This document shows, in pieces, positions 1 to 64,000 of a stretch of DNA of 64,000 bases (position 1 is the stretch's first letter; the number at the start of each line of letters is the position of its first letter). Origin of the DNA: Terriglobia bacterium (GTDB taxonomy: Bacteria; Acidobacteriota; Terriglobia; 20CM-2-55-15); the NCBI GenBank assembly GCA_965218585.1, contig CBDCLE010000026.1:96001-160000 (forward strand). The letters run 5' to 3'. The position numbers and the translations under genes are program-made. The notes under the pieces were generated by a model, which was given only the letters and a program-made list of their open reading frames with translations, ran no database searches and had not been told where the DNA came from.

Positions 1-1
1 A

Positions 2-94
2 ATATTCACAGCAGATCGATTCCATTTGTACGAAAGCCAACTCAATCCGTCCGGAGCGATCTACAAGAAGCTCGACGATTACCCATTAGCATGA
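2..94 (+). CDS. thpR: 3' end of probable RNA 2',3'-cyclic phosphodiesterase (truncated by window edge)
   Basis: Frame 2 reads IFTADRFHLYESQLNPSGAIYKKLDDYPLA*, matching the ThpR C-terminal L..S.L.P.G..Y pattern; its stop overlaps the gpsA start (ATGA). Confidence 0.65.
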   Translation: MFTADRFHLYESQLNPSGAIYKKLDDYPLA

Positions 95-1092
95 GTGCCT
101 CGATAGCAATTATCGGAGCCGGCGGATGGGGGACGGCCCTATCTGTGACGATGGCCCGGGTCCATGAAAGGGTCCGACTCTGGGTCTATGAACCGGACCT
201 CGTGGAAACCATCGGGAGGGATCGAACCAATCCGATCTATCTGCCCGACATCCATATTCCGGCCCCAGTTCTGCCGAGCGCATCGATCGAGGAGGTTCTC
301 GAAGACGCGGAAGTTGTCATCAGCGCTGTGCCATCCCACGTCTGCAGGAGCGTTTATGAACAGATGCTGCCCTACGCACAGCCGGAAATGCTTTTTGTAA
401 CGGCGACCAAGGGTATAGAAAACGGTTCCTTGATGCGCATGTCGGAGGTCATCGAAAACGTAATCTGTAGTAAGTTTTCTCCAAAAGTCGCCGCCATCTC
501 AGGTCCGACTTTCGCACTCGAAGTCGCACGCGGTGAACCGACCGCATTGGTCGTAGCGAGTCCCGACGAAGAAATGCGGCGGCACCTGCAACAGGAATTG
601 TCGGCACCACATTTTCGGCTGTACACCAATCCGGACATCGTCGGCGTCGAGATCGGCGCTTCAGTCAAGAACATCATCGCAATCGCCGCAGGTGTCGTAT
701 CCGGGCTAGAGCTGGGACACAATGCCACCGCAGCGCTGATCACACGGGGACTGGCCGAAATCGGTCGCCTGGCCGAAGCTTGTGGAGGAGACCCTTCGAC
801 GCTGGCCGGGCTGGCTGGTCTGGGCGACCTGGTCCTGACTTGTACGGGCCACCTCAGTCGTAACCGCCAGGTCGGAGTGGCGCTTGGTGGGGGCCAGAAG
901 CTCGACGAGATCGTTTCGAACATGCGAATGGTTGCCGAAGGCGTAAAGACGAGTGAATCAACGGTGGCTCTCGCCGACAAGCTTTCGGTCGAAATGCCTA
1001 TCGCCCAGCAGATTTATTCAGTCCTCCATGAAGACAAAGATCCTCAGGACGCCATCAACGAGCTGATGGTCCGGGAACTGAAAGAGGAATAG
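91..1092 (+). CDS. gpsA: NAD(P)H-dependent glycerol-3-phosphate dehydrogenase
   Basis: GAGGWGTAL Rossmann motif, TKGIE, KNIIAIAAG, GLAGLGDLVLTC, SRN, AEGV. Confidence 0.97.
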   Translation: MSASIAIIGAGGWGTALSVTMARVHERVRLWVYEPDLVETIGRDRTNPIYLPDIHIPAPVLPSASIEEVLEDAEVVISAVPSHVCRSVYEQMLPYAQPEMLFVTATKGIENGSLMRMSEVIENVICSKFSPKVAAISGPTFALEVARGEPTALVVASPDEEMRRHLQQELSAPHFRLYTNPDIVGVEIGASVKNIIAIAAGVVSGLELGHNATAALITRGLAEIGRLAEACGGDPSTLAGLAGLGDLVLTCTGHLSRNRQVGVALGGGQKLDEIVSNMRMVAEGVKTSESTVALADKLSVEMPIAQQIYSVLHEDKDPQDAINELMVRELKEE

Positions 1093-1093
1093 G

Positions 1094-2053
1094 ATGGAAT
1101 TCATTACCCTCTTTGGAACACCAAAGCCCAAGGACCCGAGCGTCGCCAGAAAGTTTCAGAACGCCGTCTCGCGAACGAAGGAAGAATTCACCCAGCGCCT
1201 CCAGGAAGTGGTCGAAGGGAAAAAGGAAATCGATGCCGAATTGCTGGAGGATCTTGAGGCGATCATGATCGGGGCAGACATCGGCATCGGAACAACAACT
1301 GAAATTCTCAATTCCATCCGGAACCAGGTATCCAGGGAAACGCTTAAAGATCCCTTCGACCTCAGAAACGCTTTGAAGACCGAGATTCGAAAGACGCTCG
1401 AAGTAGAAACGACAGAAGATGTTGAGGTAGCTGAGGGCAACCCATTCGTTATCCTCGTCGTCGGAGTGAACGGAGTGGGTAAGACGACAACCATCGCGAA
1501 ACTGGCGCAACGCTTCGTTGCCGACGGCAAGAAGGTCATGCTCTGTGCAGCGGATACCTTCCGAGCCGCGGCCATAGAGCAACTCGAGGTATGGGCTAAA
1601 CGCGTTGGCGTTCCAATCGTAAAACAGAAACCGGGAGCGGACCCCTCTGCCGTATTATTCGACACGCTCCGATCAGCGAAAGCGCACAAGATCGACTACG
1701 TGATCGTCGACACCGCCGGACGTCTCCACACCAAACACAATCTGATGGCGGAACTGGAAAAAATGACACGCATCGCAGCCCGTGAAGTTCGGGATGCTCC
1801 CCACGAGATCTTGTTGGTCCTGGACGCAACAACCGGCCAGAATGGCCTGATTCAGGCTCGCGAGTTTACGAAGACAGCACACTTGACGGGTCTGGTTCTG
1901 TCAAAGCTGGACGGCACAGCCAAGGGTGGTGTCGTCACCTCTATCGTTAAGGAACTGCAGATCCCGATTCGATTCGTGGGCACAGGTGAGAAGATCGACG
2001 ACCTGGTTGAATTTTCTGCCGACGATTTCGTCGACTCACTATTCGCCGCCTGA
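1094..2053 (+). CDS. ftsY: signal recognition particle receptor FtsY
   Basis: [31 protein letters not shown]. Confidence 0.98.
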
Positions 2054-2102
2054 AGGAGTTGGGCTCCTGACCTATGATCTCGATCTCCGAAAATCGTTTT
2101 TT

Positions 2103-2190
2103 AACGCAGAGACGCAGAGACGCAGAGGCAAGAATAGGTAATAAATTATCTATGCCTTCTGCGACCTCCGCGCCTCTGCGCCTCTGCGCT
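2103..2190. repeat. inverted pair of 8-nt tandem repeats (ACGCAGAG units / CTCTGCGC units)
   Basis: aacgcagagacgcagagacgcagag at 2103-2127 and ttctgcgacctccgcgcctctgcgcctctgcg at 2157-2188; related units at 14026, 29542 and 30991. Confidence 0.75.
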
Positions 2191-2192
2191 TG

Positions 2193-3257
2193 ATGACTTT
2201 AAAAGACGAAAACTACATGCGGCGGGCTTTGGAGTTGGCCGAGCGCGGCCGGGGGCTCACCAGCCCTGGAGCTCTAGTCGGCGCCGTCGTTGTAAACGAC
2301 GAGGAGATCGTCGGCGAGGCCTTCTATACATGGGATGGGATCGACCATGCTGAAATTCAAGCAATGGCGTCGGCCGGTGCACGGGCCCGCGGCGCCACCC
2401 TGTACGTCAGTCTCGAACCTTGCTCACACAAGGGAAAGACACCCCCATGTGCTGGAGCCGTTGTAAATGCGGGAATTTCCCGTGTCGTCGTCGCGATGAA
2501 GGACCCTGATCCAAAAGTTAACGGGAGCGGACTGGAGATCCTCGATCAGGCAGGTATCGAAGTCGAGTGTGGCCTGTTCGAATCCAAGGCTCGTGCAATC
2601 AACGAAGCATTTATCCACTCCACTCAAAGCGACCGTCCATTCGGAATCCTCAAGGTCGCGATGTCGCTCGACGGAAAGATTGCGACTGCGAGCGGCGAAT
2701 CTCAATGGATCACTTCTGAAGAATCCCGGCAGCAGGTCCAGAATATACGCCATTCAGCTGACGCGCTGCTGACCGGGAGTGGAACCGTACTCGCGGACGA
2801 TCCCCTCTTGACCGACCGTAGCGGGAAGGAAAGGCGCCGTCCTCTCCTGCGCGCTGTCATTGATCGGCGCAGGCGGATCGGCGCGCACCTCAGAATCTTT
2901 TCCTCTCCCGGAGTCCTGGTGTACACACAAATACCGCACCTGGAGCTATCGGCCTCCCACGAAGTAGTCGCCGGAACGACAGATCTCGTCGAAGTAGCGC
3001 GGGATCTGGCACGGCGTGATGTTCAGACTCTGATGCTGGAATGCGGCCCCGATCTTGCATTCGATGCGCTCAGACGGGGCATCATTGATAAAATAGTTGT
3101 TTTCGTTGCTCCCCGGATTCTGGGTGGGAGGGAGATACCTGCTTTTGGATCCGATGGTGTCGGTGCCCTGTCCGAAGCCGTTGACGTTCAAAACTGGACG
3201 GTCGAAGACGTGGGGCCGGACTTGATGATTACAGGTTATGTTCACAGGAATCATTGA
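2193..3257 (+). CDS. ribD: riboflavin biosynthesis deaminase/reductase RibD
   Basis: HAE and LEPCSHKGKTPPC zinc motifs; SLDGKIA...SQWIT reductase motif. Confidence 0.96.
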   Translation: MTLKDENYMRRALELAERGRGLTSPGALVGAVVVNDEEIVGEAFYTWDGIDHAEIQAMASAGARARGATLYVSLEPCSHKGKTPPCAGAVVNAGISRVVVAMKDPDPKVNGSGLEILDQAGIEVECGLFESKARAINEAFIHSTQSDRPFGILKVAMSLDGKIATASGESQWITSEESRQQVQNIRHSADALLTGSGTVLADDPLLTDRSGKERRRPLLRAVIDRRRRIGAHLRIFSSPGVLVYTQIPHLELSASHEVVAGTTDLVEVARDLARRDVQTLMLECGPDLAFDALRRGIIDKIVVFVAPRILGGREIPAFGSDGVGALSEAVDVQNWTVEDVGPDLMITGYVHRNH

Positions 3258-3852
3258 AGAAGTTGGTGAGATTGTCCGAGTGGAGGACACAGACGACTTT
3301 CGGCGTGTCGCAATCCGGGCGCCGGGCCTGATCTCAGATATAGAGGCGGGGTCAAGCGTTGCTACAGATGGAGTCTGCATCACGGCCGTTGGGGTCGATG
3401 GAGACACGTTCACGGCTGACTTGTCGAGCGAGACTCTCGACCGGACGACCCTAAGACACGCGAGCCCGGGCACGCACGTGAACCTCGAGCGATCCATGCG
3501 AGCGGATGGACGTTTCGGAGGTCATATCGTTCAGGGTCATGTCGACGGTGTGGGCAAGATCCGCCGTTTTGACCGGGCGGGTGACGATTGGATACTTGAG
3601 ATCGAATATGGCGCGAAGGATTCGTCGCGTCTGGTCTGGAAAGGATCGGTAGCGGTGGACGGAATCAGCCTGACAGTGGCCGGGCTAGAAGCAAACACGT
3701 TCTCGATCGCCATCATTCCGTTCACACTGGAAAATACGAACCTACAGAATCGAAAACCTGGAGATGAAGTCAACGTCGAGTTCGATGTCCTGGCAAAATA
3801 CGTCGAAAAGCTTGTCGGTAACTATCTGGAACAGATTGATGGAACTCAATGA
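3238..3852 (+). CDS. ribE: riboflavin synthase
   Basis: MFTGIIEE N-terminus, [16 protein letters not shown]. Confidence 0.97.
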
Positions 3853-3856
3853 GTCG

Positions 3857-5002
3857 ATGACACTTGCAACAGTAGACGAGGCGATCGAGGAACTCCGCCA
3901 GGGTCGGATGATCATCATCGTCGATGACGAAGATCGGGAAAACGAAGGCGACCTCATGGTCGCTGCCGAAAAAGTGACTCCCGAAGTGATCAACTTCATG
4001 GCGACACACGGACGGGGGTTGATCTGTTTGCCGATGACGGGCAACCGCCTCGACAACCTCCATATCCCGTTAATGGTTTCCGATGCCACCAACACCTCCA
4101 CCTACGGAACGGCGTTTTGCGTTTCAGTTGAAGCCAAACGGAATGTGTCAACGGGAATTTCGGCGCCCGACAGGGCTCAGACAATCCTGACGGCAATCGA
4201 CCCCTCGACAGACCCGGGAGATCTGGCGCGTCCCGGCCACATATTCCCTTTGCGAGCCCGGGAAGGGGGCGTTTTGGTCCGGGCCGGCCAAACCGAAGCT
4301 TCCGTGGATCTGGCCCGAATCGCAGGGCTCGATCCGAGCGCGGTTATCTGCGAGATCATGCGCGAGGACGGGACGATGGCCCGGACACCCGATCTCGTGG
4401 AATTTGCCGAGCGGCACGGACTCAGGATCGTTACAGTGGCTGACGTCATCAGGCACCGGCTGCGAACCGAGCGATTCGTCCAGAAGGTGTCCGAAACGGT
4501 CCTGCCCACCGAGCACGGCGACTTTAAGATGATCGCCTTCGAGAGCACGATTGACGGCGAAACCCATGTCGCACTGGTCCGGGGTGACATCGAAAACGGA
4601 GAGGACGTTCTCGTCCGAGTGCACTCTCATTGCCTTACCGGCGATGTTTTGGGATCCACCCAATGCCACTGCCGTAGCCAGATCGAGCGGGCGCTGGGAA
4701 TGATCGCTGCCGAAGGTCGAGGCGTCCTGCTCTACCTTCACCAGACCGGCCGTGGCTTTAACATCGTCGATTCGATCGACGGCAGACAACTCGAATATCA
4801 CGGCAAGCACGACGTCGACGTGAACGAAACGATAGGACTCAGGGGTGAGCAGAGAGAATATGGGATCGGAATTCAGATTCTGGCTGCCCTGAACATTCAT
4901 TCGTTGCGCATTCTGACGAACCACCCGAGGAAGCTTGTGGCCCTGAAAGGCTATGGCCTAAAAGTAGTGGATCAAGTCCCTCTGGGAGATCCAAGTAGTT
5001 GA
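3857..5002 (+). CDS. ribBA: 3,4-dihydroxy-2-butanone-4-phosphate synthase fused to a divergent GTP cyclohydrolase II domain
   Basis: [27 protein letters not shown]; C-terminal [14 protein letters not shown]; ATG at 3857 just after the ribE stop. Confidence 0.9.
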
Positions 5003-5152
5003 AAATATAGGCGGATCGACCCTTCCATCGAACGTCCGCATGAGGTATGGTAGGGATTACGCGACCCCACTGATTCCACGGATTAGACAGGAATGACGTT
5101 CATCGCGTGGATTCGACCCTTATTACGCGATAGGAAGGCATATTAGTCCTCG

Positions 5153-6823
5153 ATGTCGGACCGTGAAATCATAATTGCGAACCTTAGCGAGGCCGAATCC
5201 CGCATTCGCACGAACCGCCTGATCGGGCGGGTCGCCTCTGCTCTCGCTGCTCTCGTCGGCGTTGCCATATTCGTAACAGTCCTCAGTTTCTTCGTGCCTC
5301 TAGGCCGAACGGTCGTGGGATCGTTCTGGATCGTGTGGGTCATCGCACTGGTTGCTTACATTTTCAAGAGTCTGGACAGACGGACGACGCTTTCGGAGAC
5401 GGCCGCCGATGTTGACCGGCAGGCAAGCCTGAAGGATGAAGTCGTCAGCGCTTACTGGTTCCTGAGCCAGAACGTCAGCAACCCATGGGTGGACCTTCAG
5501 GTCCGCCGTGCAGCAACCACCGCACGAAAGCTAGACGTTCGAACCCTCTACCCAAGAATATTTCCGCCGGCATCTTATGTTGCGGCGGTGGGTGTCGTTC
5601 TCCTGGTCGCCCTCAATCTGGCGCCGATCGAACCCGGGGGGAGCGATCTGTTTTCGAGTCCACCCCCGGACGTCACTGATCCGGCCGAAGCCGAAGAACT
5701 CTTCAACCAGATAGAGGAACTGCTCGAACAAGCCCAGGCGCTCAATCCTTCCGAAACGATCGAGGAGTTTCAGGATCTGCTCGAGTCGATCGAGGGCTCT
5801 GACATCCAGCTCGAAGAAGCCGAACAAGAGATGGAGAACATTCAGGGACTTATCGACGAGGGAAACCTGACAGTAGCAAGCATTCTGGAAGGACTGGAGG
5901 AAGTCGGAGAGGATCTGGAGCAATCAGGAGATACTGAGGCGGCGGGTGAAAACCTCATCGAAAGTGACCTCGATGCAGCGGCTTCCGAGCTGGAAGAGCT
6001 CGCCGGAGAACTCGGTACAGGCCGTGAACCTCAATCGGACCTCGCTGATGTCCTTGAGGAAGCAGCGTCTAACAGGAGACCGGGCCTGGAAGAGCTTTCA
6101 AACCAGCTGGAGGCTGCAGCCGAAGGACTGGAGAACCAGGATACGGACGCGGTCGAAGAGGCTTTGATGGGATCTGCCGAATCGCTTGACCGGCTGGCAG
6201 ACATCATTGCAAGCCAGCAATTGCAAAACGAAGCAGCCGCAAGGATGGACGCGCTTCAGGACGCTTTGAGACAAGAACAGGCCGAGGCGACACCTTCCGA
6301 TCTGGGAGACGATTTCACTACACCCGGGGAAGAGGAGACCGAGATGCCCCTTTCAACCGGACAGGGCACACCTCAGCCAGCACAGGGAGACAGCGCCGGC
6401 GGCGAACCGAGTAGTCAGGATCTTTCGGGGGCAGAGTCGGAAGCTGGAGCAGGTGCCCAGGGAGGGGAACAATCCGGCGAGGCACCGCAAGGAAACCCTG
6501 CAAACATCAACGCCGACGCCAGCGGACTGATCCCGATGGGATTCGGCTATTCGCCGGCGATCAAAGAAGGCGCCCCGACAAGCCTGGAAGTTCAACTCCA
6601 GGAAGAAATAGTCGAAGCACAGATGGACGAGATTACCCGCAATGACGCGGAAGAAGACACACAGGAATTAGCGACACGACAGGAGGAATCGACACTCGAC
6701 TACAGGGACGTAGCGTCCGATTTAACCCCCGCACAGCAGGAACTCTTGAACCAGGACCGGATTCCCAGAGAGTACCAGAACCTTATCAAGGAATATTTCG
6801 AGGCCATACGTATCCAGCCATGA
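5153..6823 (+). CDS. membrane protein with long acidic coiled-coil region, first gene of the MoxR operon
   Basis: Three hydrophobic segments, E/Q-rich helical repeats, C-terminal IPREYQNLIKEYF; overlaps the next gene (ATGA). Confidence 0.75.
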   Translation: MSDREIIIANLSEAESRIRTNRLIGRVASALAALVGVAIFVTVLSFFVPLGRTVVGSFWIVWVIALVAYIFKSLDRRTTLSETAADVDRQASLKDEVVSAYWFLSQNVSNPWVDLQVRRAATTARKLDVRTLYPRIFPPASYVAAVGVVLLVALNLAPIEPGGSDLFSSPPPDVTDPAEAEELFNQIEELLEQAQALNPSETIEEFQDLLESIEGSDIQLEEAEQEMENIQGLIDEGNLTVASILEGLEEVGEDLEQSGDTEAAGENLIESDLDAAASELEELAGELGTGREPQSDLADVLEEAASNRRPGLEELSNQLEAAAEGLENQDTDAVEEALMGSAESLDRLADIIASQQLQNEAAARMDALQDALRQEQAEATPSDLGDDFTTPGEEETEMPLSTGQGTPQPAQGDSAGGEPSSQDLSGAESEAGAGAQGGEQSGEAPQGNPANINADASGLIPMGFGYSPAIKEGAPTSLEVQLQEEIVEAQMDEITRNDAEEDTQELATRQEESTLDYRDVASDLTPAQQELLNQDRIPREYQNLIKEYFEAIRIQP

Positions 6824-7809
6824 TTGCAGAACTTGATCAACAGATCGAACTCTTCCAGAAACAATTCAATGCAGTCAAGACAGAGGTCTCGAAGGTCATC
6901 GTCGGCTACGACGAGATCATCGACGGCATCTTGATGGGACTGCTCGCCAAAGGCCACGTCCTCCTGGAAGGCGTCCCCGGGTTGGGAAAAACCAAGCTCG
7001 TACAAACTCTCAGCGGTGCCCTTCAACTTCGTTTCTCCCGGATACAGTTCACACCCGACCTCATGCCGGCCGACATCACCGGCACCAACGTTGTTCAGGA
7101 AGACGACTCGGGCGAAAAGCTCCTTCGATTTCAGCCAGGACCGCTGTTTGGCAACATCATCCTCGCTGATGAAATCAACAGGGCTACGCCGAAGACCCAG
7201 TCAGCTCTGCTGGAAGCGATGCAGGAAAAGACAGTTACGGTAGGCAAGGAAAGCTACCAACTGGAGTTGCCTTTCTTCGTCCTGGCGACCCAGAACCCCC
7301 TCGAAATGGAAGGGACGTACCCTCTTCCGGAAGCTCAATTGGATCGCTTCTTCATGAAATTGAAAGTCGACTATCCAAGCGTTCAGAGCATGCATACGAT
7401 CCTGAACCGGACAACCAAAGTCGAAGAACCGGTACCGGACCAAGTTCTGACGGGTCCGGAAATACTCGAGATGAGCGAAACGGTCCTTGCCATTCCGATT
7501 GCACGTCCGGTACAGGAATACGCTGTTCGACTGGTTCTCTCCACACACCCTGACACGCCCGACGCACACAAGATAACCAACCAGTATGTCCGTTATGGGG
7601 CGAGCCCACGTGGAGCTCAGGCGATGGTATTGGGAGGCAAGATTCGTGCCCTTCTGAATAATCGAGTTCACGTTTCGGCAGAAGACATCCGTGCAATTGC
7701 ACCCTCCATACTCCGGCATCGTGTACTCCTGAACTTCGAGGGCGAAGCCGAACAGGTGGATACGGATTCAATCCTTGAAGCCATTCTGAACGACACACCC
7801 GAACCCTAG
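6820..7809 (+). CDS. MoxR family AAA+ ATPase
   Basis: GVPGLGKT, RIQFTPDLMPAD, DEINRATPKTQSALLEAM, EGTYPLPEAQLDRF. Confidence 0.96.
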   Translation: MIAELDQQIELFQKQFNAVKTEVSKVIVGYDEIIDGILMGLLAKGHVLLEGVPGLGKTKLVQTLSGALQLRFSRIQFTPDLMPADITGTNVVQEDDSGEKLLRFQPGPLFGNIILADEINRATPKTQSALLEAMQEKTVTVGKESYQLELPFFVLATQNPLEMEGTYPLPEAQLDRFFMKLKVDYPSVQSMHTILNRTTKVEEPVPDQVLTGPEILEMSETVLAIPIARPVQEYAVRLVLSTHPDTPDAHKITNQYVRYGASPRGAQAMVLGGKIRALLNNRVHVSAEDIRAIAPSILRHRVLLNFEGEAEQVDTDSILEAILNDTPEP

Positions 7810-7826
7810 AAAAGGCACCGCCGCAA

Positions 7827-8711
7827 ATGCCAACAGCCATCGCTGGATTTGACGAACACTTCATGCGAAAGCTGGAGTACCTGGCGTTGGTCTCGAAACG
7901 CTTCTCGGGCCACTACAAGGCGCAAAGGCGCAGCAAGAAACTCGGTTCTGGACTCGAGTTCGCAGATTATCGCGGCTACGTAGCCGGGGATGACTTCCGG
8001 TATCTGGACTGGAAGACCTATTTGCGACTGGGCAAGCTCCTGCTGCGACTCTACGAAGAGGAGGAGGACCTCCCGGTATATTTGTTCGTCGACTGCAGCC
8101 AGTCGATGAACTATGGGTCCCCTTCGAAGCTGGACTACGCTCGTCACATCGCAGCGGCTCTCTGCTATATCGGCCTGGCAAATCTCGACCGTGTTACCGT
8201 CATCGCATACGCAGACGGTATCCGGGGCGAGTTGCCTCCCCAAAGGGGTAAGGGTCGGATATTCCGGGTCTTCCAGTTTCTGTCCGAAATCGAGCCTGGC
8301 GGCGAAACCAACGCAAAGGAAGCTTTCAAAGTCTTCTGCACGGGAAACCGGCGGCGTGGCCTGGCCGTAGTAATCTCTGATTTCTTCGATCCTAACGGGT
8401 TCGATCGCGGGTTGAATATGCTCCGCTACTACAGGCACGATGCGTTCGTTGTCCAGGTGGCCGCTCACGAGGACGTGGATCCTGCTATCAGTGGCCAACT
8501 GCAGCTGGTCGACTCGGAAAGCCGGGCCAGCAGGGACGTTACCGTGACGCGAGAGCTATTGGACGCATACAAAAGAGAGATGGCCCATTACTCTGATGAA
8601 CTCCAGCATCATTGCATCAAGTACCAGCTGGGTTACGTGCGGACGGTCACCGATTTCCCGTTTGAGGACCTGATACTCCAGGTGTTCCGTCAGGGTAGGT
8701 TCCTGAAATGA
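7827..8711 (+). CDS. DUF58 domain protein
   Basis: GLEFADYRGYVAGDDFRYLDW, DCSQSM, VISDF. Confidence 0.93.
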   Translation: MPTAIAGFDEHFMRKLEYLALVSKRFSGHYKAQRRSKKLGSGLEFADYRGYVAGDDFRYLDWKTYLRLGKLLLRLYEEEEDLPVYLFVDCSQSMNYGSPSKLDYARHIAAALCYIGLANLDRVTVIAYADGIRGELPPQRGKGRIFRVFQFLSEIEPGGETNAKEAFKVFCTGNRRRGLAVVISDFFDPNGFDRGLNMLRYYRHDAFVVQVAAHEDVDPAISGQLQLVDSESRASRDVTVTRELLDAYKREMAHYSDELQHHCIKYQLGYVRTVTDFPFEDLILQVFRQGRFLK

Positions 8712-10489
8712 GTTTTCTCGCCTTGTCTACAGCCCAGGCCCTGCTCCTTGCGGCGTTGACCTCAGGGGTTGTTCTGGTGCTGTTTTTCCTGAAGCTCCGT
8801 CATCGCAGAGTCGTCGTTGGATCGTCGCTGCTCTGGCAGCGAATCCTCGACCACCGGGATTCCGTGTCGATTTGGGAGAAATTGCGGCGTTGGATTTCCC
8901 TGGCCATTACGTTGACGATCGCGCTGCTGATCGCACTCGCTCTCGCACGGCCTTATTTAGTCGGCGCGCTTGAAGGACCGATTGGGCCGGTGATTATTGT
9001 GCTGGACACCTCACCTTCGATGGAAACCCGGACGGCGTCAGGTCAGACCCGTTGGGAATCTGCCCTCGATGAGGCCGAAAGGATTCTCAATCGCAGCAAC
9101 ACCGCGGAAGGCTTCATGGTCGCCGATACGGCCGGCCGGGTCCTGACGCCGTTAACCGAAGACCGTGTGCAGATATCGCGCGCTATCGAACGTATGCGGC
9201 CCTTCGGAGGAGTCGGAACGTTTCCTGCCGTTCCCAATGGAGGAGCCGGAGCCTACTTCATAACGGACGGTGTCGATCCGATCGAGGTCCCGGAGTCAGT
9301 CACTACGGTCTCAGTGTTTGAGACCGCAGACAACGTGGGAATTACCGCGTTTGACCTCCGGGTGGATCCGACGAGCCGGTCCGGCTATACCGCGTATCTG
9401 GAGGTCGTGAACTACTCGGAGGAAACCAAGGACGCTCGGATACAACTGAGCGGCGTGGGAAGCCAGCGGCTTACGCAGGATCTGACCCTGACCCCCCGAG
9501 AGCCTTGGAGCATTTCGTTGGATCTGGCCGACTTCCAGGGGGGAGGTATACGCGTCAGCGTCCAAGCGCCTGGCGATGCACTCGCACTGGACGATGTCGC
9601 GTTCAGTTATCTGCCTACGGCTACCAATAATCAGGTAACGCTGGTGACCGACACCATCGACGGATACCTGGAAACACTGCTGGAGCTATCTCCACGGGTG
9701 GAGTTGAGTGTTGTTCGCCCCACAGATTTCGAAAACGATCCGAGCGCCGACGCATACGTGTTCGAAGGTTTTGTACCTGACAACGCGCCAACCCGGCCAA
9801 GTCTGGTGTTCGGCATGGAAGAGGTTGATTGGCTTCCGAAATCGGTTGGAACTGAAGAAGAACCAACCATAACCTCGTGGATTGAAGACCACCCGGTCAT
9901 GCAGTCGGTCCCGGTTTACGATCTGAAGATCGATCAGGTTCCCGTGCTGGATTTGGAGACGGACTCCTCGGACAGAACCGTCGTGGCGGCGTCTGGAGAG
10001 ACCCCGCTGATTCTTGCCCGGGCCGGACCGGCCCGGTCCCGAAACGTGCTCGTAGCGTTTGATCTTGACGAGTCCGATTTTGCGTTTCACCTCGGTTTTC
10101 CTATCTTCGTTGAAAACGTTATGGCCTGGTTTTCAGGAGAGGGGCCGGCAGAAAGACACAGTCTCGGCGAAATCGAGCTGCCACCTGAAACGATAGTCGT
10201 TACACGTTTAGATGGAACAGAGGCGCCCACCGAGAATCGCTTTGGACGACAGGTCATCGAGGTCACGGAACCCGATCTCTATACCGCGGTTGCTGACGGC
10301 CGCCGTATTCGCGTGGCTGCCAACCTTGCAGATCCAAGATTCTCGAATGTCAATCAGACGTCAACAACCTCAGATTCAGGACTGGTGGCAGCGTTCGCAG
10401 GTAATGAACTCTGGTCTTTCATGCTGTTCATCGCCCTGCTGCTTGTCGGTCTCGAGTGGTGGACATATAACCGAAGAATCACTCTATGA
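8708..10489 (+). CDS. BatA-like N-terminal domain / VWA membrane protein
   Basis: N-terminal double TM with ALARP, MIDAS DTSPSM, C-terminal TM ending LEWW. Confidence 0.85.
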   Translation: MSFLALSTAQALLLAALTSGVVLVLFFLKLRHRRVVVGSSLLWQRILDHRDSVSIWEKLRRWISLAITLTIALLIALALARPYLVGALEGPIGPVIIVLDTSPSMETRTASGQTRWESALDEAERILNRSNTAEGFMVADTAGRVLTPLTEDRVQISRAIERMRPFGGVGTFPAVPNGGAGAYFITDGVDPIEVPESVTTVSVFETADNVGITAFDLRVDPTSRSGYTAYLEVVNYSEETKDARIQLSGVGSQRLTQDLTLTPREPWSISLDLADFQGGGIRVSVQAPGDALALDDVAFSYLPTATNNQVTLVTDTIDGYLETLLELSPRVELSVVRPTDFENDPSADAYVFEGFVPDNAPTRPSLVFGMEEVDWLPKSVGTEEEPTITSWIEDHPVMQSVPVYDLKIDQVPVLDLETDSSDRTVVAASGETPLILARAGPARSRNVLVAFDLDESDFAFHLGFPIFVENVMAWFSGEGPAERHSLGEIELPPETIVVTRLDGTEAPTENRFGRQVIEVTEPDLYTAVADGRRIRVAANLADPRFSNVNQTSTTSDSGLVAAFAGNELWSFMLFIALLLVGLEWWTYNRRITL

Positions 10490-10528
10490 CGCATTTCGAG
10501 AGCAATCTGAGAAGATAAGAGAACTTTA

Positions 10529-13063
10529 ATGATCACCTTCCAGACATTCTGGCCCCTCCTACTGCTTGGGGCGATCCCTTATTTCTGGTGGGTGAGTCAA
10601 AAAACGCTGACTGACTTGAGCCCGGGACATCTGAAGCTCGGAACGGGAGTGCGCTCCGCTATTGTCGCGTGTCTGGCACTTGCGTTGATGCAGCCCGTTC
10701 TGAACCGTTCCGGCAACTGGGTCTCAGTCGTCTATCTGCTTGACGTCTCCCAGAGTGTTTCGCCCCAGGCTATTTCCGAAGCCATCGATTGGATCGAGGA
10801 AACTGAAGCCGTCGGGAACCCGGACCATTCCAGATTCATACCCTTCGCATCGAACTCGCTCGTGTTTGAAGAACTCGACGAACTCAGAACGGTGCAGGTG
10901 ACCAGCATCCCGACCGATGGTGCGATCGACCAGAGCGCGACCGACATCGAGAGGGCGTTGACCCAGGCATCACGCAGCTTCGCTCCCAACCATCTCAAGC
11001 GCCTGGTCCTGCTATCAGACGGCGGTGAAAATGCAGGGGAAGTGAAGGACTCGATCCTCAGGATGAATAAGGAAAACGTCCAGGTCTTCACGCGACCGAT
11101 CGCTGCCCGGGTTGGTTCAGACGCGTGGGTGGAAGATGTGCTGGCGCCCGCAACGGTCACCGAGGAAGAATTGTTTCCACTCGAAGTTCACGTCCACAGC
11201 CAGATTCGAACCAGCGGCGAGGTGGAAGTCCGTTACGGGACCGACGAACCCGAAACACGAGAGGTCGAGCTGGAACCTGGAATCAACCGTCTCTCTTTCG
11301 AAATCCGACTCACCGATACCGGCCCGGCTATGATCGAAGCGGAAGTAAGAATCGATGGGGACCGTTTCCCCGACAATAACGTCTTTCGCCAATCTGTGCT
11401 TGTTGATGGACCGCCACAGATCCTTTACGTGGAGGGGCGAACTCAAAGCGCGAATTACCTCGAAAACGTCCTCGAAGGTGAAGGCATTGAAGTCGAGTCT
11501 GCCGCCCCCGGGGAAGTCCCCCTACTCCTGGAAGACCTGGATGCATACGAGGCCGTCATCCTGAGCGATGTTGAAGCCGACACAATGACGCCGGTGGAAA
11601 TGGAAGCTCTGGCCATTTACGTCCGCGAGTTGGGTGGGGGGTTTCTCCTTGTCGGCGGAGAATCCGTTTACGGTGAAGAGGGTTATTCAGAAACGGTTGT
11701 AGAGGAAATACTGCCGGTGAGCTTTGATCTGGAAAGGCCGTCGGTCGCTCTGATCATCGTCCTGGACAAGTCGGGAAGCATGGGGGGAGAAAAACTCGAA
11801 CTCGCGAAAGAGGCGTCCAAGGCGGCTGTCGAGGTGCTCCGGGACGATCACATGATCGGCATCGTCGCTTTCGACTACGACCATTATTGGCCCGTGGATC
11901 TGCAGACGGCAGAGGATCGCGAAGAAATCGATCGAAGAATCAGCCGAATCATCGCGGGCGGTGAAACCAATATCTATCCCGCCCTCGAGGAAGCCTTTGA
12001 TGAATTGACCGATATCGAGGCTGAGGTCAAACACGTCATTCTGCTCTCGGACGGTCGATCGCTTCCTGAAGATTTCGAAGAACTCGTCTTGCGGATGAAC
12101 GAAGAAACGATAACTGTTTCAACGGTCGCGGTTGGAAACGGGGCAGATCGTGAGCTGCTGTCCAACATCGCGGCCTGGGGAAGCGGCCGGACCTATTTCA
12201 TGGAAGACGCCAACCGGGTACCCCAGGTGTTTGCCGACGAAGCCGAGCTGGCGACACAGGGAACGTTGCGCGAGGAGCCGTTCCAACCTGTCGTTCTGAA
12301 AGAAGTCGAAGCGTTCAAGGGCATCGATTTTTCAACAAGCCCACCACTGCTGGGCTATGTCTCTACGCTCCCCAAGGAGACGGCGGAAATCCTGTTGGAA
12401 TCGGATGTCGAAAAACCGATATTGGCTCGTTGGCAGTACGGTTTAGGAAAAACCGTGGCTTTCACCTCGGACGTGAAGGATCGCTGGGCAGCAGAATGGT
12501 TGAACTGGGACGGGTACAGCAAGCTCTGGCCCCAGTTGGTCCGTGAAACCATGAGACGGAGAGACGACGGTGAATTGGACCTGCAGATTGACAAGATCGG
12601 GAACGAGGCACAGATCTCGATTACAGCGCTCGAAGAAGACGGCAGTTTCCGGAATCGATTGGACTCACAGCTCAGCGTCGTTGATCCACAGCAAAACGTT
12701 TCCGTAGTGAATCTCCGCCATTCCGGACCTGGCACATTCGAAGGGGAATTCCCTGTTGACCAACGCGGGCCCTATCTGTTCCGGATAACCGGAGATGAGT
12801 CCGGGACTTCCCGGATCCTGCCCTATTCCTATCCTGAGGAATACCACTTCTATCCTCCCGATACAGAACTCCTCGCAGAAGTGAGTTCCGTTACAGGCGG
12901 AGTCTATGATGCCAGCGCGTCCGACGTCTTCGGCTCGGACCAGGAAAGCATAATGAGACCGACACCGCTTTGGCCGTACATGGCGATCGTCGCGTTACTT
13001 CTGTATATGGGAGACATACTTCTGCGCCGGCTTCGCCTGTTCGAACCTGAGGTCACATCCTAA
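10529..13063 (+). CDS. VWA domain membrane protein with glutamine amidotransferase-like domain
   Basis: Two MIDAS motifs (DVSQS, DKSGSM), LLSDG twice, GGGFLLVGG, WQYGLGK. Confidence 0.88.
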   Translation: MITFQTFWPLLLLGAIPYFWWVSQKTLTDLSPGHLKLGTGVRSAIVACLALALMQPVLNRSGNWVSVVYLLDVSQSVSPQAISEAIDWIEETEAVGNPDHSRFIPFASNSLVFEELDELRTVQVTSIPTDGAIDQSATDIERALTQASRSFAPNHLKRLVLLSDGGENAGEVKDSILRMNKENVQVFTRPIAARVGSDAWVEDVLAPATVTEEELFPLEVHVHSQIRTSGEVEVRYGTDEPETREVELEPGINRLSFEIRLTDTGPAMIEAEVRIDGDRFPDNNVFRQSVLVDGPPQILYVEGRTQSANYLENVLEGEGIEVESAAPGEVPLLLEDLDAYEAVILSDVEADTMTPVEMEALAIYVRELGGGFLLVGGESVYGEEGYSETVVEEILPVSFDLERPSVALIIVLDKSGSMGGEKLELAKEASKAAVEVLRDDHMIGIVAFDYDHYWPVDLQTAEDREEIDRRISRIIAGGETNIYPALEEAFDELTDIEAEVKHVILLSDGRSLPEDFEELVLRMNEETITVSTVAVGNGADRELLSNIAAWGSGRTYFMEDANRVPQVFADEAELATQGTLREEPFQPVVLKEVEAFKGIDFSTSPPLLGYVSTLPKETAEILLESDVEKPILARWQYGLGKTVAFTSDVKDRWAAEWLNWDGYSKLWPQLVRETMRRRDDGELDLQIDKIGNEAQISITALEEDGSFRNRLDSQLSVVDPQQNVSVVNLRHSGPGTFEGEFPVDQRGPYLFRITGDESGTSRILPYSYPEEYHFYPPDTELLAEVSSVTGGVYDASASDVFGSDQESIMRPTPLWPYMAIVALLLYMGDILLRRLRLFEPEVTS

Positions 13064-13134
13064 GCCCGCTGGCCCACATTCGCATCCGGCGCACTACGTC
13101 ATCCAAACTGTTGGAATCGGGCGAAGATTTCGCT

Positions 13135-13308
13135 CGGTCGTTCCAACGGCCATCCTGGCCGAACGACCGGCGACCCTCGCAATCATCCTGATTGCGAGGC
13201 CTAAGGGGACACAACGACACTTTGAAGCAGGCACTGAAGGACCCGCACTGGTCTCCGGTGCGGGTGGACAACGAGGCGGAGCCGCGGCGTCAGTGTAAGA
13301 GAACGATC
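13135..13308. repeat. structured intergenic element, copy 1 (three hairpins plus conserved tail)
   Basis: Colinear similarity to 59656-59827 with compensatory changes in the stems. Confidence 0.8.
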
Positions 13309-13361
13309 AAAGCGAGCATGATGATCCGCCAACTCTGGCTGAAGGCGAATAGCTCTACAAG

Positions 13362-13991
13362 CTAAAAGCTCACAGCATCCGCAACAGCGATTCGAATCGC
13401 CGCGTAAACGATCCATCCTCCGATTACGACCACTCCCCCTAACCTGGGTGAGGACTCCCTGCTGAGAAATTGGTAGCCAACGACCAGCAACGCGAGCACC
13501 CAGATCGTAATCGCATCGATCATGCTGGCCGCAACAAAGAGCTCGGACGAAACTGACCCGGGATCCAGCAGACGGGCCGCGCTCAGCCGTCCGACCTGAA
13601 CCGAAGGTGGTTCCACGCCAGACGAAATCATGAGAACTACGCTCTGCGCAAGATGGTAGATCGCTGAGGGGACAAAGGCCAGCGCCGTCACGGAAAGAAA
13701 ACTCCTGTAGCCATGCCGACGTCCGAGGAAAGAAAAGATCAAGAAGAAAAGACCCGAAACCAGCAAGACGACGAAGGCGGGTCCCAACACGGCGACCGCA
13801 AGTGTGAGGGTCCACACTCCGCGCAGTAGGGCGTCTGCAGGTGGGAACTTGAAATAGACGACCAGGCTCGTTACAGCCGCAAAGACAGTAGGAATCATAA
13901 CCGGAACGATGACGATCGGTCTGTCGGTGGCCCCCGACATCGTTGCCGACGGCATCCAGAACACGCTCAGCGCTCGGTAGAGATCGCCCAT
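13362..13991 (-). CDS. Yip1 family membrane protein
   Basis: About five TM segments; N-terminal VFWMPSAT pattern. Confidence 0.6.
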   Translation of the reverse strand: MGDLYRALSVFWMPSATMSGATDRPIVIVPVMIPTVFAAVTSLVVYFKFPPADALLRGVWTLTLAVAVLGPAFVVLLVSGLFFLIFSFLGRRHGYRSFLSVTALAFVPSAIYHLAQSVVLMISSGVEPPSVQVGRLSAARLLDPGSVSSELFVAASMIDAITIWVLALLVVGYQFLSRESSPRLGGVVVIGGWIVYAAIRIAVADAVSF

Positions 13992-14103
13992 AGCGTTCTG
14001 ATTCTACCCCATGAGGAAATTACTGAACCACAGAGGCGCGGAGGCACAGAGCCGAACGGAGTCCCTTGAAGTTCTTGGGTTTTGGTTAGAGCTAAAGCAA
14101 GAC

Positions 14104-14988
14104 TCAGGGCGATGGAGGAACTTCGCCCAGGTAGTCTAGGGTGACATCCACAATGCCGATTTCCACACGACGGTTTCGGGCACGTGCTGCGGGAGTGGCT
14201 CCATCAACCCGTGGACTCGACTGACCGTACCCTCGAGTGGTGATGATATCGGCGTCGACACCGGATTGGACGATGTAGTCGCGAACTGACTCGGCCCGCC
14301 TCTCCGACAGTTGCTGATTGTAGGCTTCCGAACCTACGTCGTCGGTATGTCCATACACGTAGATGGAATAGCCGGTAGAGGTCAAGAGAACTCCGGAAAT
14401 TCGGCTCAACAGTTCACGTTCGGCAAAGCCCAGCTCCGCGCGGTCGAACTCGAATTCGATTGCGTCTGTTCCAAGGTTCATAACCAAACCCAGTGCAGTT
14501 CGACGCGTTTCTACAATCTCGCTGAGCGCTCGCTCCAACCGGTCCAACTCGGCTTGACGCTCCCTCTGGATTCGCTCTGTTTCCTGGCGGGCTGCTTCTG
14601 CATCCGCTTGGGCTGACGCCGCCAAGGCCTCAGCCTGGACCCGTCCTGATTCCGCACTCAGTTGTGCTTCCTCTGCAACCTGGCGCGTACGCGCAGCTTC
14701 CTGGGCGTTTTCCTCAGCGCTGGCAGCTCGCCTCATCGCTTCTTCTGCGGACTCCGCTGCGTCGCGTGCCACACCGAGAGATTCAGCAACCTGTTCCCCC
14801 ATCTCTCCGACGCGCGTGTCAACATTCGCAAGGCGATCCTCAACCCTCGACATCTGTTCCAGGAACAGGTAGCCCATCAAACCAATTCCTGCCAGGACAA
14901 CCAGTATGGCGATAACGAGTTCGGTTTGGGACGCACCGCGTTGTGAACTGGATCTATCCGGCTGAGGTATCTGTTGTAAAAGGTTCAT
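14104..14988 (-). CDS. OmpA family peptidoglycan-binding protein with N-terminal TM anchor and coiled coil
   Basis: FEFDRAEL, GHTDDVGSEAYNQQLSERRA, RNRRVEI. Confidence 0.92.
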   Translation of the reverse strand: MNLLQQIPQPDRSSSQRGASQTELVIAILVVLAGIGLMGYLFLEQMSRVEDRLANVDTRVGEMGEQVAESLGVARDAAESAEEAMRRAASAEENAQEAARTRQVAEEAQLSAESGRVQAEALAASAQADAEAARQETERIQRERQAELDRLERALSEIVETRRTALGLVMNLGTDAIEFEFDRAELGFAERELLSRISGVLLTSTGYSIYVYGHTDDVGSEAYNQQLSERRAESVRDYIVQSGVDADIITTRGYGQSSPRVDGATPAARARNRRVEIGIVDVTLDYLGEVPPSP

Positions 14989-15017
14989 CTATAGGTGCCA
15001 TTGTGGATCGGCGGATC

Positions 15018-15701
15018 TCACGATCCTCTGGGACGCCCCAGATCGCCGTTTCCCCGAGCCTTCTCGGCAGTCCGCTTCTGGTGGAGCTGTTGTCTGAGAT
15101 TTTCGTTGGCGCTCTTCAGATAATCGATCAGGGCTTCCAACCGATCACTCGCCGATGTCATCTCGAGTAACCGCTGCTTCTCATCAAACTCCATATCCAG
15201 AACATACGCCACCATGAAAGACAATTCCGAGGGAGAATCCGGAAGTTCGAGTTCGGCAGCCCTCTCTCCGGTCAGTTCAACACCTTTCCTGTAGGCGTCC
15301 AGATAGAGTTTGCCGACCTCAGACTGGAGTTCTTCCAGGACCGATTCAGCTTCATCCCTGTCATCAACGGGCTCTATCGCAGCACTCCAGAACGGCGACG
15401 GCTCCTTGAGTTCCAGAATCCGGAATCGGTCTTCCCCTTCGGTCAGTATGTTCATGCGTCCATCCTCGAGCCGCTCGACCTGAACAACGCGGGCGAGGAC
15501 CCCCACTTTCTTGATGTTCGAAGCTTTTTCTTCCTCACCGTTGAACAGAACGACGCCGAACGGATTTTCATCACCGATACACCCACTGACCATCGTCTTG
15601 TATCGCTCTTCGAAAATGTGTAGTGGAAGTTGAACCCTCGGAAAGAGGACCACGTTCGGAAGCGGAAACAACGGAATTTCAATGTGATCGGAGTGCGGCA
15701 T
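15018..15701 (-). CDS. Lon N-terminal substrate-binding domain protein
   Basis: IPLFPLPNVVLFP..QLPLHIFEERY; DGRMNIL; KQRLLE. Confidence 0.9.
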   Translation of the reverse strand: MPHSDHIEIPLFPLPNVVLFPRVQLPLHIFEERYKTMVSGCIGDENPFGVVLFNGEEEKASNIKKVGVLARVVQVERLEDGRMNILTEGEDRFRILELKEPSPFWSAAIEPVDDRDEAESVLEELQSEVGKLYLDAYRKGVELTGERAAELELPDSPSELSFMVAYVLDMEFDEKQRLLEMTSASDRLEALIDYLKSANENLRQQLHQKRTAEKARGNGDLGRPRGS

Positions 15702-15754
15702 CAACCCTCGGGTTACGGGCAACTCCACCGGTGGGCTGCGGGATTGTTTCTCTG

Positions 15755-16249
15755 CTATATGAAGAGCTCTTCGTCGCGACGGGAATCATCGGCTGAACTA
15801 CGATCTTTCCGGTTCAAGAAGAACTCGAAACCTTTGGTAACGCCTCGAGCCAGCGCGCCAACCTCCCGAACTGGACGAATGATGGAGTCCTGAACGACGT
15901 CAACGGTCTCGTTGACGCGCTCGCTGACCTCGCGGCTCATGTGGTCGACTCGTTCGAGCTGATTTTGCAGCGTTCGACCCGTCTCTCCAATCATTTCTTC
16001 GACGTTGTGCACCTGCTCCCGAGCGGCCCGGCCAACCTCAACGACGTCCTCAGAAACGGTTTTGAGATTGTCCGTGACGGCCTTCAAGGACGGCATCAGC
16101 TCGCGGAGCTGTCCGAGCGTAAGTTCCACTTGCGCCACCACACGCCTCGACAACAAGTAGAGACTCAGGAGTATGCCGGCCTGTAGCATCACCGCAGCGG
16201 CAGTCAAAGCGACGAAAAGAGTCAACAAGCCTTCCAAGGTATCCTCCAA
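15755..16249 (-). CDS. membrane-anchored coiled-coil protein (DUF948-like)
   Basis: N-terminal TM followed by amphipathic repeats; adjacent to the YtxH gene. Confidence 0.6.
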   Translation of the reverse strand: MEDTLEGLLTLFVALTAAAVMLQAGILLSLYLLSRRVVAQVELTLGQLRELMPSLKAVTDNLKTVSEDVVEVGRAAREQVHNVEEMIGETGRTLQNQLERVDHMSREVSERVNETVDVVQDSIIRPVREVGALARGVTKGFEFFLNRKDRSSADDSRRDEELFI

Positions 16250-16609
16250 TCAGTCCGAAGTGTCTTTTTCCTGAAGGTACGCCTCTTTCCCGGCTTCGAA
16301 GGCAGCAGCAAGCTGTTCTTTCTGCTTCTGGACGACGTCCTTGCCCTTATCGACAAGACCATCAAATTCATCCCTGCCACGATCAACCAGGGACGTCACT
16401 TCGTTGCCGACGCGCCGGCGGCCATCTTCCACAAACTGTCGGCTCTCTTCGGCCTTATTGCCTAGAAACTCGCGTCCCTCTTGAGCCCGCCTGTTAATGT
16501 CCTCGCGTGTCGCGCGTCCTGACTGCGGCGCAAATAGCAGGGCTACGGCACTGCCCACTCCCGCGCCCGCTAGAAAGTAAAGAAACTTGTCTCCAAAGCT
16601 GCCACTCAT
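16250..16609 (-). CDS. YtxH domain protein
   Basis: FLAGAGVGSAVALLFAPQSGRATR; GGAGG RBS. Confidence 0.9.
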   Translation of the reverse strand: MSGSFGDKFLYFLAGAGVGSAVALLFAPQSGRATREDINRRAQEGREFLGNKAEESRQFVEDGRRRVGNEVTSLVDRGRDEFDGLVDKGKDVVQKQKEQLAAAFEAGKEAYLQEKDTSD

Positions 16610-16658
16610 ATCGACCTCCTATTGGCCTAAGTTGATAGTAACACAGGAGCATAAGGAC

Positions 16659-16709
16659 TAATTCGGGGACAGTGAGCAAATTCCGAATTTGCTCACTGTC
16701 CCCGAATTA
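16659..16709. repeat. perfect 24-bp inverted repeat (GGGGACAG/CTGTCCCC palindrome)
   Basis: taattcggggacagtgagcaaatt-ccg-aatttgctcactgtccccgaatta. Confidence 0.9.
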
Positions 16710-16727
16710 AGGCCGAAGGTTGAAAGC

Positions 16728-18540
16728 TCAGGTCTGATCGAAGTGACGGCGAAGCGATTCCACCTGGCGACGGTTTGCGACCTTCGACAGTTTCTCGGGT
16801 GATGCCTCGCTCACCTTCTTCATGGATCCCGAAGTGATCGAGTAATTTACGAGCAGTCCGAGGCCCGATCCCAGCAATGTCTGCGAGTTGAGTCGTACGT
16901 CTCTGCCGGTCGCGACGCTTACGGTGAAAGGTAACGGCAAAGCGGTGACTTTCGTCCCGGATCTGCTGGATCAGACGAAGAACCGGTGAACGGCGATCCA
17001 GCATTACCGGTTCATCTTCTCGGCCGGCGATATAAATAATTTCCTCGCGTTTGGCGATACTCGCCAGCGGCTGATCCACGATGTTGAGGTCGTCGAGGGC
17101 AGCCTGCGCGGCGTGAAGCTGGCCAAGTCCCCCGTCAATAAGAATCAGGTCGGGCATTCGTTGCTTCTCTTCCAAGACCCGGCGGTACCGGCGGGTCACG
17201 ACCTCTTGCATGCTCTTGAAATCATCAGGCTTACCGGAAACAGATCGCACAATGAAACGGCGGTATTCGGACTTCCTCATACTTCCTTCGCGCCAGACGA
17301 CCATAGACGCAACAATGTCACTTCCCTGAAGATTGGATATGTCGAAGCCTTCGATACGCTTGGGTGTCTTCTCCAGTTCGAGCGTTTCCTCGACCTCGCG
17401 GGCAATCGTTGAAGCTGAAGGCATTGCTGAACGAAATCGTTGATCGAATGTCAGCTTCGCGTTGCGTCGCAACAGCTCCATCATCTCCCGTTTGGCCCCC
17501 CGAACCGGAGTCCGGATCTCGACCTTGCGCCCCTTCTTTTCACTGAGTCTCTCGGCCAGAACCAGTCGATCTTCGAAGACAACGGGTACGTGGATCTCGA
17601 CAGGAATAAATGGCGCGTCCAGGTAGTACTGTTTCAACAGCGCACCCAGGAATTCTGATTGATCAAAGTTCGCCTGGTCTTCCCAGAAGAGTTCTTTCTT
17701 GTTGACGACGCGTCCCCCACGCATGTGAAACGCTGAAACGGCAACCTGTGGGCCGTCCCTGTGCAGTCCGAATATATCTATATCGTCAGACCCGGCCGAT
17801 GCCATCTTCTGTCGCTCTGCCACCTGCTGGATTGTCCGAATAGCATCGCGGTGGTGTCCTGCAGCTTCGTACTCCTGGTTGCCGGAAGCTGCTTCCATCT
17901 TCTGTTTCAACCGGGCCAGGAGATCCCGCGTCCGTCCTTCCAGGAAAAGGCGAACGTCCTGAACCGATTCCATATACGCTTCCCGCGTCGAGAGTCGGGC
18001 CACACACGGGCCCATACATCGATGAATGTAGTACTGCAGGCATGGGCGTCCCCGCTTACCGTCGATCCTGATGTTGCAGTTGCGAACCATGAAATGGCGT
18101 TCGATCAGTCGAAGGGTCTTGCGAGCCAAACCGCCTGGAAAGTAAGGGCCGAAATAAAGCGCGCCGTCCTTGCGAACCCGGCGGGTGATCAACGCCTTGG
18201 GGTACGCCTCATTGAGGGTCAGCTTAATGTACGGGTATGTCTTGTCGTCCCTAAGCAAAACGTTGTATCGGGGCTTGTTCTGCTTGATCAGGTTGTTTTC
18301 AAGCGCGAGCGCCTCGCCTTCCGTATCGGTGACAATGAATTCCACATCCCAGACCTGGTCGATCATCCGGTCCCGGCGGGGATCGTGTGTCCGGGACTCC
18401 TGAAAGTAAGTACGGACACGATTCCTTAAAGACTTGGCCTTTCCGACGTAGAGAACCACCCCTCCCTCATCCCGGTATAGATACACCCCGGGACCCGTTG
18501 GAATGGCTTTCAATTTCGTGCTGAGTTTCGGATTCGGCAA
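16728..18540 (-). CDS. uvrC: excinuclease ABC subunit C (one-base frameshift near 16829, probably a sequencing error)
   Basis: PGVY..YVGKAKSLRNRV GIY-YIG, RIEGFDIS, IDGGLGQ, RDESHRFA; the HhH tail continues in another frame as SMKKVSEAS...FDQT*. Confidence 0.93.
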
Positions 18541-18718
18541 ATTACTTAATACCGCGGAAGTTGCCAGCTCGAACAGCGGGGGTTGAGGCCGCCGAGTCGT
18601 AGAGCCGCAAGGGTTTACGGACTATCGGAAAAATTATAACAAGCCTTGACCGTACCTTGCCTTTAACGTAGAGTGCCGCCTTAGCATTCCCTAACAGAAG
18701 CAGTCGGAGTCGATCAGC

Positions 18719-21018
18719 ATGAAACGGCGTTTCCCAACCATTCTGGGCGTATTTCTCACGCTCCTGTTTGCCTTGCTGGCGGCGAACCGCCTGGACTGGA
18801 CAGCGGAAAGCTTCCTCACCAGTCTGGACATGCGGTGGCTGGATACCAAGTTCAGATTGCGCGGGGAAAGAGCCCCCGGAGATCAACTGGTCCTGGTCGC
18901 ACTCGACGAAAGGTCACTGGAATCACTGGGATCAGCCCGCCTGTTCGAGCGTCATCATGTAGCACAACTTGTCGATCGACTCAATCAGGCAGGCGCCCGG
19001 GTTATCGGCTTTGACATCACCTACAGCGAACCCGACCCCACCAGCCCCGACAACGATCGTCTCTTTGCTGAAGCAATCGAAAGGGCAGGTAACGTGGTCC
19101 TGGGCACCTATTTCGAGCTGGAGGCCACAACCGGACAGAGCGGGGAACGGGGAGAGTTGACGCCGGAGTTCCAGGAAATCGTAATCGAAAAGCAGGTATA
19201 CCCATCGCTCAGAACGAGCGGAACAGAAGGCGGAGAAACGCTTATTCAGGGCAACACGCTTGAAATGAACCTTCCTTCCCTGACCCGGGCAGCGGCTTCA
19301 TTTGGTTCCGTTAACGTTCATACAGATGCTGATGGCTCCCCCCGGTATCAGCCGCAGTTCATCGAATGGGGTGGAAGACTCTATCCTTCTCTGGACCTGC
19401 AACTGTTGAAACGTTACCTGGACGCGCCTTCGGTCGGGGTGACGATGCAAGACGGAAGAATGGAACAGGTGCAGGTCGGCGATTACGTTATTCCGACTGA
19501 CCGCTACGGTCGTTACATGGTCAATTTCAATGGGCCTGCCAACACGTTTCCGACTGTGTCGTGGATTGATGTCGAAGAGGGTCGCGTGGATCCCGGAGCG
19601 CTACGCGACAAGATAGTCCTTGTTGGGCCAACGGCGATTGGTCTGGGCGACGTCCTCCCTACTCCGTTCGACCCGGTGCTGCCGGGCGTCGAAATACATG
19701 CAAACGTCATCGACAACGTGCTCGAGCAACGCTACCTGGTGCGCGACACAATGACCTCCATGGTTGATCTGCTCCTTATCGTGGGCCTGGGTGTCCTCGT
19801 ATCTCTGTATCTCCCGAAGATGGGAGCGACTCGGAGCATCATCTCCACGGTAGTGGGGTTGCTCGCGTTCACAGGGCTGAACGTCTGGGTCTTTCTGCAG
19901 TTCACCTGGGTGTTGAGTTACGTGTATCCCGGACTGGCCTGGTCGTCACGAGCGGGTCCCTGATTTCTTACAAGTACCTCACTGAGGAACGGGAAAAGAA
20001 ACGGACTAAACAGGTCTTCTCGCACTATCTCGACCAGGCGGTTATCGACCAGGTCGTCGACCAACCCGAGAAGCTCAAGCTGGGTGGCGAAAAACATAGC
20101 CTGACGGTTCTGTTCTCCGACATTCGTGGCTTCAGTACATTCTCGGAAAAGATGACGCCTCAGGAACTGGTCGGTTTCCTCAACACCTATTTCGACCAGA
20201 TGACCAACATCATTTTCAAACACCAGGGAACGCTGGACAAATTGATCGGCGACGCCGTGATGTGTTTCTGGGGCCATCCCATCGAAACAGAAGACCATCC
20301 ACTGCGTGCGACCGTGGCTGCATTGGAGATGATGGATGTCGTCCATCAGATGCAGGAAACCGTTCGGCTACCCGGAGGGCATCTCTTTGACATCGGCATC
20401 GGTGTCAACACCGGAGATACGGTCGTCGGCAACATGGGCTCCCAGAACCGATTCAGCTACACCGCAATGGGCGACGACGTGAACCTTGGATCGCGGCTCG
20501 AAGGTCTCAATAAGTTTTACGGTACGAACATCCTGATTACCGACAGCACCTACCTCAAGGTACGGGACCGAATCTTCTGCCGGGAATTGGACAGGGTTAA
20601 GGTCAAGGGCCGGGACCATGCTGTAACGATCTACGAACCCCTCGGGCTACACAAACCCGAGCAGGAACAGCGGGTGTCGGACCGCCGAACCGATCCGACT
20701 CTCTGGAAACGATTCAAGGGGGCATATTCCAACGCGAGACACGGCGAACGGCGGCGCGGCGCGGACCGGCGCCAGGGATCGGCGGAACTGATCGTCGACC
20801 CGAAATGGGAAGAGATCCGCACGATCTTCGAACATGGTTTGGAACTGTACCGTGAAGCCGATTTCGACGGCGCGGACCAGGCATTTGACCACGTCATGAA
20901 ACTTGTTCCGGAAGATGGACCTTCGCGTATGATGAAGGCACGCATCGAAAAATATCGCGCGGAGTTCGTCGGGGCAAGGTCGGAGTTCGATCCGATTCAC
21001 AAGTTTGACGAGAAATAG
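18719..21018 (+). CDS. CHASE2-domain class III adenylate cyclase (one-base frameshift near 19938)
   Basis: CHASE2 motifs (LVALDERSL, IGFDI, PGVEIHA), three TMs, then FSDIRGF, DKLIGDAVM, GDDVNLGSRLE; adding one C at 19938 joins the two ORFs. Confidence 0.9.
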
Positions 21019-21044
21019 CCTGGAAACAGCTTGGACATAGCCAG

Positions 21045-22662
21045 ATGGACAGCAAGAACCAACATTACTCTCTGAAGGCAGTCGCGTTGGGGACCGCCGT
21101 GTCGATGCTGTTGGGTTCGTTTCCTCTGGATCTGGGAGCAGAGCCCGGGGACATCGTCGGGGACATCGTTCTCCTCGGTACAGTTGAGAGATCTGGTCGG
21201 CGTCTCACTAATGACGCAACGCTTTTCGAAGGCGACACTATACGAACAGCTTCGTCGAGTGGCGGCGTACTTCGCCTCGGGGGAGCCCGTATGGAAATTG
21301 GGCAGTCCACCTACCTGGAAATAGTTCGTGCCGAGCCTCTGACGATCACACTGAGTTCCGGTTCGCTTGCTTTCAATTTTCCTGACGAGTTCGATTTCGA
21401 GATTACGACGCCGCAACTCGAAGTTCGTCCGAACCCCGAGTCTCGGGCGGTTTCGGGAGAAATTCTCGCTATCCCGGAGGACGAAGACCGCGTAGAGAGC
21501 CGTAGCGGCTCCCTGAGCATCCTTGAAAGACAGGAACATGGTGCGATGCGAAGTGTGAACGGAGGAGAAATCCTGATCGCATCGTTAGTACCCACGGTCT
21601 CCATCCCGGTTGCCAGCCCCACGTTTGCGCCACTGCAGGCGCCAACCCCTATCGCCCAATTCCAGGCCGTTGAAGGGGACGTCCGACTCCAGCGCGTTAA
21701 TACCACCCTGACGACACGTGTTGAGAATCCAGGCATCGCTTTGTTCAACGGCGATACCGTGAGCACTCTTCAAGGTCGGACCGATATCCTCTTCACGGAT
21801 CAAAGCCTGATCAGTCTTGACGTGGGCACCACGGTCACGCTCGAAGAGCAACCCCAGCCTACCGGCATCTTTCGTCGGATCACGCAGGGCTTGGGTAACC
21901 TCTTCTTCGACATCCAGGAGGTTGTGGGAACCGAAACCTCACTTGAAACACCGACAGCGGTGGCAGCCATAAGAGGAACAGAAGGTAACCAGATTGTCCC
22001 CAACGAAACTCAGAGCACACACGCGCTGAATGAAGGACTGGAAGACATTACTGAGCGGATCACACAGCAGACCGTCACGATAACCGACGGCCAGCAGGTC
22101 ACGGCGATTCGGGGTGTCGGTTTCACACCCATCGTCGCCCTGTTAGCCCTGATCCCCAGACCGGGCATAGGCGGGGGCGGCGGCGCGGCGGGCGGGGGCG
22201 GTGCGGGCGGGGGTGCTGCAGGCGGCGGTGCGGGCGCGGGGGGGCGGTGCGGGCGCCGGCGCGGGTGCTGGTGCGGGCGGCGCGGCCGGTGGAGCGGCGG
22301 GCGCAGCTGCCGGAGCCGCGACGTCCACGGTAACTTCTGTCGCCTCTGTCGCAGCAGCGACGGCAGCTACGGCGGCGGGTGTTACAGCTGCCGTTGTCAT
22401 TCCAACCACAAGCGACGAACCCGCCCCCGAAGACTCAGCGACCGTACCGCTGAGCCGGCCGGGAGGCGAACTTACGACCGGAGGCGAACTCACTGCCGCA
22501 CTTTCCGTACCGATCGCCAGCCGACGAGGCCCACCACCCGCCAGTGCATCCGCACCCGGACGGCCTCTAGGTCGACCTCCTGATCGGTCAGACGGACCAC
22601 CAGGACAGCAGGAGGGTGGACCACCGGGACAGCCGGAAGACAGACCTGTCGGACGACCATAG
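21045..22662 (+). CDS. secreted protein with FecR-like domains and Gly/Ala-rich tail (frameshift in G7 run 22238-22244)
   Basis: Signal peptide, LFEGDTIRT and LFNGDTVST repeats, TPTAVAAIRGT; the Gly-rich tract continues in the +1 frame to 22662. Confidence 0.75.
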
Positions 22663-22789
22663 AAAACGAGTTGCAGTCAGTCCACGCCTGACTTAACACA
22701 GACTGCGCAAACCAGCCCGGACTGCATCCGCAGTTCAATGTTTGAACCAACCTGTCAGATCCGCCATAGGCGGTAGAATGACCAGCTCT

Positions 22790-23299
22790 ATGTTGAAAGA
22801 TCACACGGACACACTGAGGAAGGGATATCCGGCGCCCGAATTCGAGCTACAGACGGCGAACGGGGAAAAATTCGCCAGCAAGGATCTCAGGGGGAAGAAG
22901 TCGGTGGTGTTCTTCCTGCGGGGGACCTGGTGACCTAACAGCAGAAAGCAACTGACTCAGTTGGAGTCAGATTGGGACGAATTTGATCGAAAGGGCGTGG
23001 GAGTTGTCTGCATCGCAGCCCAGAAGATTGATGGCATGACAGGAGCGAAAAAATTCGTAGAAAAACACAACTACAGGTTCCCGATCCTGTTTGACGAGAC
23101 GCGTGAGGTAACGAAAGCCTACGGCGTATATCACCACGTCGGCCTGGATGCCTATCGCATCGCCCACCCTTCGGCATTCATTCTTGATCCCGAAGGGGAA
23201 ATCCAATGGATCGCCGTCAGCCCGAACCAGGTCGAACTGCCTCAGAACTCAAATATCTTCGAAACCATTCAAGCTATCGAAGCCGCCGGTAAATATTGA
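22790..23299 (+). CDS. selenocysteine-containing peroxiredoxin-like (AhpC/TSA redoxin) protein
   Basis: APEFEL...VVFFLRGTW-TGA-PNSRKQL reads in frame into FPILFD..VTKAYGV..AHPSAFILD; TGA at 22931 occupies the catalytic Cys position. Confidence 0.88.
22934..22970 (+). promoter_or_regulatory. putative bacterial SECIS element
   Basis: Stem ctgactc (22952-22958)/gagtcag (22964-22970) with loop AGTTG starting 25 nt after the UGA. Confidence 0.75.
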
Positions 23300-24473
23300 A
23301 ACCCACTTTGAAGGAATCTGTCCCGTTCACCGTGTACTGAGCCGTCGTCAAGGGACGGGCGGTGGAGAGAACGAACTCAAAGGTGTGCCGGAAGGTAGCT
23401 TTCTGAACGCCCACCGAAACGGCCGGCCGATCGAATATCTCTCCGGTAAATCCCTTCACACGAGGCACATACTCTCCTACTACCGAGACCGACGGGGTGA
23501 GTCTCACGCCTGCACCCACACCGATCGCGGCCGTGTAGTCAAACTCTTCTCCGAAGAGAAACTGTGACGGCAAAAAGGTGTCGTCGTTCCGCGTATTGAA
23601 GGCAATACTGGGCGCAACGGAAAGCGAAAATCGGTCTCCGAAGCTTCGTGTCGAAACAAACTGCACAAACGGAGCAAACCGATCCCGAAAGTTATTCCGG
23701 CCTTCGATTCCGACGCGAAGCTGTGTAGACAACGGGGTTTCGGAACTCTGTTGGGAAAGTTGGAACTGCGAACTGAGTTCTATGGTCCGGTCCAGATTGC
23801 TGCGCATCGCCGAAACGCTCAGTCGATCGGTTAACCCCACCTGAACGCCAAATGTCACAAGCGCGCTGCTATCGAAACCAAACAGGTTTGCAGGCGAATC
23901 CCGGTCAAAGACAGGGAACGTGAAACGATGTCCGATCAGGAACTCTACACCTCCACGCTCCATTCCCTTACCGTTGGGCAGATTGACGATCCGCGGACCG
24001 AAGAAGGCACCTTCCGAGGTGAAGGCGTCCACTGGGCTGGTGGGTACAGGGGCAACCACCGGCGCCTCGATTGCCACCTGAGGCTGGCTAATCACTCCCC
24101 CCACGCTTCTCGCCCCAAGATCCGCCAGGTACTGCTCACCGTCCACTTCCACAACCAGCCGAGCGTTCTCGGGATCCGAAAAATGCAGAATCGTCGCATC
24201 TCCCAGTGGCGCCTGGTTGTACGTGAAACGGTCCGGAAACTGGGAACGCAGCAAGGGTGTGATTGTCATCTCGCTCTCGGCGAAGGCCAGACCAAATTCG
24301 TTTCTCGGCCCTCCACCATTCGGGTTGATGTGACACACACTGCAACTATCAACACCGGGGTTGCGGAAGGGATCAGCCTGATAAATCTGGAGGAACGCGG
24401 GAAAGGCGGATGCCGGCACCGACCAGACGACGAGGAACATCAGAAATATTATGCTTCTACCGGTTCGAGTCAT
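23274..24473 (-). CDS. DUF5777-like outer membrane beta-barrel with N-terminal CxxCH motif
   Basis: Signal peptide, CSVCHINPNGGG, alternating beta-strands, HRF and HTFEFVLS motifs, C-terminal GFNIYRR. Confidence 0.75.
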   Translation of the reverse strand: MTRTGRSIIFLMFLVVWSVPASAFPAFLQIYQADPFRNPGVDSCSVCHINPNGGGPRNEFGLAFAESEMTITPLLRSQFPDRFTYNQAPLGDATILHFSDPENARLVVEVDGEQYLADLGARSVGGVISQPQVAIEAPVVAPVPTSPVDAFTSEGAFFGPRIVNLPNGKGMERGGVEFLIGHRFTFPVFDRDSPANLFGFDSSALVTFGVQVGLTDRLSVSAMRSNLDRTIELSSQFQLSQQSSETPLSTQLRVGIEGRNNFRDRFAPFVQFVSTRSFGDRFSLSVAPSIAFNTRNDDTFLPSQFLFGEEFDYTAAIGVGAGVRLTPSVSVVGEYVPRVKGFTGEIFDRPAVSVGVQKATFRHTFEFVLSTARPLTTAQYTVNGTDSFKVGFNIYRRLR

Positions 24474-25104
24474 GAGTCTCCTCGGTAATTAAGGGACTCG
24501 CAATCGGCAACTTATTGAACCGATGACGGGACACGTGTGGATTTCGCGCAGCAAAAAACCGCCATGGCTTGTCGCGATACTCTCCTGCGTAGTCCACTCC
24601 AATACGCGCACTGGCAAGAATGTCACCAGGATTCAGGTCTCTGTCTTCAAGCCACAACTCCTCCGAGTCCAGGCTCACGGCATTCAGACTCCTGTCCACT
24701 GCCATTGCCTGGCATAGCTTGGCCGGTCCACTGCCGATGTCTCGGTCTCGTGAAACACGTTGACGGTTCCTTCGCATCAGCTCCAGGCCCTCGACGGGTT
24801 CGATAGCTCGGATCAGAACCGCGGCGGGGTACCCCTCCCGTTCCGTAACGGCATTGAGACAAGAATGAAAGCCATAGACAACGAACACGTACGCGTGACC
24901 CGGTTTGCCGAACATCACTTCCGTACGCGGTGTTCTGCCCTTGGAGGCATGGCACGCCAGGTCATCCTCCCCGATGTAAGCCTCGGTTTCGACGACCATC
25001 CCGGCGGTGTGTCCCGTCCGAAGCGGCCGGACCAACACCTTGCCGATCAAATCAACAGCGACATCGATGGTTGGACGGGAATAAAAGCTTTTGGGAAGCT
25101 TCAC
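24457..25104 (-). CDS. DNA-3-methyladenine glycosylase (AAG/MPG family)
   Basis: VETEAY...DLACHA, MFGKPGHAYV, AVLIRAIEP, GPAKLCQA, RIGV. Confidence 0.95.
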   Translation of the reverse strand: MKLPKSFYSRPTIDVAVDLIGKVLVRPLRTGHTAGMVVETEAYIGEDDLACHASKGRTPRTEVMFGKPGHAYVFVVYGFHSCLNAVTEREGYPAAVLIRAIEPVEGLELMRRNRQRVSRDRDIGSGPAKLCQAMAVDRSLNAVSLDSEELWLEDRDLNPGDILASARIGVDYAGEYRDKPWRFFAARNPHVSRHRFNKLPIASPLITEETHDSNR

Positions 25105-26609
25105 TGTCTTCTTGCTTCGGTCAACCCCGCCGACGGCATCATTGCGACCGAGAGCAGGCCGAGAACACTCACAACGGTTCCTACGATAAATACTGAGTGC
25201 AGAGAATTCGCGAGCATAGATTGGAAGGCGGCCACCAGTTCCGGAGAGACCGTGTCGCGGATGGCCGGCTGCAGGAACGCGTTGGGATCCTCAGCCAATT
25301 GCTGGAAACCGAGGTCCGCTCCGGATCCGGATCCGAGAGCGGCAATCTGTGTCGTCATACCCTGGGCCATAACTGTCCCCATAATGGCAACACCGACGGC
25401 GCCGCCGATACTTCTAAAAAACTGAGCTGTCGAGGTCGCAATTCCCAACCGCTCACGGGATACGGATGACTGTACGGCAATGAGTTGCGTAATCATGACC
25501 AGACCCATGCCTGATCCGATGAGCCCCACATTCCACAGTACGACACCGATCCGAGTCTCGCTCGTCATCATGTCCAGGAGGATGAATCCGGCTACCATGA
25601 GCAGCATGCCCGCCAACATGACCCACCGGAAATGAAACCACAGAAGCAGACGGCCTCCGACAACCGAGAACACAACCCATCCCATCAGGAGCGGTGTAAG
25701 GACCGACCCAGCACGCGTGGCTCCAGTGCCCATAACACCCTGAACGAAGAGCGGGATGAAAGAAATCAACCCGAAAATGGCCATACCGGAGAGGAATCCG
25801 TTGAATACGGCTCCAGAAAACACACGTTGACGCAAAAGATCGACCGGGATCAGAGGTTCTTCGGCACGTCTCTCCGCTCTGACAAACAGCATCATGGCAA
25901 CGACGGATCCCGCCGCCAGCATGAGGTTGTTCGACGAAAACAACCCGGCGGACTCCTCACCCCCGACCAGCACCAACATCAGCAACGTTACCGACACCGT
26001 GAACGAAAGCATGCCGAACACATCTATTTCCCGCCGCTTCCCATCAGAGGGTGCTTCTACGAACTGGGTTCCAATGATGAAGGCAGCCACAAGACCGAAA
26101 GGAATGTTCAGGTAGAAAACCCATCGCCAACTGATCTGCTCAGTGATAACGCCGCCCAGCAGAGGGCCGACAATCGAAGCCAACCCCCAAACCCCGCTGA
26201 AGAACCCCTGGACCCTGGCCCTTTCGACGGGAGTGTACAACTCCGCAACAATCGTCATCGCGAGCGGCAGAAGACCACCCGCACCCAAGCCCTGGATAGC
26301 TCGAAACGCAATGAGTTGCGTCATTGACTGAGCCTGCCCGGAAAGAATGGACCCCAACAGGAAAATGGAAATCGCCAGCAGGTAAAGAGGACGTCGCCCA
26401 TATAAATCGGAAAGCTTGCCCCAGGCGGGAACGGTTACCGTCGAGGCCAGCAGGTAGGCTGAAAAGACCCAGCTATAGAGTTCCAGCCCACCCAGTGAAG
26501 CAATCACAGTGGGCATAGCAGTGCCGACGACAGTCGCTTCCAGCGCCGCCAGGAACATTCCGATCAGGATACCGATCGTAATAGTGAGTCGCTTCGTTGA
26601 GGTCTGCAC
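25101..26609 (-). CDS. MDR family MFS transporter (DHA2-like)
   Basis: GKLSDLYGRR motif A, WRWVFYLNIP, many TM segments. Confidence 0.94.
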   Translation of the reverse strand: MQTSTKRLTITIGILIGMFLAALEATVVGTAMPTVIASLGGLELYSWVFSAYLLASTVTVPAWGKLSDLYGRRPLYLLAISIFLLGSILSGQAQSMTQLIAFRAIQGLGAGGLLPLAMTIVAELYTPVERARVQGFFSGVWGLASIVGPLLGGVITEQISWRWVFYLNIPFGLVAAFIIGTQFVEAPSDGKRREIDVFGMLSFTVSVTLLMLVLVGGEESAGLFSSNNLMLAAGSVVAMMLFVRAERRAEEPLIPVDLLRQRVFSGAVFNGFLSGMAIFGLISFIPLFVQGVMGTGATRAGSVLTPLLMGWVVFSVVGGRLLLWFHFRWVMLAGMLLMVAGFILLDMMTSETRIGVVLWNVGLIGSGMGLVMITQLIAVQSSVSRERLGIATSTAQFFRSIGGAVGVAIMGTVMAQGMTTQIAALGSGSGADLGFQQLAEDPNAFLQPAIRDTVSPELVAAFQSMLANSLHSVFIVGTVVSVLGLLSVAMMPSAGLTEARRQ

Positions 26610-26777
26610 TACTTCAATTCTGCTGGAGACAGAGGTCGAAATTTACCAGCCGAGGCATGGCAAACGCTTACTTGAAAATGAAATGGGAGCACCCCGCCTG
26701 CCGGATTCGACTGGCCGCGGGGTTTTCGGATTCCTGGGAGGGGCGGTTCGATCACTCGAACCGGCAAATGCGAAACC

Positions 26778-26978
26778 TTACGCGGCCCTGTTCTTACCCT
26801 TACCTGCTTTCTTTATTTTCCAGTGCGCAAAGGGATATTTATGTCCACAGTTCGGACATTCCCAAGCACCCTGGCGGGTGTCGACCTCCGACTCGTGGAA
26901 CATGCTGACGACCAGGTGACACTGCAGACACATCGTCGGCTGGCTGTTAATCCTTTTGCTTTCAATAACTTTTGTCAT
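26778..26978 (-). CDS. small zinc-ribbon protein
   Basis: CLQC...CPNCG pairs and a basic tail; 66 aa. Confidence 0.6.
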   Translation of the reverse strand: MTKVIESKRINSQPTMCLQCHLVVSMFHESEVDTRQGAWECPNCGHKYPFAHWKIKKAGKGKNRAA

Positions 26979-27166
26979 TTCTCTAAAACCCTCTGCCGTT
27001 GCCGGGCACATCCCTGATTGAGATGGTTCCCTGCCGTTTGGGTTTTAGACGATGGAAATCGAAAAACCGTACCACTATCAAGCAATTCTTCATCAGAATA
27101 GCGGATCAGTAGAGCTTAAGCTACTGAAAAACCGATAGGTTCTCGGCCGCTAGCACGACGAGAACC

Positions 27167-28768
27167 GTGCTATTATCCGGATTTATGCGCATCCCTGTAA
27201 TCCCAATGGCCGTAGTAGCCATACTGGTGAGCGTCGTCTTAGGCGTTATCACACTCCTTCCGCCTGCCGAACGGTTTCTGGATGCACCCATTGTCAGAGC
27301 CCTCCTGGACATCGATGGTGTGGAAACCGACGTCGCCGTAGCTCCGGACGGTGTTCGGTATGCCGTTATCTCTTCGGGAAACCTGTGGTTTACCGATACG
27401 GAGGACGACAGTCGGGTACAACTCACCGACTCGGAGGAGGCTGAATCATCTCCAGCGTGGACCCCGGACGGCAACCGGATCGCGTTCACACGCCAGGAGG
27501 ATACCTACGTTATTCACCCGGAAAGCCGCGAAGAAGAATTGTTCATGGCCGACGCCACCGACCTCTCCTGGTCAGGGACGGGTCAAACAACCTTCGTGCG
27601 AGAGGGCGGACTCTGGGTGGCAACCGTTAACGGAACAGAGGCTCGCGAAATTGTTCCAGCGAACGACAATCCTGATGTGGCCATCCGGACACCACGCTTC
27701 TCTCCCAATGGAAATCAGATCCTCTTTATCCTTTCCATGCTCAACTTGCACGGGGAGATCTGGGTCGCCGACGCGTCGACAGGGGACGCCATTCCCGTAA
27801 TCGCAGATCGGAGCGCCGAAAACCCAACGGGGGCCGACTGGATCATCGACAATCGACACATCGCGTACGTAACAGACAGGGGTGGGGGCCTCGCGGTCTG
27901 GTATGTGGACCTGGATGAATCAACGCTGGTCCCCATAACCGCACCCATGATGGGTCGATCGTTGGCACCGGTAGGGATCGGAGTCCATGGCGAGAGGATC
28001 GTCCTCCCCAGACACTTTATCGATTCCGATATCCGGACTTCCGATGGCCAGCCACTGGTCGAAACCGGGCGTCTGGAGTTTGATCCGGCTGTTTCGAAGG
28101 ACGGAGAATTCATTGCGTACACGGTGGAGAACGAAAGCCGGTTTGAGATATGGATGGCCGAGGTCAACGGGGGCGATCCCCAATACGTAGCCCTGGGTCG
28201 ACATCCCCGCTTTTCACCCAGTGGCAATGAGATCGTTTACTCGAGAGTCGATCTGGACGGGAACAAGGACGTCTGGAAAGTGGACGTGAGGACAGGTCTA
28301 CCGGAACGACTCACCGATGCCGTTGAGATCGACGACGTACCCGACTGGTCCCCGGACGGACGTTCCATCGTGTTCTCTTCCGAGCGTGAAGGCCAGCTCG
28401 CTCTCTGGACGATTCCCGCCTCCGGCGGACAACGACTCCAACTCAACGGAGGTGGCTATGCACCTCGATTTTCCCCGGATGGCAGTCGTGTAACGTATTG
28501 GTATCAGGGCGGCTTATGGACTGCGGGCCTGGACGGAGGCCAAGCGATGCGGGTCGCTGAGGTCGGGGCACCAGTTTTTGGTGCATGGGGCCCCGAGGGC
28601 CCGGTCTTTTCGGAAGGAGGCCGGATTCCGGACGATCCGACACTGGAACCTGCTATGGAGATCTGGCCATCCTTTGACCGCCTTCCCGATGGTAGCTGGG
28701 TGGTTGCGGCGCTCGAAGTCGAGAAGACCGAACTTTGGGTGCTCGACCTCGTCTTTTCGGAACAGTGA
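27167..28768 (+). CDS. TolB-like beta-propeller (PD40 repeat) protein
   Basis: Repeated PAWTPDG, PRFSPNG, PDWSPDG, PRFSPDG; N-terminal TM. Confidence 0.88.
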   Translation: MLLSGFMRIPVIPMAVVAILVSVVLGVITLLPPAERFLDAPIVRALLDIDGVETDVAVAPDGVRYAVISSGNLWFTDTEDDSRVQLTDSEEAESSPAWTPDGNRIAFTRQEDTYVIHPESREEELFMADATDLSWSGTGQTTFVREGGLWVATVNGTEAREIVPANDNPDVAIRTPRFSPNGNQILFILSMLNLHGEIWVADASTGDAIPVIADRSAENPTGADWIIDNRHIAYVTDRGGGLAVWYVDLDESTLVPITAPMMGRSLAPVGIGVHGERIVLPRHFIDSDIRTSDGQPLVETGRLEFDPAVSKDGEFIAYTVENESRFEIWMAEVNGGDPQYVALGRHPRFSPSGNEIVYSRVDLDGNKDVWKVDVRTGLPERLTDAVEIDDVPDWSPDGRSIVFSSEREGQLALWTIPASGGQRLQLNGGGYAPRFSPDGSRVTYWYQGGLWTAGLDGGQAMRVAEVGAPVFGAWGPEGPVFSEGGRIPDDPTLEPAMEIWPSFDRLPDGSWVVAALEVEKTELWVLDLVFSEQ

Positions 28769-29520
28769 CATTGGACTTTGAAAACAAAATCGTTGTCGTA
28801 ACTGGTGCCACAAGCGGCATCGGGCACGCTACAGCCCTGGGATTTGCCGTGCAGGGCGCAACCGTTGCGGGAATAGGAAGAAGCTCGGAAAAACTCGACG
28901 AGTTATCCGCGAAGGGAATACGAGGTTATCAGGCGGACCTTCGCTCAGAAAACGAAACGACCGAAATCGTCAAGACGATGCTGGATGAGCTCGGAGGCAT
29001 CGATGTGCTTGTAAATGCCGCTGGGATCATCGCCTCAGGAAGCATCGAAGACACAACGTTGGCCGACTACGACACGATGATGGGCATCAACGTACGTTCT
29101 ATTTTTCATCTCACCCAACTCTGCCTGCCGTCGATCATCGAGAGGAAGGGGAACGTCGTCAACGTCTCGAGCGTCACAGGCCCCAGGGCTTTCCCCGGTG
29201 TTCTCGCCTACTGTGTCAGCAAGGCTGCATTGGACCAGCTCACTCGCTGCGCTGCGCTGGAATTGGCGCCCAAAGGCGTGCGGGTCAACTCGGTCAATCC
29301 GGGCGTGGTAGGAACGAACCTGCACACGAGTTCGGGAATGGGACCCGACGCCTACGGCGCCTTTGTCGAACACAGCAAGACGACCCATCCGCTCGGTCGA
29401 ATCGGGAAGCCTGATGAGATCGCCGACCTGGTCATGTACCTCGCCTCTGACCGCGCGGGATGGATCACCGGGGCCACCTACGCGATTGACGGCGGCCGCG
29501 GCGAAACCTGCGCAAGATAG
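28765..29520 (+). CDS. SDR family oxidoreductase
   Basis: TGATSGIG, NAAG, YCVSK, NPG, IDGG. Confidence 0.94.
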   Translation: MTLDFENKIVVVTGATSGIGHATALGFAVQGATVAGIGRSSEKLDELSAKGIRGYQADLRSENETTEIVKTMLDELGGIDVLVNAAGIIASGSIEDTTLADYDTMMGINVRSIFHLTQLCLPSIIERKGNVVNVSSVTGPRAFPGVLAYCVSKAALDQLTRCAALELAPKGVRVNSVNPGVVGTNLHTSSGMGPDAYGAFVEHSKTTHPLGRIGKPDEIADLVMYLASDRAGWITGATYAIDGGRGETCAR

Positions 29521-29708
29521 AAATCAGAATCCAGAAGTCAGAACGCAGAGACGCAGAGTATAGGAAGAAATAGGCTCTGTAAGATCTAGTGGTACGGAAC
29601 CTTGAGAGTTCCCAACAACTGTTACGCCAACCCACCCGCGATGGTCGACTTGGGAGCACACAATGGAGTTCTTGTCTCTTCTGATCAGCGACAATCAAAA
29701 CTCCCGGC

Positions 29709-30855
29709 CGTATTGCCTCATTTAAAAATGTTACCGAACTGAGGGTTGTTGCCTCATCGAAAATGTTACCGAACGACCGGTCAAACGGGAGAGTTCTTCC
29801 CGCCGTCGAGGCTGTGGGGCGACCGCCTTTTCCACAGCCCCCGTCGCCCGCAGATGCTGAAGCCGGGCGGACCCGATCCAGTTCGAGCCACTCGCCATCG
29901 AAAGTCTCCAGAATCTGACGCCGCCATTCGCGCACGCGCCGCTGCAGGGTCCGTAACTGACCGTTGGGGTAACGTCCCGGGCGCCGCTGCTGAAGCTCAA
30001 GCAACAGCGACTTTGATGTTCGCCCGGGATCGGATTCAAGCCATGACCGCATCTCCTCCCAGACGCCGTCGAACGGGTCCGGGCGAGTACGCCAGGTGTG
30101 GGGCACAGGTTGTTTCCGTGTTTTGCGATACCGACGCGTGATTCGTTGCTCGAAGCCGGGATCGGGGAGTTCCGCCTCAATCGGGGCTCGGTCTGCATCT
30201 GCGTCGCAGTTCGGGGACACAAGGGCGGCGCGCACGATGTCGTCCGTTAGCGTGGGAGAGGCCAGTTCCTTCGCATGTCTCCAGAATGCATCCTGGAGTT
30301 TCTCAAGCTGTCGTAGGAGATCGACCGGATCCGAACGTTCATAAATCGCAGCAAGGCGAACGCGAACCTCCGGGTCGAGCGCATCCGAATTCGAGAGCCG
30401 TTGATAGGGTGTTTGCGCGATATCGTAGCGTTTCGTCACCCGGGATCCATCGCGAGTCTTCGTCGTGAGCTTCATGGACGGCTGGAAGAAGTTCACGTAG
30501 AGCCGGACCACTCGGTAGAGCTCGGCAAGCTGCCTGTATGCCAGTGAGCCTTCGTAGCGGTCGTAGCCGACCAATTGGCGGACGATCGAGCCGTTCTTCT
30601 GTTCGACGAAGCACTGGTCGTTCTTCCGGCGCGCCCGGCCTCGGGTGAATTGAATCGTTTCACGCTCGCAGTAGGCGAGGAGTCCGTAGTTCATGAACTC
30701 GGAACCGTGTCGTTCAGAAGCCGTGTCGCGTGCTTCCGATGGAACCCGGTCGATTCAAGGAACTCATCCAGGATTCGCTTCTTCTCCGGTCGCGCCGCAT
30801 TCTTGTAGCGAACCGCCGTTCGTAGAGCTAATTCTCGCCTTGCCGCAACAGTCAT
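29709..30855 (-). pseudogene. transposase pseudogene
   Basis: N-terminus MTVAARRE...EKKRILDEFLESTGFHRKHATRLL (from 30855) is joined out of frame near 30708 to GSEFMN...KNDQCFVEQKN..VGYDRY; the middle part is missing. Confidence 0.85.
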
Positions 30856-30954
30856 GTGTGTCCTCACTTCCCACCTCCGTTCTCATAGAGTTGGGTAACA
30901 TTTCTAATAAGGCAACAACCCTCAGTTCGGTAACATTTTCAATGAGTCAATGCG
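29709..30954 (-). mobile_element. internally deleted insertion sequence (integrase-core DDE, ISNCY-like) with long bipartite terminal inverted repeats
   Basis: ~65-bp imperfect IRs (cgtattgcctcatt..aaaatgttaccgaactgagggttgttgcct.. vs reverse complement of 30890-30954), each with two aaatgttacc units. Confidence 0.85.
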
Positions 30955-31029
30955 AGAAGGAATTCTGATTGACGTTGGACACTCTTCTTTCTCTGCGTCC
31001 CCTGCGCCTCTGCGATGATTCTTCCGCAG

Positions 31030-32592
31030 CTACCCGCGGGTGGGAAGGACGATGACGCGGCGCCAGGGCATTTCCCCACGGCTGTATGATCCCAACCCCA
31101 TTTCCTCAACGAGCATGTGTTGGAGGCGTCGGATCGGTGAAGCCTGCGGGGTCAACTCCACGGGCTTGCCATAGTTGAGCACGCGGTCGACACCTTCACG
31201 AGCTTCCCGGAGAGCTTCCTCTTCGGCGCCACCCTGCTGTTCCAACCCGAAAGCGTCAGCCAGATAGGTCTTGATCTGGCTCAGAGTGTTGCTGCGAAGA
31301 ACGGCGACTTCCAGTCCACGTTCTTCCAATTCGAGCAATGTGCGAGGTTGCCTCTTTTCATGGGCCTTCAATGTCAACACGAGATTGGCATCTTTGGGAG
31401 TTTTCGAAATGGTTGCCGCGACTCCAAGCTCGCCGATGACTCTGGAGATCTTGTCCTTGCTGACGCCATAGGGGAATATTCGAAGCGTCTTTCCGCGCGC
31501 TTTCGATTCGACTGTATTCCGAACTCTGGAACCGGGCTGGGGAGAAGTGTTCGCCGATAACTCATCCAGGGCATTCGCGTCTTCCACGATGTCGTATCCG
31601 TCCTGGCCACGCAGACGCACTTCGGGACGAATCGTTCGGCCTCTGAGAAACTCATCCACCACCCGAGCGGTCTCGTGGTACACGGAGAATCGGTCTCGTG
31701 TTCGAATTTCAACCAGCGTGTCGAACGTGGGCGGTGCTTTGCGTTCGAGGACCGTCTTCTGCGTACGCCGACGGCGCGCTTCTTCGTCGCCGAGAGTCAC
31801 GGCGTGAATCCCACCTAAAAGGTCCGACAGGGTCGGATTCATCAGAAGGTTGTCCAGTGAATTTCCATGGGCCGTGGCGATCAACTGAACGCCTCTCTCC
31901 GCGATGGTCCGTGATGCCATCGCTTCGGCCTCAGTTCCGATTTCATCGATGACGATGACCTCAGGCATGTGATTCTCGACTGCCTCGATCATCACCGCAT
32001 GCTGCAACTCGGGCCGCGGAACCTGCATGCGTCGCGCGTTACCGATGCCTGGGTGTGGGATGTCACCGTCGCCGGCGATCTCGTTAGAGGTATCTACAAC
32101 GATGACGCGTTTTTCGAGTTCGGTGGAGAGTACGCGGGCGCTTTCGCGCAAAAGCGTCGTCTTGCCGATTCCTGGACGTCCCAGCAACAACAGGCTCTTG
32201 CCGGACTCGATGACATCACGCAATATGTCGACCGTACCAAATACAGCCCGACCCACACGACACGTCAAACCCACAACGTCGTTGCGCCGGTTTCGAATCG
32301 CCGAAATCCTATGCAGCGTGCGTTCGATCCCTGCCCGGTTATCCCCTGTAAAGGAACCCACCCGATCCACGACATGATCGAGTTCGTCCTTTCTTACCGC
32401 TTCTTCCCTCAGATAGACGGACCGATCGGGAAAACGGGCTTCGGGGCGACGGCCCAGATCCAGGAGAATCTCGATCAGATCATCGACTCTTTTCTCCTGA
32501 TCCAGGGCTGCTCGTATATCGCCAGGAAGGGCCAGGAGCAGCAGTTCCAGATCGTCGGTGATTTCCCTGCTCGGCACGATTCCCTCCCCCAC
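31030..32592 (-). CDS. SpoIIIAA/Ycf45-like AAA ATPase with C-terminal R3H domain
   Basis: GRPGIGKTT, VDTSNEIAGDG, AVENHMPEVIVIDEIG, RRLQH. Confidence 0.92.
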   Translation of the reverse strand: MGEGIVPSREITDDLELLLLALPGDIRAALDQEKRVDDLIEILLDLGRRPEARFPDRSVYLREEAVRKDELDHVVDRVGSFTGDNRAGIERTLHRISAIRNRRNDVVGLTCRVGRAVFGTVDILRDVIESGKSLLLLGRPGIGKTTLLRESARVLSTELEKRVIVVDTSNEIAGDGDIPHPGIGNARRMQVPRPELQHAVMIEAVENHMPEVIVIDEIGTEAEAMASRTIAERGVQLIATAHGNSLDNLLMNPTLSDLLGGIHAVTLGDEEARRRRTQKTVLERKAPPTFDTLVEIRTRDRFSVYHETARVVDEFLRGRTIRPEVRLRGQDGYDIVEDANALDELSANTSPQPGSRVRNTVESKARGKTLRIFPYGVSKDKISRVIGELGVAATISKTPKDANLVLTLKAHEKRQPRTLLELEERGLEVAVLRSNTLSQIKTYLADAFGLEQQGGAEEEALREAREGVDRVLNYGKPVELTPQASPIRRLQHMLVEEMGLGSYSRGEMPWRRVIVLPTRG

Positions 32593-32651
32593 TGTAGGTG
32601 CGGTCTATGACCGCACTTTCTTGATTGTGCGCTCCGAGAGCGCACCTACAG
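32592..32651. repeat. GTAG-type REP doublet (inverted)
   Basis: ctGTAGgtgcggtc-tat-gaccgcac and inverted gtgcgctc-cga-gagcgcacCTACag. Confidence 0.85.
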
Positions 32652-32727
32652 CATCAGATCGAACTCCATCTTGAATAAACTTACCTCTGATATAGTAAGA
32701 AACAGGAGGAGTGAATAAAAGCGGGCA

Positions 32728-33132
32728 ATGGCAACACTTCGACGATTAAACGAATTACCTACCGGAAGCGGGTCTCATGAGGAGAGGCAAGAGACACGCT
32801 CCCGACTCCGGAGTGTCGAAGATTGGTCTGGGATACTGGAATCATCGGCAACAGAACCGATTCTCGTATTCAAGCACAGCACTACCTGTAGTATCAGCTC
32901 CCAGGTGCTAGTCGACGTTAACGAATTTCTCTCGAAAAACCGGGAAGTACGGTTCGGCATCGTGCACGTCATAGAGGACCGAAGCCTGTCAGATGCGATT
33001 GCGGATCATACAGGCATACGCCACGAATCACCCCAAATGATAGCCATCAGGAACAAACGCCCGATCTGGCACGCCTCCCACTGGTCAATCGACTTCGCCG
33101 AACTCGAAAGACTCTTGCCGACAGTGGAGTAG
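32728..33132 (+). CDS. ytxJ: YtxJ/BrxC family monothiol bacilliredoxin-like protein
   Basis: FKHSTTCSIS, IRHESPQ, WHASHWSI. Confidence 0.9.
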   Translation: MATLRRLNELPTGSGSHEERQETRSRLRSVEDWSGILESSATEPILVFKHSTTCSISSQVLVDVNEFLSKNREVRFGIVHVIEDRSLSDAIADHTGIRHESPQMIAIRNKRPIWHASHWSIDFAELERLLPTVE

Positions 33133-33220
33133 GGTACTCCGCTATCCAGTCATGGATCACCGGTAGCAGAAGCCGGATACTGTAGAACCTTAGTGTAGTG
33201 ACTCTGGGAGGGTCCTGACA

Positions 33221-35251
33221 ATGGCCGCACCCCAATTTACGAACCACCTCGCCACAGAAACCAGTCCGTACTTGCTGCAGCATGCCCACAATCCTGTGGA
33301 TTGGTTCCCATGGGGCGACAAAGCGCTGGAAAAGGCGAAACAGGAAGACAGACCAATCCTCCTCAGCATCGGTTATTCCGCATGCCACTGGTGTCATGTG
33401 ATGGAACACGAATCGTTTGAGGACACCTCAATAGCCGAGCAGATGAATGACAACTTCATCAATATCAAGGTGGATCGTGAGGAGCGACCCGATCTGGATC
33501 AGATCTACATGAGCGCTGTGCAGTTGATGACGGGCAGCGGCGGGTGGCCGCTCACCGTGTTCCTGACACCGGATGCCAAACCCTTTTACGGTGGCACCTA
33601 TTTCCCTCCTGACGACCGCTACAACAGACCAGGATTCCGGAGGGTCCTGGCCACGATTTCCCAGGCTTACCAGGAGCGCCGTTCTGACGTCATCAAGAAT
33701 GCACAGACACTGATTGAGCAGATCAACGCCCAATCGACCCGAGCCGACGCGGACTCTCAGATTGGTGTGGATCTCATGGAGCAGGCACAGAACGGAATCG
33801 CTTCACAGTTTGACACCAGCCATGGGGGGTTTGGTTCCGCACCGAAGTTCCCGCCGAGCATGACAATCGATTTTCTTCTGCGTCATCATCACAGAACGGG
33901 CAGCGAACTGTCTCTTCAGATCTCAAACCTGACGCTCCACAAGATGGCTTTTGGTGGGCTTTACGACCATCTGGGCGGCGGATTCCACAGATACTCTACA
34001 GACGAAAAATGGCTGGTCCCTCACTTCGAAAAAATGCTCTATGACAATGCCCTCCTGGGTCGCGCCTACGTCGATGGGTTTAAAGTGACCGGCCTGCCTC
34101 TGTACCAGAGAATCGTCGAAGAAACTCTCGACTTCGTTGGACGAGAGATGCGGGACGGTGGGGGCGGCTTCTACTCGACACTCGACGCCGACAGTGAGGG
34201 CGTTGAAGGAAAGTTCTATGTCTGGAGCCGGGATGAGTTTGATGACGTCGTCGGGCCCGATCGAGACATTCTTGCCCGATATCTCGATGTCACCCAACAG
34301 GGCAACTTCGAAGGCCACAATATTCTGAACGTTCCAGAATTCCCTGACGCCTTCAGTCAAAGCGAAGGCGTGTCTTCAGAACAGTTGGCCGAATGGATGA
34401 AGGACGCGCGCCAGCGCTTGATGGAACGTCGTGAAACACGCGTACGCCCGGCCCGGGATGAGAAGATTCTGACCGACTGGAATGGTCTAATGCTTCGGAC
34501 GTACGCAGATGCGGCAGCGTGTTTGGGCCGTGCCGACTACCGACAGATCGCGGAATCCAACGCGGAATTCCTGCTTTCCGTAATGTGGGATGGGCGACGA
34601 CTTCTTCATGCGTTCAAGGATGGGAAAGCTCGATTCAATGCTTACCTTGATGACTACGCCAATTTGGCGGATGGCCTCCTTGGTCTATATGAACTAACCT
34701 TTGAAGAACGCTGGCTTCAGGCTTCGATTCAGCTCACCGAACACATGGTCGAAAACTTCTGGGACGAAGAGAACGGCGCGCTCTTCTTTACCGGCAGCAG
34801 CCATGAAACATTGGTGGCCCGAACAAAAGAATACTTCGACAACGCCACTCCTTCGGGAAACTCGATGGCTGCGGGTCTGCTGGCACGTCTTGGAAAGCTT
34901 CTGGATCGTAACGATTTCACGGACAAGTCGGAACGTATCTGCAGAAGCGTCGGCGAGTACATTCGGCGGTTTCCATCCGGCTTCGGAAAGATGCTTGCTG
35001 CAGTCGATTTCCTGACTGGCCCCTCACAGGAGATCGCTATTGTCGGACAACCCGATCCCTTCCTGCCCGCTCTAGGAAGGTGCTATCTGCCTCGAACCGT
35101 CATTGCCGGGGGTGAGACCGAGAATGTTTGGCTCCTGGAGAACAGGAGTACGCTTGACGGAAAACCGACAGCGTACGTGTGCGAAAATTACGTGTGCAAC
35201 CAACCGACGACCGACGCCGTAGTCTTTGAAGGACTCTTGCAAAAGTCATGA
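33221..35251 (+). CDS. thioredoxin domain protein, YyaL/DUF255 family
   Basis: [31 protein letters not shown]. Confidence 0.95.
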
Positions 35252-35547
35252 CTTGGAACGCTTTTCTGGACCACATGCGACCCAGTGGCTTGAATCCCCA
35301 CGAAGAGGAATTCATGGACGACTACGGGTTGCTGGCGACACGTAAATATCCCAGGCTTCAAGGTCGCTATTTCAGATGTATGTTCGCGGTGACCCGAATC
35401 GAAGAATTTAGTTTCGAAACTTATGTCTTCCCTTCTCCGACAGACGCGAATGCTTTCGAGGAATTGATGGAGCGGGATAACGGATGGCAAAGGCGCGAGA
35501 ATCTGGTCTTCCATACCGATCCCGAAGACATGATTCCCCTCACTTGA
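35248..35547 (+). CDS. hypothetical protein
   Basis: ATGA overlap with the upstream gene; plausible composition. Confidence 0.6.
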
Positions 35548-35575
35548 GAACACGATTGGATGTCTTGACAGGTCT

Positions 35576-36799
35576 CTACTCGGCAAGTTCGATACGGTTC
35601 GCAGCCACTCTTCCCAGATTTCCAAGTCCGGATTGAAGGGCCACGATTGAGCGCAGGTACTCGTTCCTGAGCTCTTCGGCAATCGGTTTGGGCGGATCTG
35701 CCCGTACAGTCCTCGGATCGATGACCCGGCTATTAACCGTCATTCGATAATCGAGATGCGGGCCCGTGGCGGTGCCGGTCATGCCGACGCGTCCGATCGT
35801 TTCTTTCTGCACGACACGCTGTCCGACGTTGACTGCAATCGAAGACAAATGGGCGTATGAAGTGGTCATCCCATTGGGATGACGCAGGGTAACCATTCGA
35901 CCGAAACCGCCGTTCGTACCGGCAAAGGTTACGGTTCCGGTCGACACGGCCCAGACTGGAGTCCCTGTGGGGGCCGCGTAGTCGACTCCTAGATGCGGTC
36001 GGACCGTGTTGTAAATCGGATGGAGCCTGTTGTAGCTGAATCCCGAACTAATGCGGGTAAACTGCAGTGGCGAGGGAAGCAGGGAGCGCCTGGCGCTCAT
36101 GCCGTTTTCGTCGTAGTATTCGTCCTGGAAACGATATGCCTGCAAGGGTTTCCCTCTATTCACAAACTCAGCGGCAAGCACGGAACCGTATTTCACGAAT
36201 TCATCATCGTGATACTTCCCTTCTACAATCAAGCGAATCGCATCACCAGATCTGAGGTCCTTATAGAAGTCGACCTGTGCTTCGAAGACGCTGGCGAGTT
36301 CCATCACCAACCAGTCTCCTTTTGGGAAACCTTCCAATGCTCCCCATAGAGAACTGGCCACCGAAGCGGAAATCGTGTCTGTCCGGATTTCGAGAGGTAA
36401 GGCCTCGACTCTTGCCGAAAACCCCTCGTCATTGCGGGCGACTTTGAGCACTCGCTCGTCATCGATGGAATACTCGAAGGTGAGGAGGTCGCCATCCGGC
36501 TCCAGCAGGAGTCGGTACGTGCGTCCGGGCCTGAAACTTCGAACGTTGAAGACGGGACCTACCGCCTCACCAATAGCGTAGGCGACGGAGTGTGAGATGT
36601 CGTGTCCGACCAGAGTGGTCGAAAGAGTCTCGGTGCGCTCGAAAGTCCCCTCGACAAACACGGGTGGCGGTGGAAGTTCCTCTACGAGCGAAGCTGCCTC
36701 AGCCTGAAGGTCGATTTCAAAGTTGCGGGGAACCGCCACAAAGATCACCGCACACAGCAGGACCCACATACAGGCCGGATGACACTTATAAACTCCCAT
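35576..36799 (-). CDS. M23 family peptidoglycan endopeptidase (MepM-like)
   Basis: HLGVDYAAP, YAHLS, TGPHLDY. Confidence 0.93.
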   Translation of the reverse strand: MGVYKCHPACMWVLLCAVIFVAVPRNFEIDLQAEAASLVEELPPPPVFVEGTFERTETLSTTLVGHDISHSVAYAIGEAVGPVFNVRSFRPGRTYRLLLEPDGDLLTFEYSIDDERVLKVARNDEGFSARVEALPLEIRTDTISASVASSLWGALEGFPKGDWLVMELASVFEAQVDFYKDLRSGDAIRLIVEGKYHDDEFVKYGSVLAAEFVNRGKPLQAYRFQDEYYDENGMSARRSLLPSPLQFTRISSGFSYNRLHPIYNTVRPHLGVDYAAPTGTPVWAVSTGTVTFAGTNGGFGRMVTLRHPNGMTTSYAHLSSIAVNVGQRVVQKETIGRVGMTGTATGPHLDYRMTVNSRVIDPRTVRADPPKPIAEELRNEYLRSIVALQSGLGNLGRVAANRIELAE

Positions 36800-36935
36800 T
36801 CGATCTCCGTAATCAAAAAGAGCCTGATTCCGGAGCCCTAAGGCTCCATCTCTTCAGGCGCTTAGGTCGTCGGGAAAGACAACTGCGCATATTTTACACC
36901 TTACAGCATGTCTGTAAACACTTAGAAATCAACTA

Positions 36936-37719
36936 GGGCGTGTTAACACTAATGAGCATGAATGTTTTATAATCAGGCATGGAGATCACACAGGAGCAGT
37001 ATTGTCGCATCGAGCCGGAACTGCCGCGTCAGCGGGGCAACGTCAGTCTTTCGAACCTGACGGTCTTGAACGCCATTTTGTATGTGGCTGAGCAGGGCTG
37101 CAAGTGGCGCGGTCTGCCCAAGCGCTTTGGCAACTGGCACACCATCTACACCCGGATGAACCGCTGGTCCAAGAACGGGGTGCTCGACGCCGTCTTCGAA
37201 AAACTCCAGCGCGAGCAACTGGTGCGCATCCGGGTGGAAGCCGTTTCGATGGACTCGACCATTGTGAAGGTGCATCCCGACGGCACGGGAGCGTTAAAAA
37301 AAACGGTCCGCAAGCGATCGGCAAATCCCGCGGTGGATGGACCACCAAGATTCATCTGGTTGCCGCGAATGCTCGAACGGCGATAACGTTTGCGCTCTCG
37401 CCCGGCCAAGCGCACGACGCCCCGCAGGGCCGCGATCTGCTGCCGCTGCTGATGGACCGTGCCTACCAGGACGACCAGACCCGCCAATTGGCTCTGGATT
37501 TTGGGTGGATTCCCGTCGTGCCGCCCAAGCGCAACCGCCTGGAGCCGTGGGAATACGACCGCGTGCTCTACCGCCGCAGGAACGAAGTCGAGAGGCTCTT
37601 CCGCCGACTCAAGGGTTTTCGGCGTATCTTCTCCCGTTTCGATAAACTCGACGTCATGTTCCTCGCCTTCCTTCACTTCGCACTCATCGTCGAGGCACTA
37701 CGTTAGTGTTAACACGCTC
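36936..37719 (+). mobile_element. IS5 family insertion sequence (IS427-like)
   Basis: 16-bp IRs gggcgtgttaacacta / tagtgttaacacgctc (15 of 16 match), TA on both flanks. Confidence 0.93.
36979..37706 (+). CDS. IS5 family transposase, two ORFs joined by a -1 frameshift at the A8 run 37296-37303
   Basis: GCKWRGLP..FGNWHTIY, MDST, GKSRGGWTTKIH, MDRAY, YRRRNEVERLF. Confidence 0.9.
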
Positions 37720-37914
37720 TAACATCTGTGTATCCAAAGCGTCAAACACGGTACAGATCACGTTTTCCTCGTTATAGACGCCTGCGAATTACCCGAAATC
37801 GAATCCGAGGAAGTCCTCGGGACGGCGACCTACGCTTCGAGAGAACCGTCTTTTTGCTTGCAATTGGACCACTGAGAGTTATTCAATTTACGTAGCGCGA
37901 AGGAGAAGACTCAC

Positions 37915-38226
37915 TTGATGAAGCTTGTTGTTACGATCCTGATACTCGCTGTAGCGTTCGGATCGGTCTGGGTTCCCGCTATCCTTGGCCAAAATGAGGA
38001 ACCCGCGGAGGAAGAACAGGCTGAACAAGCCGAGAGCGAGCAGGTCACCGAACGAGAGAGAGATCCCGTCTGCAACATCGTCGTTCAGCGAAACCCGGAA
38101 TTATCGGCCGAGTACCGGGGAAAGACCTATTACTTCTGCATGAAGGCCGACATGGAAGCCTTCAAGAAAGACCCAGAGAAGTACCTTCAGGGCGAAGACC
38201 ACTCCCATCCAGATCTCGACAGTTAA
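37915..38226 (+). CDS. exported YHS domain protein
   Basis: Signal peptide, RDPVC, YRGKTYYFC, FKKDPEKY; AAGGAG RBS. Confidence 0.9.
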   Translation: MMKLVVTILILAVAFGSVWVPAILGQNEEPAEEEQAEQAESEQVTERERDPVCNIVVQRNPELSAEYRGKTYYFCMKADMEAFKKDPEKYLQGEDHSHPDLDS

Positions 38227-38277
38227 CCTTCCTCTTTCACTAAGCCGGAACGCTTGCTTCGGGACCTGTCATTGCGC

Positions 38278-39525
38278 CTATCGTCCCGGATGCATCCCTA
38301 TCGACGTTCCCGGATAGTAGTGTCTAAGAATTTCTTCAGAGGAAGACCCTCCAAGAGCCATCACAGCTGCCCCAATCTGGCACAAGCCGACACCATGGCC
38401 CCATCCTGCACCGATCAGAGTCGATCCCGTTGGCCCCTGTTCTGCAAGGAAGGCGGAACTGTAAAGATGGGAGGCTGACAACACTCGACGGATCTCGAGT
38501 TCTTTTCCGATATTCAACGTGCCGGCTCTGCCTTTGATCCTGAGTTTGACTATTCTTCCTGACGCACCCCTTTCGAGAGGTATCAATTCGAGGTCATCGC
38601 CAAGGTCGATTCCGGTGCGCGTGTGCACCAGTTCGGCCAGTTCTCTTGAGGAATAATCGACTCGCCAACGATAAAACTCACTGGTTTCCTGATCGAATCC
38701 GGGGAGTACTTCCGAAAGTAAGTCCGGATCCCTGGTGTTGCAGTAAGCGTCTGGACGACGGCGAGTCCAGTCGGCGTCGACTTCCATTCCGGACACTCTT
38801 TCCGCCGGTCCGTCGTAAACAGAAGCAAGGTACGGCACGTGACGGTCTTCCCAGGCCGAACGGTAGTCCTCGGTGACACCCCCGCAACACTTCGAAAAAC
38901 GGGCGTCACATACATCTCCATCGAACAACAAAACCTGGTTCCCTGTTTCGTGAACAGCCTGGCCGGCGCCTTCCGCACCTGTCACTCCAATCCCTTGATA
39001 GCGTTGACAGTGGTCGTCTCCGCAGACGTCAAACCCATCGTGTGACTCCCTGCCGTACCAGCAGAGGATCTCCCATTCGTTTGGACCCGTCTGTTGTTCG
39101 GACCTGAAAGCCTGGCCAAGATCAGGATTTCGAATCTGAGATACGAGCCAACTTCTGGAAATGACCGCATGCGCCTTCAGTAATTCCGGCGGACTGTTCG
39201 CACTCATTTCAGAGACGATGACGCTCTCGGTATAGGCCTCCAGCCCCACATCGTTGATAATCGTCAAACCACCGGCGGCTTTCTCGATCCGCAAACCTCC
39301 CCTGAAACCTTGTCTCTGCTCCCTCTGCCAATGAAACCCGACTCCGATAGTAATGTCTTCGACAGTGAAGGATTCGGTTTCCGGATTCAACGGGTCCAAC
39401 GCAATAGGACTATTGAATTCGTACTCTCCTGATTCGTACGTTTGACCGGAAGGGGTTCGAAACACGCCGCGGAGTGCAACACGAAACCGAGATCGTCCTT
39501 GGGCAAGGCCAACTGCCAACTTCAC
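38278..39525 (-). CDS. SpoIID/LytB domain lytic transglycosylase-like protein
   Basis: VIVSEM..ELLKAHAVISRS, DDHCQRYQG, GWGHGVGLCQIGA, ILRHYYPG. Confidence 0.92.
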   Translation of the reverse strand: MKLAVGLAQGRSRFRVALRGVFRTPSGQTYESGEYEFNSPIALDPLNPETESFTVEDITIGVGFHWQREQRQGFRGGLRIEKAAGGLTIINDVGLEAYTESVIVSEMSANSPPELLKAHAVISRSWLVSQIRNPDLGQAFRSEQQTGPNEWEILCWYGRESHDGFDVCGDDHCQRYQGIGVTGAEGAGQAVHETGNQVLLFDGDVCDARFSKCCGGVTEDYRSAWEDRHVPYLASVYDGPAERVSGMEVDADWTRRRPDAYCNTRDPDLLSEVLPGFDQETSEFYRWRVDYSSRELAELVHTRTGIDLGDDLELIPLERGASGRIVKLRIKGRAGTLNIGKELEIRRVLSASHLYSSAFLAEQGPTGSTLIGAGWGHGVGLCQIGAAVMALGGSSSEEILRHYYPGTSIGMHPGR

Positions 39526-40457
39526 GACAGCCTCAATGTGCGAGCTATTTTCTCCACCGTTCGTACGTCCAGCCCCACCTCTCCGAAAACCTGCTGAATA
39601 TCGGCGGCCGTGATCTTATCGAGGTCTGATTCGACGGGCAGTACAACGACTCCACACAGGTCGATCGCCCCGGGAGTCCAGGTCAATTCGCCCGTATGAA
39701 ATACGTCCGGTCGATGTTTGGATCGGGGAAACACAACCACTGACCATGCCCCGTCTCGATGGAAAGCTACGAGATTGACCATGGGTTCGATGCGGCCTTC
39801 GTTGTGCTCTTCGAGCGCAACCAGCAACTCTGAAAACTGCCCACTCAATCGCTCCGGGTTCGGATCGCTCAGAACAAGAACGCTACGGGGGTAGTCTGGG
39901 ATCAGGCCTCCCGACGTGTGATCGAGATCTTTAAGCAGCGGCAGGTCGCCCGAAAGGCAGGCTTGAAAATGCATGTGGTCCGGGGCGGAGGCCCCACATT
40001 CCGGTCCGTTGTACAGGACCATATATCCGGGCAACCGGCCGGCGAGTTCGAGCATCACTGGAAAGTGACGTTCGATCCGCTGAGGCGTGTGTTCCCTCAA
40101 AACAATCGACACATGCTTATCAAGGATCGGAAACGGATTGCAGGCTATGATGAAGTCGGAATCAAAACCCACCGCCTTTTCCTCCCCGGGCAGGTTATCC
40201 GCACACAAGAAGCATGCCCTTTTCCGGATCGAATCCGGATCAACGCGTGCCGTCGTACTCTCAATTCTGTGAGGGATATGTCGGGCCAAGACCGGAAAGC
40301 CATCGACCAGGAACTCGCGGGACCGGGCCCTGGTCAAACCTTTTACGCCGTACTTTAGCTGGGGCCATTCCCTTGTCTGACGGTCAAAGAGGCGATCGAT
40401 CTCACCGACGACTGATACCGGCTCGAGCGGAGCCAGTGTTCGTTCATCCCAATTCAC
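39522..40457 (-). CDS. DUF4922 family HIT-like protein (GDP-hexose phosphorylase-like)
   Basis: CFLC, NPFPI, HTPQ, YNGPECGASAPDHMHFQ. Confidence 0.85.
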   Translation of the reverse strand: MNWDERTLAPLEPVSVVGEIDRLFDRQTREWPQLKYGVKGLTRARSREFLVDGFPVLARHIPHRIESTTARVDPDSIRKRACFLCADNLPGEEKAVGFDSDFIIACNPFPILDKHVSIVLREHTPQRIERHFPVMLELAGRLPGYMVLYNGPECGASAPDHMHFQACLSGDLPLLKDLDHTSGGLIPDYPRSVLVLSDPNPERLSGQFSELLVALEEHNEGRIEPMVNLVAFHRDGAWSVVVFPRSKHRPDVFHTGELTWTPGAIDLCGVVVLPVESDLDKITAADIQQVFGEVGLDVRTVEKIARTLRLS

Positions 40458-41785
40458 CCGACATCCTGCTTTCGGCCGGGCATTCCTTCACCGGCCTTTT
40501 CAATCCGGGCTTCGATTTCTACCGTTCGCAGCCAGTCTTTGTAACTACTTCGGATGTTTGACAGCTCCGGAGAGAGATCAGCATCCGTGTTCTCCTCCCA
40601 ACGGCGACACAGGTAGAGCGAATCGTAGATCCTGCCGATCTCGAATTCACGAGAAACACGGAGGCCCATCGCATAGTCTTCGCCATAGCTGACGTTGGGG
40701 AATCCGAATCTGCGAACAACGGAAACGTCATAGGCACGGGGGGCACCCAATCCATTAACGCGAAGCAAATTATTATGTCCGTTCTCTGGCGTCCATTCTT
40801 TGTGGGCCACCAAACCGGGAGCTATCTCGTTCAGTTTGAAATCCACGGTCGTGTAGGATCCGGCAAGCATCGCGTATTGACTCGACTCCATTTCTCTCAC
40901 AACTCGTGCCAGGACGTTCGCATCCAGAAACAGATCATCGGAATCGAGTTGAAGCGCGAAGCGCCCACATGCCGGGGAAAAGATGGCTTCGTTCCAACAT
41001 CCGCCGATACCAAGGTCGCGGCTCTGGGGAATCTTCCGGACCAATCGGGAATCACCCAAGGATTCAATCACGCTTCCGGTGCTGTCTGTCGAGTGGTTGT
41101 CTATAACGATGACGTTGAAAGGAAAGTCCGCTTCCTGACCGAGGGCACTCTTGAGAGCTTCTCCGATCGTCCCTTCGCGATTACGGACAGGAATCACGAT
41201 GCTGGCTTTCACCGGAAATACGTCGTCGGCTGGGATTGTCTGAGTTTTGCGCGGAGGCAGGAACGCGCCGATCCGCTTCAGATGGCTAGTCGCAACTAAC
41301 TCCATTTCGTCCTGGTAGCTTGCTCTTGAAGAATCCAGATAGTCAAACCCCCGCTCGCCAGTAGAACGCTTATCCGGATCCTCAGCAGCGTAAAGCGGTT
41401 CGGGAATGCGGACGATCGGATTGTCGATGGACAGTTTCAGGCGCAGGTCGTACATCGTTCCCCAGCTGAGTTTGGGGTCGAACTCACCGTGACGCTCCAG
41501 AGCTCGGCGCGCCCGGGGAACCGAAACGGCGATAAGGGGGCCGAATTCGAAGTCGTCGCGTAAGCTGCCGACCTGATAGTCAATCCTGGGTCGTTGGGCG
41601 GAGTCCGCATATGCGATTCCTCCGCCACGGGAGTTCAAGACTTCGGCCATTCTCTGCAGCGTAAAAGTCTGCAGCTCGATCTTGTATCGAGGATCACCAA
41701 AGAAAATGATGTCCTCAGCCGTGTCCGAGAAAATTCGGCGAAGGGGCTCCCCAGAGCCGTCCGGCAAGTAATTTACCGACGTCAT
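40454..41785 (-). CDS. glycosyltransferase family 2 protein
   Basis: SIVIPVRNRE, IDNHSTD, QLDSDD, YGEDY. Confidence 0.92.
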   Translation of the reverse strand: MTSVNYLPDGSGEPLRRIFSDTAEDIIFFGDPRYKIELQTFTLQRMAEVLNSRGGGIAYADSAQRPRIDYQVGSLRDDFEFGPLIAVSVPRARRALERHGEFDPKLSWGTMYDLRLKLSIDNPIVRIPEPLYAAEDPDKRSTGERGFDYLDSSRASYQDEMELVATSHLKRIGAFLPPRKTQTIPADDVFPVKASIVIPVRNREGTIGEALKSALGQEADFPFNVIVIDNHSTDSTGSVIESLGDSRLVRKIPQSRDLGIGGCWNEAIFSPACGRFALQLDSDDLFLDANVLARVVREMESSQYAMLAGSYTTVDFKLNEIAPGLVAHKEWTPENGHNNLLRVNGLGAPRAYDVSVVRRFGFPNVSYGEDYAMGLRVSREFEIGRIYDSLYLCRRWEENTDADLSPELSNIRSSYKDWLRTVEIEARIEKAGEGMPGRKQDVG

Positions 41786-42492
41786 CTGTGACTGCGATCA
41801 ACCTCCTGGGGACGCGCCAGGATTACGCCACTCATTCGGTTTGCATTAAGAAATTCCGCCAAATCCTGATCCACTACGTGTCCACGACTCAAGGGGGCAT
41901 GGCGCATCCGAACGCCGTCTTCGTGAATGAGAATCCCACAGTGAAACACGTCGCGGTCCGGGAGGGTCGACGCGAAGAAAATCAGATCTCCCGTCCGAAC
42001 GTCTTCCCTTCTTCTCATGAATTCACGTTTGGGGATCGAACGCACTCGAATTGTTCTTTCCGGCAGTCCATGGAGAACATTGAGGCATCGGCGGCGCTCA
42101 ACAAGTCCGGGACCTCGAGTCCGGTTGCGAACAACTCCCGCACGACTATTGTTCCTGATCCAGGTCGTCATATAGTGGTTTCTCTTCTTCCAGTCGACTT
42201 CGCCGTCAGCGTAGCGGATGTACTGCAGGTTCCCGACAAACTCCTCAGTAGACGACGCACGGGCAAGAGCGAGAACGGTCTCCACATAGGTGACGCAGTC
42301 GAAACCGCTGAAGGACGCCGTGAAGACCTCCTCTTGGTCAAGGTCCCCGATAAGCATGTTCTTCATATATGGGTATTCGAGGAACTCTTCGCTGATGGCA
42401 GCGATGCGTGAGCCGATTCCCGATACGGGTTTTACCCGTCGCAGTATCTGTCTGACACGCTTTCGATCAAGATGCTTTGGAGTCTTTGTCAT
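41782..42492 (-). CDS. DUF1460 N-acetylmuramoyl-L-alanine amidase-like protein (NlpC/P60-related)
   Basis: FDCVTYVETVLALA, RNHY, GDLIFF, HCG. Confidence 0.88.
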   Translation of the reverse strand: MTKTPKHLDRKRVRQILRRVKPVSGIGSRIAAISEEFLEYPYMKNMLIGDLDQEEVFTASFSGFDCVTYVETVLALARASSTEEFVGNLQYIRYADGEVDWKKRNHYMTTWIRNNSRAGVVRNRTRGPGLVERRRCLNVLHGLPERTIRVRSIPKREFMRRREDVRTGDLIFFASTLPDRDVFHCGILIHEDGVRMRHAPLSRGHVVDQDLAEFLNANRMSGVILARPQEVDRSHR

Positions 42493-42670
42493 CCAAACCG
42501 ATTCTAGCAGACACAGGCGTCAGACAAAGGCCGACGAATTCACTGATGGCCCGGCATGGGGGGACCGGACCAGCGCCCGCGCTCCCTCTCACTTTGCATA
42601 ACCAAAACGTCAGTGCCCTCGTCAATGCTTGGCTATGTGGGGGACGGTGGGCCCCATGCTAATGGACGTC

Positions 42671-42703
42671 AAAAAAAAGGCGCAACCTCTTAGTTGCGCC
42701 TTT
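42671..42703 (-). terminator. intrinsic terminator
   Basis: ggcgcaac/gttgcgcc stem followed on the minus strand by T8. Confidence 0.88.
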
Positions 42704-42736
42704 GCAGGAGGATACAGGATAGTAGAAGAATCAGGA

Positions 42737-42928
42737 CTATTCGTCGGTCAGGGAGATGTCGTCAAAATCGCCGGTGTCCAGGTCTAAGTCCTCGATGTCG
42801 AGATCTATACTCATGTCATCGGAAGCGAGGAGATAGTCCTCACCATCCTCGAAAAAGAACTCGTCGAAGGACTCTTCCAATTTGAACTGCTGATAACGCT
42901 CATCGAATTTAATTCGAATCGGAATCAT
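42737..42928 (-). CDS. small highly acidic protein (63 aa)
   Basis: Strong RBS AAGGAGGT upstream of the ATG at 42928 and its own terminator. Confidence 0.8.
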   Translation of the reverse strand: MIPIRIKFDERYQQFKLEESFDEFFFEDGEDYLLASDDMSIDLDIEDLDLDTGDFDDISLTDE

Positions 42929-43522
42929 GGCGCCCACCTCCTTGGTCGCTCTGTCCTAACGAAGCAATTTCCGCACCAAGTTTGAACAACAGGGATAGTG
43001 CCTTTAAAAAGAAAGGGTTCGCCTGCGTCGCTCAAAGTCAGCCCACCGTCGGAAACAGTCCCGAATCCTGACGGGGCGTCAAAATGCTGAATTCTTAAGT
43101 ACAACGCCGCCACTCCTTTTTCCCCGCACGGGTTCGTTTCATGCCTACTGAATTCCGCCTCAACGGCACTATTCGGGTGCTGACCCGGTACCAAGTACGG
43201 GTGCGGAGAAGGCCAGTGCGGCGGGTGTATGGTGGTGACGCGATCTTCGCAGCAAGGGAGGTACGCCTCACTGCGCTACCGGTGACTTCTAACGCGCTAA
43301 AACAACGTTGGTCTACTAGCGGCCTGAACCCAGGGTGTGCCCGGACCAACGCCTCTCGGAGTCCATTTGCTTATAATTCCCGCGTTTTGTACACTGCGCG
43401 CAGTTGTCGACGCAAGTAGAGGGCGTTGCACACTTGGTTCTGAACCCTGTACCATTTACATTGGTCTCTACTTCCGACACGACCTCCTCGCGGGAGGTAG
43501 CATTTAGATATAGGAGTCACCT

Positions 43523-44455
43523 ATGAGCACGGCGCATATCCACATTGTTTTGAACCATTTTCCAACGATCGGCACGGTTATCGGGCTGGCTCTGTTCGTT
43601 CTGGCCCTCGTTGGCAAGAACAATGAAGTGAAACGATTCGCGCTGGGACTTTTCGTGATATCCAGCATGCTGGTGATACCGACCTACCTGAGCGGTAGTG
43701 GAGCTTCCGAAATCATCGTGGATCGTCCTGAGATTTCCGAGGCCATGATCCAGGCGCACCAGGACCAAGCTTTTTGGGCCTTCCTGTTTGCGGGCATAAC
43801 GGCCGCATTCGCGTGGCTGGGACTCTGGGAGTTTCGGCGATTCGGTGCAGAGAAACCGTGGAACTCGAAAGTCGTCCTTGTTCTCGGCGTCATCACCCTT
43901 GCCCTGATGACGGTCACAGGAACGGCCGGTGGTGGAATATCTCATCCGGAAATTCGAGTCGAGGGAGCCGTGGAGCCGACGCTGGATGAAGGATCCATCA
44001 GTGCCGCGATCGAAACGTTTATCATCACAAGACCATGGGTATGGCCCGCATCCGAGGTCTTGCACTTCATCGGAATGGCGCTTTTATTCGGGGTCGTGCT
44101 GCTTGTCAATCTGCGGATGCTGGGAGTGATTAAGGGTATTTCCTATGAGTCATTGCACGCGCTCCTGCCGTGGGGCATGCTCGCTTTTGGGGTCAATCTC
44201 GTCACGGGAATGCTCTTTTTTATAGGGGCCTCAGCCCAGTACACCAACAACCTCTCTTTCTATTTCAAGATCATTCTGGTGTTACTTGCCGGCATGAACA
44301 TCATCTACTTTACGGTCTTTGATGACGTCTGGAACGTGAAGGCGGACGATGTAGCACCGATCACAGCAAAAGTCATGGCCGCCTCGACGATAGCCATGTG
44401 GGTCGGTGTTATCTATTTCGGCCGCATGCTGCCCTACATCGGCAACGCATTCTAA
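43523..44455 (+). CDS. polytopic membrane protein (DUF2231-like N-half fused to DUF6644-like C-half)
   Basis: HIVLNHFPTIG, about eight TMs, EVLHFIG..NLRMLG, GRMLPY; TAGGAG RBS. Confidence 0.75.
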   Translation: MSTAHIHIVLNHFPTIGTVIGLALFVLALVGKNNEVKRFALGLFVISSMLVIPTYLSGSGASEIIVDRPEISEAMIQAHQDQAFWAFLFAGITAAFAWLGLWEFRRFGAEKPWNSKVVLVLGVITLALMTVTGTAGGGISHPEIRVEGAVEPTLDEGSISAAIETFIITRPWVWPASEVLHFIGMALLFGVVLLVNLRMLGVIKGISYESLHALLPWGMLAFGVNLVTGMLFFIGASAQYTNNLSFYFKIILVLLAGMNIIYFTVFDDVWNVKADDVAPITAKVMAASTIAMWVGVIYFGRMLPYIGNAF

Positions 44456-44842
44456 AGACAATCTGGCGGGGCACTTCGGTTCCAAGCCCCGCCAAGGTCC
44501 CCCGAACGATTTCTGCCTCCCCCCCTACCGCTTCTCGCGAACTGGACTTTCCCCGACATGCTAGATACCTATCGGGCGTGATTGGACGGTTGGCCGAGAA
44601 AAAGAAGAATCGAAAGGGAAGAACCACCTCTGACACGATTTTGCTTGGACAATACAAATTCGTCTCGACAATAATGATTGGAAATTGGCGGCTGGTGCAG
44701 GAAGTAGGACGAAGGACCGAGGCGAACAGAGGGCCTTTCGGGTAACGTTCATGGCCGCGACGAGTTTTTCTGTGCGTTCTTTCTGCCGGGTTACAGGGTA
44801 TTGTGACAGCCTGGAGACTTGCCCTTGTGCGCTAAAAGAGTA

Positions 44843-45739
44843 ATGACAATGCGAGTGGCGAACGTGAGCGGACTGATTTGTCTGTCCGGCGTCATGGTGA
44901 TGGCAATGGGGCTCGACACCCCGCTGTCGGCCCAGAGGGGTCGTCCCGGGATAGTCGATTTTTCCGGCGAGTGGATCGACAGCTCGTTTGAAGAAGACGA
45001 TCGGGGAGGGCCACTGACTGCAGGCCCGAGTCGGGATAACGGAAGGCAACCCGACGCAATGCTCGGCAACTACCTCGGGATACCATACAACGATGCTGGA
45101 CGACAGAAGGCTGCCGCCTTCGACCTGTCCATTTACTCCCATCCGGCCTGGAAGTTGAGACCGCACCCGGCCCAGTATTCGATGCGTGGGATCATCGTCG
45201 TTTGGAGGATGAGCAAACAGATCCATCCGGTGACCGGGCGCCTTGAGGCATACCGAATCACTGGCGGGTACGCCCTGGATCGCACTATCTGGATGGACGG
45301 TCGGCCACATCCGCCCGACTACGTGGAGCACACCTATGACGGTTTCTCGACCGGCCGGTTCGAACGCAACATGCTGGTCGTGACGACCACCCATATGAAG
45401 CACGGATACCACAAGCGCAACGGCGCCCCTGCGAGCGATCAGGCGACGATGACGGAATACTTTATTCGCAACGATGATCGGCTGATGACTCATGTCCAGT
45501 TCACTGAAGATCCGGTTTACCTGGAAGAGCCGTACATCCGCACCACTGACTATGTTCTGGTGGGGAATCGGCACGCCGAGAGTCTCCCTGCACTGAGACA
45601 GCTTTGGGACAACACCGCGGAAATCATGTGGGAAGACGGTTACCTGCCATACCATCCGCTGGGCACTCAACACACGCAGATTTCGGATTTTCTTGGGGAG
45701 GCAGCGAAACCCTCTATCCCGAATATAGGGCAAAGTTGA
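44843..45739 (+). CDS. secreted hypothetical protein
   Basis: Signal peptide, DFSGEW, RTIWMDGRPHP, GFSTG, EDPVYLEEP. Confidence 0.75.
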   Translation: MTMRVANVSGLICLSGVMVMAMGLDTPLSAQRGRPGIVDFSGEWIDSSFEEDDRGGPLTAGPSRDNGRQPDAMLGNYLGIPYNDAGRQKAAAFDLSIYSHPAWKLRPHPAQYSMRGIIVVWRMSKQIHPVTGRLEAYRITGGYALDRTIWMDGRPHPPDYVEHTYDGFSTGRFERNMLVVTTTHMKHGYHKRNGAPASDQATMTEYFIRNDDRLMTHVQFTEDPVYLEEPYIRTTDYVLVGNRHAESLPALRQLWDNTAEIMWEDGYLPYHPLGTQHTQISDFLGEAAKPSIPNIGQS

Positions 45740-45797
45740 GGCAGTTGATGAGCGAATCTGAAGCGGGTGATACCGGCGGCGAAAGGTAGCGGAATCA

Positions 45798-46817
45798 ATG
45801 GAACAGGTCAAGGAAGGGAAAACGTCTAACTATCGGGCGGGCGCTCTGTTGCCTCTTATGACGGCTCTTCTGGTCAGTCTCGCGTTGCCCGCCAGCTCAC
45901 AGCAACCCCATCCGAGCGAATCGCTGGACAGCAATACGCCTATCTATGTGATGCACGTTCAGGGTCAGGTCTACATGCTGGTGGTCGGTGGCGCAAACGG
46001 AGTCAACATCACGGCGCAGGTGGGTGATGAGGGTATTGTCCTTGTGGACTCGGGGCCGGAGGCCCTGGGCGACAGGTTGCTCGAGACCATCAGCGAGTAC
46101 TTCGACGGGAAGCCCGTTCGCTACCTGATCAACACACATGCACACGCCGATCATACGGGTGGGAATCAGGCGGTTGCCGAGGCCTTCGGGACCGAGCTCA
46201 GCAATCCCAACGAGTACGGTGGTGTCCGGATCGTTTCGCATCTGAGCACCCTCAATCGTCTGAGCGGGCTCACGCGAGACGAGCGCGATGTAATTCCCGA
46301 AATGGGACGACCGTATGCAGGTTTCTTCACGGAGAGAATGGATCTTTACCTGAACGGTGAATCGATTGTAGCCCTGTCTGCGCCCGATGCACATACGGAT
46401 GGCGATTTGATGGTCTGGTTCCGGAGCTCAGATGTTCTCGCTTCAGGCGACACCTTCGTGATGGGGCATTATCCCGTGATCGATCCCCAGCGGGGTGGCG
46501 GTCTCCAGGGCTTGATCGACACTGCCACGAAGATTGTTGATGATGTCGCGGTGGCAGAAGCTAATACCAGCGGAGGTACCCGGATTGTTCCAGGCCATGG
46601 GCGGTTGACCAACGAAGCCGAAGTCCTGGATTACCTTTTGATGCTGACCATCGTCCAGGACCGCGTCCAGACCATGGTGGATGCAGGGATGACGCTTGAG
46701 GAAGTGAAGGCCGTCCGCCCGACCCTGGACTACGACGGTGTGTATGGTGGAGATCGGGATTTTTGGACGCCCGAGATGTTTCTCGATGCGGTCTACCGAG
46801 AAGTCGCGAATAACTGA
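45798..46817 (+). CDS. secreted MBL-fold metallo-hydrolase (cyclase-like)
   Basis: THAHADH, AHTDGD, SGD, PGHG. Confidence 0.92.
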   Translation: MEQVKEGKTSNYRAGALLPLMTALLVSLALPASSQQPHPSESLDSNTPIYVMHVQGQVYMLVVGGANGVNITAQVGDEGIVLVDSGPEALGDRLLETISEYFDGKPVRYLINTHAHADHTGGNQAVAEAFGTELSNPNEYGGVRIVSHLSTLNRLSGLTRDERDVIPEMGRPYAGFFTERMDLYLNGESIVALSAPDAHTDGDLMVWFRSSDVLASGDTFVMGHYPVIDPQRGGGLQGLIDTATKIVDDVAVAEANTSGGTRIVPGHGRLTNEAEVLDYLLMLTIVQDRVQTMVDAGMTLEEVKAVRPTLDYDGVYGGDRDFWTPEMFLDAVYREVANN

Positions 46818-46934
46818 GCAGTTGGCGTTGGCTCGTTGTGCTACGTCAGATGCTGGAGGAGGCCGCCGACTTGTTTCGGGTACGCGATGAGTTCCAGCCA
46901 CCGGTCAAAAAATGACTGTGGAGGAAGTCGAGCA

Positions 46935-47795
46935 ATGAATTGGCGAACAATGAAGGATGAGCGGGGTTTGCGGATTCTGACTCTTGCAGGTCTTGTCTTC
47001 GTCATATCCGCTGCCGTGATGGCATCTGATGCGTGGGGACAGAGCGGCCCGGTTACGGAAACGCCTCAAACCATGGCGCCAATGGATCTGACAGGTTATT
47101 GGGTTACGGCGATAACCGAAGACTGGCGCGTGCGCATGATCACGCCTCAGAGAGGTGAGTTTCTGGGGCTTCCTCTCAATGAGGCGGGTATCGAGCTGGC
47201 GAATGCCTGGGACCCTGATCGGGACATTGCGAACGGCGATGAGTGCCGGGCATTCGGCGCAGCTGCGATCATGCGCAGTCCTACGCGGCTCCACATCACA
47301 TGGGAGGACGACAAGACGCTTCGGTTTGAATTCGACCACGGGGAACAGACCCGCATGGTGTACTTTGATCGGTCAATGTCCCCGGGTGAGCGTTCGTGGC
47401 AAGGCCACGCGATAGGCGAGTGGATCGACACGACAGTTCCAACTGGAACGTATAACACGCCCGGTATACTGGACGTAGCTCCGGAGGCAGGTGCACCGAC
47501 GCCGGGCGCCCTGCGGATCGTCACCAGCAATCTCCTGCACCAGTATCACCGCCAAAACGGTACACCGGTCAGTGGGAACGCGATGTTAACTGACATCATC
47601 AATCTCGTAGCAGGTCCCGGCGGCGAGGACTGGCTGATCGTCAAGACAATGATCGACGATCCTGAGTACATGTTCTCCACGATGGTCACCAGTTCGCACT
47701 TCAAGCACGAGCCGGATGATTCCAATTGGAATCCCGAGCCCTGCCAGGTTGAATTGCCGTTCGAGTCGCGGCTTCCAAACCTAAGGTTTGATTGA
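46935..47795 (+). CDS. secreted hypothetical protein, distant paralog of 44843-45739
   Basis: Signal peptide, DLTGYW..TEDW, GHAIGEW, DDPEY; GGAGG RBS. Confidence 0.75.
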   Translation: MNWRTMKDERGLRILTLAGLVFVISAAVMASDAWGQSGPVTETPQTMAPMDLTGYWVTAITEDWRVRMITPQRGEFLGLPLNEAGIELANAWDPDRDIANGDECRAFGAAAIMRSPTRLHITWEDDKTLRFEFDHGEQTRMVYFDRSMSPGERSWQGHAIGEWIDTTVPTGTYNTPGILDVAPEAGAPTPGALRIVTSNLLHQYHRQNGTPVSGNAMLTDIINLVAGPGGEDWLIVKTMIDDPEYMFSTMVTSSHFKHEPDDSNWNPEPCQVELPFESRLPNLRFD

Positions 47796-47879
47796 CGCAG
47801 ATCTGAAAAAAACGTGAACGGGGTGGCTAGAAAACCCTACGAAGTTCGCCCCTTCTCGATGGTCTGATGCAGTAGCATC

Positions 47880-48299
47880 TCAGCGTTCATGGACGAGCGT
47901 CTTGACGCCATTTTCGAAGACTACCTCGATTTTGTTGCCAGCTTTAACAGCCGTCGTCACGCCGACTCCGAACTGTGCGTGCTCCACAACGTCACCTAGA
48001 ACGTAACTGTCCGTCGGGGAATAGCGCTTGGCTAGTGACATGTCTTGCCCGTTCAAGAGCTTTTCATACTGGCTCGCCTTCGCTTTTCGAGATTGAGGTG
48101 GGCGGGAGGCCGCTGCGTTGCGCTGGCGCACGGTTCTTGGGGCTTGACCTGGCTTGTGAGGTTTGTATTTGTGTTGAGCTTTGCAGGTGTTGCAATGCAC
48201 TCGCGCCGGAACGCCATCGACCATGGCTTCGATCGTGTGTGCCAAGATACGGTTGCAGGGACCACACCAACTGTCAACATCATCGCCCGGCCTTAACAT
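47880..48299 (-). CDS. zinc-ribbon protein with Tudor-like C-terminal domain
   Basis: WCGPC..HCNTC; GDVVEHAQFGVG..KIEVVF; AGGAG RBS. Confidence 0.75.
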   Translation of the reverse strand: MLRPGDDVDSWCGPCNRILAHTIEAMVDGVPARVHCNTCKAQHKYKPHKPGQAPRTVRQRNAAASRPPQSRKAKASQYEKLLNGQDMSLAKRYSPTDSYVLGDVVEHAQFGVGVTTAVKAGNKIEVVFENGVKTLVHER

Positions 48300-48423
48300 C
48301 GCCTCTCCTGGTTGCAGTTCACTTGGTCGAGTGTGACCAAAAGTGCGACCAGACCATGCCCAAACATGCCAAAAGGTGACCATTTATCGGTCACCTTTTG
48401 AGGTTAAGTCGCTGATTTAATTA

Positions 48424-48505
48424 TGCCGAAGGCGGGATTCGAACCCGCACACCCGAAGGCACCACCCCCTCAAGATGGCGTGTCTGCCAGTTCCACCACT
48501 TCGGC
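48424..48505 (-). tRNA. tRNA-Leu (anticodon GAG), CCA not encoded
   Basis: GCCGAAG acceptor stem, CCATC-TTGAGGG-GGTGG anticodon arm, long variable arm, GGTTCGAATC T-loop; lies downstream of secG. Confidence 0.97.
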
Positions 48506-48515
48506 TGGTCAGTAT

Positions 48516-48884
48516 CTAGTTGTCTGTTTCAGTTCCGTCTTCGGGAATCTCCCCGGTCGGTTCATCAGGCCCAGGCGTCTCTGTAGCGGGCGCCTCTACA
48601 TCCGGAATGGGAGTGATCGGTGCAACATCTTCGCCAATGACCGAACCCGTACCCGGTTGTGAAATCAGAATCGTCAGTGACAACGAAGTCACCATGAACA
48701 TCACCGCCGCGACTGTCGTCAACCGGTGAAGAAACGTCGTTGCGCTTCTGGCTCCAAAGGAAGCCTGCGACCCACCTCCGCCAAACGTACCTGCAAAATC
48801 CTGTCCCTTTCCCTGCTGCAGAAGTACAACGAGGATCAGGAACACTGAGACGATGATATGCATGATGGTCAGAATTGTAATCAT
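48516..48884 (-). CDS. secG: preprotein translocase subunit SecG
   Basis: LILVVLLQQGKG..FGGGGSQ..FG; two TMs. Confidence 0.96.
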   Translation of the reverse strand: MITILTIMHIIVSVFLILVVLLQQGKGQDFAGTFGGGGSQASFGARSATTFLHRLTTVAAVMFMVTSLSLTILISQPGTGSVIGEDVAPITPIPDVEAPATETPGPDEPTGEIPEDGTETDN

Positions 48885-48905
48885 TGGTTAATCGTTGCTT
48901 GCCGC

Positions 48906-49664
48906 TTAAGATTCCGTGTAACGAATTATCGCCGCAAAAGATTCCGCTTCGAGACTTGCGCCACCCACTAGCGCCCCGTCAATATCCGGTTGCGCCATGA
49001 GATCGGCAATGTTGCCGGGCTTGACGCTCCCACCGTAAAGAATGCGTAGCGACTCCGCAACAGTTGAGTCGTAAACCTCCGATATCACGTCTCGAATCGA
49101 GGCATGCATCTGCTGGGCTATTTCCGGCGTTGCGGTCCGTCCAGTCCCAATCGCCCACACAGGTTCGTACGCGATAATGATATTGGAAAGGTCAGGTGCA
49201 GTCAATTGAGCCAGGCCCGCTCTAAGTTGCTTCTCCACCAGCTTTTCTGCCGTTCCTCCTTCTCTCTCCTCAAGCGTTTCACCCACGCAGACGATCGCCT
49301 TCATCTTCTGGCCGAGAACAGCGGAAATCTTCTTGGATACCGTTTCGTCCGTTTCGCCGAACAACTGGCGCCTCTCTGAGTGTCCAACGATCGAATAAGC
49401 ACATCCCGCTTCACGCAACATCGGTGCCGAGACTTGCCCGGTGTAGGCGCCCTCCTCTTCCCAGTAGACATCCTGGGACGATATATCGACGACGCTTTCA
49501 CGCGTCGCTTCGGCCCCAACCGACAGCGCGGTGAATGGAGGAGCGACAATCACATCACAGTGGTCAACGCCGGCGATGGTCGGAAGCAACGCTTCAAAGA
49601 AGCTGCGGGTCTGGGCCCGTGTCTTGAACAGCTTCCAATTTCCCGCAATGACTCCTCGGCGCAT
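48906..49664 (-). CDS. tpiA: triosephosphate isomerase
   Basis: AGNWK, GHSERR, AYEPVWAIGTG, YGGSVK, LVGGASL. Confidence 0.98.
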   Translation of the reverse strand: MRRGVIAGNWKLFKTRAQTRSFFEALLPTIAGVDHCDVIVAPPFTALSVGAEATRESVVDISSQDVYWEEEGAYTGQVSAPMLREAGCAYSIVGHSERRQLFGETDETVSKKISAVLGQKMKAIVCVGETLEEREGGTAEKLVEKQLRAGLAQLTAPDLSNIIIAYEPVWAIGTGRTATPEIAQQMHASIRDVISEVYDSTVAESLRILYGGSVKPGNIADLMAQPDIDGALVGGASLEAESFAAIIRYTES

Positions 49665-49675
49665 TATTCTCCCCC

Positions 49676-50857
49676 TCAACGATCGGTCAAAACTTCTACG
49701 CCTGGCAACTGCCTTCCCGACAGAAATTCCAGAGCCGCTCCCCCACCCGTAGAGACATGGCTGATCTCGCTCGCAAGTCCGGAAGCGTGGACCGCGGCAG
49801 CCGAATCGCCGCCTCCAACAATCGAAAACACATTCGAGTCGGCAACAGCCCGTCCCACGGCCAGCGTCCCCTCGGCAAACGCTGGGTTCTCGAACACGCC
49901 CATCGGCCCGTTCCACACCACGGTCTTCGCAGCACCGATTATTCCGCTGTAACGTTCAATCGTTCGGGGACCGATGTCGAGCCCCATCTCTTCCGGTTCC
50001 GTGTCCGTTACAGCAATCGTGCGCGTGCCCTCGCCGCCGGGACTGCGAGCAACAACGTGATCCTCAGGCAACAGAATCCTCCGGCCGTCGCGGTGGGCGG
50101 ACTCCAACAGATTACGTGCCAGATCCACGCGGTCTTCTTCCACCAGTGAGTTGCCGGTGGCTACACCCTGTGCCCGAAGGAACGTGTACGCCATCGCGCC
50201 ACCGATCAAGATGTCGTCGGCAATATCCATAAAGCTTTCGATCAGTTCTATCTTTCCCGAAATCTTCGCACCGCCTATGATCGAAACGTACGGATGAGAC
50301 GCCCCTTCGAGCGCACGCCCCAGGGCTTCCACTTCGCGTCCCATCAGAAACCCCACAGCCGCCTCTCGAACGTGCGAAGCTATTCCGGCAGTCGATGCAT
50401 GGGCACGGTGAGCCGCACCGAAGGCGTCATTTACATACACGTCGCACAGGCTGGCGAGAGCAGCGGCAAACTCGGAATCATTAGCCTCTTCTTCAGGATG
50501 GAAACGCAGATTCTCGAGAAGTAGGGTGTCACCGTCTCCCAACCGTCCCACCATCGCTTCAACTTCGGATCCGACACAATCGGGGGCGAAGCCAACGCTC
50601 TGGCCTAACAACTCACCCAATCTGACGGCAACCGGGCCAAGGGTCAGCCGAGGACTGGACTGGCCCCCCGGGCGCCCCATGTGGGAAGCAAGCACGAGGC
50701 GGCCACCGTGGCTGACAACGTATTCGATCGATTCCAGAGCCGCACGGATGCGGGAATCGTCCGAGATTTGACCCTCGGACAAGGGGACGTTGAAATCAAC
50801 GCGCATGAAGACACGTCGTCCGGAAAGATCCAAATCCGTGATGGATAGCTTGGGCAA
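49676..50857 (-). CDS. pgk: phosphoglycerate kinase
   Basis: RVDFNVP, LLENLRF, DAFGAAHRAHAS, WNGPMGVFE, STGGGA. Confidence 0.98.
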   Translation of the reverse strand: MPKLSITDLDLSGRRVFMRVDFNVPLSEGQISDDSRIRAALESIEYVVSHGGRLVLASHMGRPGGQSSPRLTLGPVAVRLGELLGQSVGFAPDCVGSEVEAMVGRLGDGDTLLLENLRFHPEEEANDSEFAAALASLCDVYVNDAFGAAHRAHASTAGIASHVREAAVGFLMGREVEALGRALEGASHPYVSIIGGAKISGKIELIESFMDIADDILIGGAMAYTFLRAQGVATGNSLVEEDRVDLARNLLESAHRDGRRILLPEDHVVARSPGGEGTRTIAVTDTEPEEMGLDIGPRTIERYSGIIGAAKTVVWNGPMGVFENPAFAEGTLAVGRAVADSNVFSIVGGGDSAAAVHASGLASEISHVSTGGGAALEFLSGRQLPGVEVLTDR

Positions 50858-50872
50858 TACGTTCTGCCGGAT

Positions 50873-50931
50873 GTGCGGTCATAGACCGCACCTACAGCCG
50901 ACTCAACTGTGGGGGCGATTGATTACCGCCC
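50873..50931. repeat. REP pair between gap and pgk
   Basis: 50873-50897 is the exact reverse complement of 32592-32616; a GTGG-type variant lies at 50907-50931. Confidence 0.85.
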
Positions 50932-50934
50932 GTC

Positions 50935-51984
<1,050 letters not shown>

Positions 51985-52013
51985 TCATAGTACGCGATCG
52001 GGAGCCACCGTCG

Positions 52014-53087
52014 TCAAGAGGGACTTGCCGATCCGTATCTCTCGAGGAGCTCTGTCGCTCTCTCATAGACTCGATCCACGGTAATTCCCGTCATGCATCG
52101 GTGATCGATCGGGCAGTCCCGTAACATGCAAGGCGCACATTCAACGGGAACCGAAATAGAGTAAGCCGTCGCCGACGTTGGGCATATTAAGTTCGGATCG
52201 GTCGGGCCGAATAGGGTCAGCGTCGGACGCATCAGCGCCGCAGCCATATAAGCGGGTCCAGTGTCGTTGGAAACGACCAGGTCACAGAGGCTCAACACCC
52301 CTGCCAATTCACCCACGGATGTCTTCCCGGTTAAAAAGACGGGCGTAGCGGACATCTGCGCGATGATTTCGCGCCCGATACCCACCTCGGCCTTTCCGCC
52401 AACGAATACGACAGTACAGTCCCGGGCCCCCATCAGCCTGTCGGCCAACGCCGCAAATCGTTCGGGCTTCCAACGCTTGGCGCGGCTGTTGGTCGCGCCC
52501 GGAGTAATTGCAACGAGGCTCTTACCAGAATAGGCCCCGTTTTCCTCCAGTAAAGAGCGAGCCCGGGTCCGGAACGCATCGGAAGCCTCGAGTTCATAGC
52601 GCGGTCGCGACATTTCAACTCCGCTCGTTCCGAAGAATCTCTTTTCGATCTCCGCGACCAGATACAGATAGTATTGCATCAGGTGAGACGAACGTACCCG
52701 GGCGGGAAGCCGGACAGAATCTGTCAGCAAGAAACCCCGGCCTTCGGTCCCAAAACCGGCCCGGACAGGAACACGAGCCAGAAAAGGCAGGACAGCCGCT
52801 TCAAAAGCATTCTGCAGAAGAATGGCAGCATCGAAGCCCTGTCTGCTCAAATTCCGTGCGGCAGTGGGTAGCTCGACCAGTCCGGCAGCGCCCTCACGCT
52901 GGTAGACCCGCACATCATCGACAGCATCGAATCCCTCAAAAACGTCCTTCACCAAAGGTTTGACCGACATCGTCAGACGAGCTTCGGGAAACATTCGGCG
53001 CAATTCCCGGAGGGCGGGAAAGGTCATGATGGAGTCGCCGATCCAACTGGGAGCCCGTATAAGAATGCTGGAGATTGGAGGCGCCAT
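52014..53087 (-). CDS. waaF: lipopolysaccharide heptosyltransferase II (GT9)
   Basis: PSWIGDSIM, PGA..AKRW, SNDTGP, LFGPT, CAPC..CPIDHRCM. Confidence 0.88.
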   Translation of the reverse strand: MAPPISSILIRAPSWIGDSIMTFPALRELRRMFPEARLTMSVKPLVKDVFEGFDAVDDVRVYQREGAAGLVELPTAARNLSRQGFDAAILLQNAFEAAVLPFLARVPVRAGFGTEGRGFLLTDSVRLPARVRSSHLMQYYLYLVAEIEKRFFGTSGVEMSRPRYELEASDAFRTRARSLLEENGAYSGKSLVAITPGATNSRAKRWKPERFAALADRLMGARDCTVVFVGGKAEVGIGREIIAQMSATPVFLTGKTSVGELAGVLSLCDLVVSNDTGPAYMAAALMRPTLTLFGPTDPNLICPTSATAYSISVPVECAPCMLRDCPIDHRCMTGITVDRVYERATELLERYGSASPS

Positions 53088-53139
53088 TGCCGATCAGTAC
53101 ACCATCTCTTGAAAGACCCGTTTCTACTTAATCCCGTTT

Positions 53140-53982
53140 CTACTCAAAAACCCGTTTCAGTCCGTCACGAAGCGAAATCGTGGGCTGCCAGTCGAATGCC
53201 TGCTCTGCTTTTCCAGAGTCAGTGACGTAACGGGCTTGTCCTCCGGCGGGCTCATCGTCCAGCCGGAGGGTGGGTTCACGGCCGGTCAGTTCGCCCAGGA
53301 TCTCGGTCAGGCCCACCAGAGTCGTCGAGTTTGAAAGTCCGCCGCCAATATTGAAGGTTTCCCCGCCGACGTCGGAATGCAGAAAGAGCTCGATGGCCCT
53401 GGACAGGTCGTCAACATAGAGAAAATCGCGAACCTGAAGCCCGCGATCCCGCAACGTGAGCTCCCGTCCGCTCCGGATCGCATCAACGAAGAAGTTCACG
53501 AAACTCCCCTTATTACCCTGACTCGGGGGCGCATAGGTCGAAGACAACCTGAAAACGACGCCTCGGACACCCGCGTGCGCCGCATAGTGGAGAACGCACT
53601 GCTCGCCGATGAGCTTCGACCAGGAATAGGAGTCTGTGGCAACTGCAGGGCACTTTTCGTCAACCATGTCCATGGAATCGGATGCGTTTCCGTAAACTTC
53701 CTTGGTCGAAAGGAACACGATGGTCTGACCGGGCTGGAGATGGCTCAAGACATTCGCGGTACCAATGACGTTCGTTTCCATACACCGGCCCAGGGCCGCT
53801 TCACTCTTGTCGATCGCCGCCGCCATGTGAATCACGACGTCATAATCGGCAATCAAAGCAAGCTGGGACGGGACGCAAACATCACCGCCGCCGCGGCGCG
53901 AGAAGTCATCCGCTGAAAAATACTGCCGAACAAAGGAACCGAGGTACCCGCTGCCACCAGTCACGAGAACTCGTGAAGTCAT
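53140..53982 (-). CDS. NAD-dependent epimerase/dehydratase family protein
   Basis: TGGSGYLG, YSWSK, RDFLYVDD, FNIGGG. Confidence 0.92.
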   Translation of the reverse strand: MTSRVLVTGGSGYLGSFVRQYFSADDFSRRGGGDVCVPSQLALIADYDVVIHMAAAIDKSEAALGRCMETNVIGTANVLSHLQPGQTIVFLSTKEVYGNASDSMDMVDEKCPAVATDSYSWSKLIGEQCVLHYAAHAGVRGVVFRLSSTYAPPSQGNKGSFVNFFVDAIRSGRELTLRDRGLQVRDFLYVDDLSRAIELFLHSDVGGETFNIGGGLSNSTTLVGLTEILGELTGREPTLRLDDEPAGGQARYVTDSGKAEQAFDWQPTISLRDGLKRVFE

Positions 53983-54031
53983 ACGCGGGCCTCAAAAAGG
54001 AAAGGGCGGGAATGAGACAAGCAGGGCTTGT

Positions 54032-55150
54032 CTAAACGAAGTTTGGACCATTCTGAGGATGACGGATCGCCCAGAGGACTTTGTTCAACTGGTGACAACG
54101 GCATATCGGTTGGCACTTGGGCAAATCGATACTGTCATGAACTTCCTTGCGTCGATCGCTTTCCCAAATCTCCTGAAAGCTACTCTTTCCGAGATCACCG
54201 ACAGCAAATTCAGGCAAACCACGGGTCTGTGAACAGTAATAGACCAATTTGTTTGCCTCGATGATTGGGAAGAAGTTCGAATAACATTTCTTATAATGGC
54301 TCCGCTCGTAATCCGGTGAAAGTACGCCGGCAAACTGGTCTTCTTTAACGAACACCTTGAAGCCTTCGTCCTCGAGCTCCTTCTTGGCGTCGTAGATCCG
54401 GACCAGTGCCTTCTGAAAGAATTCCTCTTCATACTGCTTATCCGAGGACATCGGGTGCATGATCACGGGTTTGACCTGAAGATAGTCTGCACCAGATTCT
54501 TTGGCAACCCGACCGCAGTCATAGACTTCTTCCCAGTTTTCGGGACAGACGACGATCTGGGAGCCGATCTGAACTTCAGAACCCGTACGTTCCCTTTCTT
54601 GGGCAAGCTTTCCGATATTGCCCAGCGTCGTCTCAAAATCGGACTCGTCGACCCTGTGAACCAGTGCGCGGGTCTCGGCACACCCAGCATTCAAACTTAT
54701 TCGAACCCAGTTCACGTTTGCTACTGTTGCCCGCACCGCTTCGTCGTTGAAAAGGGACCCGTTCGTAATGACGCCGATATCGACTCCCTTCTCCCTTGTG
54801 TAATCCAGAAAACGCGGAAAGTTCGTATTCACGTAAGGTTCGCCGCTACCGGAAAACACCATGCTCTTGGTGCCCAACGTGACAAGTTCATCGAGCAACC
54901 CAGCGTAGAAATCGAAATCCATGAAACTGGCGTCTGGATAGAGCTTGAGGTTTTTCTCGTCCTTGGGATGCTTCCCGAAATATCCGCCGTGCATACACCA
55001 CGAACAGAAGTGGTTGCAGACCGTGGTTGGGCTCAGCTCCATCGCAATGGGATAAATGTTCTTTCCCTGCCACCAATCGTGCATTCGATCCATGTGGACG
55101 AAGAGCTTGTGCGGCGAAAAAACATTATCACTCAGTGGAAGGTCACTCAT
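54032..55150 (-). CDS. radical SAM protein with SPASM/twitch-like C-terminal domain
   Basis: CNHFCSWC, SGSGEP, ITNG, C-terminal CYS..YCS..GDL..FQEIW..CQPICRC. Confidence 0.92.
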   Translation of the reverse strand: MSDLPLSDNVFSPHKLFVHMDRMHDWWQGKNIYPIAMELSPTTVCNHFCSWCMHGGYFGKHPKDEKNLKLYPDASFMDFDFYAGLLDELVTLGTKSMVFSGSGEPYVNTNFPRFLDYTREKGVDIGVITNGSLFNDEAVRATVANVNWVRISLNAGCAETRALVHRVDESDFETTLGNIGKLAQERERTGSEVQIGSQIVVCPENWEEVYDCGRVAKESGADYLQVKPVIMHPMSSDKQYEEEFFQKALVRIYDAKKELEDEGFKVFVKEDQFAGVLSPDYERSHYKKCYSNFFPIIEANKLVYYCSQTRGLPEFAVGDLGKSSFQEIWESDRRKEVHDSIDLPKCQPICRCHQLNKVLWAIRHPQNGPNFV

Positions 55151-55339
55151 AGAGCCTCAATTCGAATTCAGGAGTCTTTCGGTGTGTCCGGTCCGGCGAT
55201 CAAGTCCACCTTCAACGGCTTCCTCGTTGCGATTATACATGACCCCGGTCAAAGCTCGGCTATTGCAGGGTGGGCATATCGGTTGGCCCAAAATGCTTCA
55301 TCAACATCTTCCTGGCTCACTCGGTTTACTATATTAAGA

Positions 55340-56623
55340 ATGTACCCGACCTACACGGCCCTGCTCTGGCTTGGCCTCCTGCTGGCCTCACCCTACTACC
55401 TGCTGCGGTTTCGAAAATACTTGCCTACGCTCCGCGAGAGGCTGGGATACATCGCACCCCAATCGGAGAGCGGTAGTTTATGGATTCATGCTGTCTCGGT
55501 GGGCGAGATCGGTGCGATAGAACAGCTGATCGAAAAACTGCGCGAACGCTTCCCTCACAGGCAGTTGATCGTCTCGACAACTACACCGACAGGCCGAGGG
55601 CTGGCGATCGGGCGTCTCAACGCAGATCGAGTGGTCTATTTCCCTCTGGATCTACCCAACGTCGTCAAACGCAGCCTCGGTCAGATACGTCCGTCTGCCG
55701 TGATCATCGCTGAAACCGAAATCTGGCCGAACTTCCTCAGAGAGTGCGCGATTTCGGGTATCCCCGTTTTTATGGTCAACGGCCGGATTTCAGATAAATC
55801 CTATAGACGTTACATGCGAATGCAACGATGGCTGCCACGCGTACTGAACAGTTACCGTGTCCTGGGGATGCAATCTGAGATGGACGCTGAACGAATCAGG
55901 ACACTGGGTGCCGACTCGGAGAAGGTATCTGTGTTCGGCAACTTGAAATACGACGCCCCGGTTCGGGCACAAAATCTCGATGATCCACTCGAAACCATTC
56001 TCCGCGGGCCACGAAGACTTCTTGTGGCGGCCAGCACGGCCGCCGACGAGGAGGAGCTAGTCCTCGATGCATACAAACGCCTGCGCCAGACACACAACGA
56101 CCTGCAATTGCTGATCGCACCGCGGTTGCCCGACCGGTTCGAAATCGTGTCTCGTAGATTGGACGAGTCCGGTTTCAGCTATCTGCGGCGATCCGATCTC
56201 AAAGCCAATGGCACTAATAGCAAACAGGACGCTGATATTATCCTGCTCGACTCGATCGGTGAACTGACGGGCGTTTTCGCACATGCTACGATCGTCTTCA
56301 TGGGAGGTACGCTGGTCCCCAGGGGAGGTCATAACCTCATCGAACCGGCTCAATTTTCCAAACCTGTCGTCTTCGGTCCACACATGGAGAACTTCAGGGA
56401 GATGGCCCAGAACTTTCTTGAAGAAGCGGCTGCAATCCAGATCGCAGATGCGCGGTCATTGGCAGTCGAGATCGGGAAACTGTTAGGATCTCCAGAAATG
56501 TCGAAAACGATTGGAACAAACGCTCGGAACCTTGTCGCCCGCAACGCCGGGGCAACACTCCGGACGATCCGTGCCATTAGCGAGACGCTCGATAGTCGGC
56601 CTCGAATCGAGACTCGGCAGTGA
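55340..56623 (+). CDS. waaA: 3-deoxy-D-manno-octulosonic acid transferase
   Basis: WIHAVSVGE, ETEIWPN, GNLKYD, GGHNLIEPA; ATG at 55340. Confidence 0.96.
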   Translation: MYPTYTALLWLGLLLASPYYLLRFRKYLPTLRERLGYIAPQSESGSLWIHAVSVGEIGAIEQLIEKLRERFPHRQLIVSTTTPTGRGLAIGRLNADRVVYFPLDLPNVVKRSLGQIRPSAVIIAETEIWPNFLRECAISGIPVFMVNGRISDKSYRRYMRMQRWLPRVLNSYRVLGMQSEMDAERIRTLGADSEKVSVFGNLKYDAPVRAQNLDDPLETILRGPRRLLVAASTAADEEELVLDAYKRLRQTHNDLQLLIAPRLPDRFEIVSRRLDESGFSYLRRSDLKANGTNSKQDADIILLDSIGELTGVFAHATIVFMGGTLVPRGGHNLIEPAQFSKPVVFGPHMENFREMAQNFLEEAAAIQIADARSLAVEIGKLLGSPEMSKTIGTNARNLVARNAGATLRTIRAISETLDSRPRIETRQ

Positions 56624-57573
56624 GCCGGGTCTTCGGCAAGCTCGTAGAGACGCGTGGGAAGCTCTACGACCGCGGCCTGCTCACCGTCCACCGCCTCCGC
56701 CACCCAGTTATAAGTGTTGGAAACCTGACTGTCGGAGGCACAGGCAAGACTCCCCTCGTAATCGAATTGGCATCGCGTTTTCTCGATCTCGGGTACCGGC
56801 CAGTCGTTCTTTCACGAGGCTATAAACGACGGAGCAGGGGTGTCGTCGTCGTCAGTCGTGGAGCAGGTCCGGAGGTTGATTGGTTGGAATCTGGCGACGA
56901 ACCGCAATTGATCGCAAGGCGACTGCCCTCTGTCCCTGTTGTCGTTGGAGAAAGGCGATATCAGGCTGGTCTCTCGGCCGAACACGAGGAGCTGGGCGAT
57001 CTCTTTCTGCTCGACGATGGGTTTCAACACCGTAGCCTTCACCGCGATGTTGATATCGTCTCGATCGATCCAGTCGAGTGGAATCAAGAAGATAAGGTTC
57101 TTCCGACCGGACCGTGGCGCGAGCTCCGGACGGCGATCGAAAGAGGACACGCCGCCTGTGTACAGTCGGTTCTGGGATCGCCCGAAATCGATCTGCCCAT
57201 TCCGTCCTTTGAAACCGCAACCCTCGTTGAGGGACTCGTCCGTGATGGACAAACGCTGAAGATCGATGAATGGACCGGCGGCCCTGTTGCCGCTTTCGCC
57301 GGGATCGCAAAACCGGACCGATTTTTCACTCTGCTCGAAGCTTCGGGAATGGACGTCGCGATCCGCCGAAGTTTCAGAGACCACCACCGTTTCAGCAAAA
57401 CTGACCTGGAGGATTTCAAAAACCTTCCTACGATCACTACCGAAAAGGATGCCGTCCGTCTTCCCGACATGGGTTTCTTCGCGCTCCGCGTCTCCGCTAG
57501 AATTCATCACTTCGAAAAGCTTCGGGATCTCATTCTCGATCGGATTGCGGAGAGCCATGGAAGGGCCTCGTAG
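56620..57573 (+). CDS. lpxK: tetraacyldisaccharide 4'-kinase
   Basis: SVGNLTVGGTGKTP, LSRGY, GDEP, LDDGFQH, TTEKDAVR. Confidence 0.96.
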   Translation: MSRVFGKLVETRGKLYDRGLLTVHRLRHPVISVGNLTVGGTGKTPLVIELASRFLDLGYRPVVLSRGYKRRSRGVVVVSRGAGPEVDWLESGDEPQLIARRLPSVPVVVGERRYQAGLSAEHEELGDLFLLDDGFQHRSLHRDVDIVSIDPVEWNQEDKVLPTGPWRELRTAIERGHAACVQSVLGSPEIDLPIPSFETATLVEGLVRDGQTLKIDEWTGGPVAAFAGIAKPDRFFTLLEASGMDVAIRRSFRDHHRFSKTDLEDFKNLPTITTEKDAVRLPDMGFFALRVSARIHHFEKLRDLILDRIAESHGRAS

Positions 57574-57574
57574 G

Positions 57575-58141
57575 ATGAGCACAAACACCCAAGAGGTGAT
57601 GCCTGCGGTATTTCTGGACAGGGACGGCACGGTTTCCGAAGAGATCGGCTACATGTACGACGTCTCGCTTTACAGGATCTTTCCGTGGACAGGCGAAGCC
57701 ATACGGATGATTAATCAAACCGGGATGCACGTGATACTCACGACAAATCAATCCGGCGTCGAGCGGGGCTACTTCAGCGAAAGGATGGTCCATCGCGTGC
57801 ACAAACGGCTTCGGGATGAAATCGGACGGCACGGAGCCCGATTGGACGCCGCCTACTTCTGTCCTCACCATCCGGAGTCCGGCTGCACGTGTCGAAAACC
57901 CAGACCCGGAATGCTTTTCAGAGGTCAAAAGGAGTTCGAGGTCGATCTGGGCAACTCTTATATGGTCGGAGACCGTTACCTGGACGTTCAAACTGGTAAG
58001 GCTGCCGGTACACAAACGATACTTGTGATGACGGGCGATGGCCGAAGTGAACGGGAACAGTTTAAGGATGAAGAACTTCAGCCCGATCTTTTCGCCGAAG
58101 ATCTCGTCGAGGCCGCAGAACTCATACTCAAGGGAAGATGA
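57575..58141 (+). CDS. gmhB: D-glycero-D-manno-heptose 1,7-bisphosphate phosphatase
   Basis: FLDRDGT, TNQSG, CPHHP..CTCRKP, VGDR. Confidence 0.94.
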   Translation: MSTNTQEVMPAVFLDRDGTVSEEIGYMYDVSLYRIFPWTGEAIRMINQTGMHVILTTNQSGVERGYFSERMVHRVHKRLRDEIGRHGARLDAAYFCPHHPESGCTCRKPRPGMLFRGQKEFEVDLGNSYMVGDRYLDVQTGKAAGTQTILVMTGDGRSEREQFKDEELQPDLFAEDLVEAAELILKGR

Positions 58142-59118
58142 AGCTCGACTCAATCATTGATAGGTTCGGGGGCCGACGCGTAGTCGTTTTCGGCGATCTC
58201 GTCGCCGACGTTTTCGTATATGGCGAGATCTCCCGCATTTCGCGAGAAGCCCCGGTATTGATTCTGTCCCAACGGGAAACACAAATGGTGCCCGGTGGCG
58301 CCGCCAACGCAGTCCACAATCTCTGGGCACTCGGTGCCAGACCGGTGCCTGTTGGAATCGTCGGCGACGACGACGAAGGACGCCAGTTAATCGACTACTT
58401 CAACTCACTCAACATCGACACGAGTGGTATCCGGAAGGTGAGATCCTACCGAACACCTACCAAGACGCGCATCCTGGCCGGAGCCGCACATGCGTACCAG
58501 CAACAGGTGTTGCGTCTGGACACCGGAACTCCCATCAGAAACAGTTCGGGGCAGAAGGCAGCGCTCCGCTCGCTCCGCTCCCATCTCAAGAAAGCGGATG
58601 CGGTATTACTTTCCGACTACGGATACGGATTGGTCCAGCCGGAAGTGAGCAACGAGTTTAAGAACATTCGGGTACCGGTAACCGCCGACTCCCGGTACCG
58701 CATCACGGAATACTCGAGTCTGACGGCAGCAACTCCTAATGAACCAGAGGTCGAAGAAGCGCTCGGGATCAGTATTGGGAGCGATCTTAAAACACTGGAA
58801 CGAGCCGGCCGAACTCTATTGCGAAGGCTGAAGCACGACGCCCTTCTTATAACCCGGGGGAAAGATGGGATGGCATTGTTCGAACGAGGCCGAAAAACAA
58901 GCCACATCCCCATCTACGGTACCGATGAGATCGCAGACGTGACTGGCGCAGGCGACACGGTCATTGCCGTGTTTACGCTGGCATTATCAACGGGAGCCGC
59001 GTTTTACGATGCCGCACGCCTGGCCAACTACGCTGGAGGAATCGCTGTTATGAAGCATGGAACCCGAACGGTAACTCGGAAAGAACTGACCCGGGCCGTC
59101 GCCTCCGACACCGAATGA
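58138..59118 (+). CDS. heptose-7-phosphate kinase (RfaE domain I / HldA-like)
   Basis: [33 protein letters not shown]. Confidence 0.92.
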
Positions 59119-59585
59119 AACTCCGCGAACTGGAAGAACTACCCGCCCTCGTGTCCGGGCAGCGGGTCGTCCTGGCCAATGGATGCTTCGACGTTCTCCA
59201 CGTCGGCCACGTCCGCTATCTCACAGATGCTCGCAGCCTGGGTGACGCCCTCGTCGTCGCTCTGAACGATGATGCCTCCGTGGGCCAGCTCAAGGGACCG
59301 GGTCGGCCCATACTCAACGTGACTGAACGGATAGCGCTGTTGTCAGCGTTGGAGTGCGTCGATTACATCGTCACGTTCGGAGAGCTTGATGTCTCCAGGG
59401 TAATTGACGTCCTGCGACCCGATGTCCATGCCAAAGGGACCGACTACACGGAAGATACGGTTCCCGAACGTGATGAAGTCCTGGCTTACGGTGGGCAGGT
59501 TCGTATCGCCGGTGATCCGAAGGATCATTCAACCAAAGACACGTTGAGCCGGATACTGGAACGGTATGGGGGGAACGATGAATGA
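59115..59585 (+). CDS. heptose-1-phosphate adenylyltransferase (RfaE domain II / HldC-like)
   Basis: [23 protein letters not shown]. Confidence 0.92.
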
Positions 59586-59655
59586 CACAGGGAGAGAGCA
59601 AACACGGACCAAGCACAGCAACCAAATCCGCCTGATGAGAGACCAAGACTTGCAG

Positions 59656-59827
59656 CGGTCGCTCAGACGGTCATCCTGACCGAGCGACCTCGCCGCCCGC
59701 AGTCTACTGACTGCGGGCCCTACTGGGATTGCCGCTACAGTTTCGTCCTCTTCAAAAGGACCCGCACGGTTCCTCCGTGCGGGTGATCAACGAGGCGGAG
59801 CCGAGGCGATAGTGTAAGAAAATGATC
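59656..59827. repeat. structured intergenic element, copy 2
   Basis: Colinear with 13135-13308, same orientation. Confidence 0.8.
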
Positions 59828-59960
59828 GGATGGGAAGCCGTTCAGCCTACACGGGGTGCGCCACTATGCTGAATAGTTGCCAGTTAAGAAGCAACACCCC
59901 AACTTGTCACTCGTCAGTTGTTATTCCGTATGGTAAGTTCATGATGTTTCGACCCCGACC

Positions 59961-61058
59961 ATGGACCCTGTAAACACAATCGAAAGCACCGAAGCCGCAC
60001 CCAAACGCATTCTCGTCATCAAGTTTGGCTCCCTGGGAGACATCGTTCACTGCCTGCCCTCGGTACGCCAACTGCTGGATCATTTTCCCGATGCAGAAAT
60101 CGACTGGCTCATAGAACAGAAAAACAAGGTCGTCGTAGAGATGAGCGGCATCGGTGTGCGACTCGTGCCGATCGATACTTACCAGTGGCGTTACAGTCCG
60201 GGCATCGGAAGTGCGAAGGAAATTCTGGATTTTATCTGGGCGCTTCGCACAGATGGCTACGACTGCACGATCGATTTCCAGGGACTGTTGAAATCTGCTT
60301 TTGTCGGCTATCTGTCGGCTGCACCGGTCCGGATCGGATGGGAACGCGATTTTCTTAAGGAATCAGCCAGCCGGTTTTTCTACACGGAAGTGGTCAAACC
60401 ACGGCGCGTCCATATCATTGATCAGCAGATGGAACTACTCAAACCACTGGGCATCTCCCCGGACTGGGATGCGCCCGGGCCCCTGGAAGCCTCCGCTTCC
60501 GCCAGAGACGCTATCGAACGAAAACTGGGTGACGCCAAAGATTTCGTTCTGATCAATCCCGGTGGAAATTGGGTCACGAAACGTTGGGAGCCGGAGCGTT
60601 TCGGAGCGTTGGCGAGAAAATTGATGGATGACGGCTTACCTGTCGCACTGACATGGGGCCCGGGCGAAGACGACCTCGTCAACCGGATCGAAGCCGTAGC
60701 CGGCAGGGACATCCTCAAGATCAGTTCCACTCTGCCTGAACTGGTCGCACTGTGCGAACGAAGTCGACTCTTCGTCGGAGGAGATACCGGGCCGATGCAT
60801 TTTGCGGCCGCGGTCGGACTCCCGGTGGTTGCGATTTTCGGTCCCACCAGCAGCGATCGTAACGGCCCCTTCAAACACGAAGATATCGTCGTGGAGCGCC
60901 GATTGGACTGCCGGCCTTGCTACGAACGAGACGCCTGTCCGCTCGAGCATCTCAACTGCATCAAAGAAATCTCGGTTGATGAAGTGTATGAAGCCTGTAA
61001 GAAGCGGCTGAGTTTCGAAACGCCTTGGTCCAGAAACACCCGCGTCGCTCAACCCTGA
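59961..61058 (+). CDS. waaC: lipopolysaccharide heptosyltransferase I-like (GT9)
   Basis: KFGSLGDIVH, DFQGLLKSA, GGDTGPMH, FGPT. Confidence 0.8.
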   Translation: MDPVNTIESTEAAPKRILVIKFGSLGDIVHCLPSVRQLLDHFPDAEIDWLIEQKNKVVVEMSGIGVRLVPIDTYQWRYSPGIGSAKEILDFIWALRTDGYDCTIDFQGLLKSAFVGYLSAAPVRIGWERDFLKESASRFFYTEVVKPRRVHIIDQQMELLKPLGISPDWDAPGPLEASASARDAIERKLGDAKDFVLINPGGNWVTKRWEPERFGALARKLMDDGLPVALTWGPGEDDLVNRIEAVAGRDILKISSTLPELVALCERSRLFVGGDTGPMHFAAAVGLPVVAIFGPTSSDRNGPFKHEDIVVERRLDCRPCYERDACPLEHLNCIKEISVDEVYEACKKRLSFETPWSRNTRVAQP

Positions 61059-61588
61059 TGCTCAAGCGTCTTGCCCTCGTTCGAGTTCCACTCGGTTTTG
61101 CCCTTGCAGTCGTCGTTTTCTACCTGGCAAGACCGGCAACGATTGTCATGGCTATCGGGTTCCCTATCGCTCTGGCAGGCATTGTCTTCCGCGGAGCGGC
61201 CGCAGGCGTCATCCACAAGAACGACGCGCTGGCACAGCAGGGACCCTACCGTATGACGCGAAATCCTCTTTATTTCGGAAGCTTTCTGTTGGCGGTCGGC
61301 TTCGCCATCATGAGCGGGAGCCTTGTTGGGGGAATCCTTCTCGTTGTCCCGTCCGCTCTGATTTATCCCGTTGTTATCAGAAACGAGGAGGCGTTCCTCA
61401 GCAATTCGTTCGGAACAGAATTCGAGCAGTTCCGCCAGAGTGTGCCCTGCTTTCTTCCGCGCAGGGTGAACTGGAAGGTATTCGAATCGTTTTCAATGGA
61501 TCGATATCGCGCCAATCGGGAATACAACGCGGCCATCGGGTTCGTCGGCGCAACAGTAATCTTGCTACTAAAGTATTTCTTGTCTTAG
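61058..61588 (+). CDS. isoprenylcysteine carboxylmethyltransferase (ICMT) family membrane protein
   Basis: GPYRMTRNPLYFG, EEAFL...FG..F, VP.F.PR; TGATG overlap with the GT9 gene. Confidence 0.88.
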   Translation: MLKRLALVRVPLGFALAVVVFYLARPATIVMAIGFPIALAGIVFRGAAAGVIHKNDALAQQGPYRMTRNPLYFGSFLLAVGFAIMSGSLVGGILLVVPSALIYPVVIRNEEAFLSNSFGTEFEQFRQSVPCFLPRRVNWKVFESFSMDRYRANREYNAAIGFVGATVILLLKYFLS

Positions 61589-61627
61589 GGATACAGCTCC
61601 GGGTGGTTGGTTCGGCACCGGAAAAGT

Positions 61628-61706
61628 CGTCAGCCATCAGCCATCAGCCATCGGGCGCCTGCGATTGGGCCGAGCTCGGAGCCGGTCGCTGACCCCCGAC
61701 AGTCTG
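61628..61706. repeat. short heptamer tandem repeat (TCAGCCA x3) with a weak inverted partner
   Basis: gtcagccatcagccatcagccatc ... gctgacccccgacagtctg. Confidence 0.55.
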
Positions 61707-61723
61707 GACATCGAAACAACTGG

Positions 61724-61752
61724 TTGATTTCGTTAGTCTCCGAACCTATACT
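61724..61752 (+). promoter_or_regulatory. sigma70-type promoter for rimP-nusA
   Basis: TTGATT-17 nt-TATACT. Confidence 0.7.
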
Positions 61753-61765
61753 TTCCTCGTAGACG

Positions 61766-61796
61766 AAAGTGGGCCGCTGAGCCCACTTTTTTGTTT
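61766..61796 (+). promoter_or_regulatory. rimP leader hairpin (attenuator-like)
   Basis: aaagtgggc-cgctga-gcccacttt followed by a T-rich tract immediately before rimP. Confidence 0.85.
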
Positions 61797-61799
61797 GTT

Positions 61800-62288
61800 A
61801 TGGGAGTTGGGCTGGATCGAATACGTCAGCTTGTCGGTGAAATCGTTGTCGCTGAAGGGTTTGAACTGGTCGACCTCGAGCTCAAGGGTTCAGGGCGCGA
61901 CCGAATCCTCCGAGTCTTCATCGACCGAGAGGACGGCATTTCGCACCGCGATTGCGAGTTGATCAGTGAGCAAGTTGGAACGGTTCTCGATGTCGAAGAT
62001 TTAATTCAATTTTCGTACACGCTGGAAGTTTCCTCACCAGGTCTGGATCGCAAGTTGGTCAGCAGGGATGACTTCGCGCGGTTCGAAGGTCACTTGGCAA
62101 AGATCCAGACTCGATTTCCACTACACAATCAGAAGGTTTTTAAAGGCCGCCTTCAGGGGCTCCAGGGGGAGAACATTCAACTGGAACTACCGAAAGGTGA
62201 GTTGCTGGAAATACCGCTCGACTTGATACGGGAAGCGCGCCTGGAAGTTGACTGGGGTTCGGAAATGAGCCGCCCAAGGAGTCGGTAA
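61800..62288 (+). CDS. rimP: ribosome maturation factor RimP
   Basis: LRVFID..GI..DC, YTLEVSSPGLDR. Confidence 0.96.
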   Translation: MGVGLDRIRQLVGEIVVAEGFELVDLELKGSGRDRILRVFIDREDGISHRDCELISEQVGTVLDVEDLIQFSYTLEVSSPGLDRKLVSRDDFARFEGHLAKIQTRFPLHNQKVFKGRLQGLQGENIQLELPKGELLEIPLDLIREARLEVDWGSEMSRPRSR

Positions 62289-62290
62289 CG

Positions 62291-63946
62291 ATGTCTAATG
62301 TGCTGTTCCAGACAATCGACCAGATAAGCCGGGAAAAGGGGATCGATCCGCAGATCGTCATCGACGCAATCGAAGGTGCGATCGTGGTCGCTTCGAGGAA
62401 GTACTTCAAGACCGATGAAGAACTTCGATCCCGAATCAATCCGGAGACCGGCGAAATCGAAGTGTTCGCGGTTAGGAAAGTCGTCGACACCGTAGAAGAC
62501 GACATACTGGAAATCTCTCTGGAAGAGGCCCAGGCGCTCAAGGATGATGTGCAGGTCGATGACGAGCTGGAATTCCAGAAACCGACTGAAGGACTCGGCC
62601 GTATCGCCGCACAGATGGCCAAACAGGTCATCTTTCAGAAAGTACGCGAAGCCGAAAGAGAAAGCGTCTACGCCGAGTACCACGAACACGTGGGAGAAAT
62701 CGTCAACTGCATCGTCAAGCGATTCGAGAACGGCGACATCATAGTGGAATTGGGAAAAACCGAGGGTCGGCTGCCCAGGCGGGAACAGTCCCGACTGGAA
62801 AGCTTTACTGCCGGTGACCGTATGCGAGTCGTAATCGTTCGGGTTGAAAAGACAACCCGTGGACCTCAGGTCATCGTTTCCAGAGGAGACTCTGCACTGG
62901 TTCAAAGTCTTTTCCAGACCGAGGTGCCGGAAATCTACGACGGTACAGTACAGATAAGAAGCATTGCTCGAGAAGCCGGAGAACGAACCAAGATCGCTGT
63001 GACTTCCAGAGAACGGGACGTTGATCCTGTCGGCGCCTGCGTCGGCATGAAAGGGAGTCGTGTTCAATCTATCATTCGTGAATTGAGGGGTGAAAAGATT
63101 GACATTATCCAATGGTCCGACGACACCGTAACGTTCGCAACTAATGCCATCAGTCCGGCCCAGGTCAGCCGTGTTTCTATTCTGGACGCTCCGGAAATCG
63201 AAGAGTCCGAAGAGGAGCGGGAACAAGAACGGGTGATGGAGATCGTGGTCGAAGACAGTCAGCTTTCACTCGCGATCGGCAAAAAGGGTCAGAACGTGCG
63301 ACTGGCCTCAAAGCTTATAGGATGGCGAATTGACATCAAGAGCGAAGCTGAGAAACGCGCTGAAGTCGAAGACCAGATCGGGCGCATGCAGGCCGCCACG
63401 CCGTTGACTTCCATTGAGGGTTTGACCCCGAGCATTATCAGCAAACTGACTTCGGCAGATATCACGACGGTCGAACAGCTGGCTGATCTGGCACCCGAAG
63501 ATCTGGAAGCTGTCCCGGGAATCGGGGGGAAAACCATCGATAGAATCCGGGATGAATTGTCCGAATACTACGCCACCATGCCGACCTATCAGGACGACCT
63601 CGAACGTTCGACACAGGAACGCATGTTCGGCAAGCCCGAGAAAGAGGGGGACGCTGGCCACACCGCGAACGCTCAGGTAGAAGACTCTGCCCCGGAGAGC
63701 ACTTCGGAAACCCCTCCGGAGACCGGCGCGGAAGGTAATCCGGAAGTCATTCCAGAAGCTGGTCCACAAGCTAATTCAGAAGGAAATCCGGAAGAAACGG
63801 TCGAGCCGCTCGAAACCGAGTCTGCTTCCGATGAGGAGGGCGCGTCGGCCCAGGCCGACGAGACAGTAGATGTAGAAGAAAGCGGAGCGCCCGAGACAGT
63901 CGGCGATGAAGTCGCAGGCGTGGCTGAGGACACCGCAGACGCATGA
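62291..63946 (+). CDS. nusA: transcription termination/antitermination factor NusA with long acidic tail
   Basis: GRIAAQMAKQ, AREAGERTK, GACVGMKGSRV, LSLAIGKKGQNVRLA. Confidence 0.98.
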   Translation: MSNVLFQTIDQISREKGIDPQIVIDAIEGAIVVASRKYFKTDEELRSRINPETGEIEVFAVRKVVDTVEDDILEISLEEAQALKDDVQVDDELEFQKPTEGLGRIAAQMAKQVIFQKVREAERESVYAEYHEHVGEIVNCIVKRFENGDIIVELGKTEGRLPRREQSRLESFTAGDRMRVVIVRVEKTTRGPQVIVSRGDSALVQSLFQTEVPEIYDGTVQIRSIAREAGERTKIAVTSRERDVDPVGACVGMKGSRVQSIIRELRGEKIDIIQWSDDTVTFATNAISPAQVSRVSILDAPEIEESEEEREQERVMEIVVEDSQLSLAIGKKGQNVRLASKLIGWRIDIKSEAEKRAEVEDQIGRMQAATPLTSIEGLTPSIISKLTSADITTVEQLADLAPEDLEAVPGIGGKTIDRIRDELSEYYATMPTYQDDLERSTQERMFGKPEKEGDAGHTANAQVEDSAPESTSETPPETGAEGNPEVIPEAGPQANSEGNPEETVEPLETESASDEEGASAQADETVDVEESGAPETVGDEVAGVAEDTADA

Positions 63947-64000
63947 TAGAAGGAAGGCCACATGGTATTCTGTAGGGTTGGATTACTAAAGACGAGGAGT

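Follow-up and report, generated by a model that had tools for sequence, protein, structure and literature searches.

Selenoproteins with a peroxiredoxin-like (Prx-like) domain and a UxxC motif have reportedly been predicted since 2004-2005, by Kryukov, Zhang and Gladyshev. In glutathione peroxidases and in selenocysteine (Sec)-containing arsenate reductases, a single selenol is resolved by external thiols. Prx-like thiol:disulfide oxidoreductase selenoproteins (PF00578; UxxC or UxxU) are listed in Table 1 of PMC13188914, in Table 2 of PMC2398784 (as "Prx-like 1") and in PMC1088965, and UxxS arsenate reductases and UxxT glutathione peroxidases are listed in Table 3 of PMC1088965 and Table 1 of PMC13188914. 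A predicted AhpC/TSA-family selenoprotein (PF13911/cd02970) with a UxxS motif appears in PMC9312934 and PMC13188914, which credit it to work on the Olavius symbiont (PMC1976440). For the bacterial SECIS (bSECIS) element, the model in the legend to Fig. 2 of PMC13188914 describes a 3-9-nt loop on a 4-16-bp stem with a G in the first two loop positions, lying 16-37 nt from the UGA and having a minimum free energy of at most -7.5 kcal/mol.

The window analyzed here is a 64,000-nt stretch of contig CBDCLE010000026.1 from a Terriglobia bacterium. In its table-11 ORF list, two ORFs (22742-22933 and 22961-23299) lie in the same frame, and the translation of 22742-23299 contains one internal stop only, the TGA at 22931-22933, in the context FFLRGTW-TGA-PNSRKQL. 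The 186-residue read-through translation gave a Pfam AhpC-TSA match of 103.5 bits (cut-off 26) over residues 28-156, spanning the TGA at residue 64 of that translation, and a Redoxin match of 81.7 bits that likewise crosses the TGA. We placed the start at ATG 22790 because all eight orthologs compared (L054-L056 and five loci of family f1), which open with M-[LF]-[KR]-, have exactly 47 codons before the TGA. Read through from this ATG, the frame encodes 169 residues; codon 48 is the TGA, codon 51 specifies Ser and codon 74 the one Cys. The first-pass annotation had described a single gene broken only by TGA 22931 and encoding an AhpC/TSA-type protein of 169 aa that contains Sec48 and whose only Cys lies downstream in GVVCI. 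The shared frame and the Pfam AhpC-TSA match running across the TGA bear out the single gene, the length and codon count from ATG 22790 agree with the predicted protein, both Pfam scores support its AhpC/TSA-type identity, and codon 74 is indeed the only Cys codon. We therefore treat 22790-23299 as confirmed to be one gene with a single in-frame TGA (Table 1).

Table 1. Coordinates of the gene, its active-site codons, the downstream hairpin and the flanking features (window numbering)
Feature	Position	Strand	Remarks
AhpC/TSA-Redoxin (Prx-like) gene, very probably encoding a selenoprotein	22790..23299	+	169 codons plus terminal TGA stop
In-frame TGA, codon 48, first position of the C-x-x-C-equivalent motif	22931..22933	+	very probably read as selenocysteine
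AGC, Ser51, where U-P-N-C has the second (resolving) Cys	22940..22942	+	
TGC, Cys74, sole cysteine, in GVVCI	23009..23011	+	middle of predicted strand 70-76
SECIS-type hairpin	22949..22974	+	core stem 22952-22958 with 22964-22970; loop AGUUG 22959-22963
Promoter-like site, CTGTCA-16 nt-TAGAAT	22752..22779	+	ends 10 nt before the ATG; consensus match only
FecR-domain gene	21045-22583		flanks the selenoprotein gene
DUF5777 beta-barrel gene	23274-24473	-	convergent; product with an N-terminal CxxCH motif

Read-through DNA searches of related Terriglobia genomes recovered 30 distinct Sec-type loci, counted after nine duplicates had been dropped (L034-L042, equal to L057, L060, L062, L063, L066, L067, L069, L068 and L071), and TGA occupies the same codon in all 30. 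Opposite it, all 14 Cys-type homologs whose alignment covers this codon have Cys, every one of them reading C-P-N-C. The pairing of Cys and Sec homologs, which the first-pass annotation had put forward as a check, was thus observed. The column of residue 48 is invariant in a 38-sequence alignment. Of the genomes sampled from the class, 48 of 401 contained the gene in whole-genome read-through searches, as did 20 of 34 from the same family and all five from the same genus. Among the 120 homologs listed from a search of a protein collection, 13 were full-length (166-174 aa), one had 133 aa (P0022) and 106 had 103-118 aa. The full-length proteins and P0022 are the 14 Cys-type homologs with C-P-N-C. 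The 106 short ones cover only the part after the TGA, as would be the case if gene callers stopped at a Sec codon; each of the four that we aligned begins a few codons past the TGA site. A metagenome scan with a single-protein query yielded 12 loci, the sole close match among them being L080 (69%), which reads RGT-stop-stop-PNC, with two adjacent stops and a frame break upstream, and was left out of all counts. Loci L081-L091 from the same scan (24-32% identity) had no W-[stop/C]-x-x-[C/S/T/A] site readable with the filter applied and were left unused.

Compared with genus and family orthologs, dN/dS was 0.11-0.26 across the 47 codons that precede the TGA and 0.09-0.12 across the 100 that follow; dS approached or exceeded saturation in the more distant ortholog pairs. 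Purifying selection acts on both sides of the TGA. We also compared 22600-23400 with contigs from four public sequencing runs, each from a different study; no RNA run was among the runs listed as containing the gene. Two of them (X1 and X2), one of which may be the source sample, are identical to the window over the TGA and the Ser codon, and the other two (X3 and X6) carry a ~93%-alike variant without indels in its coding part. The TGC or TGT at 22931 that would speak against selenocysteine was seen in none of these comparisons: no other letter occurs there in the X1 and X2 contigs, and among the 40 of 52 differences listed for X3 and X6 none falls at the TGA or at the AGC.

Downstream of the TGA, CUGACUC-AGUUG-GAGUCAG (22952-22970) forms a predicted hairpin of 7 bp with a 5-nt loop and an energy of -10.4 kcal/mol, which an optional 3-bp lower stem with one bulge (22949-22951 with 22972-22974) may extend. 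The spacing from UGA to apical loop is 25 nt (22934-22958). The 7-bp hairpin with its AGUUG loop is thus as first described, and the accompanying "25 nt downstream" holds for the apical loop but not for the stem itself, which starts 18 nt after the UGA. When the element was compared with the published bacterial model, it agreed on all four bSECIS criteria; loop positions 2-3 are G then U, and the G that the first-pass annotation had expected near the start of the apical loop is the second loop base.

The hairpin is conserved together with the TGA. In an alignment of 29 loci (A2), both occupy the same columns in every locus, a 5-bp core pairs in every locus, and A and G of the loop never vary; the -7.5 kcal/mol threshold is reached in 25 of the 29. 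Pair 34-46 is AU in 12 loci, GU in 11, GC in four and UA in two, and pair 31-49 is CG in 16, AU in five and unpaired in eight. The covariation score was 0.186 versus 0.117 for shuffled alignments, a value reached by none of 500 shuffles. Sliding the 3' partner by 1-3 columns lowered pairing from 79% to 19-39%, and RNAalifold predicted the same helix. Most hairpin columns also encode a conserved peptide, QL(T/A)Q(L/F)ES, and are constrained by it, so that only two to four pairs carry the covariation. The compensating changes shift residues jointly, Thr/Ala/Ser on one arm and Ser/Thr/Pro on the other, and since the residues of both arms change together, protein constraint alone would not be expected to produce them. 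The most distant Sec homolog, L030, whose downstream sequence differs, was kept outside A2 and folded separately; its hairpin, also of 7 bp but unrelated and with a GUU loop, lies about as far from its TGA. The folding energy itself is unexceptional for the composition (z = -1.14 for a 76-nt stretch; 26 of 200 shuffles fold as well), and at a permissive threshold Rfam returned no SECIS family over 22600-23400, only miRNA and snoRNA matches on the minus strand at chance level (E 4.4 and 2.8).

The genome to which the window belongs (G000; 4.55 Mb in 26 contigs) contains selA, selB and selD, matched at 484, 376 and 356 bits, each above its cut-off, and a tRNA-Sec scoring 73 bits, called by ARAGORN as tRNA-SeC with anticodon tca. 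The expectation that selA, selB, selC and selD would be found elsewhere in the genome was therefore realized, all four scoring above their cut-offs, with selA appearing frameshifted near its 3' end. In this assembly, an open selA frame of 436 aa accounts for positions 1-415 of the 455-position model, and the final ~48 positions fall in a different frame; the break may reflect either an assembly indel or a genuine lesion. The selD gene carries an in-frame TGA of its own (...KCAG-TGA-AGK...) followed by a hairpin, and the organism would thus already depend on Sec decoding.

The selenoprotein gene stands alone on its strand between the FecR-domain and DUF5777 genes. The DUF5777 neighbor is present at eight of 12 related loci compared (L054-L059, L065 and L069); blastp over the ~3.5 kb fetched per locus did not find it at the remaining four (L062, L064, L074 and L075). 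A promoter scan returned one site, with 0.4 expected from shuffles, and this site is identical in a second copy of the gene on contig C13 of the same genome. If the promoter-like site is real, the mRNA would be nearly leaderless.

Because of four independent lines, namely the homologs, the hairpin, the selection and the Sec machinery, we conclude that TGA 22931-22933 is very probably a selenocysteine codon. The TGA could instead be a true stop, leaving either a pseudogene or a 47-aa peptide followed by a 112-aa protein that begins at TTG 22961. Translation table 11 does read it in this way, and the public gene calls are proteins of 103-118 aa for 106 of the 120 homologs listed. A nonsense codon, however, would not persist at the same place in all 30 loci, which span several families of a class, opposite a Cys in the Cys forms, and the purifying selection upstream of the TGA and the covarying hairpin at a fixed distance from it also argue against termination, as does the nature of the 112-aa piece, which would lack both the active site and the initial strands of the fold. 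We therefore give a true stop hardly any weight. An intrinsic terminator of the convergent gene at 23274-24473 was also considered as an explanation of the hairpin in place of a SECIS element, as a terminator scan lists the hairpin as a minus-strand site whose tail, TTGCTTTCTG, is T-rich. The same scan found three terminator-like sites where 1.3 were expected, and the hairpin lies ~300 nt beyond the stop of the minus-strand gene, inside the selenoprotein coding sequence. Moreover, its position relative to the TGA is kept in 29 of 29 loci, including the four at which the DUF5777 neighbor was not found. A terminator role is accordingly extremely improbable, and we retain the SECIS-type reading of the hairpin.

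An AlphaFold model of the read-through product had a mean pLDDT of 94.4 and a pTM of 0.91 and superposed best on Bcp4, a BCP-type peroxiredoxin (3hjp; TM 0.82, rmsd 1.9 Å), followed by other peroxiredoxins and ResA. When the family profile was compared with solved structures, BCP-type peroxiredoxins again came first (2ywn, E 1.3e-21), and ResA followed. Aligned by profile to 2ywn, the window protein has Sec48 at the Prx Thr, Ser51 at the peroxidatic Cys and Pro127 at the Prx Arg, and the peroxiredoxin catalytic set is thus absent: the fold matches that of BCP/PrxQ enzymes, but neither the peroxidatic Cys of PxxxTxxC nor the conserved Arg was found. The ResA stretch GTW-C-x-x-C-KK, by comparison, aligns residue for residue with the active site encoded in the window. 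None of 14 NCBIfam matches reached its cut-off, the best being ResA (74.9 vs. 170 bits); the selenoprotein-specific models SelL_rel_redox (40.3 vs. 120), WAxxUGC_long (37.2 vs. 300) and PrxU (36.3 vs. 270) also remained below theirs. Some homologs carry a PF13911 match. By eye, the sequence, which starts MLKDHTDT, showed neither a hydrophobic N-terminus nor a membrane anchor, and the protein therefore has neither the NCBIfam score nor the extracytoplasmic, membrane-anchored CxxC character of ResA/TlpA. In the model, Sec48 is located at the N-terminus of helix 49-60 and Cys74 in the middle of strand 70-76.

We then considered the fourth position of the motif. The 30 Sec loci comprise 25 with U-P-N-C, one with U-P-S-C, one with U-P-T-C and three with U-P-N-S, so that the fourth codon specifies Cys, as TGC or TGT, in 27 of 30. 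The three U-P-N-S loci are the window copy (AGC), the other copy carried by this genome, located on the 14.9-kb contig C13 (AGC), and that of the congener G256 (L055; TCA), one of four other species of the genus. The proposal that Ser replaces the resolving Cys agrees with these data, Ser51 (AGC) standing where relatives have the second Cys of C/U-P-N-C. The description of the U-x-x-S site as "atypical" is apt within its own family, where 27 of 30 loci are U-x-x-C, but the motif is not unprecedented, as reviews list UxxS and UxxT selenoproteins. In a maximum-likelihood tree, the two copies from the window genome are sisters (100/94), and the G256 copy falls inside a clade with three U-P-N-C congeners (100/97). 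AGC and TGC are one codon step apart, and TCA is two steps from TGC and three from AGC. The ancestral site of the family appears to be U-P-N-C, and the most economical history has Cys changing to Ser twice independently, once in the window species and once in G256, because both the Ser codons and the tree branches differ.

A comparison of the window genome's two UxxS copies gave a dN/dS of 0.11 at a dS of 0.72, and the UxxS branches are no longer than those of their UxxC sisters; the UxxS state thus does not appear to be decaying. In the C13 copy, a 1-nt insertion in an A-run breaks the N-terminal frame. Position 51 is variable in the 38-relative alignment, whereas position 48 is invariant. 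We also surveyed the wider family using 149 of the best 150 cluster representatives (P0092, a 112-aa fragment, was left out), 128 of which cover the site: 91 are CxxC, 14 SxxT, six TxxC, five CxxS, two CxxA and two SxxC, and eight have other pairs or a gap. Loss of the second Cys appears to recur in this broader family, with the first position kept. An orphan protein with 39% identity (P0128), located on a 1173-nt contig, reads TW-W-PNS and has a Trp-containing tail; no relatives at E <= 1e-10 were found for it in a near-length search. P0128 may represent a third, unrelated UxxS lineage in which the gene caller read the TGA as Trp.

We propose that UGA-48 would be decoded as Sec by SelB and tRNA-Sec, recruited by the hairpin within the coding sequence 25 nt downstream, and that Sec48 would act as the nucleophile and the sole redox-active residue. 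Sec48 would attack an oxidized substrate, either the disulfide or sulfenic acid of a partner or a peroxide, giving a selenenylsulfide with the substrate or, after a peroxide, a selenenic acid. Because Cys51 is absent, this intermediate would have to be resolved by an external thiol, such as a low-molecular-weight thiol or a thioredoxin-like protein, rather than by an intramolecular Cys. In monothiol glutaredoxins and U-x-x-T glutathione peroxidases, too, the oxidized intermediate is resolved by an external thiol, and mono-selenol chemistry with an external resolving thiol is a reasonable inference for the window protein. The change to Ser may either alter the substrate or be nearly neutral. 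Taken as a whole, the explanation that the product is a cytoplasmic thiol oxidoreductase with a Prx/BCP-like fold, a thioredoxin-type active site and a Sec48 mono-selenol resolved externally seems to us very likely.

Two other accounts of the missing Cys have to be set against external resolution. Cys74, in GVVCI, might have taken over as the intramolecular resolving Cys, giving a two-residue Sec/Cys redoxin similar to the atypical 2-Cys peroxiredoxins; it is the only Cys in the protein and is present in all six genus-level sequences, UxxS and UxxC alike. That same distribution tells against a takeover, since a Cys that occurs equally in U-P-N-C relatives did not originate along with the change from Cys to Ser. 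In addition, the column is not conserved, holding F, L, V, A, G and others in other Sec and Cys forms, and in the model Cys74 sits mid-strand whereas Sec48 lies ahead of its helix. We consider a takeover by Cys74 unlikely. A still smaller probability attaches to the change being a first step of decay, in which the UxxS proteins would be losing their function or this genome would be giving up the Sec trait altogether. The selA gene in two frames at its 3' end, the frameshifted C13 copy and the congener G263 (L057), whose copy has no recognizable N-terminal 40 residues, could all be read as signs of such a loss, but assemblies commonly contain erroneous single-base indels in runs. Furthermore, neither the dN/dS between the UxxS copies nor the length of their branches points to relaxed selection, selD retains its own TGA, and the TGA, hairpin and frame are intact in the window copy, in the ~93%-alike variant from the contigs of two other studies and in G256. 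We therefore favor a maintained mono-selenol enzyme with external resolution over both takeover and decay.

A more far-reaching reading is that a dithiol U-x-x-C selenoredoxin has given rise, twice within one uncultured Terriglobia genus, to a mono-selenol U-x-x-S enzyme maintained by purifying selection. If selenium makes the resolving Cys dispensable, the UxxS proteins would be natural intermediates between a thioredoxin-like reductase and an enzyme resembling glutathione peroxidase, with its substrate or reductant altered. We regard this reading as speculative and on balance doubtful.

The window gene is unannotated, but the kinds to which it relates, Prx-like UxxC and predicted AhpC/TSA UxxS selenoproteins, are already in the literature, both being named in PMC13188914. 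In the literature searched, supplementary tables aside, we found no description of the Terriglobia clade or of a turnover from UxxC to UxxS. The consequence for annotation is that public protein sets contain this gene and over a hundred relatives in a form truncated at the Sec codon; with gene calls cut there and no NCBIfam model at its cut-off, the active-site half is missing from annotations of these Terriglobia redox proteins. The bacteria concerned belong to a widespread group, known here solely from metagenome assemblies. For enzymology, related UxxC and UxxS forms within one genus, arising through what appear to be two independent changes, offer a natural pair for the role of the resolving Cys when the nucleophile is selenium, and the recurrent loss of that Cys is a modestly interesting detail. 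Knowledge of Sec decoding and of the existing kinds of selenoprotein is unchanged.

Several described systems resemble the window protein in part. Glutathione peroxidases (U-x-x-T) and Sec arsenate reductases (U-x-x-S) share with it a thioredoxin fold, Sec in the first position and a hydroxyl residue in the fourth, and the GPx and ArsC families are absent among its Pfam matches at E <= 0.01. The BCP/PrxQ peroxiredoxins (3hjp, 2ywn and 2cx3) give the best structure and profile match, over the full length including the C-terminal helix, but their catalytic set is absent, with Sec48 in place of Thr, Ser51 in place of the peroxidatic Cys and Pro127 in place of Arg. ResA/TlpA (3c71 and 1st9) has an active-site stretch that matches position by position and is the best NCBIfam match; that match, however, falls well short of its cut-off and extends over the first two thirds only, and the window protein has Sec and Ser for the two Cys. 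The predicted UxxS selenoprotein of the AhpC/TSA family, compared by description, shares an AhpC/TSA-type fold and a U-x-x-S motif (U-P-N-S in the window), but the window protein scores 24.9 bits against PF13911 (cut-off 27), and its UxxS is a recent replacement within a UxxC clade rather than a family-wide trait. The Prx-like UxxC selenoproteins, likewise compared by description, correspond in several features. Like the window protein, these have an AhpC-TSA domain, here found as PF00578, and Sec in the first position of the thioredoxin-like motif, as opposed to the TxxU of true Sec-peroxiredoxins; they also have CxxC Cys homologs and a SECIS element in the coding sequence just downstream, as in the window clade, in which 27 of 30 loci are UxxC. 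The window protein differs in having Ser where a Cys or Sec holds the fourth position, in reaching no NCBIfam cut-off and in being truncated in public gene sets. On these comparisons, the clade appears to fit the Prx-like UxxC family, with the window protein as a motif variant within it.

Of the Sec machinery, selA and selD lie elsewhere in the genome that contains the window. Positions 1-415 of the selA model are matched by a 436-aa open frame and the last 48 positions (…EDLSASELEKRLRDAEPPVIVRIEDDRVLIDLRTV…) by another frame, with the shift located near C2:238375; this could stem either from an indel introduced in assembly or from a genuine frameshift. The selD gene encodes a selenoprotein in its own right (…KCAG-TGA-AGK…); a hairpin begins about 12 nt downstream of its UGA.

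Features flanking the selenoprotein gene (window coordinates) and features located by contig of the same genome
Feature	Position	Strand	Remark
FecR-domain ORF	window 21045-22583		3' part within low-complexity stretch
Promoter-like CTGTCA-16-TAGAAT	window 22752-22779	+	ends 10 nt upstream of ATG 22790
DUF5777 beta-barrel ORF, 399 aa	window 23274-24473	-	domain match 108.8 bits
selA	C2:238246-239591	-	outside window; in two frames
selD	C4:113004-113927	-	outside window
~1.3-kb repeat, example copies	C13:11043-12356; C6:7191-8506; C26:7368-8681

The same genome has a second copy of the selenoprotein gene. Both the TGA and AGC codons are retained there, as is the hairpin, and a 1-nt insertion in an A-run (window ~22866-22871) breaks the N-terminal frame. 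This copy belongs to a longer match, window 20822-23808 recurring at C13:552-3507. The contig that carries it (14,937 nt) is a mosaic in which segments of C26, C10 and C5 are copied at 88-93% identity with IS-like repeats between them; strain variation, chimeric assembly and true duplication are all candidate explanations for this contig. Many contigs of the genome carry a repeat of ~1.3 kb that occurs more than 20 times and probably represents an insertion sequence family. Its copies are ~80% identical to the one on C13, and a single copy, on C6, reaches 99.8%. In a congener, the ortholog L057 (= L034) retains TGA-CCC-AAC-TGC and the hairpin around locus positions 1450-1570. Upstream of about residue 40 its frame contains stops and is without similarity, leaving a 147-aa open frame, and the ortholog may be disrupted at its N-terminus or may start elsewhere.

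If the promoter-like site upstream of the gene is real, the selenoprotein mRNA would be nearly leaderless; the -10 hexamer of this site contains an alternative ATG at 22778. Farther upstream, in window 22143-22662, the FecR-domain ORF passes in its 3' portion through a GC-rich Gly/Ala/Arg low-complexity stretch. Since several frames on both strands carry long ORFs there, the true end of the FecR-domain gene is uncertain. On the other side, the selenoprotein gene and the DUF5777 membrane beta-barrel ORF are convergent, with a 26-nt overlap of their 3' ends. The latter has a C-S-V-C-H motif of the heme-binding type at its N-terminus, and a DUF5777 neighbor was found at 8 of the 12 related loci compared (L054-L059, L065 and L069).

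Among proteins in a large collection, P0128 (177 aa, encoded on a 1173-nt contig) shares 39% identity with the selenoprotein. At the active site its sequence is MRGTW-W-PNSRGQL, and its terminal tail contains Trp; no relatives of P0128 were found at E <= 1e-10 in a near-length search. Judged by its sequence, P0128 looks like a U-P-N-S selenoprotein of an AT-rich organism, its TGA codons having been rendered as Trp by the gene caller.
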